Sequence record: PZ445446.1
Source of the DNA: a phage
Strand: one strand, 5' to 3'
DNA: 64,000 bases
Below, piece after piece: positions 1-64,000 of the stretch; positions within the stretch are counted from its first letter, which is position 1, and the number at the start of each line of letters is the position of its first letter. The translations under genes and the position numbers were made by a program. The notes beneath the pieces are model-generated. The model was not told where the DNA came from. It saw nothing but the letters and a program-made list of their open reading frames with translations, and made no database searches.

Positions 1-136
1 TGGGCAAAAAGTCAACAAACTTATCTTGATCCTTGGTGGATGATCGAAAATAGTCGTTGACAGGAAGTAAGATTAGATATAAGATGCTTCACACAAACAG
101 AGCGTTGATTGTTTAACACTTAAGGAGACCGCTAAG

Positions 137-391
137 ATGAAAATTACTCTGAAGCCAGAATGCGTTGAAAATGACCGAGCTTTTAAAGATTGCACAATCG
201 GTGCAATTTATGAAGCAGAGTTTTGTGAGAACCCTTTGGTAAAAGCCCTTCTGGAAGAAGGAGCTCCTCTATCACAGGAAGAGCTTGATGAGTTGGAAAA
301 CTCAGCACAGTGCCTTACCTTTAAAGATGATGAAGGAGACTCTGTCTGGTGCACTGTTAATGAAGTAGTTTTTGTAAAACCTGAACATTAA
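137..391 (+). CDS. hypothetical small protein (tandem paralogue family with next two ORFs)
   Basis: 84 aa ORF; TTGACA-like promoter upstream at ~57-90; shares KDC...CT motifs with ORFs 455-727 and 724-1116. Confidence 0.5.
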   Translation: MKITLKPECVENDRAFKDCTIGAIYEAEFCENPLVKALLEEGAPLSQEELDELENSAQCLTFKDDEGDSVWCTVNEVVFVKPEH

Positions 392-393
392 TG

Positions 394-427
394 CTTGACA
401 ACAGTCATAGGGCCTACTATAATGGCC
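394..427 (+). promoter_or_regulatory. sigma70-like promoter
   Basis: TTGACA, 17 bp spacer, TATAAT, directly upstream of ORF starting at 455. Confidence 0.55.
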
Positions 428-454
428 CTATCAAAACGGAAGGGGACCACAGCA

Positions 455-727
455 ATGACCAAACAATATCAACGAATTAAAGCCAAGGTTAAGCCAGACT
501 ATCTGGAGAAGGACTCTGCTTTTCGGGACTGCACAGCTGACAAAGTTTACACAGGGGCCGTCCTGTTGAACGATGAACTTGAAGTAGATATTCTGGGTAA
601 AGAGGCCACTATTAAGGACGACCAAGGCGATTATGTTTGCTGCACCACACGTGAGCTAGAAATCTTAGAATACTTCGGTGAAATCTTCACCTCTCTTGAT
701 GATTACTTAGATGATGAGGAAGCGTGA
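455..727 (+). CDS. hypothetical small protein (paralogue of 137-391)
   Basis: Internal ATG at 455 chosen over track start 395 because the consensus promoter lies at 394-427; motifs FRDC...CCTTRE resemble neighbouring ORFs. Confidence 0.5.
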   Translation: MTKQYQRIKAKVKPDYLEKDSAFRDCTADKVYTGAVLLNDELEVDILGKEATIKDDQGDYVCCTTRELEILEYFGEIFTSLDDYLDDEEA

Positions 728-1116
728 TGAAAAATATTTGGGATATCGATATCTTTGAAGCCTCTAAGCTTGATGGTGCTGATGGAGTGATTATGGTGTC
801 TGATGGCAAGGCAACACTAACTTCTGGGGATATCATCTATGCCTTGGACGAGCTGGCGCTTCTGAAATCTACCGGTAACACTTTAGAGGAGCGTCTTCAA
901 GGCTTCGCCTTCAAAGAAGGCACAAATACCGCCATGATGTGCACCACACGGACAGTTCAAGTTGGTAACGGTGTCTATATGATCATTGCTGTGTGTCCTA
1001 AATTCAGCAACGTCAACAAAGATGATGCTGACGCTGTCAACGATGTGGTTGTTCTCTTCGTGGGTGACGCTATGGCAGATCTGATGAATGCAGGAGAAGC
1101 AGCAAATGAAGACTGA
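724..1116 (+). CDS. hypothetical protein
   Basis: 130 aa ORF, ATGA overlap with upstream gene; contains MCTTRT motif resembling the two upstream paralogues. Confidence 0.45.
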   Translation: MMKNIWDIDIFEASKLDGADGVIMVSDGKATLTSGDIIYALDELALLKSTGNTLEERLQGFAFKEGTNTAMMCTTRTVQVGNGVYMIIAVCPKFSNVNKDDADAVNDVVVLFVGDAMADLMNAGEAANED

Positions 1117-1408
1117 AAACATCACCCCCGCAGGGTTCTTAAAAGTATACCGTGAACTGCTATATACTACAGAGGACAGTGTTCTAGAGTATCCAGAATA
1201 TCTTTTGCTGTATAAGTATCTGCAGGAGGCTGGTGAAAATCTGCCAGTTAGTGCAGAAGGTGGTCCGAACTGGATATACAGCGCATGGAGAAAGGTTGAC
1301 ATTCTCCCCGACCCAGGTAAAGATATGGTAGTTTGGCAGCTTATTAACAACATCGGGATTCCAATCTTTGATGAAGCTGTTAAAATCTATTTTGAACTTG
1401 ACGATTAA
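1106..1408 (+). CDS. hypothetical protein
   Basis: ORF from track (1088-1408); start moved to ATG at 1106, which has caggagaag SD 6 nt upstream. Confidence 0.4.
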   Translation: MKTENITPAGFLKVYRELLYTTEDSVLEYPEYLLLYKYLQEAGENLPVSAEGGPNWIYSAWRKVDILPDPGKDMVVWQLINNIGIPIFDEAVKIYFELDD

Positions 1409-1425
1409 TATCAGGAGACCTTAAG

Positions 1426-1671
1426 ATGACTGAAGTAGTTGCTCGCGCAGGACAGAAAGTACGTTGTGTTGAAGTAGGTTTTGGTGGCAAAGGGTGTCAA
1501 AACTTGACTCAAGGTAAGGAATACGCTGTTATTTCTGGTGGTGGCGACGAAAGTATTGTGTTCGAGGGCCACATCCTGGATGCTGAAAACTTTGAAATCT
1601 TTGACGACGATGGAGATCCGATCACCTGCCTGCTGGACGGGAATTGGGGAACTTTCGAAGTGATTGGCTAA
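1426..1671 (+). CDS. hypothetical protein
   Basis: 81 aa ORF with aggagacc SD; no recognisable motif. Confidence 0.45.
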   Translation: MTEVVARAGQKVRCVEVGFGGKGCQNLTQGKEYAVISGGGDESIVFEGHILDAENFEIFDDDGDPITCLLDGNWGTFEVIG

Positions 1672-1754
1672 CAAATACCTATTGTAATTTACAGAAGGGG
1701 ATGCTAAAATAGTGTCTCCTTCTATGTTGTTCAAATAAAATCGGAGATTCCATA

Positions 1755-2120
1755 ATGGAACAAATGAACGATCAAGCGTCGGTTGCGATGAACGAGCAAG
1801 AACAACCTCAAGAATTTTTCTTAGGGTTAAGTAAAGATCAAGTGTCTCTTCTGCTAGTGCTTTCTTCTTTCATGGGAAGACTTCAGGAGCTCACACAACA
1901 GCCAGAGGCTGAACAATTATTCCAAGCTTTGCGTGAAGAAGAAAAATATCGTCGTTTGGACTATGCCTTAGGTTGGGTAGCTCAACAACGAGATATGCTG
2001 ATGGCCCTCTCTGGGACCACAAGTTTTGCAATGGGCCTGCTGGCTCAAGTTCAGGACAAATTAATTCAAGCAGGGTTTGCACACACGGCAAACACTAACG
2101 AAGAACAAGGAGACAAATAA
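1755..2120 (+). CDS. hypothetical protein
   Basis: 121 aa ORF; stop overlaps start of downstream SSB-like gene (TAATG). Confidence 0.45.
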   Translation: MEQMNDQASVAMNEQEQPQEFFLGLSKDQVSLLLVLSSFMGRLQELTQQPEAEQLFQALREEEKYRRLDYALGWVAQQRDMLMALSGTTSFAMGLLAQVQDKLIQAGFAHTANTNEEQGDK

Positions 2121-3346
2121 TGAGCGTTATTCAACAATTTGCTAACCCGATGAATCCGCGTGAAACTGTTTTACTGGCTCACGGCATGATTAAACGTGTC
2201 AGCATCAAACCTATCAAAGGTGCTGATCCTACAACAGGTATTAAAACCACTGTGTGGCAAGGTAAGAAAATTGAGTCCAGCCACACCATCTCTTTACTGA
2301 TTTCTGAACTGGATTCCTCTGATAACCTGCTTCAAGGTGGTGAAGAAGTCTGGATCAGTATGGGTGATAAACTGCTTAAACCGGGTCATCAAGACTCTGT
2401 CTCTGTTAAAATTGATGACAAGTGGGAAACCGTAACACCGGGATGGATCGTAAATATCCCTTTGAAGGCAAACGAGCATAACGGTAAGACCTATTACAAA
2501 GGCTCACTGGCTAAGATGGTCAAGCTGGGGGCAGGAGAGGCTCCAGCAGCGACTCAGCAGCAAAAACAGCAACAAGGTGCACAATCACAAGGCCAGAAGC
2601 AGAAACCTCAGCAGAATGCCAATCAGGACGTTTTACGCATCTATGGTGATGTGACTCAGATTGTTGGCAACGTGGTTACTGTTAATGACCACAAGATTGG
2701 CGAAGGTGCTATGGTTGTCACTGATGAGCAGCTTAAAGACCTGGTGGTAGGTGGTCGTGTTGCAGCCATTGTTGACAAAGACACCGGAAACATTATCAGT
2801 GGTTTCAAAGCCTATCCACCTAAGTCAGAGAACGGCACCCAAGGCTCTGGTGGCAAGCGTAAATCCTCTTACGACCCTATTGGTGTGGAGACGGGACATA
2901 GCATCAATGCGTTGCAAATCATCCTAGATCGCGGGTTTAAGGTGGACGACCCACTAAGCGTGGCTAAAACACTGCACGTAGTCACCATTGAGCTTAAGAA
3001 AGAGTATGCTCAAGCCACCAACCGAACTGAGGATGAAGTAGGTGCCAGTGTCGGTAATGCGGTGTTGAACGCTTGTCGCCGTATTGACAAGAAAACGAAA
3101 GTTGATGATTTTGCAGCGGCAATTACTGCAGAAGCAAAAGATGTCTTGACTAATCTGGCTGAGCCGTTGTACGATTGGATCAAGAACGGTGCTGGGTCAA
3201 CTGACCATCAAGAACCTCAGGCTGCCAAACAGGAAGCAGCTCCACAGCAAAATACTGTAGACGCTCCTCCTGTAAATGATGAGGAAGATGACCCGATGGA
3301 TCAGAATCCAGCACAGTACGCCTTTGATGATGACATCCCATTCTAA
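2120..3346 (+). CDS. single-stranded DNA-binding protein-like (two-domain, acidic C-terminal tip)
   Basis: 408 aa; ends in DDDIPF, identical to the conserved C-terminal tip of bacterial SSB; Q-rich low-complexity linker; second acidic stretch before the tail. Confidence 0.5.
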   Translation: MSVIQQFANPMNPRETVLLAHGMIKRVSIKPIKGADPTTGIKTTVWQGKKIESSHTISLLISELDSSDNLLQGGEEVWISMGDKLLKPGHQDSVSVKIDDKWETVTPGWIVNIPLKANEHNGKTYYKGSLAKMVKLGAGEAPAATQQQKQQQGAQSQGQKQKPQQNANQDVLRIYGDVTQIVGNVVTVNDHKIGEGAMVVTDEQLKDLVVGGRVAAIVDKDTGNIISGFKAYPPKSENGTQGSGGKRKSSYDPIGVETGHSINALQIILDRGFKVDDPLSVAKTLHVVTIELKKEYAQATNRTEDEVGASVGNAVLNACRRIDKKTKVDDFAAAITAEAKDVLTNLAEPLYDWIKNGAGSTDHQEPQAAKQEAAPQQNTVDAPPVNDEEDDPMDQNPAQYAFDDDIPF

Positions 3347-3361
3347 CATATAGTTAACATA

Positions 3362-3390
3362 GCCCTGCCCGAAAGGGTGGGGCATTTTTG
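3362..3390 (+). terminator. rho-independent terminator candidate
   Basis: GC hairpin gccctgccc-gaaa-gggtggggc followed by attttt, immediately after the SSB-like stop. Confidence 0.45.
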
Positions 3391-3408
3391 TATAAGGAGA
3401 TCTGAAAA

Positions 3409-3825
3409 ATGACATTAGAAGATATCATTGTTAAGCCTGAGAACTATGACCAATACAACCTGTCAACTCAATCTGTAGACCTTGGATGCGCCACGGTCAG
3501 TGCGTGGCTGGTTAACGGAAAAGAGCTGGATAAATGCTTAGAAGCTCACATGTCTATTAACAAGTTTCTGGATGAAAATACTCACTGGCTTGAGGGTGCA
3601 GGCGTATATGCTTCATGGTTGGAGAGTATGGGATTCGACTACCAATCTGAAGAGGGGTGGTGGAGCTATTTAGCTATCTGCCCAGAGACGCTGCAATGCT
3701 TCATGAAATATTCTGAAGATTTAGAGTATCGCGCTGTGGTTGACAGTGCTATTGCCCGTTATAGCCGTAAACCTTTTTCCCACGACATTAAAACTGTGGA
3801 AGAATTTGTTGAAGTTTTCTGTTGA
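3409..3825 (+). CDS. hypothetical protein
   Basis: 138 aa ORF with aaggaga SD. Confidence 0.45.
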   Translation: MTLEDIIVKPENYDQYNLSTQSVDLGCATVSAWLVNGKELDKCLEAHMSINKFLDENTHWLEGAGVYASWLESMGFDYQSEEGWWSYLAICPETLQCFMKYSEDLEYRAVVDSAIARYSRKPFSHDIKTVEEFVEVFC

Positions 3826-3921
3826 CACAGGTTGAAAGGTGTGCAATTATAACTTCATAGAACGGGAGGACGTGATGAACGAAGAAAACTGGGATGTATA
3901 ACTAACAGGAGGCCACTGCCC

Positions 3922-4119
3922 ATGATTTATCGAATCCGTGTAAGAGAAGATGCACCAGGCTGTTACTTTGACTGGCGTGGGTGGTGGTTTCTCCACCCGA
4001 TGGATGGACTCACAGATAGAATGCTGGATGCTGCCCTTTATACAGATACCGACATAGAATATAATCTCTATCTGAAGGACGGTATAGATAACGGTCTATT
4101 TGAAGCAATTCCTGTGTAA
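3922..4119 (+). CDS. hypothetical small protein
   Basis: 65 aa ORF with aggagg SD. Confidence 0.4.
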   Translation: MIYRIRVREDAPGCYFDWRGWWFLHPMDGLTDRMLDAALYTDTDIEYNLYLKDGIDNGLFEAIPV

Positions 4120-4187
4120 GAGACTGTGATAGCCATGTTTTATGATCTTCCTGTAGCACCACCACCTGTTGAACCTGGAGAACTAAG

Positions 4188-4613
4188 ATGATCTATGAAA
4201 TGCCAAAACTGATTCGTGACGATGCCCAAAACGCTCACACCATTATTATGGGCAAACGCATGGATATTATTTGTCATAAAGATTTCTGGGAAGGAAGTTA
4301 CTTCACAGAGTATTTTGGTAAACTGGACAATGGTCTGCTGATCCAGTTCTACACCGATGCGGAAAACAACATTCACTGGGAGTTCGAAACTGAAGATATC
4401 CATAAACTTTTCACCTTCCTCGGTATTAAGGTTGAGGCCAAGTTTGAAGAAGGTGAGTGCGACGATTGTGGATTCTATGAGGTAACAGATTTCTACCTTC
4501 CAAGTGGTAAAAATCTCTACTACGAAAGCCACTTCGGCAACTCAAATATGCCACAGGGTTGGGATGAGTTTTTGGAAATTGCAGAAGAGGAGCTGAAATA
4601 CCGTGATTATTGA
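4188..4613 (+). CDS. hypothetical protein
   Basis: 141 aa ORF; overlaps downstream gene start. Confidence 0.45.
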   Translation: MIYEMPKLIRDDAQNAHTIIMGKRMDIICHKDFWEGSYFTEYFGKLDNGLLIQFYTDAENNIHWEFETEDIHKLFTFLGIKVEAKFEEGECDDCGFYEVTDFYLPSGKNLYYESHFGNSNMPQGWDEFLEIAEEELKYRDY

Positions 4614-5061
4614 TACTGTAAAGGGAGATCTAATCTCCATTTTCAAGAAAGGGTCAGGCCACATGATCCACGGTTGTAACTGCTTTCACACAATGGGTGC
4701 AGGTATAGCGAAAGATATTGCCCGTGAGTTCCCTCAAGCACTGGCAGCCGACAAAGAGACTGCTTATGGTAATCTAGACAAGCTGGGTATGTTTTCTTGT
4801 TGGGAGCATTTTGCCAAGACCAGGGTCGTATATGGAATCAACCTGTATACCCAGTTCTACCCAGGGCCCAATGCTGAATACTTCTCAATCATGAAAGGTT
4901 TTGAGCGAGTCAACGAGGTATTCAAAGGTATGTCATTGCCGTTCTACATTCCTAAAATCGGATGCGGTATTGGAGGTCTAAAGTGGGAACATGTAGAAGA
5001 TGTAATTAATCTTGCAACCACAGATATTGATGTGGTTGTAGTAGAGTACAAAAAGTGTTGA
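4603..5061 (+). CDS. macro-domain-like protein (putative ADP-ribose binding/processing)
   Basis: 152 aa; HGCNC...MGAGIAKDIA and IPKIGCGIGG resemble macro-domain glycine-rich ADP-ribose binding loops. Confidence 0.4.
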   Translation: MIIDTVKGDLISIFKKGSGHMIHGCNCFHTMGAGIAKDIAREFPQALAADKETAYGNLDKLGMFSCWEHFAKTRVVYGINLYTQFYPGPNAEYFSIMKGFERVNEVFKGMSLPFYIPKIGCGIGGLKWEHVEDVINLATTDIDVVVVEYKKC

Positions 5062-5115
5062 CGACCATCTTCTGAGGTGATATAGTTTCCACAACAACTA
5101 AAAGAGGAGAGCACT

Positions 5116-5286
5116 GTGGAGACTAAAATCTTAATTCTTGCTGTGGTAGATACAACCGAAGGAGCTATATTCGAATCTGCAGGAGGGTATTTCTACCTAC
5201 CATACGGAAAAAGAACTTCCGAGCCAAGTAAAGATTCAATCCTCAAAGTGTTCCCGTGTGCTTTCTGGCTGGAGATTTTGGTATAA
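5116..5286 (+). CDS. hypothetical small protein (GTG start)
   Basis: ~56 aa ORF not in track; GTG preceded by aaagaggag SD and TTGACG/TATAGT promoter-like sequence at ~5060-5092. Confidence 0.25.
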   Translation: METKILILAVVDTTEGAIFESAGGYFYLPYGKRTSEPSKDSILKVFPCAFWLEILV

Positions 5287-5312
5287 GATTGCAGATGATT
5301 TGGGAGAGAATT

Positions 5313-5507
5313 ATGAGAAACAAGAAAGAACTTTACTCTGGTGAGTGGATCAACGATCAACAGGTGGGAGAGGTAACCTGCTTCCGATGTTTTACCAGGT
5401 ACAATCTTAAAACTGCACCAAAAAGTGTTCCAAAGACTGATGGTTATTATATAAAAGAACCTCATTGCCCAAAATGTAAATGCCGATTGTACTGGAGCAA
5501 TCTGTAA
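5313..5507 (+). CDS. zinc-ribbon small protein
   Basis: 64 aa from internal ATG with ggagag SD; CFRC...CPKCKC four-cysteine motif. Confidence 0.4.
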   Translation: MRNKKELYSGEWINDQQVGEVTCFRCFTRYNLKTAPKSVPKTDGYYIKEPHCPKCKCRLYWSNL

Positions 5508-5511
5508 GAGG

Positions 5512-5539
5512 TTGACATCTGAAAACTGCAGTGTATAAT
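5512..5539 (+). promoter_or_regulatory. sigma70-like promoter
   Basis: TTGACA, 16 bp spacer, TATAAT upstream of ORF 5571. Confidence 0.5.
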
Positions 5540-5570
5540 ATACGCATAAACTAACAGAGAGCGATGTATT

Positions 5571-5762
5571 ATGGTAATTTTTAACCGGGATGGTATCATA
5601 GTTAGACAGCACCCGTTCCTTGAATACTATCAAATTGAGCAATGGTGCTACGGGGATTGCAGTCACTCCTATGGGCAAAGTTGGGGATACCGTACAGTTT
5701 TTGAATCCACAGACCTTGACAAAGTAAGACAGAAAGTTTTAGAACTTATTAACAACAAGTGA
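5571..5762 (+). CDS. hypothetical small protein
   Basis: 63 aa ORF downstream of consensus promoter. Confidence 0.45.
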   Translation: MVIFNRDGIIVRQHPFLEYYQIEQWCYGDCSHSYGQSWGYRTVFESTDLDKVRQKVLELINNK

Positions 5763-5769
5763 GTATGAT

Positions 5770-6102
5770 ATGGTAACATTAGAAAGACGTAAAGCTATTG
5801 CCGCCACACTGGCAGACATCTTTTGGGATTGTAATTTAAAATCTACCCGAAATTGTGGCGCATCTGTAGATGTATTATTCCCACGGCCTACTATTGTTGC
5901 AATGGGCAACCTTCTTGATGTGGTATATGGAGCATGGGACAAGGAAGGTGGATTCTATATCTGGCAACCTGACTACGGGACTTGGAAAGAGGTTAGTGGT
6001 TCTACGGACTTCACTCCTGCAGTGGCTAAAATGGATGGCTGGAAAATCTATGTCGGTAACGACATGGAACTGAAAGGCGAAATTGTTTACTGGTTACCTT
6101 AA
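5770..6102 (+). CDS. hypothetical protein
   Basis: 110 aa ORF, tight spacing to neighbours. Confidence 0.45.
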   Translation: MVTLERRKAIAATLADIFWDCNLKSTRNCGASVDVLFPRPTIVAMGNLLDVVYGAWDKEGGFYIWQPDYGTWKEVSGSTDFTPAVAKMDGWKIYVGNDMELKGEIVYWLP

Positions 6103-6122
6103 GAAAGTGCAGGAGATAAAGT

Positions 6123-6368
6123 ATGAACAAAGGGTGGACATTTGTAGACGGCGTTGAAAACATGCCTCTAGGAAAGTATATTGTAGCCATGGCAGATGAG
6201 AATGGCAAGGTTGATTTCGGAGCTTGCGAGATTGTTCTTGCAGGATCTGGTGACCATGTGCACAAAACTGGGATAATTAACGGTCATTTCTACTTTGATT
6301 ACAACCCTGTTGTGGCGTATATGGCTATGCCAGAGTTAGAGCTCCCAAAGGAGGGTGCAGATGTTTAA
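6123..6368 (+). CDS. hypothetical protein
   Basis: 81 aa ORF with aggagataaag SD. Confidence 0.45.
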   Translation: MNKGWTFVDGVENMPLGKYIVAMADENGKVDFGACEIVLAGSGDHVHKTGIINGHFYFDYNPVVAYMAMPELELPKEGADV

Positions 6369-6558
6369 GCTTAAATCTGCATGGAACATCGCTGTGGGGG
6401 ATGAGATCCGCATCCCAGGTGGAAAGACCATTATGAAGATATCACGTATCGAGTATGAAGGTGATCGTGTATTTCATATCTTTGCAGAAGATGGTCGAGA
6501 AATTTATATACAGGCAGGCTCTCACATCTATATCAGTAAGAAAGGGGACGACAAATGA
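6355..6558 (+). CDS. hypothetical small protein
   Basis: 67 aa ORF overlapping upstream gene end with aggag SD. Confidence 0.4.
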   Translation: MQMFKLKSAWNIAVGDEIRIPGGKTIMKISRIEYEGDRVFHIFAEDGREIYIQAGSHIYISKKGDDK

Positions 6559-6887
6559 CAGAGATCATCGTTTCAACTGCAGGGTATGTATTCCTGACAA
6601 TCATTGCGTTGGCTATTCTGGTGGCGGTGTATGGATTTGTTATCCTGCCTATTCTTGAGACATTTAGCTTGTGTCGGTGTTGGAGAAAAGCTTACGGACC
6701 ACAACCGTGGAAAGACTGGTTTCATTTGGTGCGTATAGCGTTCTCTTATGCCTATGATCACTCCAGCAGTGCATGCGTAACCGGGTACCATGCCTACAAC
6801 TGGAACTGGGAAGGGCTTGGGAGATGGACTGTTACAAAAACTATACCCTTACGGTTGTATAAAGGAAAGAACACACTGGGAGCCTGA
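6555..6887 (+). CDS. putative membrane protein
   Basis: 110 aa; ATGA overlap with upstream gene; N-terminal hydrophobic segments. Confidence 0.4.
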   Translation: MTEIIVSTAGYVFLTIIALAILVAVYGFVILPILETFSLCRCWRKAYGPQPWKDWFHLVRIAFSYAYDHSSSACVTGYHAYNWNWEGLGRWTVTKTIPLRLYKGKNTLGA

Positions 6888-6889
6888 TA

Positions 6890-7900
6890 TTTTAAGTTAT
6901 CAGATTGCCAGAGATCAGGAGGATTTCTAAAATGGATTTCCTCCTTTTGATATTTTACCTACCAGGATATTTTAAAATCCTTAGAAAATCAGAAAATGGA
7001 TCGAAAACTAAAATGGATTTTTCAGAGCAGGCACGACGAGATGAACCACTCATCCTATCGTCTGCACCATATTCCAGACCACCATTACAGATTTCCCGCA
7101 CATGCTCACACCCTTCTACTAGAACTTCCCCCACTTACCCTTGACCTTTTATAGTAATAATCCAACCACTACCTTGAAGTTGTGGCGCAGCTTTCCAAGT
7201 ACTCGATCTGTTTTTCGTTTCAAAGATTGAATTTTCTGAAAATTTTTCTCGATAAATTTCTCAGTACTCGATCTGTTTTTCGTTTTCTGAATCGGATTTT
7301 CTGGAAATCGTTCCGGCTCTCGACCTGAAATTTTTGGGGACGAAATCGATTTTTCGTTTTCAGAAATGGATTTTTAAAATTTCTATATGGGAATATTTTA
7401 GTGGATACTATTTTATAGGAAATTGTTACGGAGGATAATTAGCGTGCTAATTAAATTTATTAAATGCGAGGAGTTCTCATTTAGAATTTTGAATGATAAT
7501 CATTCTCGTTTGCAGAATAACGGGCAGGCCCGGTGATTGTCTCCCGGCCCCTACTGCCCCGGCTTGTTATTATAGTAACACACAGGACAAAGAAAGCAAG
7601 AAGTTTTTGCATAAATTTTTAGACGATAATGATAATCGTTCTCATTTCATGCAGCGCCCATCCCCGGTGGTTGTCTCCCCCGTCACCGGTGCCTGCCGTC
7701 CTTTCGATAGGTATATTTTGCCACCTGGCGGGGCCGCTGTCAACACTTTTCAAAAAAAAAAAAAATTCTAACCTGATGCGCTGACCGCTGCAACCTGGCG
7801 GGGCCAGCCTGGCAGGGCCTAACTGACCAGGTAGGAGAGAATGAAGGCTTGCAAACCTGGTGGGCCTATGCTATAGGATAGGTAACAATTGAAGAGGAGG
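6890..7900. repeat. non-coding repeat-rich region
   Basis: Two direct copies of gtactcgatctgtttttcgttt (~7200 and ~7264), several aaatggattt / gattttc units, paired gataatc(a/g)ttctc and gtg(a/g)ttgtctccc copies, and an A14 homopolymer at ~7752-7765. Confidence 0.6.
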
Positions 7901-7907
7901 TACAAAA

Positions 7908-8045
7908 ATGGAAGGTAATATGATCCCCCTGGTTGAAAAGGCTATGGCGGGAGCGTTGGAACATAAAGAAGAGTACGAAAAAATGATGGTTAACCTGGCA
8001 GGGGCGGCGGCTGGAGAATTCTACCCAAAAAATAATTTTAACTAA
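7908..8045 (+). CDS. hypothetical micro-protein
   Basis: 45 aa ORF not in track; strong SD agaggagg 6 nt upstream of ATG. Confidence 0.35.
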   Translation: MEGNMIPLVEKAMAGALEHKEEYEKMMVNLAGAAAGEFYPKNNFN

Positions 8046-8130
8046 TGGTTGACAGCTCGGACAGTTCTTGTTATTCTTATCCTCACAAGGTGAACAACAC
8101 CACACCAATTAACAGAGAGGATAAAAAATC

Positions 8131-8328
8131 ATGAACGCCTACGGAATTAAAGTACGTCGCAACACTCGCCAGGTGGTCACCAATCAAGTGATTTGCCGGG
8201 TGGATGTAACCATCAACAACGGGCAAGGCCTTTATAAATTTCGTCGCGGTCATAGCTATACCCTGCAACAGCTTAACCGTTGCGCCCTGACAAAAGGTCA
8301 GATCAACCACTGGTTTAATAAAAAATAA
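8131..8328 (+). CDS. hypothetical small protein
   Basis: 65 aa ORF; TTGACA promoter-like sequence at ~8048 and agagaggataaaaaatc SD. Confidence 0.45.
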   Translation: MNAYGIKVRRNTRQVVTNQVICRVDVTINNGQGLYKFRRGHSYTLQQLNRCALTKGQINHWFNKK

Positions 8329-8391
8329 TGTTGACATATGGTCTGACACAAAATACACTGAAATCACAAAAGACACTAAGAGGATAAAATC

Positions 8392-8790
8392 ATGAAAACC
8401 ACTACCTTTAATTTTGATAATGCGGACTTTTCTTTTTCTGATGTCAAGAACTGCCGCCGTGATCGTGGATTTTACAAGGCTTATAATCTGGTGGGCCTGG
8501 ACGATGACAATAATTTGCACGAAGTAGCTGAGATCCGGTATTATGCCGCCGCCAGTGGTAACACTCACTACTGCGTGTTTTGGATTCACGACAACAAGAA
8601 CAATAAGTACGGTTATACTGGCGGCAAGGCGAGCGGTCACGGTTACGATAAAGCTAACGCAGCACTTGAGAGCGCATTAAATGCTATGGGGATCACTGCC
8701 GACGGCTGGATCTACGAAGAAGAGTTTTTGTCGGCACTTGCTGACCACCTGGGCTATAAAAAGCACATTGTGACATGCGCCCACGAATAA
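8392..8790 (+). CDS. hypothetical protein
   Basis: 132 aa ORF; TTGACA promoter-like at ~8331 and aagaggataaaatc SD. Confidence 0.5.
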   Translation: MKTTTFNFDNADFSFSDVKNCRRDRGFYKAYNLVGLDDDNNLHEVAEIRYYAAASGNTHYCVFWIHDNKNNKYGYTGGKASGHGYDKANAALESALNAMGITADGWIYEEEFLSALADHLGYKKHIVTCAHE

Positions 8791-8873
8791 AAATCATTGA
8801 CACGCTGCAAAATTTAAGTAAACTAGACACAAAAGGCGGGAATGTTTCCCGCCAGCACAAAGGAAAAAAGATC

Positions 8874-9269
8874 ATGAATAAGAACGTACGCCGCATCATG
8901 AACGAACTGGCAAACGATGAAAAAATTATTGACATGCATTTAGTCAACATTTGCCGCCGTTGTGTAACATATAACAACCGCGCCGCAAAAGCGCGTGAGA
9001 TGAACGCAAAAGGCACCTTAAAGCCCTTTCAGGTGGTTGTAAAATCTATAACCAGTGCAGCAGGCCAGGCGCATGACCACAACAACGGGAGCACTAATAT
9101 TGATCCGTCTTACGTAATGAAACGGATCCGGACTTGCAAGAATAAAGAGCAGGTGTATAATGTCATAGACTGGTTGGATTCTATGGGCGATGTGGTTTAC
9201 AATAGGTTTTCTGCAGCTATCGAGATCCAGCTTGACAGGTTGGACGGTAAAGTACTGAAAACTTACTAA
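8874..9269 (+). CDS. hypothetical protein
   Basis: Internal ATG at 8874 chosen; upstream TTGACA, then 5'-UTR hairpin ggcggga-atgtt-tcccgcc, then aggaaaaaag SD. Confidence 0.45.
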   Translation: MNKNVRRIMNELANDEKIIDMHLVNICRRCVTYNNRAAKAREMNAKGTLKPFQVVVKSITSAAGQAHDHNNGSTNIDPSYVMKRIRTCKNKEQVYNVIDWLDSMGDVVYNRFSAAIEIQLDRLDGKVLKTY

Positions 9270-9271
9270 GA

Positions 9272-9318
9272 TTATTTTTAGATGGCCTTGACTTCAGGGC
9301 CATCAATAAAGTAAACTA
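9272..9318 (+). repeat. repeated intergenic promoter-hairpin element, copy 1
   Basis: attatttttagatggccttgacttcagggccatcaataaagtaaact; a 7-bp inverted repeat (gatggcc/ggccatc) encloses a TTGACT -35-like hexamer. Confidence 0.6.
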
Positions 9319-9349
9319 ATCCCAGTTAAGCGAAAAAGGAGGCTTGAAG

Positions 9350-9469
9350 ATGAGCACTACACGCCAACACACAAAGGTAACGATTATCGTTTGCATCATT
9401 GGTTACATCCTGGCGCAAATGTTGATGGGTAGCGCCAATGATTTCGCAAAATTTTTCTTAGACTTTTAA
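9350..9469 (+). CDS. hypothetical small membrane peptide
   Basis: 39 aa ORF not in track; aaaggagg SD; hydrophobic core IIVCIIGYILAQMLM. Confidence 0.35.
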   Translation: MSTTRQHTKVTIIVCIIGYILAQMLMGSANDFAKFFLDF

Positions 9470-9497
9470 TTGACAAGCTAACTTAAATCAGTATAAT
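9470..9497 (+). promoter_or_regulatory. sigma70-like promoter
   Basis: TTGACA, 16 bp spacer, TATAAT upstream of ORF 9550. Confidence 0.55.
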
Positions 9498-9549
9498 ACT
9501 AAGCACATAAACGGGAAAACTTCCCAGAACACCAAAAGGAGAAAACATT

Positions 9550-9900
9550 ATGAATACTTCCATCACTATGACCGCCGAAGAAAAAGCCCTGCAGATCGCC
9601 GCTCTGAAAAAACAGATTGCAGAACTTGAAGACAAGATCGACAATTTTGAAATCGACGAAGACAAGTACGACGATAAATATGATGAATGGTTAGACGAGA
9701 TCTACGGCGAAATTATGATCGGAAACATTTCTTTTCTTCCGTCGCGTATCCTCAAGGAGCTAGATCCTATCGCTTACCGCTGCGGATTTAGCGACTACAT
9801 CGACAGCCTGGATATTGAGGACGATGAAGAATACCAGGAATTACAGACAGAGTTAGAAGAAGCAAAAGAAGAGCTTGCAGAACTGGAAGAAAACGAGTAA
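9550..9900 (+). CDS. hypothetical acidic coiled-coil protein
   Basis: 116 aa ORF with aaaggagaaaac SD; highly acidic and heptad-like. Confidence 0.5.
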   Translation: MNTSITMTAEEKALQIAALKKQIAELEDKIDNFEIDEDKYDDKYDEWLDEIYGEIMIGNISFLPSRILKELDPIAYRCGFSDYIDSLDIEDDEEYQELQTELEEAKEELAELEENE

Positions 9901-9950
9901 GATTATTTTTAGATGGCCTTGACTCCAGGGCCATCAATAAAGTAAACTTT
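9901..9950 (+). repeat. repeated intergenic promoter-hairpin element, copy 2
   Basis: Near-identical to copy 1 (gatggccttgactccagggccatcaataaagtaaac), directly after the stop at 9900. Confidence 0.6.
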
Positions 9951-9989
9951 ATACTGTTAACACTGAACTAATGCATAGGAGTTAAAACC

Positions 9990-10235
9990 ATGGCAGCACT
10001 AATCACCAAATATTATGCCCCTACCAACACCAAAAGCGCCCGTATCATGGTAAAAGGCTTCGGACGTAAAAAGGTGTACACCTGGGATTATGCCTTAGAC
10101 ACGGAAGACAACTACACCAACGCGATGACCGATTTTATTAATGATCTGAACACGCGGATCTTGACAAATTATAAAATTACCGATATTGCCTATATAGGGG
10201 AAGGCGGGATCTGTTTTGTCGGTATCGTCAAATAA
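9990..10235 (+). CDS. hypothetical protein
   Basis: 81 aa ORF with aggag SD downstream of repeat element copy 2. Confidence 0.45.
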   Translation: MAALITKYYAPTNTKSARIMVKGFGRKKVYTWDYALDTEDNYTNAMTDFINDLNTRILTNYKITDIAYIGEGGICFVGIVK

Positions 10236-10310
10236 GCTGTTTTTTCGGTGGTCCTGGTAGCAGGGCCATCTATAAAGATAGTTTATCAATACAATGAAAG
10301 GAGAAAGTAC

Positions 10311-10664
10311 ATGATCAGCGGGGCAAGTTTTATTATTGGCGCTATTGCTACGGCTTTAATTGTAAACAAGATCCAATCTAAAAACGAAAAAGATAGCAAC
10401 GCCCTTACAGAATACCCGTTTTGGGTATTCAACGACAATGAAGACTATATTATCAAGTACAAGAATGAGAAGGGCGACCAGGTAACACCGCGACCGATCC
10501 CGGCTTACAAGATGCAAGAAACACTATACCGCCTAAAGGCTGGAGGCGCAAAAATCGTAGACTTTTGGGGATACGATCACACAGATCAGGAAGTTATAAA
10601 GCGCCGTATCCGGGCTATTCAGGCCAATATTGAAGTTAGCAAGGGGGGAATATATGAAGATTAA
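10311..10664 (+). CDS. putative membrane-anchored protein
   Basis: Internal ATG at 10311 with aaaggagaaag SD; N-terminal hydrophobic segment; degenerate copy of the repeat element upstream at ~10236-10290. Confidence 0.45.
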   Translation: MISGASFIIGAIATALIVNKIQSKNEKDSNALTEYPFWVFNDNEDYIIKYKNEKGDQVTPRPIPAYKMQETLYRLKAGGAKIVDFWGYDHTDQEVIKRRIRAIQANIEVSKGGIYED

Positions 10665-10851
10665 TTTTGAGAAGATTGTAAAGCGATCTCATGCTTCCGA
10701 AGAGCTGCCGGAACGCCGCCAGCGCAACAATAAACTGAATAAGCCAAAAAGATTTGGGAAGATCTGGCGGAATCATTATGATCGCAAATTACCGGGCCTG
10801 CTTTTGGAACGTGAACGACAGGCGGAACGATACCGCCACAAAGGCAAATAA
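10654..10851 (+). CDS. hypothetical basic small protein
   Basis: ~66 aa from ATG at 10654 with aaggggggaa SD; Arg/Lys rich. Confidence 0.4.
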   Translation: MKINFEKIVKRSHASEELPERRQRNNKLNKPKRFGKIWRNHYDRKLPGLLLERERQAERYRHKGK

Positions 10852-10858
10852 CAACCAA

Positions 10859-10887
10859 CGCCCCGCCATTGTGCGGGGCTTTTTATT
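10859..10887 (+). terminator. rho-independent terminator
   Basis: Hairpin ccccgc-cattgt-gcgggg followed by ctttttatttc. Confidence 0.6.
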
Positions 10888-11092
10888 TCTATCCTACAAA
10901 TAGCGCCCCTGGTTGGCCCTGTAAGCGCCAAAAAGGCCCCACCTATGCAATCGCCCCCCTTTAACCTGAAAACATCGCTTAGGGCCGTTTTATGGCGTTA
11001 AAAATATCATTGACAGTGATTTTATTTAAAGCTTGACATCTTAAACAGGTTAGCTATACTAACCACATCAAAGAGAGAAAGGAGTAAACGCC

Positions 11093-11341
11093 ATGCGTAA
11101 ATTAAAAAATTTTGATAAAGTTGATGTTGTCCTGAATAATTTTTACTACTGCAACAACAAGGCCATTTGGTGGCGTGATAGTTCCACCGATAAAGTCAAG
11201 GCGCGCTTTCTCCAGGGGCACTGGCAAGGCCGCCCAGTGATTAAAATCATGGGGCAATTGGTAGCGTTTAAAAATTGCCGCCGTGTTGATGACGTTGAAG
11301 AGATCTTGAATATTTTACGCCACAATAATTTAAAAAAATAG
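11093..11341 (+). CDS. hypothetical protein
   Basis: 82 aa ORF; TTGACA/TATACT promoter-like at ~11026-11055 and aaaggag SD. Confidence 0.5.
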   Translation: MRKLKNFDKVDVVLNNFYYCNNKAIWWRDSSTDKVKARFLQGHWQGRPVIKIMGQLVAFKNCRRVDDVEEILNILRHNNLKK

Positions 11342-11343
11342 TG

Positions 11344-11371
11344 TTGACAAGTAAATCTCAATAAGTATACT
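11344..11371 (+). promoter_or_regulatory. sigma70-like promoter
   Basis: TTGACA, 16 bp spacer, TATACT; followed by 5'-UTR hairpin ggcgggaa-gttt-tcccgcc and SD. Confidence 0.55.
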
Positions 11372-11428
11372 TAAGCACACAGGCGGGAAGTTTTCCCGCC
11401 ACTAACAAAGAAAATAGGAGAAAATATC

Positions 11429-12052
11429 ATGACCACCGTTAACATTACCACAGGTTGCAATTTATCTTTCGACGTGCTGACCGATGAACAAAAAGAAAAA
11501 GCTATTGAAATGGTCCGCGAAAGAGAAGAACACAGCGGAGAGGATTTTTTCGCAGAAAGTGTAATTGAATATTATAAAGAACAAGTTTTTCCAGAGTACG
11601 GCCTTGAAGATACCGATGTACATTGGTCCGGCTTTTGGTGTCAAGGCGATGGCGCGTCAATTAGTGCTGAAAATGTAGACTTAGAGAAATTCTTGCGTAA
11701 AGTCAAGGCCCTGACCAAGTTCCGATCAATTCGTCACTTGTTCGGAACAATGCACGATGGCGAACTATCAGCCAGTGTTGAACGCGACAAGTACAGCCAT
11801 TACAGCCATGAAAACACTGTAAGCGGATATATTGATACTACCTGGCTAGATCTGACCGCAAAACAAGAAAATAAAGTAGAAGATCTGGAAGAGCTGATCA
11901 CCGAGACGGTACGGGAGCTATCCCGCAAGGTTTATGTAGACCTGGAGGAGGCCTATCTTGAACAGTTTACTACCGAAAACCTGATCGGCCTTATTGAAGC
12001 CAATGATTGGCGGTTTGATGTGGATGAATATGGAGAAATGAGTTTTTCATAA
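11429..12052 (+). CDS. hypothetical protein
   Basis: 207 aa ORF with ataggagaaaatatc SD; no recognisable motif. Confidence 0.5.
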   Translation: MTTVNITTGCNLSFDVLTDEQKEKAIEMVREREEHSGEDFFAESVIEYYKEQVFPEYGLEDTDVHWSGFWCQGDGASISAENVDLEKFLRKVKALTKFRSIRHLFGTMHDGELSASVERDKYSHYSHENTVSGYIDTTWLDLTAKQENKVEDLEELITETVRELSRKVYVDLEEAYLEQFTTENLIGLIEANDWRFDVDEYGEMSFS

Positions 12053-12143
12053 ATAAAGTGTTGCAATAATCTAAAAACCTGCTATATTAAAACTTAAGGG
12101 GGAGAGATGACTTGCCCCCACACAAAACAAAGAGGAAAACATC

Positions 12144-12524
12144 ATGAAAAACACTACTAAAGCTATTGACACCGTTATGTTTAACCTGGTTACATTCCGT
12201 GAAGATATGAAAGATCTTCCACGTGAAACAGTGTGCGACCATATCGAAAACTATCGCAAACTAATCAAAGAGTTGCCTTTAAAACGTGACCAGTACGCGG
12301 CTAACGCTATGCTTAACGCCATGATCAAGAAAATGATTCAGTGCGATTTGACTTTAGCTTATGATTATGCAGGTGGTCGTTTTGCAGTATACAATCAGCC
12401 CGTGCCTGGTATGAGCACCACAGAAGAATTGCACGCGTTAAATCTAAAACAAGACGTATGGGATAACATGCCCCGCGTGGTGGTGTGGGCAGAAAGCGGA
12501 AAGATTTACGGCGATAATTTTTAA
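12144..12524 (+). CDS. hypothetical protein
   Basis: 126 aa ORF with aagaggaaaacatc SD; TTGCAA/TATATT promoter-like and GC hairpin upstream. Confidence 0.5.
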   Translation: MKNTTKAIDTVMFNLVTFREDMKDLPRETVCDHIENYRKLIKELPLKRDQYAANAMLNAMIKKMIQCDLTLAYDYAGGRFAVYNQPVPGMSTTEELHALNLKQDVWDNMPRVVVWAESGKIYGDNF

Positions 12525-12588
12525 TCAGGTAACAGGCGGCATATTTGCCGCCTTATTGTTAAACAGAACTGCAAAAGAGGTACATAGA

Positions 12589-12960
12589 ATGGAATTTATT
12601 ATTTTGGCTGTAGTAGTTGCCTTGTTCAACGCCTGGATCGCTGGCAAGATGGGTAGATCCGCTTTTCTATGGTTTGTTATATCTATTTTCCTGGGAGTGG
12701 TTGCAACTATTGTATTGGTTATCCTTGCAATTGTTGACAAGGGGAATAATAGAAAGGGTAAAGTATTTTCAGACCTGTACGACGCTCAAACGTTTGTCAA
12801 CGCCTATTATAGTGATCTTCCAGTCTCCCTACGCTGCAGCCTGGCACAACAGGTTTTTGATGAGGCTAAAACCAGAGACCAAGCCCATGAGATATGTTTA
12901 ACTGAGGCGGATCGCCTATTTGAGAGGAATAGAAAATATGTGGACCAGCCGTTTAAATAA
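12589..12960 (+). CDS. putative membrane protein
   Basis: Internal ATG at 12589 with aaaagagg SD; two predicted TM segments. Confidence 0.45.
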   Translation: MEFIILAVVVALFNAWIAGKMGRSAFLWFVISIFLGVVATIVLVILAIVDKGNNRKGKVFSDLYDAQTFVNAYYSDLPVSLRCSLAQQVFDEAKTRDQAHEICLTEADRLFERNRKYVDQPFK

Positions 12961-13179
12961 TGCCACGTTAATTAACCCCTTTAGTGAAGATTTGAAGCCA
13001 GCCGCCTGGCGGGATGGATTCAATAACGAAAGCTTTATTTTCAGGCCTGATCTTAAGGAATTTTATAACAATGGATCGAACAACGACAGAGATAATTTTT
13101 CTTGTAATGTGCGTGGTGATAATACTCCTGGGGGCCATTGCAAACCACGTCACTGCTAACAGGAGGAAAGGGGGAGACG

Positions 13180-13299
13180 ATGACACCCAAGGATAAGCCC
13201 CGCACCGATAAGGCGCGCCGTGTTATGGTATGGCTTGAGATCATCGCCCTTGAAATATTGTTAGGCGTAGGGATGTATTTTATCGCTGTAAGTAACTGA
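13180..13299 (+). CDS. hypothetical small membrane peptide
   Basis: 39 aa ORF not in track; strong SD aggaggaaaggggga; hydrophobic C-terminal half; terminator follows. Confidence 0.3.
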   Translation: MTPKDKPRTDKARRVMVWLEIIALEILLGVGMYFIAVSN

Positions 13300-13303
13300 T
13301 AAC

Positions 13304-13340
13304 GGCCCCGATCCCTGGGGCCTAACTTTTCAAATTTTTT
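13304..13340 (+). terminator. rho-independent terminator candidate
   Basis: Hairpin ggcccc-gatccct-ggggcc followed by T-rich tract. Confidence 0.5.
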
Positions 13341-13438
13341 CTCCCTGAGTGTTGCAATCCGATCCAGAATATGGATAATAACAATCAACGGGGAGACACT
13401 CCCCACCGCATAGACAAAGTTCCAAAAGGAGAAACAAA

Positions 13439-13639
13439 ATGAGCAACAATATCCGCGTTATTAACTTCAAAAAAGAAGAAAAAATTGCCGTGCTGATTGA
13501 CGGTCAAGAAATCTTTAAAGGTGATTATGAAGATCATCAAACGGCGATTAGTATCACTCGCGTGATTGGTTACCATAATTTTTACCCTCAAGGCGCTGAG
13601 GCAGCAGTAAAACGAATTAAAGAGATTGTAGGCCTGTAA
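13439..13639 (+). CDS. hypothetical small protein
   Basis: 66 aa ORF; TTGCAA/TAATAA promoter-like and aaaaggagaaac SD. Confidence 0.45.
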   Translation: MSNNIRVINFKKEEKIAVLIDGQEIFKGDYEDHQTAISITRVIGYHNFYPQGAEAAVKRIKEIVGL

Positions 13640-13640
13640 A

Positions 13641-13690
13641 ATTTATTTTTAGATGGCCTTGACTCCAGGGCCATCAATAAAGTAAATTTA
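13641..13690 (+). repeat. repeated intergenic promoter-hairpin element, copy 3
   Basis: atttatttttagatggccttgactccagggccatcaataaagtaaat, directly after the stop at 13639. Confidence 0.6.
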
Positions 13691-13730
13691 AACCCTGTTA
13701 AAATAATCAGTGCAAAAAGGAGTAATGATC

Positions 13731-14030
13731 ATGTTTATCCAGGCTAATAATCTTTATTTCTTTGATGGTCAGATCGTAGACGGCGTGGAGGTGGAAATCA
13801 CCGGGTGCCCTGGCGGTCAGGTTATGACTTTTCGGAATAATGCCTTTGATGATTCTCATATCGTTATGAGAATGGAAGTTAGTAAGCTGGATGACAAGAA
13901 AACACTTATCGACTATTCCGTCAAAGATCATCCAGACTACCACATGATCTATGGTGATTTGTGCATTGTTGACCGTGACAAGGTGGGCGGCATTGTGATC
14001 GCTATTGTGAACGATGTTTTCTCAAACTAA
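13731..14030 (+). CDS. hypothetical protein
   Basis: ATG at 13731 with aaaaaggagtaatgatc SD (track start 13710). Confidence 0.45.
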   Translation: MFIQANNLYFFDGQIVDGVEVEITGCPGGQVMTFRNNAFDDSHIVMRMEVSKLDDKKTLIDYSVKDHPDYHMIYGDLCIVDRDKVGGIVIAIVNDVFSN

Positions 14031-14047
14031 TTTCAGCAGGTGATTTT

Positions 14048-14398
14048 ATGAAAGTAAAACTATATTACCTTAATGAGCTTAACCCCCTTGCCCAGGTCCG
14101 CGCCCTGGCTAATACCTTGATTTGTGAGAAATCTGTATATTGTGTTGAGCTTAACGCCATGCGTGAACGTCTCAAAGGTGGTTACTTTGACATCCATGCT
14201 GCAATCAACGGCCTGAATATGGAATTTATCCGCTTACGTAACAGCCGCCAGAATCTGGCAAGAATGGAACAAGATCCGGCCCACCTTCGTAAGCTGGTTA
14301 TTGAAAATCATCTGATGTTTAATGCCGATGGTGATTATTACCATTTTCACCGCAAACGCTGGTACCGTGGCGGCAATACAGGCAAGAATGCAAAATAA
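14048..14398 (+). CDS. hypothetical protein
   Basis: 116 aa ORF; weak SD; hairpin plus T-tract after stop. Confidence 0.45.
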   Translation: MKVKLYYLNELNPLAQVRALANTLICEKSVYCVELNAMRERLKGGYFDIHAAINGLNMEFIRLRNSRQNLARMEQDPAHLRKLVIENHLMFNADGDYYHFHRKRWYRGGNTGKNAK

Positions 14399-14599
14399 GG
14401 CCCCAGGCAGGGCCTGCAGCGATATAATCACATAAAGGCTATGCGGTTGCATGGCCTTTATTATTTTAGCGTTACAGCGGCCCCAAGGCGCTTAAAAAAT
14501 TTTTAAAGAAGTACTTGCATCAAGTCCTACAATATGGATAATAGGACGTGTCAGGGGGGCGGCCCCCAATCATTAACCGGATAGATAGGAGTTAAAATC

Positions 14600-14884
14600 A
14601 TGGCTATTGTCACCGTTGGCGATGTAGTGGAAATGGAAGCAAAATACTTAAAAGCGGGTATGCATATCCTACGGAATGATCAAGAATTGTTATTAACGAT
14701 GGTAGACTATAATCCCGGCCAGGATTATCCAAGCATCGACTACTTTTTTGAGTATGTTGATGAAGAATTGAAAGAGGATGAGGCTTATCAGGGTGAATTC
14801 TGCAATTTCTTTTGCCCTGATGAGGTTGTAAAAGTTATCTATCAACCTGGAGTACCTTTCCCGCTGCACGCTATCAATAAATAA
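14600..14884 (+). CDS. hypothetical protein
   Basis: 94 aa ORF; TTGCAT/TAATAG promoter-like, GC hairpin ggggggcggccccc, ataggag SD. Confidence 0.45.
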   Translation: MAIVTVGDVVEMEAKYLKAGMHILRNDQELLLTMVDYNPGQDYPSIDYFFEYVDEELKEDEAYQGEFCNFFCPDEVVKVIYQPGVPFPLHAINK

Positions 14885-14938
14885 ACCTGGTGGGGCCGAA
14901 AAGGCCCCAATTATGAAAATAAAGAGAGGTAAATCATC

Positions 14939-15172
14939 ATGATGGAACAAATTAAACGCGCTGAGTCTATTAATGGCAATGTGATCTATTTTGTCAGCAA
15001 AAACGAAAAAGGCGTACCATATGCGGCGGTAATAGTACAACCTGACGGCGATTATTGGTTTACTGTGTACGGCGCTTATTCTTTTGGGCGTCCGGTGCAT
15101 GATAGAATTTTGAAAGTAGCGAACCCTACCGGGAAAAATATTACAGCAGAAAAATTTTTTGAAAATAGTTGA
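14939..15172 (+). CDS. hypothetical protein
   Basis: 77 aa ORF; 5' hairpin ggggcc-gaaa-aggcccc then aagagaggtaaatc SD. Confidence 0.45.
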   Translation: MMEQIKRAESINGNVIYFVSKNEKGVPYAAVIVQPDGDYWFTVYGAYSFGRPVHDRILKVANPTGKNITAEKFFENS

Positions 15173-15249
15173 CATGACCATATAAGACTGTAGAATATAA
15201 ATCAAAGGGGGCAACAAGCCCCACCAACCACAAAGAGGATAAAAAATCA

Positions 15250-15426
15250 TGGCTATTATTGCAAAGACTGAGATCGTAGGCTTAGATTCTATTCTCCTCG
15301 CATATGAGGAAGCTATAGAAATGTATGTGGTTTCCTATGGTGAATATATCCGTGAATATAAATCTATTGATCTGGCTTTTGAATGTTATATTCGCCAGGT
15401 TAATAAAGCGTACGATGATTATCGTT
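15250..15426 (+). CDS. hypothetical small protein
   Basis: 58 aa ORF not in track; TTGACA/TAGAAT promoter, hairpin ggggc-aacaa-gcccc, aaagaggataaaaaatc SD. Confidence 0.4.
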
Positions 15427-15518
15427 AAAATAGCTTGACAACAAACAACCATCTAACAAAGCATAATACATAAGGCGGTGGAATGGTCCGCCACCTGGAA
15501 CAAGAAGAGGAAAACAAG

Positions 15519-15623
15519 ATGAAACAGAAATTAATTGATGCGGTGATCCTGGTTATTGCCCTGGGTATTGGCCTGATTGCAACCATGTCTAATATGATCT
15601 TGTCTTCCAACGGTATCGGGTGA
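15519..15623 (+). CDS. hypothetical small membrane peptide
   Basis: 34 aa ORF not in track; TTGACA/TAATAC promoter, hairpin, aagaagaggaaaac SD; single hydrophobic helix. Confidence 0.3.
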   Translation: MKQKLIDAVILVIALGIGLIATMSNMILSSNGIG

Positions 15624-15632
15624 GGTTGGCAA

Positions 15633-15848
15633 ATGATCACTAACAAAACAGGCAAAACAGAATTTTTACGCAACTTACAGATCGGCAAGCCTGAGATCTG
15701 GTATTGCACTAAAACACCACGTGACGAAATGAAAGACTTCACCGCCACGCTGCAACGGGTAAAGATATCCATCACGCAGAAAAAGGCCTTATTAGTGGTG
15801 GAAGGTGAGATCCCCCAAACCGTTGTTATAGTTGGGCGTACAGCATAG
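15633..15848 (+). CDS. hypothetical protein
   Basis: 71 aa ORF directly downstream of micro-ORF; weak SD. Confidence 0.35.
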   Translation: MITNKTGKTEFLRNLQIGKPEIWYCTKTPRDEMKDFTATLQRVKISITQKKALLVVEGEIPQTVVIVGRTA

Positions 15849-15939
15849 TTTAATTTATACCGATACCCGAAAATTAACCAACAAAGCATAAACAGGCGGT
15901 TACCGCCGCCTTAAACGTAGCAGAAAGAGGATAGACACA

Positions 15940-16224
15940 ATGAAAAAGATGATCGCAGTGGTTGCCCTGGTTGTTGGACTTAATGCGCCTGTAATGGCTA
16001 AAGAGCTGGCAAAAGAGGTTAATCTAACGGATATTCATGCCGTCAATCAAATAGGGGTTACTTATCGCTTATGCCTTGCCGCTAAAACTTTTAAGGACGG
16101 CACGACAGAGTACTACGGATTCGAGGGTATCCGGTGCGGTGAGCTTGCTCGCGACCTTAAGGAAGATCCAGACCTGGAAGATCTGCCCATAACCGTGAAC
16201 GGGAAAACTTACGTAAACCGTTAA
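15940..16224 (+). CDS. putative secreted protein
   Basis: 94 aa; N-terminal signal-peptide-like MKKMIAVVALVVGLNAPVMA; hairpin and gaaagagg SD upstream. Confidence 0.45.
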   Translation: MKKMIAVVALVVGLNAPVMAKELAKEVNLTDIHAVNQIGVTYRLCLAAKTFKDGTTEYYGFEGIRCGELARDLKEDPDLEDLPITVNGKTYVNR

Positions 16225-16373
16225 CCATGAGAAAGATAATTATCACCTTGGGGATTGTGGCGGGATCGCTGGCGCTCTTTCCCCTTATGGTTAGATATGT
16301 GCTGATCAGTATTGTCCTGATAGTCAGTGATCTATTGGAAACGGTTGGCACCTTGTTTTAAAGAGCGGTAAAA

Positions 16374-16565
16374 ATGAATATCGAACAAGTTAGAAAGGTA
16401 TTAGCAGTACTGCGTTATCATAATCATAGAAAGGTTATAGACGATCCTGATTATGTTGATTCAAGTCTGGAAGGGGATACACTGCAAGCCATAAGCAACA
16501 TGCAAGAATTGCTAAAGCGCATGACAGAGAAAAACCGACCGGACTACATAGGCGAAAAAATATAA
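16374..16565 (+). CDS. hypothetical small protein
   Basis: 63 aa ORF; hairpin plus T-run terminator follows. Confidence 0.4.
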   Translation: MNIEQVRKVLAVLRYHNHRKVIDDPDYVDSSLEGDTLQAISNMQELLKRMTEKNRPDYIGEKI

Positions 16566-16582
16566 TCCTTATAAACTACAAA

Positions 16583-16610
16583 ACAGGGCTTGCAATGGTC
16601 CTGTTTTTTG
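16583..16610 (+). terminator. rho-independent terminator
   Basis: Hairpin acaggg-cttgcaatggt-cctgt followed by tttttg. Confidence 0.5.
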
Positions 16611-16777
16611 TTATACTTGTTTCACGGCAGGCACCTGGCGACGGGGGGAGACAATCACCGGGTGTGCCTGCTATATAAAAATTATAAAAACCGTTGACAT
16701 CTGCCAGGTGGTGGGGTAGCATTTATCTCGAAGGGGGCAAAAGCGCCCACACAACAACCGGAAGAGAGGAAAACGCC

Positions 16778-17050
16778 ATGTTAAGCTGGATTAACCAAGA
16801 AGTTGAATCACGTTTTAATGCTATTTGGGATCTCATCGAAAAAGAGGACGGAACATCAAGCCCTTATCTCAATAATCTTGAATTCCATTTCGTGGAAGCG
16901 ATGAACGCAGAACATGATCACGAAGGTGGTGCGGATGAATTCGCTAAAGGATATGGCTTCAACAATGCCAACGAAATGATCGAGGCGGTTGTACTCCAGG
17001 CTGAGGAAGATTATCAATTAAAAACGCTTGAATTCTGCCGCCGTAAGTAA
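16778..17050 (+). CDS. hypothetical protein
   Basis: Internal ATG at 16778 with gaagagaggaaaacgcc SD; TTGACA promoter-like and hairpin upstream. Confidence 0.45.
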   Translation: MLSWINQEVESRFNAIWDLIEKEDGTSSPYLNNLEFHFVEAMNAEHDHEGGADEFAKGYGFNNANEMIEAVVLQAEEDYQLKTLEFCRRK

Positions 17051-17110
17051 TAAGATAATGACACGGGCCAAAAGGCCCACTAATCAGAACCGCACAAAGA
17101 GGTAAACATC

Positions 17111-17374
17111 ATGAAACGTCTTGATCAGCTCAAATTAGTTCAATATATGGCTTATCGTGTTCTTGAAGTCCAGAAAGGTAGCAAAAAAGAGGTTTGCGAG
17201 AAAGCTTATAAGATCTTCACTCGCAAAAAAGATGACTGGATGCTGCGCCAGACTAAAAAGGCTGACATCTTGGGGTACCTGGAAGAAGAGATCCGCCTTG
17301 AAGAGCAAGAAGAGATCCGCCGTAGTGAGGCAGATTATCAGGCAGCTTGGGAAAACTGGATGAGCAACAAATAA
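17111..17374 (+). CDS. hypothetical protein
   Basis: 87 aa ORF; hairpin gggcc-aaaa-ggccc then aaagaggtaaacatc SD. Confidence 0.5.
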   Translation: MKRLDQLKLVQYMAYRVLEVQKGSKKEVCEKAYKIFTRKKDDWMLRQTKKADILGYLEEEIRLEEQEEIRRSEADYQAAWENWMSNK

Positions 17375-17440
17375 TACAACAAGTTACATGGTCAGGGGCA
17401 ATAAAGCCCCTTGATCACATAAAAATTATGCTATCCCTGG

Positions 17441-17469
17441 TTGACAGGGATCGGCAGTTTTGCTATATT
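17441..17469 (+). promoter_or_regulatory. sigma70-like promoter
   Basis: TTGACA, 17 bp spacer, TATATT upstream of ORF 17519. Confidence 0.55.
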
Positions 17470-17518
17470 CTTTTTTGAAGGGAAGTTGTAAGAAAATTAA
17501 CTAAGAGGTAAAAACACC

Positions 17519-17938
17519 ATGAACATTAAATCTAATAATCCGGCATATAGCTTTGATAACGCTTTTTGTCACGGTCCGGCGGCGAAAGGATTCGAAATCG
17601 ATGGTAAACTAATTATTGTCAATGTTGACGGGGAAGAGGTTGCAGTATATCCGGTGGCAGACGTAAAAAGCCGTTTACAATGCCGCATGGATGTTACCGC
17701 CTATCAGCTTGATCCGGTCCGCATAGTTGCCCTGGTCCTGGAAGAAGAAATTAAAGCCATGCACCATAGCAACAGATTTATTGGTGACGCGCAGGATAAT
17801 ATGAAAGTATGCCGCCATAAAGTTAATGAAGTGCTTAAAGAGTACGGCTATAAAGATCTTATGATCAAACGTGAGGAAAAATTCCGCTACCGTAACGACC
17901 TGGCAAATCGGATTTTTGAAATATACGAATCATTATAA
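17519..17938 (+). CDS. hypothetical protein
   Basis: 139 aa ORF with taagaggtaaaaacacc SD; last gene of the rightward block. Confidence 0.5.
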   Translation: MNIKSNNPAYSFDNAFCHGPAAKGFEIDGKLIIVNVDGEEVAVYPVADVKSRLQCRMDVTAYQLDPVRIVALVLEEEIKAMHHSNRFIGDAQDNMKVCRHKVNEVLKEYGYKDLMIKREEKFRYRNDLANRIFEIYESL

Positions 17939-17956
17939 TTTTTTAACTGAATTATC

Positions 17957-17981
17957 AAGGGGCTTAGGCCCCTTTCTTTTT
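17957..17981 (+). terminator. rho-independent terminator
   Basis: Hairpin aggggc-ttag-gcccct followed by ttcttttt. Confidence 0.6.
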
Positions 17982-18539
17982 GTCTGCTCTTCTCCTACCA
18001 TAAACGGCCCTACCTGGCAAGTGGAATAATTGACTAGCCATCAATCCCACATACTGTACAAATATACATGGAAAATAACTATTGCATAATTTTTCATTGT
18101 GTGGTAGCAAGTCCATTTTTACCCGTTTTCTCTCCCAAAAGTGCACGTAATGCCGCTATTGCACAAATTTTAACCTGATGCACATCTCCAATATCTTGTC
18201 AACAACTAAAAATCTTTATAAGTCATACACTTACACAGCATCGAAAGCGTGTTCTACGCGAAAAATCGAGTATAACTATAGCCGCCAGATCTCAGAATTC
18301 ACGTACGCACGCCATTCTATAGCCTGCAAAGTATTTATTCCAACCACAGAATAACGGAATAGTCAATACCTGCATAAAATAATTATTCGTGTAAACTGCA
18401 TAACATAAATCAGCTCAGGTGTCAACATTTTTCGTAAACAGTCCGAAATTATCACGATGAGCTATCATAAACAGAGAAATATTTAGTCGTCTAATGTTTA
18501 CTGTACATTACTATACTGACTGGAATCATTAGATGACTA

Positions 18540-19010
18540 AGAGAAAGATAAGAAATAATTAATAATGTAATTATTTTACCTGTAACAATAAGGCAACTAT
18601 GCAAACGAATGGCATGGCGCGACGGAGTCGCGACATAATATAAAAGCAGTAACCATCACCCCCGTGATAGTTTGTCTGCAAACTATTAATCAGATCATAG
18701 TTGCCTTGTATTTAGTTAATCATGACATAACAAGCAAGGCAACTATAGATCTTCTAATAGTTGCCCTGCTTTTATATTATGTCATAGGAACGCCCGAAGG
18801 GGTGACCTAGTCACCTGGTATAGCCAGCGAAAGATTATTAACTTGTCGATTGTTATCTTGTTAATTGTTTTCATGCAAACGAATGGCATGGCTTATCATC
18901 TATGCGTGAACAGTGAGGCATGCAATAGTAACAATTGTTATTGTATCCAGTGTGTTGAGTATGCCCAGTGTGTCACTATTATGTCATATTATGTCACAGT
19001 ATGTCAGACA
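18540..19010. repeat. iteron-like repeat cluster in non-coding convergence zone
   Basis: Direct and inverted copies of caaggcaactat / atagttgcc, two copies of atgcaaacgaatggcatggc (~18597 and ~18877), and a run of (t)atgtca(t/c/g) units at ~18975-19010. Confidence 0.5.
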
Positions 19011-20458
19011 AGTTTTCCTCCTCTTTGTCAAGTGCTGCATGAAAAATTTACAAGCTTGTATGGTAGCATTTTTGCGGCCCTGTTTACATTCAGTGTTGTA
19101 TGTATAATCCTTGTTGTGTGGGCGTTTAGACGTCTGGACGGTCAGAAGTTTGCAGGTCAATATCTAATCTATTGGCTGCTAACTATATCCCCCACAAATA
19201 ATAAGAAATATAATTGTTATGTGCGTAAACAGTAACCCATGTTATCAATCCCTGTATGTATCGCCAGTGGTGCGCATAATGGGTATTATGTTAAATTGCC
19301 CGTAATGATAACAGTTCTCACAATGATAGGTATTCTCATTCATCCACACAAAATAGGTTGCAAATGTTGTGCCACTGTGTGAACGGCCTGGCCTATTAAT
19401 TTCTCTCACTGCCTCGATATTTGAGAATTGTTATAAGAATGAGAAGTATTCCCATTCCGTCCGCCTGGCAGCACTCCAGTAGCTACCGGCTCCTGACAGG
19501 GCAGCACTCCTGTAGGTCAGGTCAAAATCGTGGTAGAATTGGGCCTGTTCAGATATTTCTGACTGACTCTTCAGATCTGTGTGGGAAAAGCCAACCTCTC
19601 CGGAGGGGCAGGGGAGGTCAATTAAAAAATTTACGTGGTGTATGAAGCGCTCTTCAGGTAAGGCATGTATTATGGGATGAAACCCTCTTCAGGCAATGAT
19701 ATTTGTGGGTGTGATATTTGCTGGAAAGCCAGATATGACGGGACTCCCGGCGGGGATGGGGTAGTACAGACAGGGAAAATATGGGGATGTAGTTGGGTAA
19801 ATTGATCAGACAGGTAGAGTATGGAATATGTTACAAGTATGTTAAATAGGGAGGATGAATATCTGCAGGATTTGTGTGTAAAATCAAAGACTTAAGTGGT
19901 GTTGTGGTATTTTCTATAAATAATTCAAGTTTAATAGGTAATATTTGTCTCTATCCACTTTGTGTGGTAAACAGATTCAGATGAAATTGGTTTACAAGTG
20001 TATACATAATATACAAATTAAAGATACAAGAAACCCCCCTCCCCCTTCGGCTACCATTCACCTTTTCCTCTGACTGGTACTTAAACACTTATTCAGACTC
20101 TTCAGGTTATCACCCATATATCATATGGCAGTGACTGGTGTCCTCCGGCCCCTCTTTCGTCACCCGTCCGCTTCGCCATGCTAATGCCATAGCCAATGGT
20201 TCGGTTGTTCACTCTGTTCACTCAGGTGTATCTCCATACCCCTTCAAACCGAAGAGAACAGAAAACCCGAATTACTCGGTAAAAGAAAAGAGAAGAACTT
20301 AATTTTATCAGGATAGGCAAGAATGTCAAGGCATGACTGCTCACTAAACAAGCAAACAGTCATGTGTGGAAGGTAAGTGATTGTGGTGGTGGGAAATTTA
20401 GTTGAAAGATGTGTTATAGGTGCGCTTCCAGCACTTTGGCCGGGCAGCTAATTGTGTG

Positions 20459-20674
20459 TCAGTCCAGCGGTTCATCCTCTACTTCACTGAAATCAATGTT
20501 CATGGTCTCCTCCCAACCATCGATCTCAGCACAAGAGTGGAGTTCTTTAGGGTTTACTCCCAAAGCCTCAGCAACAGAGTCTATATTTAACACCTCTGGC
20601 AGGTATGATTCATCGAATTCAAGGTAAATCAGGCCACGAGTGTTGTCAGCTCCACCAAATATCTCTATCTTCAT
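20459..20674 (-). CDS. hypothetical small acidic protein
   Basis: 71 aa ORF; distal gene of the leftward block. Confidence 0.4.
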   Translation of the reverse strand: MKIEIFGGADNTRGLIYLEFDESYLPEVLNIDSVAEALGVNPKELHSCAEIDGWEETMNIDFSEVEDEPLD

Positions 20675-20795
20675 GAAATCTCCTCTGGAAATGAGAGTGT
20701 GAACAGGGTTTTATACGTTCTAATGCACAGGAATTATACACGTTTGCCTCTTCAGGCCATGCTTTAGCATGAGGAACCTGTGTGGGCTCGGTGCT

Positions 20796-21008
20796 TCATA
20801 GTCTACCACCTCTGAACTCTTCGTGCTCAGGCATAATAGAGAACCAGATATCTACGATGTCCTCCCACGTCAGGTCATCAGCCTCAGGATCTGTCTGGGA
20901 CGAAGATGAAGAGTCCTCAGAATCTAAGTTTTCCTCTTTAACTGGCTCATCCAAGGGACATATGGTCACTCCTTCGGATGTCTCTTCAGATGCATGTGTG
21001 TTGATCAT
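20796..21008 (-). CDS. hypothetical small acidic protein
   Basis: 70 aa ORF, Ser/Asp/Glu rich. Confidence 0.35.
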   Translation of the reverse strand: MINTHASEETSEGVTICPLDEPVKEENLDSEDSSSSSQTDPEADDLTWEDIVDIWFSIMPEHEEFRGGRL

Positions 21009-21368
21009 GTTCCCCCCGTGAGTATTCCGGCAACAGCCGCTATGGAAGTAATGATCATCAGGATCACCACTAAAACTTCAGACAATGTTCTCATTGTATA
21101 TTCCATATTCTCCAAACTGTGTGTGGATACTATCACGGGAGCGGTAATGTGTCAACAGCAACGCCGCGAGGGTTTGGTTAAAATCCGAGCGTATGGTGAT
21201 TTGGGTCAAAACGGACGTGCGTTCTCGCTACGCTCGAAAGAGAGACTTGTTTGTAGAAAGCTCTTAAACGCTCTGTAACGAGATTATCTGTCCAAGGTAT
21301 GCAATCGTGCACCAGATAAAGAAAAGGACGCCACAGAGCGTCCTAGGTGTCTTAAATTTGATATTTTG

Positions 21369-21680
21369 CTATACCCATGAGGGCTTATCAAGGTTGGAGT
21401 AGCTGAAAGGTGTCAAAAGGTGACTGTCAAAATCCCTCAAACTATCCAAATCTTTTTCCTCGTCCTGACACCATCTGTGCCTACATTTATTGTTGTAGTG
21501 CATAGAATGCATAGCGTTCTGCAACTTAACAGGTACAAGTGATTCAGGAGTAGATAGTATTGTTGGGTATGCCAGAATCACCTCAAACAGTGGAAACACA
21601 TCGAAACTAAAGTCTATCTCTGCAGAGGTTGATGGCATATAGGAGTATTTAGCCGCCTTTGTAGACATAATCCACCTCAC
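21369..21680 (-). CDS. hypothetical protein
   Basis: 103 aa ORF; 4-nt overlap with upstream gene. Confidence 0.4.
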   Translation of the reverse strand: MRWIMSTKAAKYSYMPSTSAEIDFSFDVFPLFEVILAYPTILSTPESLVPVKLQNAMHSMHYNNKCRHRWCQDEEKDLDSLRDFDSHLLTPFSYSNLDKPSWV

Positions 21681-22003
21681 ACAGGTTTGATAATACCTTT
21701 ACCGAATAATTCTTCGTATCTAATCTTATCCGGATCCCACTCTTGGATAATTTCGAAGACAATATCCAACCCAGGGATAATCACTTCTCCAGTGTCAAGT
21801 TTGGCAAGAACAAAACCAGAAGGCTGAATGGTTTCCCAGTTGCGCCGATTGGAATAGAAGACCTCGAAAATATCGCCGACCTTTATCTGTTGATCAAGAT
21901 GTTCAAGATTCTCTTTCATATAGACGCAGCGGATTTTTCGTGCAGGCCAGAGACCACCTGCATCACGTTCATTTAGCTCTTTTACAGTAATCGGTATACC
22001 CAT
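21677..22003 (-). CDS. hypothetical protein
   Basis: 108 aa ORF; SD-like gaaggag upstream. Confidence 0.45.
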   Translation of the reverse strand: MGIPITVKELNERDAGGLWPARKIRCVYMKENLEHLDQQIKVGDIFEVFYSNRRNWETIQPSGFVLAKLDTGEVIIPGLDIVFEIIQEWDPDKIRYEELFGKGIIKPV

Positions 22004-22058
22004 CTCAAATCTCCTTCATAGATAGTAAAAAGAGGGGCCCAAGCCCCCCTCTTTGTCA

Positions 22059-22364
22059 TTATTCTACAGAGCGTTTGAACAGAATGTCTGCCTCAGACAT
22101 GTGCTCAACCTCTTCTTCGATTTTAGCGCGACGTTTTTCAGCCTCATAGCGAATATCGAACTCGGTAGCCACCAGAGATTTGATGAATTTAGGAGAATAC
22201 AGGTGATCCTGCTTCTCAACGAGAATGATATCCTTAATGGCATCTTTCAGATCTTTAATCTGAAGTTGGAGTTCTACCAGTTCTTCGATTGTTTTGCGAA
22301 GGCGATCACGCTCTGCAGTGTCAGAAGGAAGAGAGGTGAACAGTTCAACTTTAGATTTAGCCAT
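22059..22364 (-). CDS. hypothetical coiled-coil protein
   Basis: 101 aa ORF; charged heptad-like sequence. Confidence 0.45.
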   Translation of the reverse strand: MAKSKVELFTSLPSDTAERDRLRKTIEELVELQLQIKDLKDAIKDIILVEKQDHLYSPKFIKSLVATEFDIRYEAEKRRAKIEEEVEHMSEADILFKRSVE

Positions 22365-22392
22365 AGTAAGAGTCTCCTTATGTTGTTTTAAA

Positions 22393-22644
22393 TTAACGTT
22401 CTACAAAAATACCGTTCAGTTCAATAACCAGGAATTTCTGGTCTTCACTATCGTCTCGTGCCAGCACCTCACAGACGTATCGGTCATCCCCATCATCATC
22501 GCAGTCAAATACAAGACTGAGGACTTTATCATGGTAAACCTTCGCCACTACCGCCTCGTAAGTATTGCCGATTGTGAATCCAAGATAATCTCCGATGCAT
22601 TTGACAACAACATGGTCTCCAGCATTTAAGTCAATCTTCGTCAT
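22393..22644 (-). CDS. hypothetical protein
   Basis: Start moved to internal ATG at 22644, which has aaggagcgcagta SD; DDDGDD acidic stretch. Confidence 0.4.
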   Translation of the reverse strand: MTKIDLNAGDHVVVKCIGDYLGFTIGNTYEAVVAKVYHDKVLSLVFDCDDDGDDRYVCEVLARDDSEDQKFLVIELNGIFVER

Positions 22645-22799
22645 TACTGCGCTCCTTGGGTAATAATACTGTATGTAAAACTTTAACCAGAGATGTGAAT
22701 AACGCCCCAAAACACACCGATAGCGCTAAAACAGACAAGGCCATCATTAAAGCTTCAGTAAAATCAGTCATTCCTCACCTCTTGTTAGTCACTGTACTA

Positions 22800-23063
22800 T
22801 CATTTATCCTTGTCGTCAAGAACTTTTTTAAATCTTTCAGGGATATCTCCCGTTCTTAGATAGTTCATGACCTCGCAAGGTTCCCACTTGAATTTCTTAC
22901 AGAGCAGGGCGGCTGAGATTGTTTCATTGCGAAAAGAAAGGATATTAATATCCCACTCTGAGAACCCCAACTTCCGAAGGGTAGCTACAGAAATCCTCAC
23001 CGCAACCCAGCAGCAAAAACATGCAACAAACGCCACTGCTACAACCCACATCAGGATGTTCAT
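22800..23063 (-). CDS. putative membrane protein
   Basis: 87 aa; N-terminal hydrophobic helix. Confidence 0.4.
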   Translation of the reverse strand: MNILMWVVAVAFVACFCCWVAVRISVATLRKLGFSEWDINILSFRNETISAALLCKKFKWEPCEVMNYLRTGDIPERFKKVLDDKDK

Positions 23064-23152
23064 ATAAGCACCTTACTGAAATACAAGACACAGTGTTAAG
23101 GTTACTGACCAGCAAATAATTAACAGTGCCGTTGCAACCTTTGCAAGATTTA

Positions 23153-23440
23153 TCATAGTGCCTCTAAGATTTCATATCCTTCGGGTCGGAATACAAGCCA
23201 CTCCGTGGCTCCGTTTGGTCGATACGCTTTATACAGAACAACCTGGTCTCGGCACATGCACATGGCTACATAGTTTTCATCCACACCTGCAGCCTGCATT
23301 GCATCTTCTTCTCCGGCAACTGCTTTGCTTACAACTTCCTTGGTAGGCAGGTGTGCGATCAGCTCGTCACCATCATTAATTCCAAAATGGCTGAGTTCGC
23401 CGTTGGTATCTTTAATCTTAATCTTAACCAGATCTTTCAT
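23153..23440 (-). CDS. hypothetical protein
   Basis: 95 aa ORF; stop/start overlap with upstream gene. Confidence 0.45.
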   Translation of the reverse strand: MKDLVKIKIKDTNGELSHFGINDGDELIAHLPTKEVVSKAVAGEEDAMQAAGVDENYVAMCMCRDQVVLYKAYRPNGATEWLVFRPEGYEILEAL

Positions 23441-23769
23441 TAGTCTTCCCCCAGGTTCAAAGGTCCTAAGATTTCATATGCCAGATTAGAAGTTACAAGA
23501 GGGTCTTCTGCGTCTTTAGTATTATACCACCCGTGAATGACCAGAGTCCCACTTTGTTTCATGTCCAACTGGAACTCTTCTGCCGTTTCCTCATCCAGCT
23601 CCAAGATTTCCATAAGGTATTTGATGTTAGGGAGGTATGCAGCTGTTACAGTCCCCTCTACCAGACCTTCAGGCCAACCTACATCTGGATGACAAGTAGG
23701 AACCAGGTTGGTCAGCTTAATGGTGTACGCTTTTTCTGCACGAGCCTTCAGTAACGGGTCAATCTTCAT
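23440..23769 (-). CDS. hypothetical protein
   Basis: 109 aa ORF, translationally coupled. Confidence 0.45.
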   Translation of the reverse strand: MKIDPLLKARAEKAYTIKLTNLVPTCHPDVGWPEGLVEGTVTAAYLPNIKYLMEILELDEETAEEFQLDMKQSGTLVIHGWYNTKDAEDPLVTSNLAYEILGPLNLGED

Positions 23770-24119
23770 TATTCGTCCTCCTCTTCGGTACCTGCTTCCA
23801 GTAATAAGTTAAGAATATCTTCTGCACAAGGTTCATAGAACTCTTGGCCTTCATTATCGATGATTTTGTAGTCATCTCCACGAATAATCAGGGGATCACT
23901 ATCAAAATTATCGAGACCTTTAACAACGACAACACGATCGATTGCCATCATTGTAAGAACTTTATCGACATCTTCCTCTGCTACACCATACTGCAGCAGA
24001 ATGTCTTTGGTAGGAGGAACAGCATCCACCACAACGCCGTTACCAAAACCTTCTGGAAGTTTAGCTAAAATATCTTCCGGAACCACATTCACATCAAAAC
24101 CGGTAATTTCTACTTTCAT
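23769..24119 (-). CDS. hypothetical acidic protein
   Basis: 116 aa ORF beginning MKVEITG; acidic C-terminus. Confidence 0.45.
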   Translation of the reverse strand: MKVEITGFDVNVVPEDILAKLPEGFGNGVVVDAVPPTKDILLQYGVAEEDVDKVLTMMAIDRVVVVKGLDNFDSDPLIIRGDDYKIIDNEGQEFYEPCAEDILNLLLEAGTEEEDE

Positions 24120-24380
24120 TTACAGCACCTCTTCGTCAACTACTTCATAAAAATGGCCTGGGATTGCAATAGCGTTCTCACCTTCACCTACAAACACAGT
24201 TCCGTCAAGAATCAACATCATAAGAATTTCTGTAATATCCTCTTCCGGAACGTTGCCAAAACCTTTAATCAGCTCGTAGGTTGGAATATTTACCTCTAAG
24301 ATGTCACCATCTTTAGAACGGAAATCAACACCGTCCTGAATCTCTGCCGTTTCAAGGTTTTTCAATTTAATCTTCATCAA
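24120..24380 (-). CDS. hypothetical acidic protein
   Basis: 86 aa ORF beginning MMKIKLK; resembles 25544-25813 in start and C-terminal EVVDEE. Confidence 0.45.
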   Translation of the reverse strand: MMKIKLKNLETAEIQDGVDFRSKDGDILEVNIPTYELIKGFGNVPEEDITEILMMLILDGTVFVGEGENAIAIPGHFYEVVDEEVL

Positions 24381-24456
24381 TCGGTCCCCTGTCTTGTTAA
24401 GATGAAGGTATTATTTCACACAGGGTTGGCGTTGTCAACACCTGTGTGCAAGAAAA

Positions 24457-24852
24457 TTACTGAAACAGTGCGGATAAATTACCTTCTGGTGGGAACTTAT
24501 CTGCCAAAAACGGTGTTAGCACAGTAGCCTTCTGAAGATCTGGGGTCCACTCGTTGTTCAGAACATCCCAGTAGTACGCAATGTTGCTGTGTGGGTGCCG
24601 CATTACGAACTTTTTCCCTTCGTAGTCATCTGAAACCTCTACAGAAGAAATAACAACAGAATCTTCAAGGGTTTCTTCATAGAAAGATCCACCTTCAAAT
24701 TTCCAACGAGATGCAAGAGCCCCTGCCTTGAACGCTGCAGATAACGGACTGTCGGCAAGAACATACATTTCTTGCACTCTGTCGCTGCGATCTTTGCTTC
24801 TTACGTTGTATACAGTATCTGAGCTATACTCAACACGGTATAGGCTTACCAT
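24457..24852 (-). CDS. hypothetical protein (paralogue of 26659-27057)
   Basis: 131 aa; shares HP(H/D)S...YW...W(T)P motif with ORF 26659-27057. Confidence 0.45.
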   Translation of the reverse strand: MVSLYRVEYSSDTVYNVRSKDRSDRVQEMYVLADSPLSAAFKAGALASRWKFEGGSFYEETLEDSVVISSVEVSDDYEGKKFVMRHPHSNIAYYWDVLNNEWTPDLQKATVLTPFLADKFPPEGNLSALFQ

Positions 24853-25211
24853 TACCGCACCTCCTCAATAACTTCCACATCTGAACCTACCACAAATGCA
24901 AAAGGACAGGTTTCATGAAAGATATCCGGATCGCCGCCAAGCTTGCTAACAATTTCTCCACCACTAATAAACACAAGCTCACCGATATTCATCAGATTGC
25001 TGAAATAGTACCCATAATGATTAAAGAATGCAGCAGGGTCAGGTAGACTAGTAGCCTCAAGCACTACATCAGTTGAGGTTACTTTCTTATCATAACCTCT
25101 CGCCTTTTGAGATGCAAGATCTGCAGAATCCTCAGGCGACCGGAGATGCACAGGAATTGTTTCACCAATAAAGCGTACTTTCATATTATCACCCAACAAC
25201 CATAGCTTCAA
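24852..25211 (-). CDS. hypothetical protein
   Basis: 119 aa ORF; start may be the internal Met at MKVRF. Confidence 0.4.
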   Translation of the reverse strand: MKLWLLGDNMKVRFIGETIPVHLRSPEDSADLASQKARGYDKKVTSTDVVLEATSLPDPAAFFNHYGYYFSNLMNIGELVFISGGEIVSKLGGDPDIFHETCPFAFVVGSDVEVIEEVR

Positions 25212-25452
25212 AAGGGGTCATGAACGAATAAACGGCATCATCATCTGCTTCAGGGAATGCTCCCAAAGACTTCATGTCTGAGCCCTTGACAAATACAAGG
25301 TTTTGATCAAAAGCTTCTTGAGGATCAATCCGATACATATTTCGTAGAATATCGCCTACCTCCTCATCAAGAGGTGAGTATGCTGTGCACGTTTTTCCGA
25401 TCAAGCTTTGAGAATCAGGGTATCCACCTGAAGTTTTAAAATAAACAATCAT
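25189..25452 (-). CDS. hypothetical protein
   Basis: 87 aa ORF overlapping downstream gene. Confidence 0.4.
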   Translation of the reverse strand: MIVYFKTSGGYPDSQSLIGKTCTAYSPLDEEVGDILRNMYRIDPQEAFDQNLVFVKGSDMKSLGAFPEADDDAVYSFMTPFEAMVVG

Positions 25453-25543
25453 ATAGTATCACCTCTGGTAAGAGATTGGGATTCCTTTCCCACAAATAAT
25501 TACAAACCTTCCTTATCGAGGAAGTATGCTAATCCAAGCAAGA

Positions 25544-25813
25544 TTATTCCTCTACAATCTCATACACATCCGGAGTTACAATCAACTCTTCTCCGTTACC
25601 CGGTGCAACAAACACCACCATGCCTTCAGGTGTGTGCTTTTTAGCCATCTCGATAACATCTTCTCGCAGAGCTGGCTCCATCAGATCAAAACCTTCACCC
25701 AGGGCATCACGAACCACCTTCATATAGTCAACTGGTTGTGCTTCGACAATCATACCTTCAACCAGTCCACAGTTTTTGTCTGCCAGCTCAGTTTTGAATA
25801 ATTTAATTTTCAT
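25544..25813 (-). CDS. hypothetical acidic protein
   Basis: 89 aa ORF beginning MKIKLFK. Confidence 0.45.
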   Translation of the reverse strand: MKIKLFKTELADKNCGLVEGMIVEAQPVDYMKVVRDALGEGFDLMEPALREDVIEMAKKHTPEGMVVFVAPGNGEELIVTPDVYEIVEE

Positions 25814-25950
25814 TTAGAGGCCTCCTCAATTATTTGATATTAATAGCCGTAACCTAACACATTAACTACAACTGCGATTGCAAACATAATTTCAAAGCAT
25901 GCAATCTCTACATTTGGGACTAATTTCTTGATCACACCCATTGTAGCACC

Positions 25951-26268
25951 TCATTCTCTAAAGTCAATCTTTACTTTGCCTTTCCCCTTACCTTTCTTTC
26001 CACCGCATTTAGCCAGTTGACGTGCTGCAACATCTACCATACGGTCAGTTGCCTCGTAAGCATCACTGCCTTTAGCTTTGGCAATAACTTCTTTTCCAGA
26101 ATTGTCAAAAATGAACGCCATAACTTCCTGGTGATCATTTTCAACTTTTACACTCACACGTGCATAGTTGGCAGAGGGATGCAAACGCTCCAGCTTAGAC
26201 ATTTTGTGGGAAATGAAAGACACCATACCTTCAGTGATTTCTACGTTGCCAGTGATTTCAATTTGCAT
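25951..26268 (-). CDS. hpf: ribosome hibernation promoting factor / RaiA (YfiA) family homologue
   Basis: 105 aa; N-terminus MQIEITGNVEITEGM matches the HPF/YfiA start (MQLNITGNNVEITEAL in E. coli HPF); shared KLE, VKVE, G-D-Y-A-D and ARQL positions; lysine-rich tail; aagga SD. Confidence 0.65.
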   Translation of the reverse strand: MQIEITGNVEITEGMVSFISHKMSKLERLHPSANYARVSVKVENDHQEVMAFIFDNSGKEVIAKAKGSDAYEATDRMVDVAARQLAKCGGKKGKGKGKVKIDFRE

Positions 26269-26350
26269 AACGTGTTCCTTTTAAAGAAGAGGGAACCAAA
26301 CCCTCTTTGAAAACAATGATACTAAATCTGAAGCGTTGTGTCAACAGTTT

Positions 26351-26641
26351 TTACAGATTGTTGTCGATAGTTTTTAAAATATCCACAGCAAGATCTGCCA
26401 TTTTTCGAACATACTCTGCAAACTCAACAGGATCCTTGATCAAAGAATTCACAGGGTCGTACCCTAGAGCGTTCAAAATGGCTGCAGCATCTACAACCTT
26501 CTCATCATTTGCGAAGATCTCTCCATCAAACTTGTAGGTCCATTTTGAGTCAATCTTGGCAGGGAATGATTGGTCAACGCTTGTTACACCATCCTTTTTA
26601 AACGCTCCGGTGTTATCAGTGTCTAGAACTAAATCCATCAT
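26351..26641 (-). CDS. hypothetical protein
   Basis: 96 aa ORF. Confidence 0.45.
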   Translation of the reverse strand: MMDLVLDTDNTGAFKKDGVTSVDQSFPAKIDSKWTYKFDGEIFANDEKVVDAAAILNALGYDPVNSLIKDPVEFAEYVRKMADLAVDILKTIDNNL

Positions 26642-26658
26642 GTTAGTACCTCACCGTT

Positions 26659-27057
26659 TCAGTTTAGCTTTTCTTCAACAACCCCATAGCTCGGGACAGA
26701 GTCAAGAGCTTTCTGGTTTAAAAGTGGTGTAGCAGAATCTGCAAACGGTGTCCAAGTTTTTGTTCTGGCGTTCCAGTAATGCTTCACTCTGGAATCTGGA
26801 TGCACTATAACAAAAACTTTTTCACTTGTCAACACATTAATTTCTTCCACACCCCTGCTGATAATTTCTCCGTCATATCCCCCGGTCTGGTATCCTTCGT
26901 ACCAGGTTCTTGCATAGGCATAGCCAGCCTGCCAGCATGCAGCCTCCTCCGAGGTGGAGACTACGTAGAAGTCTTTCTCAAATTCTGGGATACGCCCTTG
27001 CTTTACGCTCCAAGCTCCGCGAATTTTCATTGTAACTTTGAATAGTTTATTTTTCAC
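26659..27057 (-). CDS. hypothetical protein (paralogue of 24457-24852)
   Basis: 132 aa; shared motif with ORF 24457-24852. Confidence 0.45.
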   Translation of the reverse strand: MKNKLFKVTMKIRGAWSVKQGRIPEFEKDFYVVSTSEEAACWQAGYAYARTWYEGYQTGGYDGEIISRGVEEINVLTSEKVFVIVHPDSRVKHYWNARTKTWTPFADSATPLLNQKALDSVPSYGVVEEKLN

Positions 27058-27069
27058 AACGGTTACCCA

Positions 27070-27324
27070 TCACAGTTCTACAATATCTGCATCTGACCCT
27101 GCCCCAAAGGCATAATAGGACTCTTCCCCGAAATAATATTCCGGTGCACCAGCAGCGATCAGGTCTGATCCCAAAATGAATACCACGTTGTGGCCTACAT
27201 AGCTGTGATTTTGCCGCACAGGATCATCCCACGGCAACCCTTCGAAGTATACCGCAGGGACGACCTTTCCTTTCAGGAAGGATTGCCCCAAGTAGACGTT
27301 AGAATCAAGAATTTTAACCTTCAT
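27070..27324 (-). CDS. hypothetical protein (DLIAAGA family)
   Basis: 84 aa beginning MKVKILDS; shares MKVK-LD and DLIAAGA motifs with 27314-27541 and 30955-31188. Confidence 0.45.
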   Translation of the reverse strand: MKVKILDSNVYLGQSFLKGKVVPAVYFEGLPWDDPVRQNHSYVGHNVVFILGSDLIAAGAPEYYFGEESYYAFGAGSDADIVEL

Positions 27325-27541
27325 GATCGTCCTCCACTATCTCTACATCCTCACCTAGGGCAAAGTTGTAGGTCCACTGACTGTCAAAGCATTCCTGAGA
27401 TGCACCAGCGGCAATAAGATCTGCCCCTTTTATTTTTAAAAGGTCAGGGTAATCTTCGTTAGGGACAGCAGTAAACACTTTCCCTACTAAAGGCTCCTGA
27501 CCAATATAGAAGCTTGAATCTAAAACTTTAACTTTCATCAA
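27314..27541 (-). CDS. hypothetical protein (DLIAAGA family)
   Basis: 75 aa paralogue of adjacent gene. Confidence 0.45.
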   Translation of the reverse strand: MMKVKVLDSSFYIGQEPLVGKVFTAVPNEDYPDLLKIKGADLIAAGASQECFDSQWTYNFALGEDVEIVEDDHEG

Positions 27542-27825
27542 CGGTCTCCATCAGGTGGTTGTGGGACGTAAACACTGTTACGAATATCGTCCGCAGTATA
27601 GTAATAAGTGTCTCCAACCCTATCTCTGGCTGCAATGTACTCTGCTATACCAATAAGTGCCATTGATTTGGTGGCGTATCTTCCCCACTCGTTAGCTCCC
27701 CAGTAGAATTTAGACCAGTAGGGAATAATACCGAACAAATATACCTTTTGACGAACTTCCCAGTAAGTGCCTTTTCCGACAAGTTTAAACTCTACTTCAC
27801 TACTGTTAATCTTTTTCATTATCAA
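27538..27825 (-). CDS. hypothetical protein
   Basis: 95 aa ORF, 4-nt overlaps on both sides. Confidence 0.45.
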   Translation of the reverse strand: MIMKKINSSEVEFKLVGKGTYWEVRQKVYLFGIIPYWSKFYWGANEWGRYATKSMALIGIAEYIAARDRVGDTYYYTADDIRNSVYVPQPPDGDR

Positions 27826-28118
27826 TCTCCCTCTACCGTGGTCGGATTGTCAGTAAGAAATTGAGCATTGGCTGGAGGCACGCCTGACATTTTCCACACA
27901 ACCATAAGTTTGTAACCAGGAACTCTATTAAGTGCAGATCGAGTAGAGTTTGTGCACGTATACTTTCGCTTTCCAAACCCGTTCTCCATCATAATCCAGT
28001 ACCCAGTATCTTTGTCACCAGGTATCGGTAGACCACCTTCATCAACCCACTGAATGGACCACGGCACGATGGCTACAGCTTTATATTTAAACTTTTTAAA
28101 CCACTCAAAAAGTTTCAT
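27822..28118 (-). CDS. hypothetical protein
   Basis: 98 aa ORF. Confidence 0.45.
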   Translation of the reverse strand: MKLFEWFKKFKYKAVAIVPWSIQWVDEGGLPIPGDKDTGYWIMMENGFGKRKYTCTNSTRSALNRVPGYKLMVVWKMSGVPPANAQFLTDNPTTVEGD

Positions 28119-28213
28119 AATTCAGCCTCGCATAGACATAATCACTATAAACAGGCAAACAATGAATCCGAATGCCACGCCACCCATAAACGTTAATATT
28201 GATGCAATCATAG

Positions 28214-28477
28214 TCAATCAGCCTCGCTTGGCAACTCTTCTACCTTAACATGCCGAAAAGTGTTACCGTAATGGTTGATCCATGACATCAGCTCGCTTTC
28301 TTGCTCTTCCTCTGGGATGAACTCTCGAATGCTGACAAGTTTTAAGAAAACCCAATCACAATCTGCACCCATTCTACCAGACAGGCAATAGTGCTTCATA
28401 AAAACCCCCCCACCTGGTTTAGAATATTGCTTCTTCCATTGCACCTGAGAGCAACAAAGAGGTGATCTGGCTAACAT
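28214..28477 (-). CDS. hypothetical protein
   Basis: 87 aa ORF. Confidence 0.4.
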   Translation of the reverse strand: MLARSPLCCSQVQWKKQYSKPGGGVFMKHYCLSGRMGADCDWVFLKLVSIREFIPEEEQESELMSWINHYGNTFRHVKVEELPSEAD

Positions 28478-28613
28478 TCATCTCAGACTCTACTTCCTCC
28501 CCTTTGAAAGGTTCGCGGCAGAATAGGACTGTTTCAGGACTTTTACTTCGAACAGTATAATACAAATCATTCAATGTGTTGTAGTAATAAGTGTTAAAAC
28601 GTAAGTTTTTCAT
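28419..28613 (-). CDS. hypothetical small protein
   Basis: 64 aa ORF overlapping neighbour by ~59 nt; weakest of this cluster. Confidence 0.3.
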   Translation of the reverse strand: MKNLRFNTYYYNTLNDLYYTVRSKSPETVLFCREPFKGEEVESEMNVSQITSLLLSGAMEEAIF

Positions 28614-28897
28614 TTTCTAGTCCCCTTCTTAGATTTTTGTGTAGAAACGCTTTCTGCAATACGAGACAAACGTTCTTCTGAAGCCTTGCCTATTCCAGGT
28701 TTTTTGAGTGGGTTATCTTTATGACCACAATCCAATTGGATATTGGATACCTCTCCAACCTTGTAAGTCAATTCTAGCAAAAGGTTGTCGTCCTTGTCAA
28801 ATGTTCTTACGATAAATTTTTTATCGTTCTCCTGAACTTCGTATCGGGTACCCGCAGTATACAGCATGGTGCCATCCGCATAGGATATCCAGATCAT
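28610..28897 (-). CDS. hypothetical protein
   Basis: 95 aa ORF, translationally coupled. Confidence 0.4.
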   Translation of the reverse strand: MIWISYADGTMLYTAGTRYEVQENDKKFIVRTFDKDDNLLLELTYKVGEVSNIQLDCGHKDNPLKKPGIGKASEERLSRIAESVSTQKSKKGTRK

Positions 28898-29241
28898 TGA
28901 ACCTCCTTCTGCTGCAACAGCATTAACTCTTTGTTGGAGATTTTTACTGCTGTTTTTATTGTTCCATCTTCACGAAACCACGACCAGAACTCTACAGTGT
29001 CCCCACTGTCAAGCAAAGCATACCCGTGGTAGAAGTCTTTGTCCTTAGACAGTTTCTCATCTATGTCTGCATCGACACATTCGTGATCCATAGCATTTTG
29101 CCTGAATGCATCGGTTATACCAATGCACGCCTTGCTCTCAAGACTGGTATATCCGATATCTTTTAATTCAGTTTCCCAAGTCCAGTACCCTATAAAAGCT
29201 AAAACAGCTACCCACATTAATAACGTTTTAATCTTTGGCAT
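28894..29241 (-). CDS. putative membrane-anchored or secreted protein
   Basis: 115 aa; N-terminal hydrophobic segment LLMWVAVLAFIGYWTW. Confidence 0.4.
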   Translation of the reverse strand: MPKIKTLLMWVAVLAFIGYWTWETELKDIGYTSLESKACIGITDAFRQNAMDHECVDADIDEKLSKDKDFYHGYALLDSGDTVEFWSWFREDGTIKTAVKISNKELMLLQQKEVQ

Positions 29242-29303
29242 TCTCTCTACCTCTTTCTTAGTTTATTTCACTATGGCACATCCTTTGTGCCATATCTCAA
29301 CCA

Positions 29304-29765
29304 CTACTTAAATAGTAGTCCAAAATAGTGCAAAATTAACAGAAGTTGAACTACACCTAGTGCAACGGCGAGTATGTTAATCTTAGAATCGAAAAACTTC
29401 TTAACTTTTACTCTAAAAGGTTCCTTAATGTCCTTTACGATCCTATTTATAGATGATTTCATATCCCTGATTACCATCCTAAACATTAGAGACGGATCTT
29501 CCTTCTCTGTAATAGAATCGAAAACATACTCTCTTCGGTCATAAGGACCTCCAGATCTGCGTATTAACCTCTCCACAGAGACCTCGTACGACACACCTGT
29601 AACGTAATCATCTATGATAAGTAGTGACGGGTCTTTATCGTCCAAGGGTATTAAAGTTATCTTTCCAGATTTTGTTAAAATTTCTCCTTTTTCAAGCAAG
29701 GTGTACCAATGCTCTCTACCAAGATTGTTGAGGCACGTTTTTACATATTTAACAAACATCGTCAC
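29304..29765 (-). CDS. hypothetical protein with C-terminal TM helix
   Basis: 153 aa; C-terminal ILAVALGVVQLLLILHYFGLLF. Confidence 0.45.
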   Translation of the reverse strand: MTMFVKYVKTCLNNLGREHWYTLLEKGEILTKSGKITLIPLDDKDPSLLIIDDYVTGVSYEVSVERLIRRSGGPYDRREYVFDSITEKEDPSLMFRMVIRDMKSSINRIVKDIKEPFRVKVKKFFDSKINILAVALGVVQLLLILHYFGLLFK

Positions 29766-29965
29766 CCCTCATCGCACGTCTGATATAACCACTCTATGAA
29801 ATCTTGATACCATTCGCCCTCTGAGCGCTCCGTAGGCCAATAATCTTCACCCTCTCGTGCATTAAAATCTGAGTATTCAACTTTCCACTCCTTTACCAGC
29901 TCGTGGAGAAGGTTTTCAGCCTGCTCTAAAGATTTATTTTTTGCCATTGCTGTCTCCTTTTTCAA
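29762..29965 (-). CDS. hypothetical small protein
   Basis: 67 aa ORF; start possibly the internal Met at MAKNK. Confidence 0.4.
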   Translation of the reverse strand: MKKETAMAKNKSLEQAENLLHELVKEWKVEYSDFNAREGEDYWPTERSEGEWYQDFIEWLYQTCDEG

Positions 29966-30166
29966 GATAGTTATACATCAGAACTGCACCACCTAAGATG
30001 GCTACCAGTAACAATATCCCAGATAGCATCTCAATAAACATGGCTTGAAACACTGGAAGGTCTCCCTAAATTAACGCACCATTTTAAATACATGCTCTTT
30101 TCCCATAAAGGTGCCTGGCTAAGATCTGCGTAGAACGCAATCTCTTTAAGAACAGTATAGATAGTT

Positions 30167-30394
30167 TTAGGTGCGGTCTCCATCCCTACTCTCCTTCCTG
30201 ATATTCTTGTAGTAATCAACTAGGCACATTATTACGATGAAGATAACAACAGGCCAAAAAGGTGCAGCAGTGATGATGGTGATAAAATCATCAAACTTCA
30301 CCCTTCGTCTGGACACGATGCATACACCTGTCAAGAATACCGCTGTTATAACGGACATTACCAGGTAACCTATTAGCACAACATTTATACTCAT
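30167..30394 (-). CDS. putative membrane protein
   Basis: 75 aa, two hydrophobic helices. Confidence 0.4.
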   Translation of the reverse strand: MSINVVLIGYLVMSVITAVFLTGVCIVSRRRVKFDDFITIITAAPFWPVVIFIVIMCLVDYYKNIRKESRDGDRT

Positions 30395-30424
30395 TGGTCC
30401 TCCCTTTGTAGGTTAAATTGTATA

Positions 30425-30958
30425 CTACAAATGGTCGCTGAGGGTGTCAAGAAAATTATCCCGTTCTTTCTCAGAGTTTTCATGTGTGTAGCTGAAAAAC
30501 ATATCGAGAATAACCTTATTGATATATTCCAGCTCCTCTGTGTTCAGATGCTTAGCAGGATCTACAATGACATCCCAAATATCATACAGACCACACTCAT
30601 GATACCCATAACGCCACTCAATTGTCAAGCTGAGCGGCAAATCTTTACCTTCACAAACAACCTTCCATCTACATATGTTGGTATCTGGTCGTACCTGTGC
30701 ACGGTAAACCTGCACAAAATCCAATTTGAATTTGAGGTACTCGTCATACAATTTAAGCACAAAGCTCTCGATTTGTGGAGACACTTTTGCAGCAAACTGT
30801 GCGTATTTGTACTTGCACTGGATGATCTTTCTACGTTTTGCAGTTAAATTTTTTGCCGCCAGTTGTTCTTCAGTGTATCTCCACCTACGATCAACAAACG
30901 CAACAGGGTCTTTGTCCCCATAGAGGTCTTCCCAGTTAATCAGAAGCATACCTGTCAC
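30425..30958 (-). CDS. hypothetical protein
   Basis: 177 aa ORF. Confidence 0.45.
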   Translation of the reverse strand: MTGMLLINWEDLYGDKDPVAFVDRRWRYTEEQLAAKNLTAKRRKIIQCKYKYAQFAAKVSPQIESFVLKLYDEYLKFKLDFVQVYRAQVRPDTNICRWKVVCEGKDLPLSLTIEWRYGYHECGLYDIWDVIVDPAKHLNTEELEYINKVILDMFFSYTHENSEKERDNFLDTLSDHL

Positions 30959-31188
30959 TCCTCCACAACTTCAAGGCCTTTACCGCCTCGCTCTGGCAGA
31001 TTACTTAAAGATAGGTAATACATATAATCAGGAGAGATCCTGCCAGACTCTGCACCTGCAGCTAGTAAATCCTTCCCTTTAACCAGGACAACATTCTCGT
31101 TTGCAGATAGCCGTTTTGCTTCCACAATTTTACCAACACAGTCAACCAAGGAAGGGTACCCTAAATCTGTAAGAAATTTAACTTTCAT
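30955..31188 (-). CDS. hypothetical protein (DLIAAGA family)
   Basis: 77 aa beginning MKVKFLTD with DLLAAGA motif. Confidence 0.45.
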   Translation of the reverse strand: MKVKFLTDLGYPSLVDCVGKIVEAKRLSANENVVLVKGKDLLAAGAESGRISPDYMYYLSLSNLPERGGKGLEVVEE

Positions 31189-31225
31189 GCTACCTCCTAC
31201 CTACCGTCCCTGGTAAGATAAATTA

Positions 31226-31624
31226 TTACTGAACAGAGCGCGGTGCTGGGAAGGATAACTCTTCTAAAGAGAAGATTTCATTTCCTACCACCCAAGTTGC
31301 TGGGTCATCTGGATCAACAGGTTGGATAATCATTACCTCATCCGCCTCGCACACACGTTTCCCACCCATAGTAGCGTCAGCCACTAACATACGCGGCTCT
31401 TCAGAAATGCACAGGTAGCCACCTCGGCCCACTGTTCCTTCCACGGGATCCTGCCCTTTGACCACAATGAATACCTTCTCTCCTGTGGCGATATTACTTT
31501 TCACACTAACAGTTTGACCAACTTTAGATGTACCGATCTTGGTGGCTTCAAACATTAAATCCCGAATTACTGTTGCATAGTTGCCGGACACTTTCTTACC
31601 TTCTTTAGTAATCTCAATCTTCAT
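31226..31624 (-). CDS. hypothetical protein
   Basis: 132 aa beginning MKIEITK. Confidence 0.45.
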   Translation of the reverse strand: MKIEITKEGKKVSGNYATVIRDLMFEATKIGTSKVGQTVSVKSNIATGEKVFIVVKGQDPVEGTVGRGGYLCISEEPRMLVADATMGGKRVCEADEVMIIQPVDPDDPATWVVGNEIFSLEELSFPAPRSVQ

Positions 31625-31893
31625 AATCTAGGCTCCTTAAATGAATCTATGTAATCAATTAAATCCCAAGCATCCCTATGACCTGTCAGAGGGTATACTT
31701 CTCCAAGAGGGATCATAGCAATAAGTCTATCAAAAACCCAATCTGGACGCAACATTTTATGGTGATACTCCCACTCACCTTCTACAGACTTTTTCTGAGT
31801 GATCAGGATCTCTGTGTAGTGTTTCGCCTGTCTTGAGTAGATTGAGAATGACTTGTACATAAATGGCCCCCTCTTGTTGAAAACAAAATACAC
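31621..31893 (-). CDS. hypothetical protein
   Basis: 90 aa ORF. Confidence 0.45.
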   Translation of the reverse strand: MYFVFNKRGPFMYKSFSIYSRQAKHYTEILITQKKSVEGEWEYHHKMLRPDWVFDRLIAMIPLGEVYPLTGHRDAWDLIDYIDSFKEPRL

Positions 31894-31895
31894 TA

Positions 31896-32249
31896 CTACC
31901 AGGTCACTGTCAAGTAGGCAACTGTGTTATTTTTCTCCGGAGAGATGCCAACAACATCCACCTGCAGACCTCCTGCCCTCAAATCCCCAACAATGTGTGG
32001 GAAGTAGTCTGAGAGGTGTGATGGGAGATTTATCGAAAATCCACATCCCAGAAAGCCTGCTAACGCTTTATTTTGTATCTCCCCAACAATCGCATCATAA
32101 ATAGAGTTAAGCTCGTCAGGAAGCGTTACAGGACGTTTTAGCGCTAACTGGTGCAACTTGTCCTTAGCACTCATTTTCATTTCAAGTCTGCCTCTGGTGG
32201 TGCCAACCACATAAATGGCGGCAAGTCTAGACGGTTTTTCTTGTCCCAT
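31896..32249 (-). CDS. hypothetical protein
   Basis: 117 aa ORF; true start probably the internal Met near 32180 to avoid overlap with the methyltransferase. Confidence 0.35.
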   Translation of the reverse strand: MGQEKPSRLAAIYVVGTTRGRLEMKMSAKDKLHQLALKRPVTLPDELNSIYDAIVGEIQNKALAGFLGCGFSINLPSHLSDYFPHIVGDLRAGGLQVDVVGISPEKNNTVAYLTVTW

Positions 32250-32710
32250 ACAAAATATGCATATGCCTGCCCATCCGTTCTACCATTAGATTGGAATGAC
32301 GGACGCTTAGATATTGTGATCACAGTGGTAGGTGCATTATCAAGCCACCATTCAAATCTGGCCTTGCTTTCCAGAAAATTAAGACGCAAAAGCATAATAA
32401 CTACGTCGGCATCTTTCAACGCCTTGTCCACAAACTCACGAGCCAGGCTGTACGGCGGGTTGGTGATAATACAGTCAACATGGTTGTATTCTGTATTCAG
32501 ATAGTCAACACCTTCTTGGATTTCTCCCCATGCAGATCCTAACGGCATACGGGAGTAGAACACACCTGAGGCACTATTCCTGCAAGGCTCTAAGTAGGTC
32601 CAGTCTTCTGGGAACGGAATAAGGTCATACAGCCCTTCTGCACACCACTCCGGTGTCACATACTCATCGTAGGCGTTACGTTGTTCATCAGGTTTTCTAG
32701 CACAAGTCAT
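32177..32710 (-). CDS. DNA methyltransferase (small, NPPY-type, N6-adenine or N4-cytosine)
   Basis: 177 aa; catalytic motif IV IITNPPY. Confidence 0.55.
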   Translation of the reverse strand: MTCARKPDEQRNAYDEYVTPEWCAEGLYDLIPFPEDWTYLEPCRNSASGVFYSRMPLGSAWGEIQEGVDYLNTEYNHVDCIITNPPYSLAREFVDKALKDADVVIMLLRLNFLESKARFEWWLDNAPTTVITISKRPSFQSNGRTDGQAYAYFVWDKKNRLDLPPFMWLAPPEADLK

Positions 32711-32761
32711 GCAAATCTCCAGATCATAAAAGCCCTCCGAAGAGGGCTTTAGAATTAATGT

Positions 32762-33811
32762 TTAAGCTTCTTCGACAATTCCTGCACCCAGGATTTTTTC
32801 ATTGAGCTCTTTTGCTGTTTTAATAATATTGTCCACAAGACGCTTGCGAGTCTTATCTTTCACCTTAACCTCTTCACCGCCGTTCAGAGTAGTCTTCAAT
32901 TGAGACAGAATATCCTGAAGTTCAACGACAGAGAATCTCTGCAGATCTTCTGAAGTAATCTCACCCAGGGCAATTCGGACGGTCTCGCCACTTTCCATCT
33001 GCAGATTCAGGAACACAGTGTGAACATCACCTTTCGAACCACCCGCTTTTGCAGATTCAACAGCATGAACTAACTCATCTAAAGATGTGCACTGATGAAT
33101 CTCCGGAAGACCTGCTTCACCTAACACGCCTTCTTCATCACCTTTTGCCAGAAGCTTTTTCGGTTTTTGTCCGTTCTGGATGCGTTGTATGTTGCCTTCA
33201 TCCAGAATAATAGCTCCAGTGCGTGCTGCCAACTCTTCTCCGTCCAACCACACTTCGCCACCAGCTGTGATGGATGCGATCTCATCTTCTGTCAGCACCC
33301 CACCGTAGTATTTTTCGATCAGGTGTTCAAAACGTTTTTTCCAGTAGCTGACCTGAGTATTCATGTTAACACCGTTACCATAAGTGCCACCTTGATAGTA
33401 GTGGAACATAAATTCTGTGTCCGGAGCCACAGTACGTTCTTTGCAACCAAGCCATAAGATTGTTCCAGCAGAGCAGCACATCCCTTCAGCATGTGCAACA
33501 ACGCTTGCCTGAGACTCGCGGAATGCCTGCAGATAGGCCATTGCAATGTGCACGCAACCACCAGGGCTATTGATGATCACACGAATGCTTTCTTCCGGCT
33601 GAGCCATACGGATCGTCTGCAGACGAGACATATGATCCTGCAGGTCCTCCAAATCGTCGATATAAAGAACGTGGTCAACAACAGGTGTTGGGTAGCTGTA
33701 TGTTTCCATGATACCGCCCGGCATACCAAACATTTTATTACTCATAGGTTCGAAACCGTTCTGTTTTTCTTTCATGCCGTGTACCATGGTGCTGCGAGGT
33801 GTTAAATTCAT
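32762..33811 (-). CDS. ClpP-like serine peptidase with C-terminal extension
   Basis: 349 aa; VIINSPGG and G-x-CCSAG resemble ClpP YINSPGG and GQAASMG; ~150 aa extra C-terminal region. Confidence 0.55.
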   Translation of the reverse strand: MNLTPRSTMVHGMKEKQNGFEPMSNKMFGMPGGIMETYSYPTPVVDHVLYIDDLEDLQDHMSRLQTIRMAQPEESIRVIINSPGGCVHIAMAYLQAFRESQASVVAHAEGMCCSAGTILWLGCKERTVAPDTEFMFHYYQGGTYGNGVNMNTQVSYWKKRFEHLIEKYYGGVLTEDEIASITAGGEVWLDGEELAARTGAIILDEGNIQRIQNGQKPKKLLAKGDEEGVLGEAGLPEIHQCTSLDELVHAVESAKAGGSKGDVHTVFLNLQMESGETVRIALGEITSEDLQRFSVVELQDILSQLKTTLNGGEEVKVKDKTRKRLVDNIIKTAKELNEKILGAGIVEEA

Positions 33812-33871
33812 GAGAAATCCTTAATATTGGAAGTTGAAAGCTATTTATTTAAACCTGATTCACATTTACCT

Positions 33872-34183
33872 TTATTTAGCAATCACTATGGAGTACTTAC
33901 GATTGTCAGAAGCATCACAACTCAATGATTGCCAATCTACCACATACCACGTATCATTGTCAACAATTACTTTATCGCCTGTTCTGTAGCAAGTGCTGCT
34001 TTCAATAATTCGAGACTCGATAAAGAATCTGTGTCGGCGCTCACGTAGCAACGCTAAGTTGATTATATTACCACCGCTGTCCTTGATCCACACATTCTTG
34101 GATCCCTTATTTGCCAAAATTGTCTCGCCGTTATAGACAAACAGGCAGTATATTTTATTCAGTTTCTCTTGTATTGTAGCCAT
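33872..34183 (-). CDS. hypothetical protein
   Basis: 103 aa ORF. Confidence 0.4.
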   Translation of the reverse strand: MATIQEKLNKIYCLFVYNGETILANKGSKNVWIKDSGGNIINLALLRERRHRFFIESRIIESSTCYRTGDKVIVDNDTWYVVDWQSLSCDASDNRKYSIVIAK

Positions 34184-34284
34184 ACTGTCCTTCTCTCTGT
34201 TTTGTCCGATAATAATATCTAAAGCTTACCTATTTGTCAACAACTGTTTTAGATATTTAAGGGTGGAATAACCACCCTTCTGTA

Positions 34285-35073
34285 TTACTCGGAAACAGGG
34301 GTCCAAATATGATTTGCACGATCCTCAATAAGATTGAGTGCGATCTGACGACCCAACCCAGAACGAACGACATCGTCTGGACTATCAAAGCTGATCATTC
34401 CAACCTCAGGATCTGGATGACGAGTAAAGAAATCCGTCACCCATGCAAGGCCAGATTTACCAGGGATGTCACGTTGGCTATTATCACCCATAATTACAAG
34501 GGTGGCTTGATCAGAGATCCTTGTGATAATTGACAACATTTCTTCAGGGTTAGTTTGCTGTGCCTCGTCAATCAGGACAAAGCATCGCTCATCGAAACTA
34601 CGACCACGAATGCTTTCAACTTCACAAATCTCGATACGGCTGTTCTGACCGTCTCCCAGCATTGCGGCAAAAGCACCTTTGCCAACACGACGACAAATCG
34701 TGTCCATCATGCTTCGAAGATAGGGCCACAGTTTCTGCATTGCATTTCCAGGTTTAAATCCTGAAGTCTTTCCTGTCTGAACGTAAGGACGTGCAACAAT
34801 AATCTTATCAATCTCGTTCTTACGCAGAAGATCACCTGCATATGCAGATGCCATGAATGTCTTACCGGATCCAAACACACCGTTTACAATAATAATCTTA
34901 CGTGACCCTAGATAATCAAGATACTTTTGCTGCTTCTTATTCATTGGTCGGAGAGCTGGAGCGGTGTGCTCTCTTTCGTCAGCAAATTTCTCAGCAGCCT
35001 TACGCAGGCGATCAGATTTGCGAGCCTCTCTAGCTTCATCACGCATGCGTTTTGTTTCTTTAGCTCGACCCAT
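34285..35073 (-). CDS. phoH: PhoH-like ATPase
   Basis: 262 aa; Walker A GVFGSGKT and overall PhoH-like layout. Confidence 0.75.
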   Translation of the reverse strand: MGRAKETKRMRDEAREARKSDRLRKAAEKFADEREHTAPALRPMNKKQQKYLDYLGSRKIIIVNGVFGSGKTFMASAYAGDLLRKNEIDKIIVARPYVQTGKTSGFKPGNAMQKLWPYLRSMMDTICRRVGKGAFAAMLGDGQNSRIEICEVESIRGRSFDERCFVLIDEAQQTNPEEMLSIITRISDQATLVIMGDNSQRDIPGKSGLAWVTDFFTRHPDPEVGMISFDSPDDVVRSGLGRQIALNLIEDRANHIWTPVSE

Positions 35074-35111
35074 GTTGGGACTCCTTTCAGATTGAGATGT
35101 GCCAAGTACTT

Positions 35112-35462
35112 TTACTGCAACAGTTTTTCAATAGCCGCTTCCATGCTGCTTGCAACAGCCTGAACTCGGATATTCATCTCTTCTTGGTGGATCAGCTCCT
35201 TAAGCTCTTTAATGGTAAATTCTTTAGAGAAACCTTCCACCATAATCTTGTGCAAGGCTTCTTGCGTGTCTACTTGCAAGAACTTTTCCAGTTTGTTGGC
35301 AGAGGCTTCTAAATCAGCCCGAATACGAGGGTCATCTGTGCGATTCAGCATTAGGCGTAAGCCATCAAGATTAGTAGAAATAGCATCTGCATGTTGAGTA
35401 ACTAACCGTGGCAAAATGAGATCTACAAACTTATTAGCCAAATCGATACGTTCTTGTGTCAC
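35112..35462 (-). CDS. hypothetical protein (GTG start)
   Basis: 116 aa ORF; first codon is GTG at 35462. Confidence 0.4.
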   Translation of the reverse strand: MTQERIDLANKFVDLILPRLVTQHADAISTNLDGLRLMLNRTDDPRIRADLEASANKLEKFLQVDTQEALHKIMVEGFSKEFTIKELKELIHQEEMNIRVQAVASSMEAAIEKLLQ

Positions 35463-35572
35463 TGTTGCACCCCCTCTTCATCTTCATGATGTTTCTTTTC
35501 ACGCTTGTGTTTTTTCTTAAGCTCAAGCGCAATCTCTTTCTTGTACGCCTTCTTCAAGGCTTTTTTAGCCAT
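35459..35572 (-). CDS. hypothetical lysine-rich micro-protein
   Basis: ~37 aa ORF not in track; SD ggagg 7 nt upstream; stop overlaps downstream GTG start. Confidence 0.3.
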   Translation of the reverse strand: MAKKALKKAYKKEIALELKKKHKREKKHHEDEEGVQQ

Positions 35573-35634
35573 TTGGCACCTCCTCTGCTTTCATTACGGC
35601 AATTATAACCAACTCAACAAAGCTTTGTCAACAA

Positions 35635-36108
35635 CTAGTCTACCTGAACCCAACCGCCTGATACTTTTTTAAACATTCTTTGGTTATCACTGCCTCGGAA
35701 CGGTTTCTTGGTTGGTAAATCTTTTACATACTTACCGTCAATGATGATATCAGCCAGTTTAAGAACATCACTAGAGATATGGTCAAATGTGAACCCAGTA
35801 TATACAAGAATAGTTTTCTTGTCACCAAATTTTTCCTTAATTTTCTCCATCAGGCTAATAATATCTGGCTCATTATAGTATGCTAAGGGTTCTCCACCCA
35901 GTAGAGAGATACCGCACACAGACGGGTTATCTAAATCTGACAAGATTTTTTGCAAGTCTTCTTCAGTGAACTTCCTCCCCTTATCTTTTGACCAAAATGC
36001 CTGATTAAAGCAACCAGGGCAAGCGTGTGGGCACCCAGATACCCACAAGGCAGTTCTAATACCTGGTCCTTCGGTGTAAGATATTTCTGTGTATCCAGCA
36101 ATGTTCAT
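35635..36108 (-). CDS. nrdG: anaerobic ribonucleotide reductase activating protein (radical SAM)
   Basis: 157 aa; CPHACPGC radical-SAM cysteine cluster; directly downstream of nrdD. Confidence 0.75.
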   Translation of the reverse strand: MNIAGYTEISYTEGPGIRTALWVSGCPHACPGCFNQAFWSKDKGRKFTEEDLQKILSDLDNPSVCGISLLGGEPLAYYNEPDIISLMEKIKEKFGDKKTILVYTGFTFDHISSDVLKLADIIIDGKYVKDLPTKKPFRGSDNQRMFKKVSGGWVQVD

Positions 36109-36221
36109 AGATACTCCGCATCACATTTAGGGCAATGCCAAATAAAATCGTCTAGTGCCTTGCACCAACGAAGATTACAACTACAGCCGCACTTGCAAAT
36201 TTTATAAATACCTGATGACAT
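36105..36221 (-). CDS. hypothetical Cys-rich micro-protein between nrdD and nrdG
   Basis: 38 aa ORF not in track (MSSGIYKICKCGCSCNLRWCKALDDFIWHCPKCDAEYL); ggagg SD 6 nt upstream; stop overlaps nrdG ATG. Confidence 0.35.
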   Translation of the reverse strand: MSSGIYKICKCGCSCNLRWCKALDDFIWHCPKCDAEYL

Positions 36222-36284
36222 ACTGCACCTCCTAGCTCACTGTGTGTCAATAATATGCCACATCCTTGTGGCTTTTGTCAAGAA

Positions 36285-38408
36285 TCAGCAACCACAACTT
36301 CCGTAGTGCTTAACTCGCTCGATAACTTCCGCTTGCTTACCTTTATTGTAAGGACGGGAGTTAGGACTGGAAAGGTATCCAGACACACGTCGAATTACAC
36401 TGATCGTTCCCTCTTCATGGTTTCCACACTCTGGGCATACAAAGCCTTTAGCTGTTGCACTGAACTCACCAGAGAAACCACACTTGAGACATTTATCCAC
36501 AGGCTGGTTAATACCAAAATACATAATGTGTTTATACCCGAAGTCAACAAGAGCCTCTAAAGCATCCAGGTTGTTTTTCAGGTTAGGTGTTTCTACGTAT
36601 CCGATGTTGCCACCAGAGGAGATCATAGCAAAACCTTCCTCATACTCCCACTTATCAAAAGGAGAGCTATTTATCCATACTGGCTGATGGAAACTGTTGG
36701 TGAGATATTCATGCTCGTGCTTCAACACTTCCGGATATTCACGATCCAGACAGGTTGCAGCTTTATAGCATAGACTCTCAGAAGGAGTGCCGTACAAGCT
36801 AAATGCTAGTCTACTTTCCTTCTTGTATCGCTCACAAGCATCTCTCATGTGCTGAAGGATTCCAAGAGCTAAAGCCTTGTCACCCTCTCTGCCCAAAATC
36901 TGACAGGTTTCATACACACCGATATACCCAATACTGATGGAAGCGTACCCGTCATAGAAGAGTTTATCAATACTCTCTTCAGGATCCAGGCGAGCAAGAG
37001 CGCCTTCACACCACATGATGGGGTTCTGCCCTGCCTTTGTTCCTTTTAGACGATTAACCCTTACAAGGTGAGCCTCGTATGCAAGATCCAAGTATTCGTC
37101 AAGAACTGCAAAGAAATCAACACCTTCCGTCTTGGCTTTTGCCGCAATCATTGGCAGGTTAAGGCTAACAACGCCTAAGTTAAATCTGCCAAGGTATTTC
37201 TCCTCGCCTGTTTCCAAGTCATTGTATTTGCTAAGAAAACTCCTGCAACCCATGCTAGTTACTTTGCCATCTGTCGAGCCTGTCACTTTTCTATTTAGTG
37301 GTACAGATACGAAGTCAGGATAGATACGTTCTGCACAGCATTCCAGAGCTAATCGTTTCAAATCATAGTTAGGATCCCCAGGGTTCATGTTGACACCCTC
37401 TTCCAGGAAGAACAGCACTTTAGGGAACACAGGTGTGATACGTTCTTCACCAAGACCCATTTTGTGGACTTTCAGGTAGTTTTTGGTAATCATTCTACCA
37501 AAGACCGAGGTATCCAGTCCTAAACTCAATGTGATGAATGGAGTTTGCCCGTTGACAGAAGTTAACGTGTTGATTTGATAGAGCAAAGTCTGCATGCTGT
37601 CAAATACGTCTTTATCTGTCATTTGCATTGCAACAGTTTCAGCATCCGGCAACCAATGTTCCTGGCAAAATTTAAGGTTCTTCTCATAGGTTGCTTCAGC
37701 ATACTGTGCCAGATAATGATCAATATGGCTCATAGTCTGACCACCATATTGAGCACTAGCTACCGCACTAGAGATTTGGCTAAGGATTGTTGTTGCAACC
37801 CCTATTGACTTCGGCTTGCTGACATGGGCGTTACCAATGTTGAATCCGTTTTCCAACATATCTGGATAATTTACCAAACAACAGTTTGTTAACGGACTGA
37901 TCAAGTAGTCAAGATCATGCACATGGATGAATCCTTTATTGTGCTCTTCGGAGACACGGTCTGGCAGGATCTGTGTTGATGCAAGGTGTTTGCTAAGAAT
38001 ACCTGCAAGCAGGTCGCGATGAGTGTGTACATGATTAGTAGGCTTATTTGCGTTTTCTTTTGTAAATTCATCACAAGTTCGATCCAAGAAGCCACTAATA
38101 TCTGCAAGCAGTTTTCCACCTGCCTCTCTGTTATTATCTCTTGTCTGTCTATACTGGATGTATTCTCTGGCTGCACATTTTAAACCCATATCCATAAGAG
38201 CATCTTCAACAAGGATATGGATATTTTTTACAGAGATCGTGCACTGGTCGGTTGGTAGATTGTTAGCAACAACTTCATTAACCGCGCAGGCGATCCGGTA
38301 AGCTTCTTCTTCAGTATGTCCAGACTCAAGTAAGGCGGACTCTGCCGCCTTGATCACCTTAATTCCGTTATAGAACTCTTCTCTACCGTCCCGTTTTACA
38401 ACTTTCAC
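36285..38408 (-). CDS. nrdD: anaerobic ribonucleoside-triphosphate reductase (class III)
   Basis: 707 aa; C-terminal glycyl-radical motif RRVSGY; Zn ribbon CLKCG...CPECG. Confidence 0.85.
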   Translation of the reverse strand: MKVVKRDGREEFYNGIKVIKAAESALLESGHTEEEAYRIACAVNEVVANNLPTDQCTISVKNIHILVEDALMDMGLKCAAREYIQYRQTRDNNREAGGKLLADISGFLDRTCDEFTKENANKPTNHVHTHRDLLAGILSKHLASTQILPDRVSEEHNKGFIHVHDLDYLISPLTNCCLVNYPDMLENGFNIGNAHVSKPKSIGVATTILSQISSAVASAQYGGQTMSHIDHYLAQYAEATYEKNLKFCQEHWLPDAETVAMQMTDKDVFDSMQTLLYQINTLTSVNGQTPFITLSLGLDTSVFGRMITKNYLKVHKMGLGEERITPVFPKVLFFLEEGVNMNPGDPNYDLKRLALECCAERIYPDFVSVPLNRKVTGSTDGKVTSMGCRSFLSKYNDLETGEEKYLGRFNLGVVSLNLPMIAAKAKTEGVDFFAVLDEYLDLAYEAHLVRVNRLKGTKAGQNPIMWCEGALARLDPEESIDKLFYDGYASISIGYIGVYETCQILGREGDKALALGILQHMRDACERYKKESRLAFSLYGTPSESLCYKAATCLDREYPEVLKHEHEYLTNSFHQPVWINSSPFDKWEYEEGFAMISSGGNIGYVETPNLKNNLDALEALVDFGYKHIMYFGINQPVDKCLKCGFSGEFSATAKGFVCPECGNHEEGTISVIRRVSGYLSSPNSRPYNKGKQAEVIERVKHYGSCGC

Positions 38409-38683
38409 TTTTTCTCTCCAAAACCATTCTTAACAAAAGAGATGAAATCGTCGGCACCGCCTATATGGACACTGTCAAGATCGCTTTCTAAGAAGATCTG
38501 CGGCAACGTTCTGGGGACAATTGGACTGCACTTCTCAATAAGCTCTTCTTTTGTGTAGCCCTCGCCAAGTGTCTTATATACAAAAGGCAGACCTTTGCTG
38601 ATTGCAAATTCTTTTGCTCTGACACAATGTGGGCAGTTATCCTTACCGTAAATGATGATGAAAAAAGATTTTTCGCAGCTCAT
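38405..38683 (-). CDS. glutaredoxin/NrdH-like redoxin
   Basis: 92 aa; CPHC active site; positioned between nrdB and nrdD. Confidence 0.7.
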   Translation of the reverse strand: MSCEKSFFIIIYGKDNCPHCVRAKEFAISKGLPFVYKTLGEGYTKEELIEKCSPIVPRTLPQIFLESDLDSVHIGGADDFISFVKNGFGEKK

Positions 38684-38686
38684 ATA

Positions 38687-39775
38687 TTAAAACTCCCAAA
38701 TTTCTTCTTCAGCGTCGTTAACAGTTGTGTTGACGCGGTAGTCAGTGTTCGACATTTCTTGGTTCGCCGTCTGTTGTAATGAAGGTTTCATCCACACCTG
38801 CATAAACGGTAGCGGGTCCTTTGTTGGCGGCACAAAGTCTTTGTCGATGTCGTAGTAATCATAAATCGGTGAGCAGTTATAGTCAACCCACTCTTTAAGC
38901 AACGGTGAGTTAAGACCTATAATCGCTCTTCCTTCGCTGAAAATATAGTCACTCCAACCGTACTCTTTGGTTCGTACTTCATCAAGAATCTCTTTTAACT
39001 CCCCCTTTATCTCAAGGAAGCTTTTCTCCCATGCGGGATCATTAAGCAAGATATCAATGATGGCAAAATCACCTTTCGAATGTAGCATTTCGTCAAGCAT
39101 GATTTTTTGAACAAGCTGCGCCACCTGAACAAAGATACCCTGTTCAGCTACTGCGAAAGTGCATGCAAAACTTGCAATAAACTCAATACTTTCCAGAGCT
39201 AAAAGCGCAAAAAGCGCTCTAAGAATGCATTTCCGCACAATATCTTCTTCAACACTAGAAGGATCCAGGCGGTATTTTGCACCAATAACCTCAAGCTCTT
39301 GCATGTATTTGACAATAACGCCGGATCTGCTCAGAACGTTTTGGTTTTCCTGAATCTCTTCTATAATCTCACGGGCATTGGGGAGGCATTGTCTAACAAT
39401 CTCTGAGTAAGTTAGTGCGTGAAGAACTTCAATCTCTGACTGTTTCATCAATAGAGTGAAAAGCTCACTATTAGTGATGAATGGTGAAAAGAGGCAGATG
39501 ATCGATCTTGCCGCAACGCTATCAGCCTCCCATTGCCACATCAAGGTCTGCACCATCACGTCATAAGTTGACTTTGAGCATGTTACAAAATCTGAAATAG
39601 ATTGCGACAAATCCACTTCATCCTCTGCCCAATCTTGCTCTTTTTGTTTTTTGTATAGTTCAAACAGTTGTGGATATTTTTTGTTGATAGAGTCGTACAT
39701 ACCCATTTGCTGTCCCAGAAACAGCGGATAGTCACCAGTTTTATGAGCGGTGTTCTCAGCATTAAATACAGCCAT
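38687..39775 (-). CDS. nrdB: ribonucleotide reductase small subunit (class Ia)
   Basis: Start set at ATG 39775 (gaggtag SD) rather than track start 39835, which overlaps nrdA; ferritin-like R2 length and position. Confidence 0.75.
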   Translation of the reverse strand: MAVFNAENTAHKTGDYPLFLGQQMGMYDSINKKYPQLFELYKKQKEQDWAEDEVDLSQSISDFVTCSKSTYDVMVQTLMWQWEADSVAARSIICLFSPFITNSELFTLLMKQSEIEVLHALTYSEIVRQCLPNAREIIEEIQENQNVLSRSGVIVKYMQELEVIGAKYRLDPSSVEEDIVRKCILRALFALLALESIEFIASFACTFAVAEQGIFVQVAQLVQKIMLDEMLHSKGDFAIIDILLNDPAWEKSFLEIKGELKEILDEVRTKEYGWSDYIFSEGRAIIGLNSPLLKEWVDYNCSPIYDYYDIDKDFVPPTKDPLPFMQVWMKPSLQQTANQEMSNTDYRVNTTVNDAEEEIWEF

Positions 39776-39813
39776 TATTCTACCTCTAAAATGGGGCCGA
39801 AGCCCCTTTAAAA

Positions 39814-42129
39814 TTATAGTGCACAGCTTTCGCAATACGGATCTTCAACTGAACTATCTGCAATCAAAGGATAGTTCTTTCTGGTTTCATCTTCAGCCTG
39901 TTTCTTGGCATGAAGTTCCTCTGCCAAGGAGTCACCAGCACCAACCCTAGAGTTTAAATAATACCATGTCTTCATCCCGAATTTAGTGGCACGGATAAGG
40001 TACCCTAACTGCTCCTTCATTGAAATTTTACCATCTTTCAACTTGGTGTAGTCTATGTATAAATCCGCGCTGATTGCCTGACCTGTGAATTTTTGAATCA
40101 CGGCATACATATCGATCATGTCGTTAGTATCAACGTCCCAAGCCGAGGTGTAATACTCTTTCAACTCATCATAGTCAGGAACGATAAACAGCACCTGCCC
40201 TTGTGGCGACTTTTTAAAGATAATGTGCTCACGGACAGGATAAACCCCGTTAGTGGTGTTTGTTGCCAGCGAAGAGCTTTCATTAGGCATATATGCTTCA
40301 AGAACGCTATTACGTAGCCCACCATTCTCAATGATTTCTTTACGTAACCCTTCCCAATCCTGTTTAAGAGAAGGATCTTTCACCACGCTATCGACCTCTT
40401 TGTTATAGGTGTCGATTGGTAACCAACCTTCTGGATATTTTGTTTTATGCATCCACTCGCAGACACCACGCTCTTTTGCCAACCGTAAACTTGCCTTATG
40501 CAAGCTGTAGCTGTGAAGTTCTGCAAGATCGTGAACGAGCTGTTTACTTTCAGGAGACCCGTAAGTAACCTTGTGGCTGGCAATAAAATGTGCAACATTG
40601 GTAAGGCCAACCCCGATGGATCTGCGTTTTTTAACTGTGCTTTCCATATTTTCATACGGATATGTCATGATTTCTATAACATTGTCAATCATAAGCACCG
40701 TATAGTATGCAACATCCTCATACTCCTCTGGAGTAACCCTCCCAGCTACAAGAGATGACAGGAAGCACAATGCAACCTCTCCATCATCAGCATCGTGCTT
40801 GAAGATATTACGCATATCTGAATAGCCTTTTGTCGGGAGGGCTATTTCTGCACACAGGTTGCTTGAATAGATCACATCTTTAAAAGGTGTATGTCTATTC
40901 ATCTCATCTGTCCAGTATACGTACAGCCTTCCCACCTCAGTGCGCTGCGTGATCAGTTCAACAGCAAGATCTCTAGCTCGGATCCATGTTTTAGGAATAC
41001 TGTCATCTTTAGCAATACGATCAACCTCTGCATCAAACTCCTCCATAGACATGGTGAAGATACCCTCATGCAGTTGAGGCGCGTGCTTATAAGAAACAAG
41101 CATCCAATCTAAATTCTTAGCCACACGGTTGATAAACGACCTATTAATACCGATGGAGTAGTCCATGGTGTTGATTCTTTTTGAAGCAACAGTCATAGGG
41201 TTTCTCAAACGGATTAGCTCATCAATCTGCGGGTCCAGTGCAAGGAATGATACTGTTGCAGAACCACCACGTGATTGTTGTCTGTTCTCCTTAACCCCAG
41301 CATCAATACCTCGATAATATGGAATCTTACCCATATGTTTAATAGTGTTACCACGAACACCATCGCCTGCAGATCTTGAGGATAAGTAGTAGCCGATACC
41401 TGCTTGATTAACCGTCATTGTGTACGCAACTTCACGTGCCACACCAATAGATTTTGCTGTATCGTCAGCTTTTATTACACAACAAGATGCATACCCTGTC
41501 TTACCTGTGCGCAGCCCGTTTAAGTACGGTGTCGGGGCATTGATCTTTAAGTCGGACAGATAAGTGTATAATTTTACAACATCGTTGATACGACGTTCTT
41601 TCGGCATATTCTTCATGACAGCCATTGCTATCCCCATAAACATCATCTGGGGAGATTCAAACAAGGTGTCTTTAAGAGTATCCTTGATCCCATATTTGTC
41701 GCGAAACTGTTTAAGGACTGCATAGCCATAACCGAGATCTTTACTGTGGTCAATAACAGCGTCTAAAGTGTTTAGCTCGGTAAAGCTATAGCCCATATCC
41801 TCCCAATACCCTTTCTCAACCATGGTATTGTAAAATGATGGTAAGGAAGGGATCTTTGTAAACCCTCCAAAAGCCTCTTTATAGATCTGACCAATAAGAA
41901 CACGACCAGCCATACGGGAATGTGCTTCGTCTTTACGGCTAACACAAGAGTCTATAATAGCTTGGTTAACTTCTTTGGTTGTACATCCATCATACAACCG
42001 CTTGTAGGCATCCAGTGCAATATGTGACCAATTGCCGTTACCGTCGTCACCGAAAATAGCTGCCTTATTTAAACGTTCTGGATCGAATGCCACTTCACAT
42101 CCGTTGCTTTTAATTACCTTGGTGATCAA
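39814..42129 (-). CDS. nrdA: ribonucleotide reductase large subunit (class Ia)
   Basis: 771 aa; N-terminal ATP-cone-like ITKVIKSNGCEVAFDPERL; C-terminal CESCAL; first codon is TTG with GGAGGA SD, overlapping upstream stop. Confidence 0.85.
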   Translation of the reverse strand: MITKVIKSNGCEVAFDPERLNKAAIFGDDGNGNWSHIALDAYKRLYDGCTTKEVNQAIIDSCVSRKDEAHSRMAGRVLIGQIYKEAFGGFTKIPSLPSFYNTMVEKGYWEDMGYSFTELNTLDAVIDHSKDLGYGYAVLKQFRDKYGIKDTLKDTLFESPQMMFMGIAMAVMKNMPKERRINDVVKLYTYLSDLKINAPTPYLNGLRTGKTGYASCCVIKADDTAKSIGVAREVAYTMTVNQAGIGYYLSSRSAGDGVRGNTIKHMGKIPYYRGIDAGVKENRQQSRGGSATVSFLALDPQIDELIRLRNPMTVASKRINTMDYSIGINRSFINRVAKNLDWMLVSYKHAPQLHEGIFTMSMEEFDAEVDRIAKDDSIPKTWIRARDLAVELITQRTEVGRLYVYWTDEMNRHTPFKDVIYSSNLCAEIALPTKGYSDMRNIFKHDADDGEVALCFLSSLVAGRVTPEEYEDVAYYTVLMIDNVIEIMTYPYENMESTVKKRRSIGVGLTNVAHFIASHKVTYGSPESKQLVHDLAELHSYSLHKASLRLAKERGVCEWMHKTKYPEGWLPIDTYNKEVDSVVKDPSLKQDWEGLRKEIIENGGLRNSVLEAYMPNESSSLATNTTNGVYPVREHIIFKKSPQGQVLFIVPDYDELKEYYTSAWDVDTNDMIDMYAVIQKFTGQAISADLYIDYTKLKDGKISMKEQLGYLIRATKFGMKTWYYLNSRVGAGDSLAEELHAKKQAEDETRKNYPLIADSSVEDPYCESCAL

Positions 42130-42434
42130 TTTGCTTCCTCCACTTCATTAACGTATTTATCAAGGCAGGTATCAGTATCTTGCTGGATAAAGGTATCCTC
42201 TTCTACAGAGATATTTATAATTTTACCTGTATACTCGTCATAATAAACATCATCATACATTTTAATATCGTTTGTCAGGCCGTTGAACCAAAGCCAACCA
42301 ACATACTCTGCCCGACTTGCAAAACCAAGATCCTTCCACTTGGAGTTATGACTCATCTTCACCACCTTAGCTTTCAATACCGAATAATTTTTCCAGGCGA
42401 TGCAGATCTTCAAAATTGAAAGGTTCATCAACAA
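42126..42434 (-). CDS. hypothetical protein
   Basis: 102 aa ORF; stop overlaps nrdA start. Confidence 0.4.
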   Translation of the reverse strand: MLMNLSILKICIAWKNYSVLKAKVVKMSHNSKWKDLGFASRAEYVGWLWFNGLTNDIKMYDDVYYDEYTGKIINISVEEDTFIQQDTDTCLDKYVNEVEEAN

Positions 42435-42867
42435 TATGAATATCTTCAGCCTTTTCAGATTGTTTTGTATACTTTCTTACATTAACACGATCCTCTACAG
42501 GGATATCATACGGAAGATCTTGAACAAGCATTGCCTCACCGGGTGCTTTATCTACATCTAAAATATCTACACCGTTATACATTTGCGGGTATCTAAAGTC
42601 TGCACGCATGACACCAGCAAATACATCTGCCTTTCGATAATGTGTTGGCTTATTTTTGCATCGAACGTTTTTTCCACGAAGAACATCAATACTTTTTAAA
42701 TCAAACCCTACGGCAAAGAGTGCAGCTCGGAGACCGTTTCGTGTGCGAACGTTAAACCCGGGAACGGTAGATAGGAAATCCAAAGTAACTGAAATAAATG
42801 TCTTTTTAGGAATCATAACATTACTCATATCTGTCTCCATTTCTGGCTCACTAACAAAGTGAGCCAT
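42367..42867 (-). CDS. hypothetical protein
   Basis: 166 aa ORF between thyX and nrdA. Confidence 0.45.
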   Translation of the reverse strand: MAHFVSEPEMETDMSNVMIPKKTFISVTLDFLSTVPGFNVRTRNGLRAALFAVGFDLKSIDVLRGKNVRCKNKPTHYRKADVFAGVMRADFRYPQMYNGVDILDVDKAPGEAMLVQDLPYDIPVEDRVNVRKYTKQSEKAEDIHIVDEPFNFEDLHRLEKLFGIES

Positions 42868-42926
42868 TATTATAGATTATCTGATACTATTAGTCAACAC
42901 AAAAGTTACCTATCGCTGTGATAGGA

Positions 42927-43910
42927 TTAACCTTTCACGAAGTGGTTATTAAGCAGTTGTCTGTGCTGAACCCACCCACAAAAGTTGGCAGACCAGAATT
43001 TACCATCACGGTCTTGATGGGTTACACCTTCCTGCCAAGTACTGATGTCTTGTGTGATTTCACATGAAGACAGGTAGTAGTTTAAACGTTCCATTGCGTT
43101 ATCGTGATCCATAGGTGTTGCCTGGTGCTCGTAAGGGCTTGCATGAATACGATCCCCACCAATCAATTTTTTAGCCACACTGTCTGCCTTTTCAAACGTG
43201 CTGTCAATATTTCGATAAGATACTTGTGCACAGCAACTAGCACTGATAGACAGAGCTTCTTTAGTATCGAGAATGCAGAGCTTTCCTTCTGTGTCACGCA
43301 CAGCGTAGTTAAACTCTCCGTCCAAATAAACGTGCTCTACATATGGGGTGTGCCATTGACCCGGTTTAAGGATTTCAGGAGTGCTATTCCCAAGAGCCTC
43401 CCACATACAATTAGCCAACATCTGAATCGTAGGATCCGCATCGTGCCAGCAACGGAGGTGGAAAAAATTGTTCCACTCGGTGCTTGTTACAACTGTTTTC
43501 ATGCGCTGAAAAGGCTCCACTAAGCGGTTACATACTTGCTTATGGTAACCAGCAAGTGCGAACTTCTCTGCATGCCAAGCGGCGTTTTTTGCAGCCTCTT
43601 TCCAAAACTCTTCAGGAGTTAGCTCCATGTCAGTGTACTCTACACGGATCTTTTGATCGTGTTCCCCACCATCCTCCATTCCTCGCTTATTTACACCGAA
43701 GCGAACTGGCATTGCCGGATTCTCCACAATCTGCTGCAGCATCTTGCCGACAGGCACTGCACGGGAAGACATGGCGTTTCGGCTGAATACTCGATGCGTC
43801 ATAAGCTCTGAGTGAATAATTCGAGGATACTCTAGCTCAAAAGTGGTGATGCGCTTACCTTTCTCGGAAATGCTGTCAGCAATGATCTTTGCAGTGCACA
43901 GTTTTAGCAT
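42927..43910 (-). CDS. thyX: flavin-dependent thymidylate synthase (ThyX-like)
   Basis: 327 aa; YPRIIHSELMTHRVFSRNAMSSR fits the ThyX signature; TAATG overlap with upstream gene. Confidence 0.6.
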   Translation of the reverse strand: MLKLCTAKIIADSISEKGKRITTFELEYPRIIHSELMTHRVFSRNAMSSRAVPVGKMLQQIVENPAMPVRFGVNKRGMEDGGEHDQKIRVEYTDMELTPEEFWKEAAKNAAWHAEKFALAGYHKQVCNRLVEPFQRMKTVVTSTEWNNFFHLRCWHDADPTIQMLANCMWEALGNSTPEILKPGQWHTPYVEHVYLDGEFNYAVRDTEGKLCILDTKEALSISASCCAQVSYRNIDSTFEKADSVAKKLIGGDRIHASPYEHQATPMDHDNAMERLNYYLSSCEITQDISTWQEGVTHQDRDGKFWSANFCGWVQHRQLLNNHFVKG

Positions 43911-44110
43911 TATTTAGCTCTCCTTGTTTTAATTTTGGAAATTTCGTCTGGGTTTATATTGGCCTTAAATGCAAGGTATCTGTTAAACATATCAGAGCAC
44001 ATATCTTGGGTGATCCTGGAGGCATACACTAGCTTACCTCCTAGATCATACACCTCTAGCCAGTCACCATATCTGACTACAGGATCGCCACCTTTAGAAC
44101 ATCTGACCAT
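43910..44110 (-). CDS. hypothetical small protein
   Basis: 66 aa ORF, translationally coupled to thyX. Confidence 0.4.
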   Translation of the reverse strand: MVRCSKGGDPVVRYGDWLEVYDLGGKLVYASRITQDMCSDMFNRYLAFKANINPDEISKIKTRRAK

Positions 44111-44111
44111 T

Positions 44112-44705
44112 TCAAATACCTTCTAAAAATTTTCCTATTTTATACCAGCTATTAGCGGTATAGTCAACACTGACCTTTAACTCCTCGAATTGCTCATAAG
44201 GCGTATCTTTTAGGATTTTAATAACTTCAGGTCGTGAAGCGAATTGGTTCAGGTATTCATGCCTGTCGTCAATTATAACATCTACAGCCACATTCCCTTT
44301 GAAATGTGTGGCGTAGAAGCCGTGGCCCTGGGTGTGGTCGTCCAGATCCATAAAATCACTGGTCCAACGCTTTAAGAACCTTGATTTAGATGCAAGGTGA
44401 CCTTTCTTGCATACCGAGATAAATGCAAGCTTGTGACCACGAGCCACCAAATCTTTCATAACCTCAACAGCCCCATCTTCAGGCTTAAGAAAGTCGTAGA
44501 GGAATGGGTCACTCCAGAAATCAAAAGGCCCTATGATGTTTTCTTTGGGGCGATCAGGCCAATACTTTGACAGATCGTAATACATCAGTCCATTAGAAGG
44601 TTTAGCGACTGTCTTACTGGCTGGACCATACAAACGCTCCAACCACTCCCACCATGCTGTTCCTGAATCTACCAGTGTCAAATCTACATCAATTCCGATT
44701 AACAT
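44112..44705 (-). CDS. HAD-family phosphatase (putative 5'-nucleotidase)
   Basis: 197 aa; N-terminal IGIDVDLTLVD matches HAD motif I (DxDxT). Confidence 0.5.
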   Translation of the reverse strand: MLIGIDVDLTLVDSGTAWWEWLERLYGPASKTVAKPSNGLMYYDLSKYWPDRPKENIIGPFDFWSDPFLYDFLKPEDGAVEVMKDLVARGHKLAFISVCKKGHLASKSRFLKRWTSDFMDLDDHTQGHGFYATHFKGNVAVDVIIDDRHEYLNQFASRPEVIKILKDTPYEQFEELKVSVDYTANSWYKIGKFLEGI

Positions 44706-45316
44706 TCTTCTTGGGCCTCTTTAGCATCAATATACTTGCACACAATCTCCGATGCACACTCCCAAGGTGCACCTTCAGGGTTTACAACATCAAACTCAAC
44801 CCCTTTTATTCCGTTCTTTTCCAGACTTAGATAGGTTCTGGAATCATTTCCCCAGTCATATCCTACACGGTGAATACGGAACAACAACAGATCTCCACCT
44901 GTGCTGTATGCGTACTCGCTAAGGCATGCCAGCTCCTCTTTGAATCCCCCATCGGAGTAAACAATAACCCCTTTACCTTCAGGGAAATCTTTCTTCAAAG
45001 ATGCGACTGCGGCTTTACCGAAAGCATCTTCACCAAAGATAGGTTTAATCAGATTTTCACTACAATGGATCATCCATTCTCGCGGAGAAACATGCTTGCC
45101 GTCTATCATTAAGAAAGGGCAAGGCTCTTCTTTGTAGTGGCGGTCATAAAGTGCATTCCAGAGTTGAGGAGTTACACCAGCTGCCTTAATTGCCACACTG
45201 AAGAGCATCTCCTTAACCTCACGGTGGTGTGAGTTAGGAATAGCTTCCAACAAGAGATCTGCAATGTGATCCTTACCACTGCTGGGTGGGGCGTTAAGAA
45301 CAATAATATCCATCAA
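44699..45316 (-). CDS. deoxynucleoside monophosphate kinase-like (T4 gene 1-like)
   Basis: 205 aa; N-terminal P-loop IVLNAPPSSGKDHIADLL parallels T4 gp1 IFLSGVKRSGKDTTADFI. Confidence 0.55.
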   Translation of the reverse strand: MMDIIVLNAPPSSGKDHIADLLLEAIPNSHHREVKEMLFSVAIKAAGVTPQLWNALYDRHYKEEPCPFLMIDGKHVSPREWMIHCSENLIKPIFGEDAFGKAAVASLKKDFPEGKGVIVYSDGGFKEELACLSEYAYSTGGDLLLFRIHRVGYDWGNDSRTYLSLEKNGIKGVEFDVVNPEGAPWECASEIVCKYIDAKEAQEEC

Positions 45317-45516
45317 AAACCTCCATGGTATTCTTCAACTGCATCAATAATACTTTTACACTTATCTACCAGCTCGTTAGCCACTACAGCGTCGTCTTCC
45401 CAAACAGCCTCCTCAATCTGATCAAGCAATGATCGCATCTTACTCATCATTTCTGGGATAAAGTTTTCTGAAAAGCTGTCTGGAATTGTTAACTCTAGTG
45501 TCATTTCGGTCTCCAA
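45313..45516 (-). CDS. hypothetical small acidic protein
   Basis: 67 aa ORF. Confidence 0.4.
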   Translation of the reverse strand: METEMTLELTIPDSFSENFIPEMMSKMRSLLDQIEEAVWEDDAVVANELVDKCKSIIDAVEEYHGGF

Positions 45517-45531
45517 TCATACTATGCGTTA

Positions 45532-45990
45532 TTAGAAGTTTGTTTTTACACGTCCCTTTTCATCAACCTCGTTGTTAGCTAAAAGCGTTACAAAGTCTGT
45601 GAAACGGACATGAAGAACTCTTTTCTTATCAAGGTATCCTAAAGCCACCCCTGAGAAATTTAGCATCAAAGGGGCTAAAGAAGCTCTGGCACTGAAATGC
45701 TGTTGTTCTACCCTTCCAACACCCTTAGTGTAGGATGGGTTAAGATTGTAAGTTCTGAATCCCAGTTTTGTTGGAGCTTTAGAATTAAAAACGACTTTAT
45801 AGCGTTTCTTACTCAACTTATGCTCCAGGATAAGCATTCCCTTATCACCTTTGATAAGTTGAAAATCTGTAAAGTGCTCTTTTAAGACGAAAGGTAGTGC
45901 CAGTCCCATCGCCTGTCCTCTTTGTACCGCTGTCTCACCAAAAGCTTTTGCATCAGTAAGTTCTTTGGTCAAGTCTATGCTTTTGATCAT
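45532..45990 (-). CDS. hypothetical protein
   Basis: 152 aa ORF. Confidence 0.45.
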   Translation of the reverse strand: MIKSIDLTKELTDAKAFGETAVQRGQAMGLALPFVLKEHFTDFQLIKGDKGMLILEHKLSKKRYKVVFNSKAPTKLGFRTYNLNPSYTKGVGRVEQQHFSARASLAPLMLNFSGVALGYLDKKRVLHVRFTDFVTLLANNEVDEKGRVKTNF

Positions 45991-46801
45991 ACCTGGTCTC
46001 CAAAATGTATTGTAGTTCTTTCTTACCTATACTCTTCATTCCAGCAGTCTTACCTGCTTCTTCTTGAAAAGAAGAATAGCATTCAGCAAACACTCTGTCA
46101 ACACCGTTAACTAAAGATTTTATGAAATATGTTGATTCTTCAGATTTTGGGTCATCATCCCCCAATACTTTTCCAGCATTATACCCAACACGTCTTACAC
46201 AGAAGTCGTAGTCATCTGGTGTGCTAAAAGAAAATAACTTATTCTCTCCAATCTCTACAGGATCCCTATTGCACGCCTTTTTCTCCCAAATTTGGAAAAC
46301 ACATGGCACGTCATAAGGTTTGCCATTAAGTAAAAACGAATTCTTAGGGCACCTTTCGCTGTAGACAAGGTGCATCGACATGTCCAGTTTGTTTGCAAAA
46401 AATATTTTTTCAAATGTCCGTGGCAAGATGAAGGCTATAGCCCCTCCAAGCTCTAGCAATGATGCACAATGGTTAAAGAATTTGCAAGCTAAGGATGAAT
46501 TCTTGCCAAATGGTGGGTTACCTATGAAGACATCTGCCTTGGGATGCACCTCCAAGAAGTTTGCCTGAATGCACGGTGTTGGTCCTTCAAATTCAGGATC
46601 TGGTACTAAATCGTACGACAGTATCTCTGAAAATAGTTTTGAAAAAGAACCCCTTCCAGCAGAAGGCTCAACGTATGCACAATTCCCATACTTATCTTTT
46701 ACTTTACCAACAAGATATTCTGCATACTCAGGGTTTGTGTAGTATTTGTCGTTGGACTCTTTCTTGCTCAAAGTGCCTCCAAAAGGAAAAGGGAGGCGCA
46801 A
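45953..46801 (-). CDS. DNA methyltransferase (SAM-dependent, NPPF motif)
   Basis: 282 aa; motif I-like YVEPSAGRGSF and motif IV FIGNPPFG. Confidence 0.6.
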   Translation of the reverse strand: MRLPFPFGGTLSKKESNDKYYTNPEYAEYLVGKVKDKYGNCAYVEPSAGRGSFSKLFSEILSYDLVPDPEFEGPTPCIQANFLEVHPKADVFIGNPPFGKNSSLACKFFNHCASLLELGGAIAFILPRTFEKIFFANKLDMSMHLVYSERCPKNSFLLNGKPYDVPCVFQIWEKKACNRDPVEIGENKLFSFSTPDDYDFCVRRVGYNAGKVLGDDDPKSEESTYFIKSLVNGVDRVFAECYSSFQEEAGKTAGMKSIGKKELQYILETRYDQKHRLDQRTY

Positions 46802-46816
46802 GCCTCCCTATAATTG

Positions 46817-47800
46817 TTAGATTATCTGAATCAGGGTATTTTTCATTTCTTCTCTGGTGCGGATGTTGTTACGGTCACGAACAACAGATCCACAACCTTC
46901 GCAGCGGTATGTTTTAAATGCACTCAGTTGAGTATACGCCAAAGCTTCTTCCTCGTGAAGGTGTTCTCCACCACAGCGTGGGCAACGAACTTTTGGCTCC
47001 TCATCCTGGTAGTACAATGACATGTTGGGGTGCTGCTTAGCAAACGGGCGAGCCAGCAAATACAGGCCTTCCAGAGATAGGATATCGCCAACATTGTACT
47101 CCCGCATCTGTTTAAACGCCTCAAGATCACCGTGAACACACTTGATCCACATTTCAAATGTGTGGTCAATCAGTTTCTGTCGGGCAAGTTGGAAGTATTT
47201 GCATGCATACTCCAAAGTGTTTGCATTCAAACGGAATGCCTTCTTGATCATTTTAAGGGTGTCAACCTCTTTGTAGGGGCTTGTTGGAGGCAATCCGTGA
47301 AATGCAAATCGTTGGTTGGCCCACCCACAGTCAAAACCTGAATTGTGGGCTACTGCGACATCACATTTATCCAGATAATACCACAAATCCTGAATCAATT
47401 CGAGATCATTGTGAATATCCTCATCCCACATTTTGTAATCAGGAAGAGCGCAGTCAACCACACTAGGACTGTCTAACCACTTACCTGCGAAAGTTAGCAT
47501 GTAGGGCATAATTTCAATACCGCAGGTTTGAATGTTGGTCTTATAGTGCCCAAAGAACCAGCCGTTTGTTGGAGATGTCTCTGTATCATACACCCAAACT
47601 TTAGCACCTTTGTGCTCTTCAAGGAAGCGCTCCGTTGCTTCTCCTACAATCTCTGACATATTCTCTTGTGCACGTTTAAGCTGTAGTCGGATCCAGCTCT
47701 CACGTGACTCACGGCCTAAAAATTCACGAGCAATTTGTCTATTAGTGTATCCCTGTTGCTTTAGTGTTAAAATTTGCTCAAGAGTTAACTTTGTCATCAT
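46817..47800 (-). CDS. DEDDh 3'-5' exonuclease with N-terminal HTH and C-terminal zinc ribbon
   Basis: 327 aa; Exo I VYDTETSP, Exo II AHNSGFD; HTH-like YTNRQIAREFLG; C-terminal CPRCGG...CEGCGS. Confidence 0.6.
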   Translation of the reverse strand: MMTKLTLEQILTLKQQGYTNRQIAREFLGRESRESWIRLQLKRAQENMSEIVGEATERFLEEHKGAKVWVYDTETSPTNGWFFGHYKTNIQTCGIEIMPYMLTFAGKWLDSPSVVDCALPDYKMWDEDIHNDLELIQDLWYYLDKCDVAVAHNSGFDCGWANQRFAFHGLPPTSPYKEVDTLKMIKKAFRLNANTLEYACKYFQLARQKLIDHTFEMWIKCVHGDLEAFKQMREYNVGDILSLEGLYLLARPFAKQHPNMSLYYQDEEPKVRCPRCGGEHLHEEEALAYTQLSAFKTYRCEGCGSVVRDRNNIRTREEMKNTLIQII

Positions 47801-47812
47801 CGTTAAGATTCC

Positions 47813-48034
47813 TTAGTAAAACTGAAGAATGTCTTTTAAAGCGAAGTCACGATATTCGCCCTTGTCTACATCGAAGGCACGCATCAACCACTGCTCTTCT
47901 TTATGATACTCTGTAGAGCCAAACCATAAATTAGGCTCAGTAACGCAGCGATCTGCAACAACACCTTTCCAGTTACGGTATTTCATCCTGATCAGGACTG
48001 AGTCGCAAGGATTGAATACCTTTTTCATCCCCAT
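47813..48034 (-). CDS. hypothetical small protein
   Basis: 73 aa ORF; overlaps end of endonuclease VII-like gene. Confidence 0.35.
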   Translation of the reverse strand: MGMKKVFNPCDSVLIRMKYRNWKGVVADRCVTEPNLWFGSTEYHKEEQWLMRAFDVDKGEYRDFALKDILQFY

Positions 48035-48578
48035 AGAAATCTCTCTCCTCAGTTTTCTTTATAAACTCCTGCATGTAGGACTCAATAGCCTCATGCTTGG
48101 TGCACTCTGGATTAATGACAAGATTGAGATCTGATTCTGCTCGTGCAATGATCGTAGCTTTAGAGCATCTCCTCAAGAACTTTGTCATATCATCTCTGTA
48201 GTTTTTGTGGAGCGGGAAGTCGCTGTAGTCTTTCTCCAAATAGTCAGCCATCCGGCGCAACGCCTCTGATAAACTGCAATCTGTATACTCGTTACAGTAT
48301 TTCATCCAGTATTTAAGCACATACCCCTCAAAGGTATTAGTGCATTGTGACAAAACACCCCTGCAACGACCAGTCAGATGGTCATGATCCAAACAAGGCT
48401 TACGAAGTGGCTCGCACAAGATCGGATCAAGACCATCCTGCTCCTCTGACAATTCTTTTCGAAAGTTGGCTATGTCCTTAGAATCTTTTAACCACCCGTT
48501 ATGAACGGGGGCTTTGACAGCTTTCTTTCTTATTTTACGCTTTGCGATAATCCCTCCAGATGCGCCCTGCCTATCCAA
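47973..48578 (-). CDS. recombination endonuclease VII-like (T4 gp49-like)
   Basis: 201 aa; CLDHDHLTGRCRGVLSQCTN parallels T4 endo VII LDHDHELNGPKAGKVRGLLCNLCN. Confidence 0.6.
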   Translation of the reverse strand: MDRQGASGGIIAKRKIRKKAVKAPVHNGWLKDSKDIANFRKELSEEQDGLDPILCEPLRKPCLDHDHLTGRCRGVLSQCTNTFEGYVLKYWMKYCNEYTDCSLSEALRRMADYLEKDYSDFPLHKNYRDDMTKFLRRCSKATIIARAESDLNLVINPECTKHEAIESYMQEFIKKTEERDFYGDEKGIQSLRLSPDQDEIP

Positions 48579-49159
48579 TAAGCATCTGCGAGATCGGCCT
48601 TACCTTGTACCAAATTGATCCCATCTAGGAACCCAGGTTCAGATACTTCGCAGGCCTTAACCATCAACTTTTTATCCATCGTAACAGGTTTCTTCACAGT
48701 ATGCTCTTTACCTGTCTTTTTGTCAAGCTTTTTCTTCTCCTCGAAAGCAAGTTCCTCAGGAAGATGACTACGAGCAAACTTTTTGGCAGTTGTTGGTGTC
48801 ACTGTGTGGACCTTAAACAGGCCGTCATTTTCACAATCAGCTAAGGCATCCCAAAGCATAACTTCAAGACCGTAAAACAACCCAGCCAGTTCACGTGTGG
48901 CATCCCCGCGTGATCCAAAGGAAAGCCCTTCCATAACTACAGTGTCAACGCCGTGCGTGTGGATATAATATCTGACCTGTTTGCAGATCCAGTCAATACG
49001 CTCAGCAGCTGTTGCAAAAGAAACCGTCCCTGGTTTCTTCTCTTTTGCAGATGAGCTTTGAGTTCGTAACACAACCTTATGAACAGGCTTTCCATCGTCC
49101 CATACAACGCAAGCTGTGTGTGTCAACGACTGGTCTATGGATAATAGACGCTCTCTCAT
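48530..49159 (-). CDS. RuvC-like Holliday junction resolvase
   Basis: 209 aa; N-terminal LSIDQSLTHTACVV (RuvC GIDPG-like) and C-terminal ADLADAYWIGRA (RuvC DAADAxAIA-like). Confidence 0.45.
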   Translation of the reverse strand: MRERLLSIDQSLTHTACVVWDDGKPVHKVVLRTQSSSAKEKKPGTVSFATAAERIDWICKQVRYYIHTHGVDTVVMEGLSFGSRGDATRELAGLFYGLEVMLWDALADCENDGLFKVHTVTPTTAKKFARSHLPEELAFEEKKKLDKKTGKEHTVKKPVTMDKKLMVKACEVSEPGFLDGINLVQGKADLADAYWIGRAHLEGLSQSVK

Positions 49160-49491
49160 GCTTCCTCATCCTCCTCTCCTTCATCAGGAGCATAAGCCTT
49201 ATCTTTGAACAATACGAGAGAGCAAAGCTTAACATCTGTTTCCACACTGGTGAACATGCATAACCGCTCGCCCTCAATCAGCTCACAATCCTCTTTTAAA
49301 ACAGCAGACCATACACGGTCATCTGCGTAATCATCCGTGTACAGGATGTATGAAATGGTGTCATCTTCATACAACCGCCACATACCTGTGGCAACAACGA
49401 ATGTATTTTTTGTTTTAAGTGTCCCTGTTGTGTGATCATCCTCAAAAACAGCTTCCATAATTGCGTTATCTACAGAATTTTTAGTCATCAA
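49156..49491 (-). CDS. hypothetical acidic protein
   Basis: 111 aa ORF. Confidence 0.4.
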   Translation of the reverse strand: MMTKNSVDNAIMEAVFEDDHTTGTLKTKNTFVVATGMWRLYEDDTISYILYTDDYADDRVWSAVLKEDCELIEGERLCMFTSVETDVKLCSLVLFKDKAYAPDEGEEDEEA

Positions 49492-50627
49492 ATTGCTCCA
49501 ACATTTCTAAGAACGTTAACAAGTTTTGTTTGATCATTGAATGTTCGCTTCATATACAAACAGTCAAAAATTATACTCATCCATTGACCTACGGAAATTC
49601 TACGATCAATACCATTGAAGTCAGTATACTTAACAACACCTTTCGGGAACCACTTCTTGTACTGATCAATAATAGCCACCCACATCTCCTTTGGAGTGCT
49701 GCACTGAGACAGTAGGTAGAATGCTGAGGCATCTCCGAACTTACCCTTACCGATAAGTCCTTGATACGGCTTGATGTTGTCAGCAGAGTCACCACACAGC
49801 ATTTGGTATCCGAAGAACAGCATTCCGTAACCACCAACCTCTCCATTAGGCTTCATGAAGATGTCCCCCATACCGTTATCGATCAGCATAGGGGTTTCCC
49901 TTACAAAATCTCCCTTATCGTTTCGCATGGGATCGAACACAAGCCCCGGTAGTGTTCTTTGGTCCTTATCAATAGAGATAATAAACTTGTTGAACTTACC
50001 TGTTTTTTGGTAGTGGTTCCAACCTTCAAATTGCTGGATAGCTAACCAGTCATCAGCCTCGATACCGTTGATCACTTGAGCATTATACTGCTTTTGGAGA
50101 TACTGTCTTGCATCTCCAAGCAGCAGTGGTCGAAGAGTATTGTTACGGTTGGCTTTGTATCTTTCCGGCATTGGAAGATCTAGTCTGAAGTTACCTGTGC
50201 CTCCCAACACCCCGACACATCGCTCTTCCGGAATACCAAGATAGTTAAGAACTGCATTTGCCTTACATTTTATTGTGTGCAAGCAGTTCTCTACAGGGTC
50301 AGGTGTTTGGATATCCAAGACATCAAAATCTTCACGTGTCCACGGAATAAACTCCTTACCAGACTTTTTACATGCGGCTTCACGGTTGGTATTCTCAGCT
50401 TTTAGCCAACCACCAACGGTGTTCTTCTGCCGCCCCCAGAACTCTGTTCGTGTTTTAAACATCTTCTTACGTCCGGAGGCTTTGTGTGTTACCTCAATTG
50501 TCCTTTTTTCACAACTTGCTGCAGCTTGATATGCAACCTGATCGAAGTCATAATAAACTATAGCGTCAGGTTCAAGAAGATCAGCCAGACAATCTATGGA
50601 CTCAATAAGTGGATATTCTCTACTCAA
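49488..50627 (-). CDS. RNase H / 5'-3' exonuclease (T4 rnh-like, FEN family)
   Basis: 379 aa; VYYDFDQVA, IEADDWLA, ISIDKD and GDSADNI align with T4 RNase H CLIDFSQIA, YEADDHIA, ISSDGD and GDKKDNV. Confidence 0.65.
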   Translation of the reverse strand: MSREYPLIESIDCLADLLEPDAIVYYDFDQVAYQAAASCEKRTIEVTHKASGRKKMFKTRTEFWGRQKNTVGGWLKAENTNREAACKKSGKEFIPWTREDFDVLDIQTPDPVENCLHTIKCKANAVLNYLGIPEERCVGVLGGTGNFRLDLPMPERYKANRNNTLRPLLLGDARQYLQKQYNAQVINGIEADDWLAIQQFEGWNHYQKTGKFNKFIISIDKDQRTLPGLVFDPMRNDKGDFVRETPMLIDNGMGDIFMKPNGEVGGYGMLFFGYQMLCGDSADNIKPYQGLIGKGKFGDASAFYLLSQCSTPKEMWVAIIDQYKKWFPKGVVKYTDFNGIDRRISVGQWMSIIFDCLYMKRTFNDQTKLVNVLRNVGAI

Positions 50628-50928
50628 AGACCCTCCTGTTAGTTATTCTGCAAGATGGTTGGATGCTGTAATGGAATGCATCATCACTCTCTGCAATAAG
50701 TGACTCAACATCCCAATACTTTTCAAAAAGGAACGGATTAGACCCCCAGTGGTGGGTTATTTTCATCAAGGAGTCTGGTATCATATAACCACAGATCTTA
50801 ATTACATCGCCAGGTTGAATTGTGTTTTCATGAAGGTTGCTTGCCTTCTTCAGAATCATACCTTTATGATTCTCGTTTGCATACAACTGGACAATATCTT
50901 TATCTTCAACAATAAAAATTTTAAGCAT
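50620..50928 (-). CDS. hypothetical protein
   Basis: 102 aa ORF. Confidence 0.4.
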   Translation of the reverse strand: MLKIFIVEDKDIVQLYANENHKGMILKKASNLHENTIQPGDVIKICGYMIPDSLMKITHHWGSNPFLFEKYWDVESLIAESDDAFHYSIQPSCRITNRRVFE

Positions 50929-50987
50929 ACCTAGTTCTCCTAGTTTATAGATATCTGACCGATAATATCAGATTAATAACACTTTTG

Positions 50988-51281
50988 TCAAGACTTTTTA
51001 GTCTTTCTTGGAGAGCTTTTTGTTGATCTTTTCCTTTTGTGGTAGATTCCAAGTGCAGCGTTTTCTTGGGCGCACGTTTTAACAGTTCTCAGACAAGAGC
51101 TTTCAGCTTTAGGCAGGTTTAACTCCCACCAACCAAGCCAGTAAAGTTCTGATTCAGACAACTGCTCAGATTCAGCCTTCCGATACAAGGCTTGCATACC
51201 TCTGATGATATCGTCCAGAGGTGTATCGAATACAAAAGCTGTCTTATCGAATTTCTCTTTTACAGATCTCTTAGCCATCAA
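50988..51281 (-). CDS. hypothetical basic protein
   Basis: 97 aa ORF with basic C-terminus. Confidence 0.4.
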   Translation of the reverse strand: MMAKRSVKEKFDKTAFVFDTPLDDIIRGMQALYRKAESEQLSESELYWLGWWELNLPKAESSCLRTVKTCAQENAALGIYHKRKRSTKSSPRKTKKS

Positions 51282-51735
51282 GGTAACCCTCTATCCACGA
51301 AAAGTCAGTCTTCCACTCTGGAACTTTACTAAGCTCACGCCACTCTGCAAAGCAGTCTCGGTAATACGCCTCTGCCATACCTTTGGTGATCTTATTCACC
51401 TTAGCCAACTGATTAACTGCCTGAGCATACTTTCCACGAATATTTGCTAACCCAGGATGCACCGATGTGTGACAATCTGGGCACAACGCTATCAGTCCGA
51501 CAAGCCGGATCACTCCCTCTTCGAAAGTGTAAAGTTCATGACACTCCACTGGGTGTTTGCTGCCTTTACCGCCACACACCTCACAAGTGTAGTTGGCTTC
51601 TCTATAGCACTTCTTGCGGATCTTATCCCACTCACTCTTCTTCACAGCGTTTCGGAGGTTATTATACCAAGCTGTTTCTGGGATCAGTTGCACAATAAGC
51701 CTGCGTTCAGACTTCATTAAACGTCCGTCTTCCAC
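51271..51735 (-). CDS. HNH endonuclease
   Basis: 154 aa; CEVCGG...HPVECHELY...CPDCH HNH/zinc motif. Confidence 0.6.
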   Translation of the reverse strand: MEDGRLMKSERRLIVQLIPETAWYNNLRNAVKKSEWDKIRKKCYREANYTCEVCGGKGSKHPVECHELYTFEEGVIRLVGLIALCPDCHTSVHPGLANIRGKYAQAVNQLAKVNKITKGMAEAYYRDCFAEWRELSKVPEWKTDFSWIEGYLDG

Positions 51736-51744
51736 GTATCCCCC

Positions 51745-51951
51745 TTATTCAAAGAAATGGGTGCGAGGGCAGGAACCTGCCTCGCCTTGTTTCACAAGCT
51801 CGTAGAGCTCACCTTGGCTTGTCTCATAAAGGCAAATACGTTTACCATTGTCCCGATACACATCGACAAGATACGCTGTTTCACCTGCAAACACGACACC
51901 ACAGGCCAGACATGCTGCCATGAACAAAATTGCCAACAGAAAATCTTTCAT
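51745..51951 (-). CDS. putative secreted protein or lipoprotein
   Basis: 68 aa; signal-like N-terminus with cysteines (LAILFMAACLACGVV); immediately downstream of lysozyme. Confidence 0.4.
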   Translation of the reverse strand: MKDFLLAILFMAACLACGVVFAGETAYLVDVYRDNGKRICLYETSQGELYELVKQGEAGSCPRTHFFE

Positions 51952-52014
51952 GGTTAAACCCTCCTGAACATCTTATGAGGTAACAATACCACGTCCGTGT
52001 GGTCATGTCAATGA

Positions 52015-52485
52015 TCAATCCAGGACAACGCCGCCTGCCTTTTTAAACACCTCGATCAACTTCTCGATCTTCTGTTCATGCTGACCATATCCAGCACCAG
52101 GTAACGAAGCCCAGCGGCTGCGGCATTTATAGATGGCCTGATGAATACGCCCTTCATCAATGTCGGCGAGAGCCTTGCACTCACGGATCAGTTGCAACGC
52201 AATCTTGTCCTGACTGGCAGGGCCAAAATCTGGTAATCCTAACTGTTTCATGTAGTGTTTAGCAAACTTCTCCAAAACCTGGTAACGACCAGCAGCGGAG
52301 GAGGTAAGTTTAGCATTTAGCTTAACGTAAACACCAGGATGCTTGCTATAATCGCTGAACAGCTTGCCGCCGACTATGACATCGTACCCCCGATCCTTAG
52401 TAGGTTGTCTACCATTATCTGTGCCTTCCGAATATGCGATCATATCCAAGAAAGCTTTTCGTTGAACATTTTTATCAAGTTTCAT
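52015..52485 (-). CDS. endolysin, lambda R-type lytic transglycosylase
   Basis: 156 aa; QRKAFLDMIAYSEGTDNGRQ...GYDVIVGG...WASLPGAGYGQ closely matches phage lambda R. Confidence 0.8.
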   Translation of the reverse strand: MKLDKNVQRKAFLDMIAYSEGTDNGRQPTKDRGYDVIVGGKLFSDYSKHPGVYVKLNAKLTSSAAGRYQVLEKFAKHYMKQLGLPDFGPASQDKIALQLIRECKALADIDEGRIHQAIYKCRSRWASLPGAGYGQHEQKIEKLIEVFKKAGGVVLD

Positions 52486-52609
52486 TTTTCATACTCTCCA
52501 GTTTACTCATAACTAACCAGATCAACAACACTGCATAGTGTGGTTATGTAGGTGCCAATTGAAAAACCATCATTCAATTGGCTACCGTTACCTACTAGAC
52601 CCTCCTACA

Positions 52610-53893
52610 TCATTCCAGAACCTCCCAAGTATCTGGGTTAACATTTCGGACGCAGATACCGACAGGGAATTGGTAGTTGTTGTCTTCTGTCCTTGCTTGA
52701 TATTTGAAGGTGACAAACTTGCCGATCATTTCCTGCATCCTGTCATAGCTACGCTCCTCGTGCGTGCCTTTCATCTTCATTTTAACAACAACACCCTCCT
52801 TGTCAACACAGATAAGAACACCTTCATCATTCTTATCTTTCTCAACGTCAATAACTTTCACCTCTGCGTCGTTGAACTTTTTCCATTTCAATGCTTCAGA
52901 TGTTCGCTGACCATACTCATACTTACCACAGAAGTTACGCATAATGGTACCTTCATATCCTTCAGACATAAATATACCAACAGACTCTTCGCACCGATCA
53001 ACTGTATATGCAAGCTCTGCATCAACAACCTTAATATGATCAAGCATCAAAGAAGAAATAGCACCATTTGCCTCCATAAGATCCTTACAGCGCCCAGACT
53101 CTGTTTCAGGATCCCACCACACCTTATCGCTAGGGATATCGAAAATATGATACTCTAAGTCGTAGCTGCAGTACCCTCCGTAACGCAAATCATCACGAAC
53201 AGGCTCAACATCAACAGGAATGTCCATCTTGTTGAAGTTTTTGTATGTTGCTAAACCTGCCTTAATCGCAGCCTGACGTCGTTTTTTATCTGCCTTGTAG
53301 TCTTTATCGATCTCGGCCTGAATTTCTTCCTGTGTGCGCCATCGTTTAGCAAGAGAAACTATTTTCTGCAGAGGCAGACCATGAATATAGAGCTCTCCGT
53401 CGAGCTGTTTAATCCCAGTGGTGAGGTGGAAAGAGCGAAGTTGCTCCAGAAGCTTTCCTTGAATAGGGTAGGACTTATTACCACGGGAAATAAATTTGGG
53501 CTCACCATTCTGGAAAACAACAAGTAGACGAAGGCCATCTAACTTACGCAAGATCCAGCAAGGTAATTTAAGAGCCTTGCCACGCTTCAGGTAGTCATGC
53601 ACCAGCATGGGTAAAAGGTCAACACCCTGCTCGCAATCTTCCATATTCTCAACATACCCCAGACGGACTTGTTTTTCCCACTTGCTAATAGCCTCAAGCT
53701 CGGCCTGTTGCTCAGCGGTAGTCTCGTTGGTACGACCTACGTTCTTAGGCGTGCATACCGTCTCTTTGTATTGCAGTTTACCATCAAGCTTGCCAAACTC
53801 TACGATAACCTTATCACCATCCGTGAATACTTTCCACTGTTGGTAGCTGCCATCTTTGTTCAGTGCGTACAGTGTTGTTTTGATCTGATGCAT
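52610..53893 (-). CDS. ATP-dependent DNA ligase
   Basis: 427 aa; adenylation motif I KLDGLR (KxDGxR). Confidence 0.65.
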   Translation of the reverse strand: MHQIKTTLYALNKDGSYQQWKVFTDGDKVIVEFGKLDGKLQYKETVCTPKNVGRTNETTAEQQAELEAISKWEKQVRLGYVENMEDCEQGVDLLPMLVHDYLKRGKALKLPCWILRKLDGLRLLVVFQNGEPKFISRGNKSYPIQGKLLEQLRSFHLTTGIKQLDGELYIHGLPLQKIVSLAKRWRTQEEIQAEIDKDYKADKKRRQAAIKAGLATYKNFNKMDIPVDVEPVRDDLRYGGYCSYDLEYHIFDIPSDKVWWDPETESGRCKDLMEANGAISSLMLDHIKVVDAELAYTVDRCEESVGIFMSEGYEGTIMRNFCGKYEYGQRTSEALKWKKFNDAEVKVIDVEKDKNDEGVLICVDKEGVVVKMKMKGTHEERSYDRMQEMIGKFVTFKYQARTEDNNYQFPVGICVRNVNPDTWEVLE

Positions 53894-54162
53894 TACTCGG
53901 CCTCTTCCTTAAAAATGTTAAACATCTCTTCTTTACTCATTACCAACCAGTCTCCCATAAAGTCAACTAACCAATCTCCCTGGTACAAGACCAGGTTACC
54001 AAACGGCTCGACAAGCTCACACATGCGACGAAGATCTCTGGTACGAACAGGTGACGATGTAAACACACCTGTATCAATCCACCGTTGCAGATCAGATACT
54101 GATGAAGAGCTTCCGTCAAACTGGTGTGCTTCTACAGGTTTAGCAAGATTAAATAACGGCAC
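53893..54162 (-). CDS. hypothetical protein
   Basis: 89 aa ORF; start/stop overlap with ligase. Confidence 0.4.
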   Translation of the reverse strand: MPLFNLAKPVEAHQFDGSSSSVSDLQRWIDTGVFTSSPVRTRDLRRMCELVEPFGNLVLYQGDWLVDFMGDWLVMSKEEMFNIFKEEAE

Positions 54163-54487
54163 TGCAGTCCTCCTTATCTAATAGGTCTTTTATCGGGTAA
54201 ACAAGCAGGTGTGGATCGTAATAATTTATAGTTTTATTCTGCCACACTATGAACTTAATTACAACTAAATTTACCACATCTTTATCTCCATGTAGTCCAA
54301 CACACAGATTTGTCCATATTTTGTGGTTGAATACTTTGCTGTCGATGTAGATCTTAGTGTCAAACTTATCCTCTATCCTGCCTATGAGTTTAACCAACTC
54401 TTTCATCTGATCCCCAAACACAGCATCGTTTTCAAGATCTCTAGAGTGCTTGTACATAACTATCTTCCTCACTTGCATACTTTCCAC
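54149..54487 (-). CDS. hypothetical protein
   Basis: 112 aa ORF. Confidence 0.4.
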   Translation of the reverse strand: MESMQVRKIVMYKHSRDLENDAVFGDQMKELVKLIGRIEDKFDTKIYIDSKVFNHKIWTNLCVGLHGDKDVVNLVVIKFIVWQNKTINYYDPHLLVYPIKDLLDKEDCSAVI

Positions 54488-54520
54488 AACAAGTAAAGCC
54501 GGGTAATCCCGGCTATGTTG

Positions 54521-55234
54521 TTAAATATACTCTGTTACATCCTTGAAGCTCGAAGGCTTCATGATCTTACCTTTGCTGTCAAGGAATATGATAACTTTAT
54601 TACCGTTGTAGAATTCTTCCTTAGCAACAAAACCTTCATATCGACCATCAAAGCGTCGCTCAAGATCTTTAATCTCCAACTCGATGAGTTGTTCAGCAGG
54701 CATATCTGCACTGGCACCGTGTGAATACTGTAGATGGTTGACCCGTGCAAACTTGCTGTCATTCGATTTGAGAACCTTACGCATCATCCCGCACACATCG
54801 CCGCGAAGCTGGAACAGCAAAGCTGTTGACAACTCTGCTAAGCGGTAAGCGGACGCTTTTTGCTTAGAGGTGTTTTTCGCAGCGATCAGTGTATCATAGA
54901 ACTCACCGATCTTGAACTTAAGACCCTGTGGATTATCAAACAGGTTTGACCACTTTTCGTGATTATCATTAACAAGATAAGCGGCATAACTTGTGACAAC
55001 GTGAAGATCGCAGGCCTCTTTTAGCAGGTGATCTCCGCCATCACCTTTCTCCAGCTCTTCCAAAACTTCATTGAACTCTTCCTCAATGAAGCTAAGCTGT
55101 AATTCGAATGGTGTGTATGATTTTTTCACTTTAGCTGCCACACGGTTCCAGTTTTCCACCCAGTTGGCAGACCAAAGGTAGTTTTCAGGTTGGGACAGTT
55201 TTTCCAGGTTGTCAATTAATTTGGTATTCAGCAT
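54521..55234 (-). CDS. hypothetical protein (possible MazG-like nucleotide pyrophosphohydrolase)
   Basis: 237 aa; FIEEEFNEVLEELEKGD...ACDLHVV is reminiscent of the MazG/HisE EExxE...E...D motif; assignment weak. Confidence 0.3.
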   Translation of the reverse strand: MLNTKLIDNLEKLSQPENYLWSANWVENWNRVAAKVKKSYTPFELQLSFIEEEFNEVLEELEKGDGGDHLLKEACDLHVVTSYAAYLVNDNHEKWSNLFDNPQGLKFKIGEFYDTLIAAKNTSKQKASAYRLAELSTALLFQLRGDVCGMMRKVLKSNDSKFARVNHLQYSHGASADMPAEQLIELEIKDLERRFDGRYEGFVAKEEFYNGNKVIIFLDSKGKIMKPSSFKDVTEYI

Positions 55235-55247
55235 TAAAGGTCTCCTT

Positions 55248-56009
55248 TTAAAGTTCCATAAAGTTTTCTACGGTCTCAATGAATGTTTTATCAGAGAAAG
55301 CATCAACCGCCCCGTTAAACCAAACTGGGATGCCGCGATCCTCATATTGGTAAATATCACTACGTGAAATACCATTCTCCCCTAGCTGCTGTGAGTCGTA
55401 TTTGTTAACGATCAGCAGTTTGGTTCCCTTATTGCAGGCAGGGAATAGCTCCCAGTTAAAATTGATAACTGTGTTGGAACACCCTACAAGGATAACCATA
55501 TCATTACTCGTAAGAGAAGTCAACAGGTCATACATGTCTGTATACTTCGGAGCTACTTCTCCGAAGAACACCACATTAGGTTTAACCCAGGTATACTTTC
55601 CTGCATCTACCTCAGAGTATCCAATGTCCTTAATGACGTCACTTCCTTCATCGTCCTCATAGACTATTTCTGGCAAATACCCGTGAACATGTAAAATATC
55701 TTCATGTTTTACACCAGCACGCTCCAGCAAATCATCTACATTGGTGGTAAGGTTGATCACACGACCAGACCAGCGGGAATACCACTCAGCGATCCGAAGA
55801 TGTGCAAGGTTAGGCTCAACACCGCCTAGAGCTACACGACGTGCATTGTAAAAGTCATGCACCTTGTAGTAGTTCTTGGCAAAGGTGTGGATGTTGCACA
55901 CCTCATCGATGCTGAAATTCTCCCACATTGCAGTGCTACCAGATCGGAAAGTGGGAATACCAGATTCAGCGCTCAAACCAGCACCGGAGATAATAATCAG
56001 TCGTCGCAT
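55248..56009 (-). CDS. Sir2-family NAD-dependent protein (sirtuin-like, no Zn module)
   Basis: 253 aa; GAGLSAESGIPTFR matches the sirtuin NAD-binding motif; HG catalytic dyad; no CxxC...CxxC zinc ribbon. Confidence 0.7.
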   Translation of the reverse strand: MRRLIIISGAGLSAESGIPTFRSGSTAMWENFSIDEVCNIHTFAKNYYKVHDFYNARRVALGGVEPNLAHLRIAEWYSRWSGRVINLTTNVDDLLERAGVKHEDILHVHGYLPEIVYEDDEGSDVIKDIGYSEVDAGKYTWVKPNVVFFGEVAPKYTDMYDLLTSLTSNDMVILVGCSNTVINFNWELFPACNKGTKLLIVNKYDSQQLGENGISRSDIYQYEDRGIPVWFNGAVDAFSDKTFIETVENFMEL

Positions 56010-56017
56010 AAGTGTCC

Positions 56018-56368
56018 TCAGTAGATGTTTTGTTTAATCTCTATTCCAAACTTTTTAAACGAGTCAGCTGCAAGCATGAATTTACGAGCCGCTGATGGGT
56101 TAGAAGTATGCACGAAAATCTTCACGTTGTCAACTACAGGGGGCTTACCAAATACAAATTTTTCCTCCAACATAGATAGGCAATCGTACCCTTCGAACAC
56201 CTCTCCAAGGTCGTTGTCCATGTGCCACTCAGAAACGCGTCTGTAGAGCTTTCCCCTATCGTTAATAAAATCTATAAACTCGGAGGAATTCTTTAGCCAA
56301 ATAGCGTCTGGGAGCCCATAATTTGACGGATCTCTCAAGTCATCCAGCCACACAATCAACTTCTTCAT
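56018..56368 (-). CDS. hypothetical protein
   Basis: 116 aa ORF between Sir2 and RNA ligase. Confidence 0.4.
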   Translation of the reverse strand: MKKLIVWLDDLRDPSNYGLPDAIWLKNSSEFIDFINDRGKLYRRVSEWHMDNDLGEVFEGYDCLSMLEEKFVFGKPPVVDNVKIFVHTSNPSAARKFMLAADSFKKFGIEIKQNIY

Positions 56369-57300
56369 TGCATATAGTTCTCGTTGTGGAAATAGTAATC
56401 AAGTATCTCACGGCGTTCCTGCTCCAGGAGGCAGTTCCACACATCTTCTGTGTAATTGTTACGAATGAAGTTTACCATGCCGTAAAACTCTTCGTCAACA
56501 CGTTTAAAGATATCATCATCCCAAATCCTCCAAGCTTTACCCCTCATTACGGCCTTCCGTGCCAGGTAGTATGGAGACTTGATCTTCAGCTGCAGGTCAT
56601 AAGGGTAGTAAGGCTTACGGATCATATACCCTTCGCCCCTTGTTTCTGCGGCTAATTCTTTTGCATAGCTGAACGGGATTTCACGCACAGTGTGAGGACG
56701 TTTTGCACCAAGGTATTTGGCAATCCCATCTAAAGCTGCTTCTGGTAGCATTATTCCAGAATCATTATATCTGCAACCTATCAAATATGCGCCATGGTCT
56801 TCTTGAACAATATGCGGATCTGAAGGGTGACAAATTTCAAACATGAATGTCATGTTTTCATTGCCCATAACCTTCTTGATAAGATCTAAATTACCACATT
56901 GCTCTTGGATGGTTTCCTTTGCAAGGTTACAATATGGAGAATCAAGAGACCCGGTTGTTGAGAACAATAGGTCACCTTTATGAGATGATACCACACCAAG
57001 GAATCCGTTCTTTTTCTCTACCGCAGTCACAAGCTTATTGTCAGGCAGGTTGGTGGAGTTTTCTCCCAAGTTAAACACTTTTGTGAAGGGCCATGCCACA
57101 ACATTTCCTTCATTACCTACAACAATGCCTCGGCACTCCAGTAAACGAGGGGACAAATGCCATAAATTGTTGTAAAATACTTTTCTAGCATATTTATAGA
57201 TCTTTAACCCGAGATCTGGGTAATACCTACTGGTTACAAGACCTTTGTCAACTAGGTCGTCTGCATTAAAATACTTCATCATACGTTCCTCATTTGTCAT
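56365..57300 (-). CDS. RNA ligase 1 (T4 RnlA-like)
   Basis: 311 aa; LECRGIVVGNEG, KVFNLGEN, AVEKKNGFL, FSTTGS align with T4 Rnl1 LECRGIMFEMDG, KFFNLNEN, LTKEDGSL, FKSKGS. Confidence 0.7.
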   Translation of the reverse strand: MTNEERMMKYFNADDLVDKGLVTSRYYPDLGLKIYKYARKVFYNNLWHLSPRLLECRGIVVGNEGNVVAWPFTKVFNLGENSTNLPDNKLVTAVEKKNGFLGVVSSHKGDLLFSTTGSLDSPYCNLAKETIQEQCGNLDLIKKVMGNENMTFMFEICHPSDPHIVQEDHGAYLIGCRYNDSGIMLPEAALDGIAKYLGAKRPHTVREIPFSYAKELAAETRGEGYMIRKPYYPYDLQLKIKSPYYLARKAVMRGKAWRIWDDDIFKRVDEEFYGMVNFIRNNYTEDVWNCLLEQERREILDYYFHNENYMQ

Positions 57301-57343
57301 TTTGTCAGTCTATCCTGCCACACAAATAACCTAGTGTCAACAC

Positions 57344-57808
57344 TTGAAATTAACAAAACAGTTAGGTATACTATCGTTGAAATTAAAACGGAGGGTCACT
57401 ATGTCTAAAATGCTATATATCGTGCGTGGTCTACCAGGGTCTGGCAAATCAACACTGGCAAATGCGCTATCTTTAGAGGGTCTGTATCCACATTTTGAGA
57501 ACGACATGTTCTGGTACGACGATGATGGAAATTACAACTGGGATGCAAGTAAAGTCACACTTGCAGCAAAATGGTGCAAAGATAACGTAGAAGATATGAT
57601 GCGTATGGGATACGACCGTATCGTGGTAAGTAATACGTTTACAAAAGAAAAATATGTGCAAAAATATATTGACATGGCAATCAGTTATGGGTATAGTTAT
57701 ACCGTAATCGTGGTTGAAAACCGCCACGGTAATAAAAGCATTCATGCTTCAGACGAGGTTGTGGATCGTATGGAACGCCAACTTAAAAACTGCATTAAAC
57801 TTAAATGA
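57344..57808 (+). CDS. P-loop polynucleotide kinase-like protein
   Basis: 154 aa; Walker A GLPGSGKST in a context like T4 Pnk N-terminus (GCPGSGKST); TTGAAA/TATACT promoter-like and ggaggg SD. Confidence 0.55.
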   Translation: MKLTKQLGILSLKLKRRVTMSKMLYIVRGLPGSGKSTLANALSLEGLYPHFENDMFWYDDDGNYNWDASKVTLAAKWCKDNVEDMMRMGYDRIVVSNTFTKEKYVQKYIDMAISYGYSYTVIVVENRHGNKSIHASDEVVDRMERQLKNCIKLK

Positions 57809-57815
57809 GGAATGT

Positions 57816-58370
57816 ATGAAATACTTTGTAACAAGCGACACACACTTTCTCCACCAGCGGGTCATGGAGTTCGATTCATGTCAAAAACACAGATCTCAGT
57901 ATGATCACAATCTTGACAGTATGAATGCGGGAATCATCGCCGAGTGGAACTCTGTTGTGTCACCTGCAGACACTGTGTTCCACTTGGGAGATATTGCGTG
58001 CACTAATGATAAGAATATCAACAACTTACTTCCAGATATTCTAAATATGTTGAACGGACATATTATTCTTGTTCGTGGCAACCATGACACAAGGACGACT
58101 GTCAGAATTATGAAAGAGTTCGGTCATGAGGTTGTAGATTATTACGAGCTTCGCCACAACAAGAATTTGATCTGTATGAGCCATTACCAATTTGCAAAGT
58201 GGAACAGAAAGCCTCACGGATCAGTCCAACTGTTCGGTCATGCTCACGGAACCACACAACAGTTGTTTGGCAGGCAGCTTGATGTCGGTTGGGATGTGTG
58301 GGGGAGACTCTTACCATTAGAAGAGGCATACCGTATTGCAATGAGTTTTGCTATTGACAGCGGGGAGTAA
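57816..58370 (+). CDS. metallophosphoesterase (calcineurin-like)
   Basis: Start at ATG 57816 (gagga SD) rather than track 57714; motifs SDTHF, GD, VRGNHD. Confidence 0.65.
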   Translation: MKYFVTSDTHFLHQRVMEFDSCQKHRSQYDHNLDSMNAGIIAEWNSVVSPADTVFHLGDIACTNDKNINNLLPDILNMLNGHIILVRGNHDTRTTVRIMKEFGHEVVDYYELRHNKNLICMSHYQFAKWNRKPHGSVQLFGHAHGTTQQLFGRQLDVGWDVWGRLLPLEEAYRIAMSFAIDSGE

Positions 58371-58417
58371 TCCCTGCTATTTTAAAGAAAATTGCCACAC
58401 AAGGAGAATCAGGAGAT

Positions 58418-58768
58418 ATGAAAGATGGGGATAAGCTGCTATATCTTAAAGTCCCCCTTGAAATACTGTCTATGTCAAAAGTTTTGAATGACACAACTGG
58501 AGAGGTTGTTGTTCTTGACTTGTATGACAAGATCGTATACTGCTACCTGCACAACTGGTATAAGCTTGGAGGAAATTCACGCTTCACACCCAGCACAAGG
58601 AAAATTGCAGCAGATGTTGGGATAAAGAAAACAAAAGCAGCAGCGTGCGTTAAAACTTTAGAGTGTGCAGGGGTGGTTGAAACATCCACACAAGGGAGAG
58701 GTAAAAGATGCACATTTTCCAAAGTTTTGCCACCAGAAGAAGTTATTCGGATGTCAACAACTGGTTAG
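58418..58768 (+). CDS. putative HTH DNA-binding protein
   Basis: 116 aa; HTH-like STRKIAADVGIKKTKAAACVKTLECAGVV; immediately upstream of palindromic iterons. Confidence 0.45.
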   Translation: MKDGDKLLYLKVPLEILSMSKVLNDTTGEVVVLDLYDKIVYCYLHNWYKLGGNSRFTPSTRKIAADVGIKKTKAAACVKTLECAGVVETSTQGRGKRCTFSKVLPPEEVIRMSTTG

Positions 58769-58840
58769 ACCAGTAAAAACTTAAATATCTGTACTATAAG
58801 GATTCGTATGTTTTATGTTCGCCATGGAACGGATACTATT

Positions 58841-58926
58841 AACTGTCCGTGATACGGACACTACTGTCCGTCACGCGGACACATCTGCCCGTAATACGGA
58901 CACTAACTGTCCGTGATACGGACACA
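58841..58926. repeat. four tandem palindromic ~21-bp operator/iteron-like sites
   Basis: aactgtccgtgatacggacac x2 (identical, first and fourth) plus two variants; each unit is an inverted repeat gtccg-N5-cggac; followed by ~120 bp AT-rich DNA. Confidence 0.65.
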
Positions 58927-59045
58927 TAAAGAATATAACTAAAATAACTAAATAATAAAAAATAAAAGATCTAGTACTTATGGTACTAAGTACATATACT
59001 TAACTTATGTAGAATATACTAGATCCTAAGTACCATGTTTTAAAT

Positions 59046-59330
59046 TTATTACTTACTATGGGCAGTGTCGGCCCTTCATTGGCACTCGCCTACGAGGGGC
59101 GAGATGCCGGGCCTCCTTGGTGGACACAATAACAGAAGTGCATACATGCAGGTCTGTTAACATGTGTGGGAGCGAAGCGATAGCGCAGGCCAAAGGCCGA
59201 GCACTGATGTGGACCACCGACGAAAGCTTGCCAGCGCCGTAAGGAGTCGGTTGAGAGTCTCCCGCGCGAGCTTGGATGAAGTTTATGTGTGGAAACTGAC
59301 AAGAAGGTCCCTAAATCGCTCCACAGCCAT
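59046..59330. other. GC-rich structured non-coding segment (candidate ncRNA or long structured leader)
   Basis: ~285 bp with local hairpins (e.g. ctcgcc-tacgagg-ggcgag), no credible ORF on either strand; the minus-strand 70 aa ORF looks like non-coding translation. Confidence 0.3.
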
Positions 59331-59428
59331 ATAAACTATACCAAGTAAGGCAATCGCACCAGTTTGATAGAAAAGCTCGTTACAAAGCGATACAGTGAGT
59401 TTTTCTATAACTTGAAGAGGAGGCAGCT

Positions 59429-60007
59429 ATGAGTCCACGCAAAGATGACCGTGAAAAGATTGCAAAACGTTATCAGAATGAAGAACAGATGGAGAAAACT
59501 TTCGAGTGGAAGCCAGGTTTCCAGCGTAATCATTCTAACGCTCGTGATCGTAAGCATCCGGATAAGTGGTTAACACCGCCAAATGATGGCATGCAGGTTG
59601 GGGATGAGAAGGAGCTGTCACCTGGAAAAGATGGCAACTACATTCGCACTAAGGAAGCAGGTCCAAAGGATGACAGCTATCTTGTAGATAAGGTTCTTGA
59701 TGGTATTGATGTAGATGTTGACACTGCACGAAACCTTTTTCTTGGTTGGTATCGTACAGGGTTTTTCGACATCAAGGCTATTCGTCGTGTTTGTGATATT
59801 AAAAAGTCTGCATATGATGATGACTCTCTACATCGCACTCTGAGACAATACTCAGAGAGATACGGTCATCCAGTTATCACTCTTGACGATATTAACGAAG
59901 TGATGTATCATGCAGAGGTTGTTGCAGGTAGATTCGGTGATGCATATCTCGGTATTCTTTCTGCAAAAGATGAGGTAATGTTAAATAAAATTTACTATGA
60001 ACGCTGA
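59429..60007 (+). CDS. hypothetical protein
   Basis: 192 aa ORF with gaggagg SD. Confidence 0.5.
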   Translation: MSPRKDDREKIAKRYQNEEQMEKTFEWKPGFQRNHSNARDRKHPDKWLTPPNDGMQVGDEKELSPGKDGNYIRTKEAGPKDDSYLVDKVLDGIDVDVDTARNLFLGWYRTGFFDIKAIRRVCDIKKSAYDDDSLHRTLRQYSERYGHPVITLDDINEVMYHAEVVAGRFGDAYLGILSAKDEVMLNKIYYER

Positions 60008-60206
60008 GGAGCGCTTAATGAACAACCCGGTAGCAAAGAACTGTAATAAGTTCAACAAGTCTGCAATTCACACTGACAGGAAAAAGAGCTGGTCTCCTGA
60101 CATTGACGAGGAGCTTGAGAGTTACTTTGAAGACCTGGTCACTAATGCAGATGAGGTTGCGATTAAAGAATACGCAGACAGGAAGGATAAGGCCGGAATC
60201 TGTTGA
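59997..60206 (+). CDS. hypothetical small protein
   Basis: 69 aa ORF overlapping upstream gene end. Confidence 0.35.
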   Translation: MNAEERLMNNPVAKNCNKFNKSAIHTDRKKSWSPDIDEELESYFEDLVTNADEVAIKEYADRKDKAGIC

Positions 60207-60282
60207 CAAAAATAGTGTTACCTGATAAGATCTGCAATATGATGTGATGCAATTTTAACTTACGAGGTCTACAGGTAATGCT

Positions 60283-60525
60283 ATGTTTAAGGTTAAGCTC
60301 GTTTTTCGTTCCATGAATGAGGATTATTTAGAAGATGAAGGTGAATTTCGTGCACTGGATGATGCAATAGATTTTGCCAACGACTTAGCTTGTATGAATA
60401 CAGGTTATGGGCTATGTTGTTGGGATGGTGGTGTTCAGATCGGTGATAGCAAGATCTTCTACTTCTACCCTGAGCCTGATAACAAACAAATTAAGTATGT
60501 TTTATTTATTTGTGCTTTACAATGA
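60283..60525 (+). CDS. hypothetical protein
   Basis: 80 aa ORF. Confidence 0.4.
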   Translation: MFKVKLVFRSMNEDYLEDEGEFRALDDAIDFANDLACMNTGYGLCCWDGGVQIGDSKIFYFYPEPDNKQIKYVLFICALQ

Positions 60526-60529
60526 GGTT

Positions 60530-60860
60530 GTTTTCGTGTATCATGATGAATATCCAATTTAAAGATGAATTTGATGGCTTTATCTCTGGATGCTTTGAAA
60601 CAGGGTTCGGAGAAGACTGAGTTCCCCTTAGAGGGCTTGATAGTGCACCACACTTAAAATGGTAGGGGCAGCCAGCACATGACGATGTGACCCCAGCCAA
60701 CCTGTAACAAGGTCGAGCCGAAGCGCGGGTAATAGGCCTCTGGTAACCCACTTGTTGGGTCTTGCTGGCCCAGGACGCTGGACAAGTCGCAGGGAATACC
60801 ACCCTGCGGCGAACTTGACAATCAGTATTTGCTATGATAAAATCCACCTATCACGTGATA
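60530..60860. other. GC-rich structured non-coding segment (candidate ncRNA)
   Basis: ~330 bp lacking plausible ORFs; hairpins such as cgcaggg-aatacca-ccctgcg; overlapping minus-strand ORF has Ser/Pro/Arg-rich composition. Confidence 0.3.
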
Positions 60861-60871
60861 ATGGAGGAAAC

Positions 60872-61210
60872 ATGGCGGATACAACTAAAAAGCGTCGCCG
60901 TAGAGGCAGACCTCTGAAAGAGGAGTCCAACGCCATTCAGCTAGAGAAGAACATCCTTGATATGAAGGAATCTTTTATAGCGATGGTTCCAGAAGCTCAC
61001 AAAGTTTTAAGAGAGCTGATGTTGGACCCGAAAACCAAACAAAATATTCGTCAAAGCATTGCAGAGTATGTTCTTGATAAGGCAGACCGAATGCAGGAAG
61101 AATATGATGAGATGTTTGGTGAAGAGGAAGAGGTGGTAGTGGAAGAGGCTGAAAAACCAGCACCTTTTATGCCATTTACTACAGAAATACAGCCTGTTAG
61201 CAATAGCTAA
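60872..61210 (+). CDS. small basic DNA-binding protein (possible terminase small subunit)
   Basis: Start at ATG 60872 with ggagga SD; N-terminal KKRRRRGRPLKE basic/AT-hook-like segment, acidic C-terminus; function inferred only from position and charge. Confidence 0.35.
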   Translation: MADTTKKRRRRGRPLKEESNAIQLEKNILDMKESFIAMVPEAHKVLRELMLDPKTKQNIRQSIAEYVLDKADRMQEEYDEMFGEEEEVVVEEAEKPAPFMPFTTEIQPVSNS

Positions 61211-61219
61211 AATATTTTC

Positions 61220-61248
61220 TTGACAAACTTTGCTTAACAGTGTAATAT
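61220..61248 (+). promoter_or_regulatory. sigma70-like promoter upstream of tRNA cluster
   Basis: TTGACA, 17 bp spacer, TAATAT. Confidence 0.5.
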
Positions 61249-61306
61249 TGTAAACATGGTCTCCCACCTTTTCTGGCGGCTAAGGTGTAAAAGAAAGCCA
61301 CCCAGT

Positions 61307-61381
61307 GCCCTGTTAGCTTAGTGGATAAAGCAGCGGCCTTCTAAGCCGTTGACACTGGTTCGAGTCCAGTACGGGGTGCCA
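61307..61381 (+). tRNA. tRNA-Arg (anticodon UCU)
   Basis: Hand-folded cloverleaf: acceptor gccctgt/acggggt (two G-U), D-arm gctt/aagc, anticodon loop cttctaa, T-loop ttcgagt, encoded CCA. Confidence 0.7.
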
Positions 61382-61385
61382 AATT

Positions 61386-61472
61386 GGGGAGTTATCCCGT
61401 AGAGGTAGCGGTGTAGACTGTAAATCTATTGTCATTGCGACTCGGGTGGTTCGACTCCACCACTCCCCACCA
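61386..61472 (+). tRNA. tRNA-Tyr (anticodon GUA), type II
   Basis: Acceptor ggggagt/actcccc, anticodon loop ctgtaaa, long variable arm, T-arm ggtgg-ttcgact-ccacc, CCA encoded; close to E. coli tRNA-Tyr. Confidence 0.75.
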
Positions 61473-61586
61473 AATTTATATTTTTAGATGCATAAATAAT
61501 ACAGATAATGGCATTGATATTTATCGTCGTTTATACTAGTCACTAACTGCTCGAAAATCAGTGTCATTATCAGTATAATTTATAAA

Positions 61587-61677
61587 GGAGGGTAGGGAGC
61601 AATGGTGCTCAAGCGGTCTTGAAAACCGTCCCGTTGAGGATGACTCGATGATGGTTCGATTCCATTACTCTCCGCCA
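61587..61677 (+). tRNA. tRNA-Ser (anticodon UGA), type II
   Basis: Acceptor ggagggt/actctcc, D-stem gagc/gctc, anticodon stem gcggt/accgt with loop cttgaaa, long variable arm, T-loop ttcgatt, CCA encoded. Confidence 0.7.
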
Positions 61678-61766
61678 CATTGTTGACCTTGTAATTAAGC
61701 GAAAGCCGGAAGCAGAACCGGATTATCAAATGTTACAGTCGTCATCGCCGACTAGCAACATGGTCA

Positions 61767-61863
61767 ACATACTGAGCTAGGTAAGCCCTTTGGCAAGGGC
61801 GAGGATTTTTAATCCTGAAAATAGACGAGGTAGTCGTTGAATACATAGGTGGTTCGATTCCAT
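61767..61863 (+). tRNA. atypical tRNA-like gene (UUU-like anticodon loop, ~30-nt extra region, no encoded CCA)
   Basis: Perfect 7-bp acceptor gctaggt/acctagc, normal D-arm (gccc-tttggcaa-gggc) and T-arm (ggtgg-ttcgatt-ccatc), anticodon-like loop tttttaa; ~30 nt between anticodon and T arms; 3' end is CCT. Confidence 0.4.
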
Positions 61864-61870
61864 CACCTAG

Positions 61871-61946
61871 CACCTTTTTGCTGATGTAGCACAATCGGTA
61901 GTGCAATTGATTTGTAATCAATAGGTTGTAGGTTCAAGTCCTGCCA
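61871..61946 (+). tRNA. tRNA-Thr (anticodon UGU)
   Basis: Acceptor gctgatg/catcagc, D-stem gcac/gtgc, anticodon stem attga/tcaat with loop tttgtaa, T-loop ttcaagt, CCA encoded. Confidence 0.75.
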
Positions 61947-61947
61947 T

Positions 61948-62022
61948 CAGCACCAAGGCCCTGTAGCTGGAAGGTTCAAGCAAGCGACTCATAATCGCCA
62001 GACGGTGGTTCAATTCCACCCA
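61948..62022 (+). tRNA. tRNA-Met (anticodon CAU; initiator/elongator/Ile-lysidine not resolved)
   Basis: Acceptor ggccctg/cagggcc, anticodon loop ctcataa, T-arm ggtgg-ttcaatt-ccacc, CCA encoded. Confidence 0.65.
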
Positions 62023-62033
62023 GGGCCACCAAA

Positions 62034-62110
62034 TAGTAAATACTCCGCGTAGCTCAGCTTGGTAGAGCGCCTGATTTGGGATCAGGAGGTCGAGTGTTCG
62101 AATCACTCCG
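62034..62110 (+). tRNA. tRNA-Pro (anticodon UGG)
   Basis: Acceptor ctccgcg/cgtggag, D-arm gctc-agcttggta-gagc, anticodon stem cctga/tcagg with loop tttggga, T-loop ttcgaat, CCA encoded. Confidence 0.75.
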
Positions 62111-62165
62111 TGGAGACCACTTTCAGTTATACTTTAAACATATATAAACAAAAGGAACCTTTAAA

Positions 62166-62435
62166 ATGTATACACTTAAAATTGTAGAGCGTGTAAATCC
62201 AACTCATACCGTAGATTTTCGTGACGATTTCAATCCTCTGGCTGTAAATCTTCGAGAGTCATATCATGAACTCAGCTGCGATGCAGTGGTGGTCTTTTTT
62301 GAAGACAACTCTGAAGGGGCGGTAGCTTGTGTTGTTGATAGTGAGCAGAAGTTTTATATTTACAGAGATGTAGATGCATACTTGATGAATGAAAACGCAG
62401 TTACTGTTAGAATCATCCACCGAGTGCCTCGATAA
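62166..62435 (+). CDS. hypothetical protein
   Basis: 89 aa ORF with aaaggaacc SD; terminator-like hairpin downstream. Confidence 0.45.
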   Translation: MYTLKIVERVNPTHTVDFRDDFNPLAVNLRESYHELSCDAVVVFFEDNSEGAVACVVDSEQKFYIYRDVDAYLMNENAVTVRIIHRVPR

Positions 62436-62486
62436 GTATTAGTCTCCTTTTAGTTAGTTTCGATCTATTTAGGTTACTCAATTTTA

Positions 62487-62528
62487 ACCCGCCCCGTTAG
62501 CTGTATAGCTGCGGGGTTTTTTCGTTTC
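62487..62528 (+). terminator. rho-independent terminator candidate
   Basis: Hairpin ccccg...cgggg (loop ttagctgtatagctg) followed by ttttttcg. Confidence 0.45.
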
Positions 62529-62540
62529 TGGAGCCTTAAA

Positions 62541-62939
62541 ATGATTTCAGGTTTAACATGGCTGAGTAGGTATAGAGGGATCATAAAAGGTTTAGTTTTT
62601 GCAGCGGCTATAGGTACAGCTTATCTTGGGGCCGTGTATTGGTTTAACTCTAAGCTTAATGAAGCATACCAAGAAGGTGTGTCAGCAACAGAGTTGAAGT
62701 GGGAACGGATCCTTGATCAGCAACAAAAGCAGGCCGACAAAATTAAAATGGGCCACGCAGAGGAGGTTAAAAACCTTGAAAAATCCCTTTCTGATCTACA
62801 GGATAAATTAAATATAGCTGAGAGGGCAGGTAGAGAAAAGCAGATTATCTACCTCCAATCACCTGAAGGTAAGAAGTCAACACTTCCTGATCAGCTTATA
62901 GATATTTATAATGAGAGTATCAATCAGGAGGATCGATGA
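62541..62939 (+). CDS. i-spanin (Rz-like)
   Basis: 132 aa; N-terminal TM helix then charged coiled-coil-like region; overlaps downstream lipoprotein gene. Confidence 0.5.
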   Translation: MISGLTWLSRYRGIIKGLVFAAAIGTAYLGAVYWFNSKLNEAYQEGVSATELKWERILDQQQKQADKIKMGHAEEVKNLEKSLSDLQDKLNIAERAGREKQIIYLQSPEGKKSTLPDQLIDIYNESINQEDR

Positions 62940-63223
62940 GAGTTGCCACACTGTTTATTGCGTGCTTGTTATTATGTGGGTGTGCAACCAGCGTTGAGAG
63001 AGAATACAAGATTGACCCTCCGGATGTAGGAAGGTTGATTGTTAAACCCCCAGAAGGTGCCATGAAACCACCTGCTAAAGCTATGCCTTTGAAGAAAGGT
63101 GCGCCAGATGCAGTGAATTCTGGCATTATGAGGGATAATAATCTGTCTTGTAGCAATGATAGAGCTAAATTGATCATTTTGCAAGACTATATTAGAACAC
63201 TGTTTCCAAAGGAGAGAGGTTAA
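62936..63223 (+). CDS. o-spanin (Rz1-like outer-membrane lipoprotein)
   Basis: 95 aa; signal plus lipobox-like LLLCGCAT, proline-rich mature region; ATGA overlap with upstream gene. Confidence 0.5.
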   Translation: MRVATLFIACLLLCGCATSVEREYKIDPPDVGRLIVKPPEGAMKPPAKAMPLKKGAPDAVNSGIMRDNNLSCSNDRAKLIILQDYIRTLFPKERG

Positions 63224-63648
63224 TGTCTAAGATTTACGGACCGTGTTCTGAAAAGCAGAAGATGATCCTCGAAAACGATGCAGATATTTTGGTAATCGGC
63301 GGTGCCGCAGGGTCTGGCAAGTCGTTCCTCTTGCAATTGATGCCACTTAAAATTATTGATGACCCCCACAGCTCTGTGGTTATGTTCCGAAGAACAACCC
63401 CGCAGTTGGAAGGTGAGGGTGGACTATGGCCTAAAGCGGTAGCTATTTATAGTGATCTGCCTGAAAACATTAAGCCAAAGTTCAGAGAGAAGGATCATAA
63501 GTTCATTTTTCCACGGTTTGATCCGAACACTGGCAAGTGGGATAGAAGCAAAAAGGGAGCTGTTGTAAAATACTGCCACATGGAGTATGTACAAGATAAG
63601 CTTAACCATCAAGGGCTTGAGTACACCATGGTTTGCTTCGATGAGGGT
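63223..63648 (+). CDS. terL: terminase large subunit, exon 1 (ATPase N-terminus, interrupted by intron)
   Basis: Walker A GGAAGSGKS and Walker B-like MVCFDEG; ORF stops after only 142 aa exactly where group I intron elements begin. Confidence 0.6.
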
Positions 63649-64000
63649 TAATTTGTAGCTCTCGTAAAACCTCCCTAATTGCGGGGAAATCTTTACTATT
63701 AATACCACCAACCTGTCATGGTAACATGATAGAGGCTTCGAAGAGAGATCGAAGGTATGGTAACAGTGTGTTAATTTAGATAATCCGCAGCGAAGCATCC
63801 GAGAGGATGAACGTTCAACGACTAGTCGAAAGACGTAGAATCAAGCGATTCGAAACGGGAGGATAAGCGGTTGTTGTCGCTTATAAGATATAGTCTGGTC
63901 TGCATGGAGACATGCAGCTGCCTGAAAATGGCGGGGCAAGACTAGCGACCTTGCCCGAACATAAACGACACAATTCGAATGGGAGCAGATAGACTATCTG
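63649..64000 (+). ncRNA. group I self-splicing intron (5' portion; continues beyond window)
   Basis: Core elements in canonical order: P-like aattgcggggaaa (~63677), Q-like aatccgcagcg (~63782), R-like gttcaacgactag (~63813), S-like aagatatagtc (~63885); exon ends in U; candidate IGS gctctc can pair with exon gagggu. Confidence 0.65.

Follow-up and report, generated by a model that had tools for sequence, protein, structure and literature searches.

The 3' end of a 64,000-nt stretch of phage DNA (record PZ445446.1; the whole stretch is called the window below) raises the question of how a gene for the large terminase subunit can give a full-length protein when its reading frame closes almost immediately after the Walker B motif. 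An earlier note on this DNA had proposed that the gene, terL, is broken at that point by a group I intron which runs off the window, leaving neither the 3' exon nor any homing endonuclease gene visible. The interruption just after Walker B was borne out by the covariance-model match, the structure, the junction seen in the intron-less allele of phage JeffSchatz and prior annotation; the supposed truncation was not. With a probability of about 0.93, the element is a complete, ORF-less, IA-like group I intron of 319 nt in the terL gene of an rV5-like coliphage, removed by ordinary splicing.

The ORF at 63223-63651 was found to encode 142 aa with the C-terminus ...TMVCFDEG*, and translation recovered both this end and the Walker A sequence exactly where the earlier note had put them. 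The parts of the interrupted gene are the following.

63223-63648, + strand: terL exon 1, 142 codons, N-terminal part of the TerL ATPase domain (ORF, Pfam)
63298-63324, + strand: codons of Walker A (P-loop), GGAAGSGKS, aa 26-34 (read from the translation)
63628-63645, + strand: codons of Walker B, MVCFDE (read from the translation)
63649-63967, + strand: group I intron, complete, 319 nt, ORF-less, IA-like (Rfam; junction of the intron-less allele)
63649-63651, + strand: in-frame TAA, the first three intron bases, which ends translation of unspliced RNA at 142 aa
63967, + strand: terminal (omega) G, with which the intron ends (placed by the intron-less allele)
63968-64000, + strand: start of terL exon 2, TQFEWEQIDYL, cut by the window end (frame translation, intron-less junction)

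Comparison with the intron-less allele puts the insertion point one codon (Gly) past the Walker B codons. The 3' exon, which had been thought to lie out of sight, is represented in the window by 33 nt, that is, by 11 codons only. Exon 1 together with these codons matched Terminase_6N (PF03237) with 29.7 bits (cut-off 22). Since the window and phage slur12 are 100% identical over the 778 nt that they share (63223-64000), the remainder of exon 2 was taken from slur12, where it runs about 362 codons further than the window end. The spliced slur12 protein of 515 aa gave 72.2 bits with Terminase_6N and 27.9 bits with Terminase_6C (PF17289). Judged from these domains, the spliced product would be a bona fide TerL with an ATPase and a nuclease domain, the latter encoded outside the window. 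When the first 286 residues of TerL were used in a tblastn search, more than 1300 phage records matched across the junction; the one-piece matches included intron-less homologues in Cronobacter, Klebsiella, Pectobacterium, Rheinheimera and Pseudomonas phages.

The earlier note had proposed the Rfam model Intron_gpI (RF00028) as a check on the intron. This model matched 63639-63917 with 84.3 bits and an E-value of 5.5e-20, 34 bits over the gathering score of 50. The match spanned model positions 1-253 of 253, was not truncated, and was the only non-tRNA Rfam hit in the 64-kb window.

The exact boundaries were obtained from JeffSchatz (MZ501082), which has an uninterrupted terL of 1548 nt. After removal of 63649-63967, the window was collinear with this gene and the protein was identical across the junction; among junction offsets from -4 to +4, 0 alone reproduced the uninterrupted terL. 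As the natural intron-less allele fixes the junction, and thereby the 3' end at 63967, the intron is complete at 319 nt, and it does not run off the window, as the complete Rfam match also indicates. On the 5' side, the U63648-G63658 wobble in P1 places the splice site after 63648, which makes the TAA the first intron triplet; the earlier note had read this stop codon in the same way, and the intron-less junction agrees. On the 3' side, P9 is followed by hairpins at 63920-63932 and 63934-63956 and then by ...AACAUAAACG, ending at G63967. Stop codons were present in all six frames of 63649-63967, so the intron of the window holds no endonuclease ORF. Nor is one to be sought downstream, a possibility left open by the earlier note; in the relatives that have such a gene it lies inside the P8 loop.

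That the likeness to a group I intron is due to chance, and that the real terL lies elsewhere and has left this ORF as a truncated terminase pseudogene, is next to inconceivable. The truncated ORF itself, and nothing else, favours this explanation. It is contradicted by the full-length RF00028 match with its E-value of 5.5e-20, by the exact junction that the intron-less alleles give, by the continuation of exon 2 in identical relatives such as slur12, and by the tblastn search, which recovered exon 1 only and no second terL in the 64-kb window. The pseudogene explanation was therefore rejected. A full-length TerL encoded elsewhere, which the earlier note had named as an outcome that would overturn its proposal, was thus not seen in the window, and exon 2 was found to continue in slur12.

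In agreement with the group I intron, a full set of helices from P1 to P10 could be built by hand. The conserved P, Q, R and S elements reported in the earlier note each occur once in the 64-kb window, in canonical order. They were mapped together with the helices as listed.

63643-63663, + strand: P1, 6 bp, exon GAGGGU (63643-63648) with the internal guide sequence GCUCUC (63658-63663)
63654-63656, + strand: UGU, the 5' part of the guide sequence, which can form P10 with exon-2 ACA (63968-63970)
63670-63675, + strand: P3 5' strand CCUCCC, with its partner GGGAGG at 63857-63862
63677-63689, + strand: P element AATTGCGGGGAAA, which holds the P4 5' strand UGCGGG (63680-63685)
63689-63781, + strand: P5, AUCU (63689-63692) with AGAU (63778-63781), enclosing a three-helix extension at 63698-63775 (MFE fold)
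63782-63792, + strand: Q element AATCCGCAGCG, which holds the P4 3' strand UCCGCA (63784-63789)
63790-63814, + strand: P6 with the P6a hairpin, CAUCC (63796-63800) with GGAUG (63805-63809)
63813-63825, + strand: R element GTTCAACGACTAG, which holds the P7 5' strand GACUA (63820-63824)
63825-63851, + strand: P7.1, GUC GAAA GAC (63825-63834), and P7.2, GAAUC AAGC GAUUC (63838-63851)
63863-63884, + strand: P8, a short hairpin of 7 bp in the window copy
63885-63895, + strand: S element AAGATATAGTC, which holds the P7 3' strand UAGUC (63891-63895)
63900-63956, + strand: P9 (63900-63917, GAGA loop), P9.1 (63920-63932) and P9.2 (63934-63956)

P7 is formed by GACUA (63820-63824) and UAGUC (63891-63895) and crosses P3 as a pseudoknot; in this model it is the predicted guanosine-binding site. 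P7.1 and P7.2 follow P7 and precede the P3 3' strand; in the Rfam alignment they show up as 29 nt that the consensus does not have. The unconstrained minimum free energy fold of 63643-63967 reached -109.3 kcal/mol (z = -5.7), and none of 100 dinucleotide shuffles folded as well. This fold recovered P1, P3, P4, P5 with the three-helix extension, P6a, P7.1, P7.2, P8, P9, P9.1 and P9.2. Together with the RF00028 score, the z value places the group I match far beyond chance. The canonical structure, written out with the P7 pseudoknot and a P10 of 3 bp, had 96 pairs, every one of them standard in the window.

The structure was also compared with nine natural ORF-less variants of the intron. Paired bases were found in 99.5% of 864 pair cells, against 35-41% when the partners were slid by 1-3 columns; because the variants are 96-100% identical and one sequence of the alignment had served to derive the structure, this shows consistency and not strong covariation. 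P1 (including the U63648-G63658 wobble), P3, P4, P5, P6/P6a, P7, P7.1, P7.2, P9 and P9.1 were invariant. The sole variation in P8 and P9.2 was a one-sided switch to a G-U pair. Three pairs had changed on both sides, all of them compensatory and all in the peripheral P5 extension. P10 was paired in 26 of 27 cells, which is weak support for a helix of only 3 bp in its simple register.

Introns of subgroup IA2 (T4 td/nrdB/sunY type) are characterized by a T4-type core and by two additional helices, P7.1 and P7.2, that separate P7 from the P3 3' strand. The intron of the window has P7.1 and P7.2 and no P2. In blastn, its core resembled phiKZ introns as well as td and nrdB introns of the T4 type. 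By inspection, these features point to a T4-like member of subgroup IA, perhaps of IA2.

On this architecture, the following course of splicing is proposed. The terL gene would be transcribed as a single pre-mRNA, in which the intron would fold into the P1-P9 ribozyme. External guanosine would attack the phosphodiester after U63648, held in P1 by the U-G wobble with G63658, and the freed 3'-OH of exon 1 would then attack after the terminal G63967, with the UGU/ACA pairing of P10 helping to align the 3' exon. Ligation would give ...MVCFDEG-TQFEWEQ... and so restore the 515-aa TerL with its Terminase_6N ATPase and Terminase_6C nuclease domains; a peptide across the ligated exons would span ...MVCFDEGTQFEWEQIDYLMSR. 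Unspliced RNA would yield the 142-aa fragment only. Splicing would thus be obligatory for full-length TerL, and hence for packaging, as the TAA is the first intron codon.

No splicing experiments on this intron were found in the literature searched. We infer catalysis by guanosine-dependent self-splicing from the structure and by analogy with two other terL systems. In the Vequintavirinae phage CB7, an HNH-bearing terL intron was found by RT-PCR to be spliced in vivo (PMC7344957), and TerL introns of Bastillevirinae were found to splice in vitro and in vivo (PMC11878797).

Alternatively, the intron could be a decayed relic that no longer splices, with TerL being made as two polypeptides that assemble, as is reported for NrdA of Aeromonas phage Aeh1, which is split by mobE. 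The GenBank records of slur12, HMD-6 and SophiaRose do give two separate terminase CDS, the window copy has lost or never had an endonuclease gene, and non-splicing split genes occur in phages, as cited in a passage of PMC7344957. Against a relic, the catalytic core is intact and invariant in the nine variants, the peripheral changes are compensatory, the RF00028 score lies 34 bits over the threshold, and the -1 U needed for P1 is kept in every intron-bearing allele. Neither a start codon nor a ribosome-binding site is present at the exon-2 junction, and initiation at the next annotated start (MVISCNPD) would cost the ATPase domain 24 residues, among them the TQF segment directly after Walker B. 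Such a relic is very improbable, and a splicing-competent group I intron is preferred.

The distribution of the intron was examined among related phages. Fifty-two phage-collection records carry it in terL, of which 22 have an ORF-less form and 30 have an endonuclease insert; in about 66-70 other Vequintavirus records the site is without an intron, so that its presence is patchy (about 52 of about 120 related records). The ORF-less set includes slur16/slur12 at 100% and rV5 at 97.2% identity over 319 nt. In the endonuclease form, 564 extra bases replace the P8 loop (window positions 63870-63877), as seen in the alignment. The insert of phage WalterGehring encodes a 196-aa protein of the Endonuclease VII family (PF02945, 76.1 bits). 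The element of the window belongs to a mobile intron family in which the P8 loop of sister copies holds a gene for a homing endonuclease of the Endonuclease VII type. Having no such gene, the window copy would be able to spread only by recombination or with the endonuclease of a co-infecting phage.

A second terL intron site was found after codon 248, outside the window. It is occupied in rV5, where the intron carries an HNH_3 gene, in RudolfGeigy, where the intron is ORF-less (Rfam, 95.6 bits), and in one IMG/VR contig, and it is unoccupied in slur12. The Rfam search with its gathering threshold missed two endonuclease-bearing introns, intron 1 of L002 and intron 2 of rV5, and these were placed by alignment; ORF inserts of 560-700 nt that break the model are the likely cause. 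In addition, IMG/VR was scanned for an R...P3'...S core pattern, which gave 13 loci, 9 of them with the pattern site inside a full Rfam group I hit. None of the 13 was in terL of the family of the window, and their peripheral helices were too different for reliable alignment.

A further question is whether the intron does more than persist selfishly and serves as a switch that times TerL production or couples it to the energy state, in which case the 142-aa fragment might itself have a role. The idea arises because splicing needs guanosine or GTP and translation of unspliced RNA ends with the first codon of the intron. The position of the TAA exactly at that codon fits it, as does the near identity of the ORF-less form in 22 records despite no endonuclease driving it, and the notion of a 'molecular on-switch' has been put forward for introns that phages carry in their terminase, polymerase and rNDP reductase genes (PMC11878797). 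On the other hand, the intron is absent from over half of the otherwise near-identical Vequintavirus phages, viable isolates all the same, from which it follows that the intron is dispensable. Its presence or absence is also independent of the backbone, as expected of a mobile element. A regulatory function is consequently considered improbable, and ordinary splicing of a mobile intron remains the preferred reading.

Evidence related to mobility was found in the flanks of the intron. The intron-bearing alleles all read GGT|ACA CAA at the junction, and the five intron-less alleles that were read all have GGC or GGA followed by ACG CAG. In rV5_ev147 and phiWec189, the 93 nt around the junction differ from the window at -1, +3 and +6 only, all three differences being synonymous. 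An intron-less allele with intron-type flanks would mean either a precise loss or a naive homing site. No such allele (GGTACACAA) was seen among the 60 of 138 records listed, and the best one-piece match to the spliced junction among these was 96.8%.

On a wider scale, the window is a mosaic rV5-like Vequintavirus. Its segment 40000-62000 is closest to the intron-less JeffSchatz (98.7%). In 62541-63217, 4 mismatches were counted against JeffSchatz and 22 against slur12, and in 63218-64000 the counts were 11 and 0, respectively; the switch from JeffSchatz-like to slur12-identical sequence lies between 63217 and 63288. These counts place a recombination breakpoint near the terL start and are consistent with arrival of the intron together with about 400 nt of the 5' exon. 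Across the phages, presence or absence of the intron does not track the backbone.

The breakpoint near the terL start partly supports co-conversion as the source of the junction differences. A simple long tract cannot explain all alleles, since rV5_ev147 and phiWec189 differ at the three junction bases only. The triplet may alternatively reflect a requirement for U at -1 in P1 and a strengthening of P10 by A at +3 and +6, or a resistance of the intron-less sites to the endonuclease. It is conceivable, if on balance doubtful, that the three synonymous differences record an ongoing conflict, in which intron-less alleles resist the Endonuclease VII-type enzyme and the bases on the intron side strengthen P1 and P10. 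If true, the terL locus would be a compact natural system for the study of homing-endonuclease resistance, and possibly of interference between co-infecting coliphages.

The intron as such is already known, having been described in rV5 in 2013 and annotated in many relatives. The section 'Introns in terminase' of the rV5 paper (Kropinski et al. 2013, Virol J 10:76; PMC3606486) reports terL in three segments, with one intron carrying a homing endonuclease. That call rests on BLASTX and expert inspection, David Shub being thanked for the location of the introns (PMC3606486). The rV5 RefSeq record gives a three-piece join ('ORF64ABC'), the BASEL records give terL joins with a 'putative homing endonuclease', and the LL12 record has an 'intron-containing gene'. 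In the records of slur12/slur16, HMD-6, SophiaRose and Pr121LW, terL is present as two separate or truncated CDS. The group I intron reading is accordingly supported by existing annotation and literature as well as by the covariance-model match, the hand-built P1-P10 structure and the restoration of the frame.

The additions made here are modest: the exact coordinates, the helix map, the correction to a complete and ORF-less intron, the census of three allelic states, the synonymous triplet at the junction, the nearby breakpoint and the misannotation of several genomes as two CDS. Their main value is for annotation, given that the use of terL as a phylogenetic marker and predictor of packaging type in Vequintavirus needs exact splice coordinates. 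The locus is also a textbook case of a mobile group I intron seated where an essential ATPase is most conserved, with three allelic states side by side in near-identical phages; current understanding is unchanged by it.

Among known systems, the closest are the first terL intron of rV5 (ORF64ABC, NC_011041) and those of slur16/slur12, LL12 and RudolfGeigy, which are the same element at the same site as in the window, with the same exon flanks and ORF-less architecture and no substantive difference. The one distinction at the level of the gene is that rV5 and RudolfGeigy have the extra intron after codon 248, which slur12 is without. The introns of WalterGehring, APECc02, JES2013 and rV5_ev168 share the site and the flanks, and their ribozyme is about 98% identical outside P8; they carry the 564-nt Endonuclease VII insert in the P8 loop, where the window has its short 7-bp hairpin.

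More distantly, the T4 td/nrdB/nrdD/sunY introns (IA2) gave 72-82% blastn identity over the R, P7.1-P7.2, P3' and S-P9 regions. Like the intron of the window, these T4-type introns have P7.1/P7.2, no P2 and an in-frame stop near the 5' splice site, and interrupt the gene of a conserved nucleotide-handling enzyme. They differ in the host gene and in the peripheral P5 extension, and the window copy is ORF-less.

Other large terminase genes are interrupted as well. Lactobacillus phage LL-H has a group I intron in this gene (Mikkonen and Alatossava 1995, as cited in PMC3606486). The terL intron of Pectobacterium phage CB7, spliced in vivo (PMC7344957), carries an HNH gene, and that of Bacillus phage SIOphi was spliced in vitro and in vivo (PMC11878797); both are unlike the intron of the window in sequence.

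In Aeromonas phage PhAER-3 (PQ495740.1), the TerL shows about 42% identity over residues 143-286, from exon 2 onward. All terL pieces in that record are annotated as hypothetical protein. The second intron of PhAER-3 interrupts terL between the homologous codons (FDEL|THF, where the window has FDEG|TQF), and here too position -1 is a U, which pairs with a guide sequence, GAGCUC. PhAER-3 differs from the window in having one more intron upstream, so that the Walker B segment is encoded by a mini-exon of 39 nt, and in the HNH_3 endonuclease gene within its intron at the site common to both; the window copy is ORF-less.

A recombination breakpoint separates the intron-bearing terL segment of the window from its upstream flank. 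In a comparison over 62541-64000, the breakpoint was located between 63217 and 63288. On its 5' side the window is JeffSchatz-like, with 4 mismatches to JeffSchatz versus 22 to slur12, whereas on its 3' side no mismatch to slur12 was found, as opposed to 11 to JeffSchatz. The nearest relative of the 22 kb further upstream (40000-62000) is also the intron-less JeffSchatz, with 98.7% identity. For the window's initial 22 kb, the best matches in the phage collection reach only 94-96%, indicating that the source phage is a mosaic, and no close match to the whole window was found in that collection.

All intron-bearing terL alleles display the junction GGT|ACA CAA (window 63646-63973). In contrast, all intron-less alleles read (retrieved sequences L005, L007, L008, L022 and L023 were compared) carry GGC or GGA followed by ACG CAG. 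The two classes differ at three synonymous positions, -1, +3 and +6 relative to the splice junction, which are the sole differences from the window over 93 nt in the intron-less phages rV5_ev147 and phiWec189. These differences could reflect an adaptation to P1/P10 pairing or a co-conversion tract of minimal size. Alternatively, the intron-less junctions may be target sites that withstand the endonuclease.

A second intron site is present in terL after codon 248, 3' of the window end. It is occupied in three retrieved sequences:

L003, 4006-4701, second terL intron site
L001, 1735-1961, second terL intron site
L007, 3904-4885, second terL intron site

The three belong to rV5, whose intron at this site has an HNH_3 endonuclease gene, to RudolfGeigy, whose intron is ORF-less (Rfam, 95.6 bits), and to an IMG/VR contig. 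No intron was found after codon 248 in slur12 and WalterGehring.

In four deposited records, LN881735 (slur12), PQ505080 (HMD-6), MW748998 (SophiaRose) and MH752840 (Pr121LW), terL is not annotated as a spliced join but is divided into two CDS, independent or truncated. An internal Met serves as the start of the second one, which therefore omits 24 residues of the ATPase domain. In Escherichia phage V18 (L024, NC_041937.1, 101-201), terL is likewise split into two annotated CDS, and the break coincides with the site of intron insertion. The sequence there contains a duplicated stretch of 9 nt (GGTTTGCTT) and lacks a G in GAGGGC, which shifts the reading frame. Either an error arose during sequencing or assembly, or repair left a scar at the homing site.

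About 18 records titled "Campylobacter phage" were found to be Vequintavirus genomes, 97-99% identical to coliphages at the terL intron locus. They are UNVERIFIED, with C. jejuni as stated host (collection matches H156, H157, H162, H163, H185-H188 and others, MG0656xx), and are probably wrongly labelled or derived from contaminated preparations.

The tRNA cluster of the window includes one unusual member, detected by ARAGORN and Rfam:

61776-61874, + strand, tRNA-like gene, 99 nt

ARAGORN assigned the label "tRNA-???" and an anticodon of 4 bases (atcc); the Rfam tRNA score was only 35.5 bits. The variable arm is long and the anticodon stem-loop irregular; the anticodon is possibly UUU. The slur12 annotation lists this gene as tRNA-???, and the rV5 RefSeq record has no annotation for it.

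In the terL of Aeromonas phage PhAER-3 (L006, PQ495740.1, 2367-5131), two group I introns flank a mini-exon:

L006 2723-2954, intron A, Rfam match of 91.4 bits
L006 about 3003-3041, mini-exon of 39 nt, QGLQYSFVGFDEL
L006 3154-3804, HNH_3 gene inside intron B

Every terL or intron piece is labelled hypothetical protein in this record. Two full-length group I introns per contig were found in six IMG/VR contigs of 29-269 kb (L011-L015 and L020) sharing the R...P3'...S core pattern, none of them within a terL of the window's family. In L013 the introns (4274-4565 and 4616-4874) lie only ~50 nt apart, which suggests a further mini-exon arrangement. PhAER-3 intron B interrupts terL at the same codon boundary (FDEL|THF) as the window intron.
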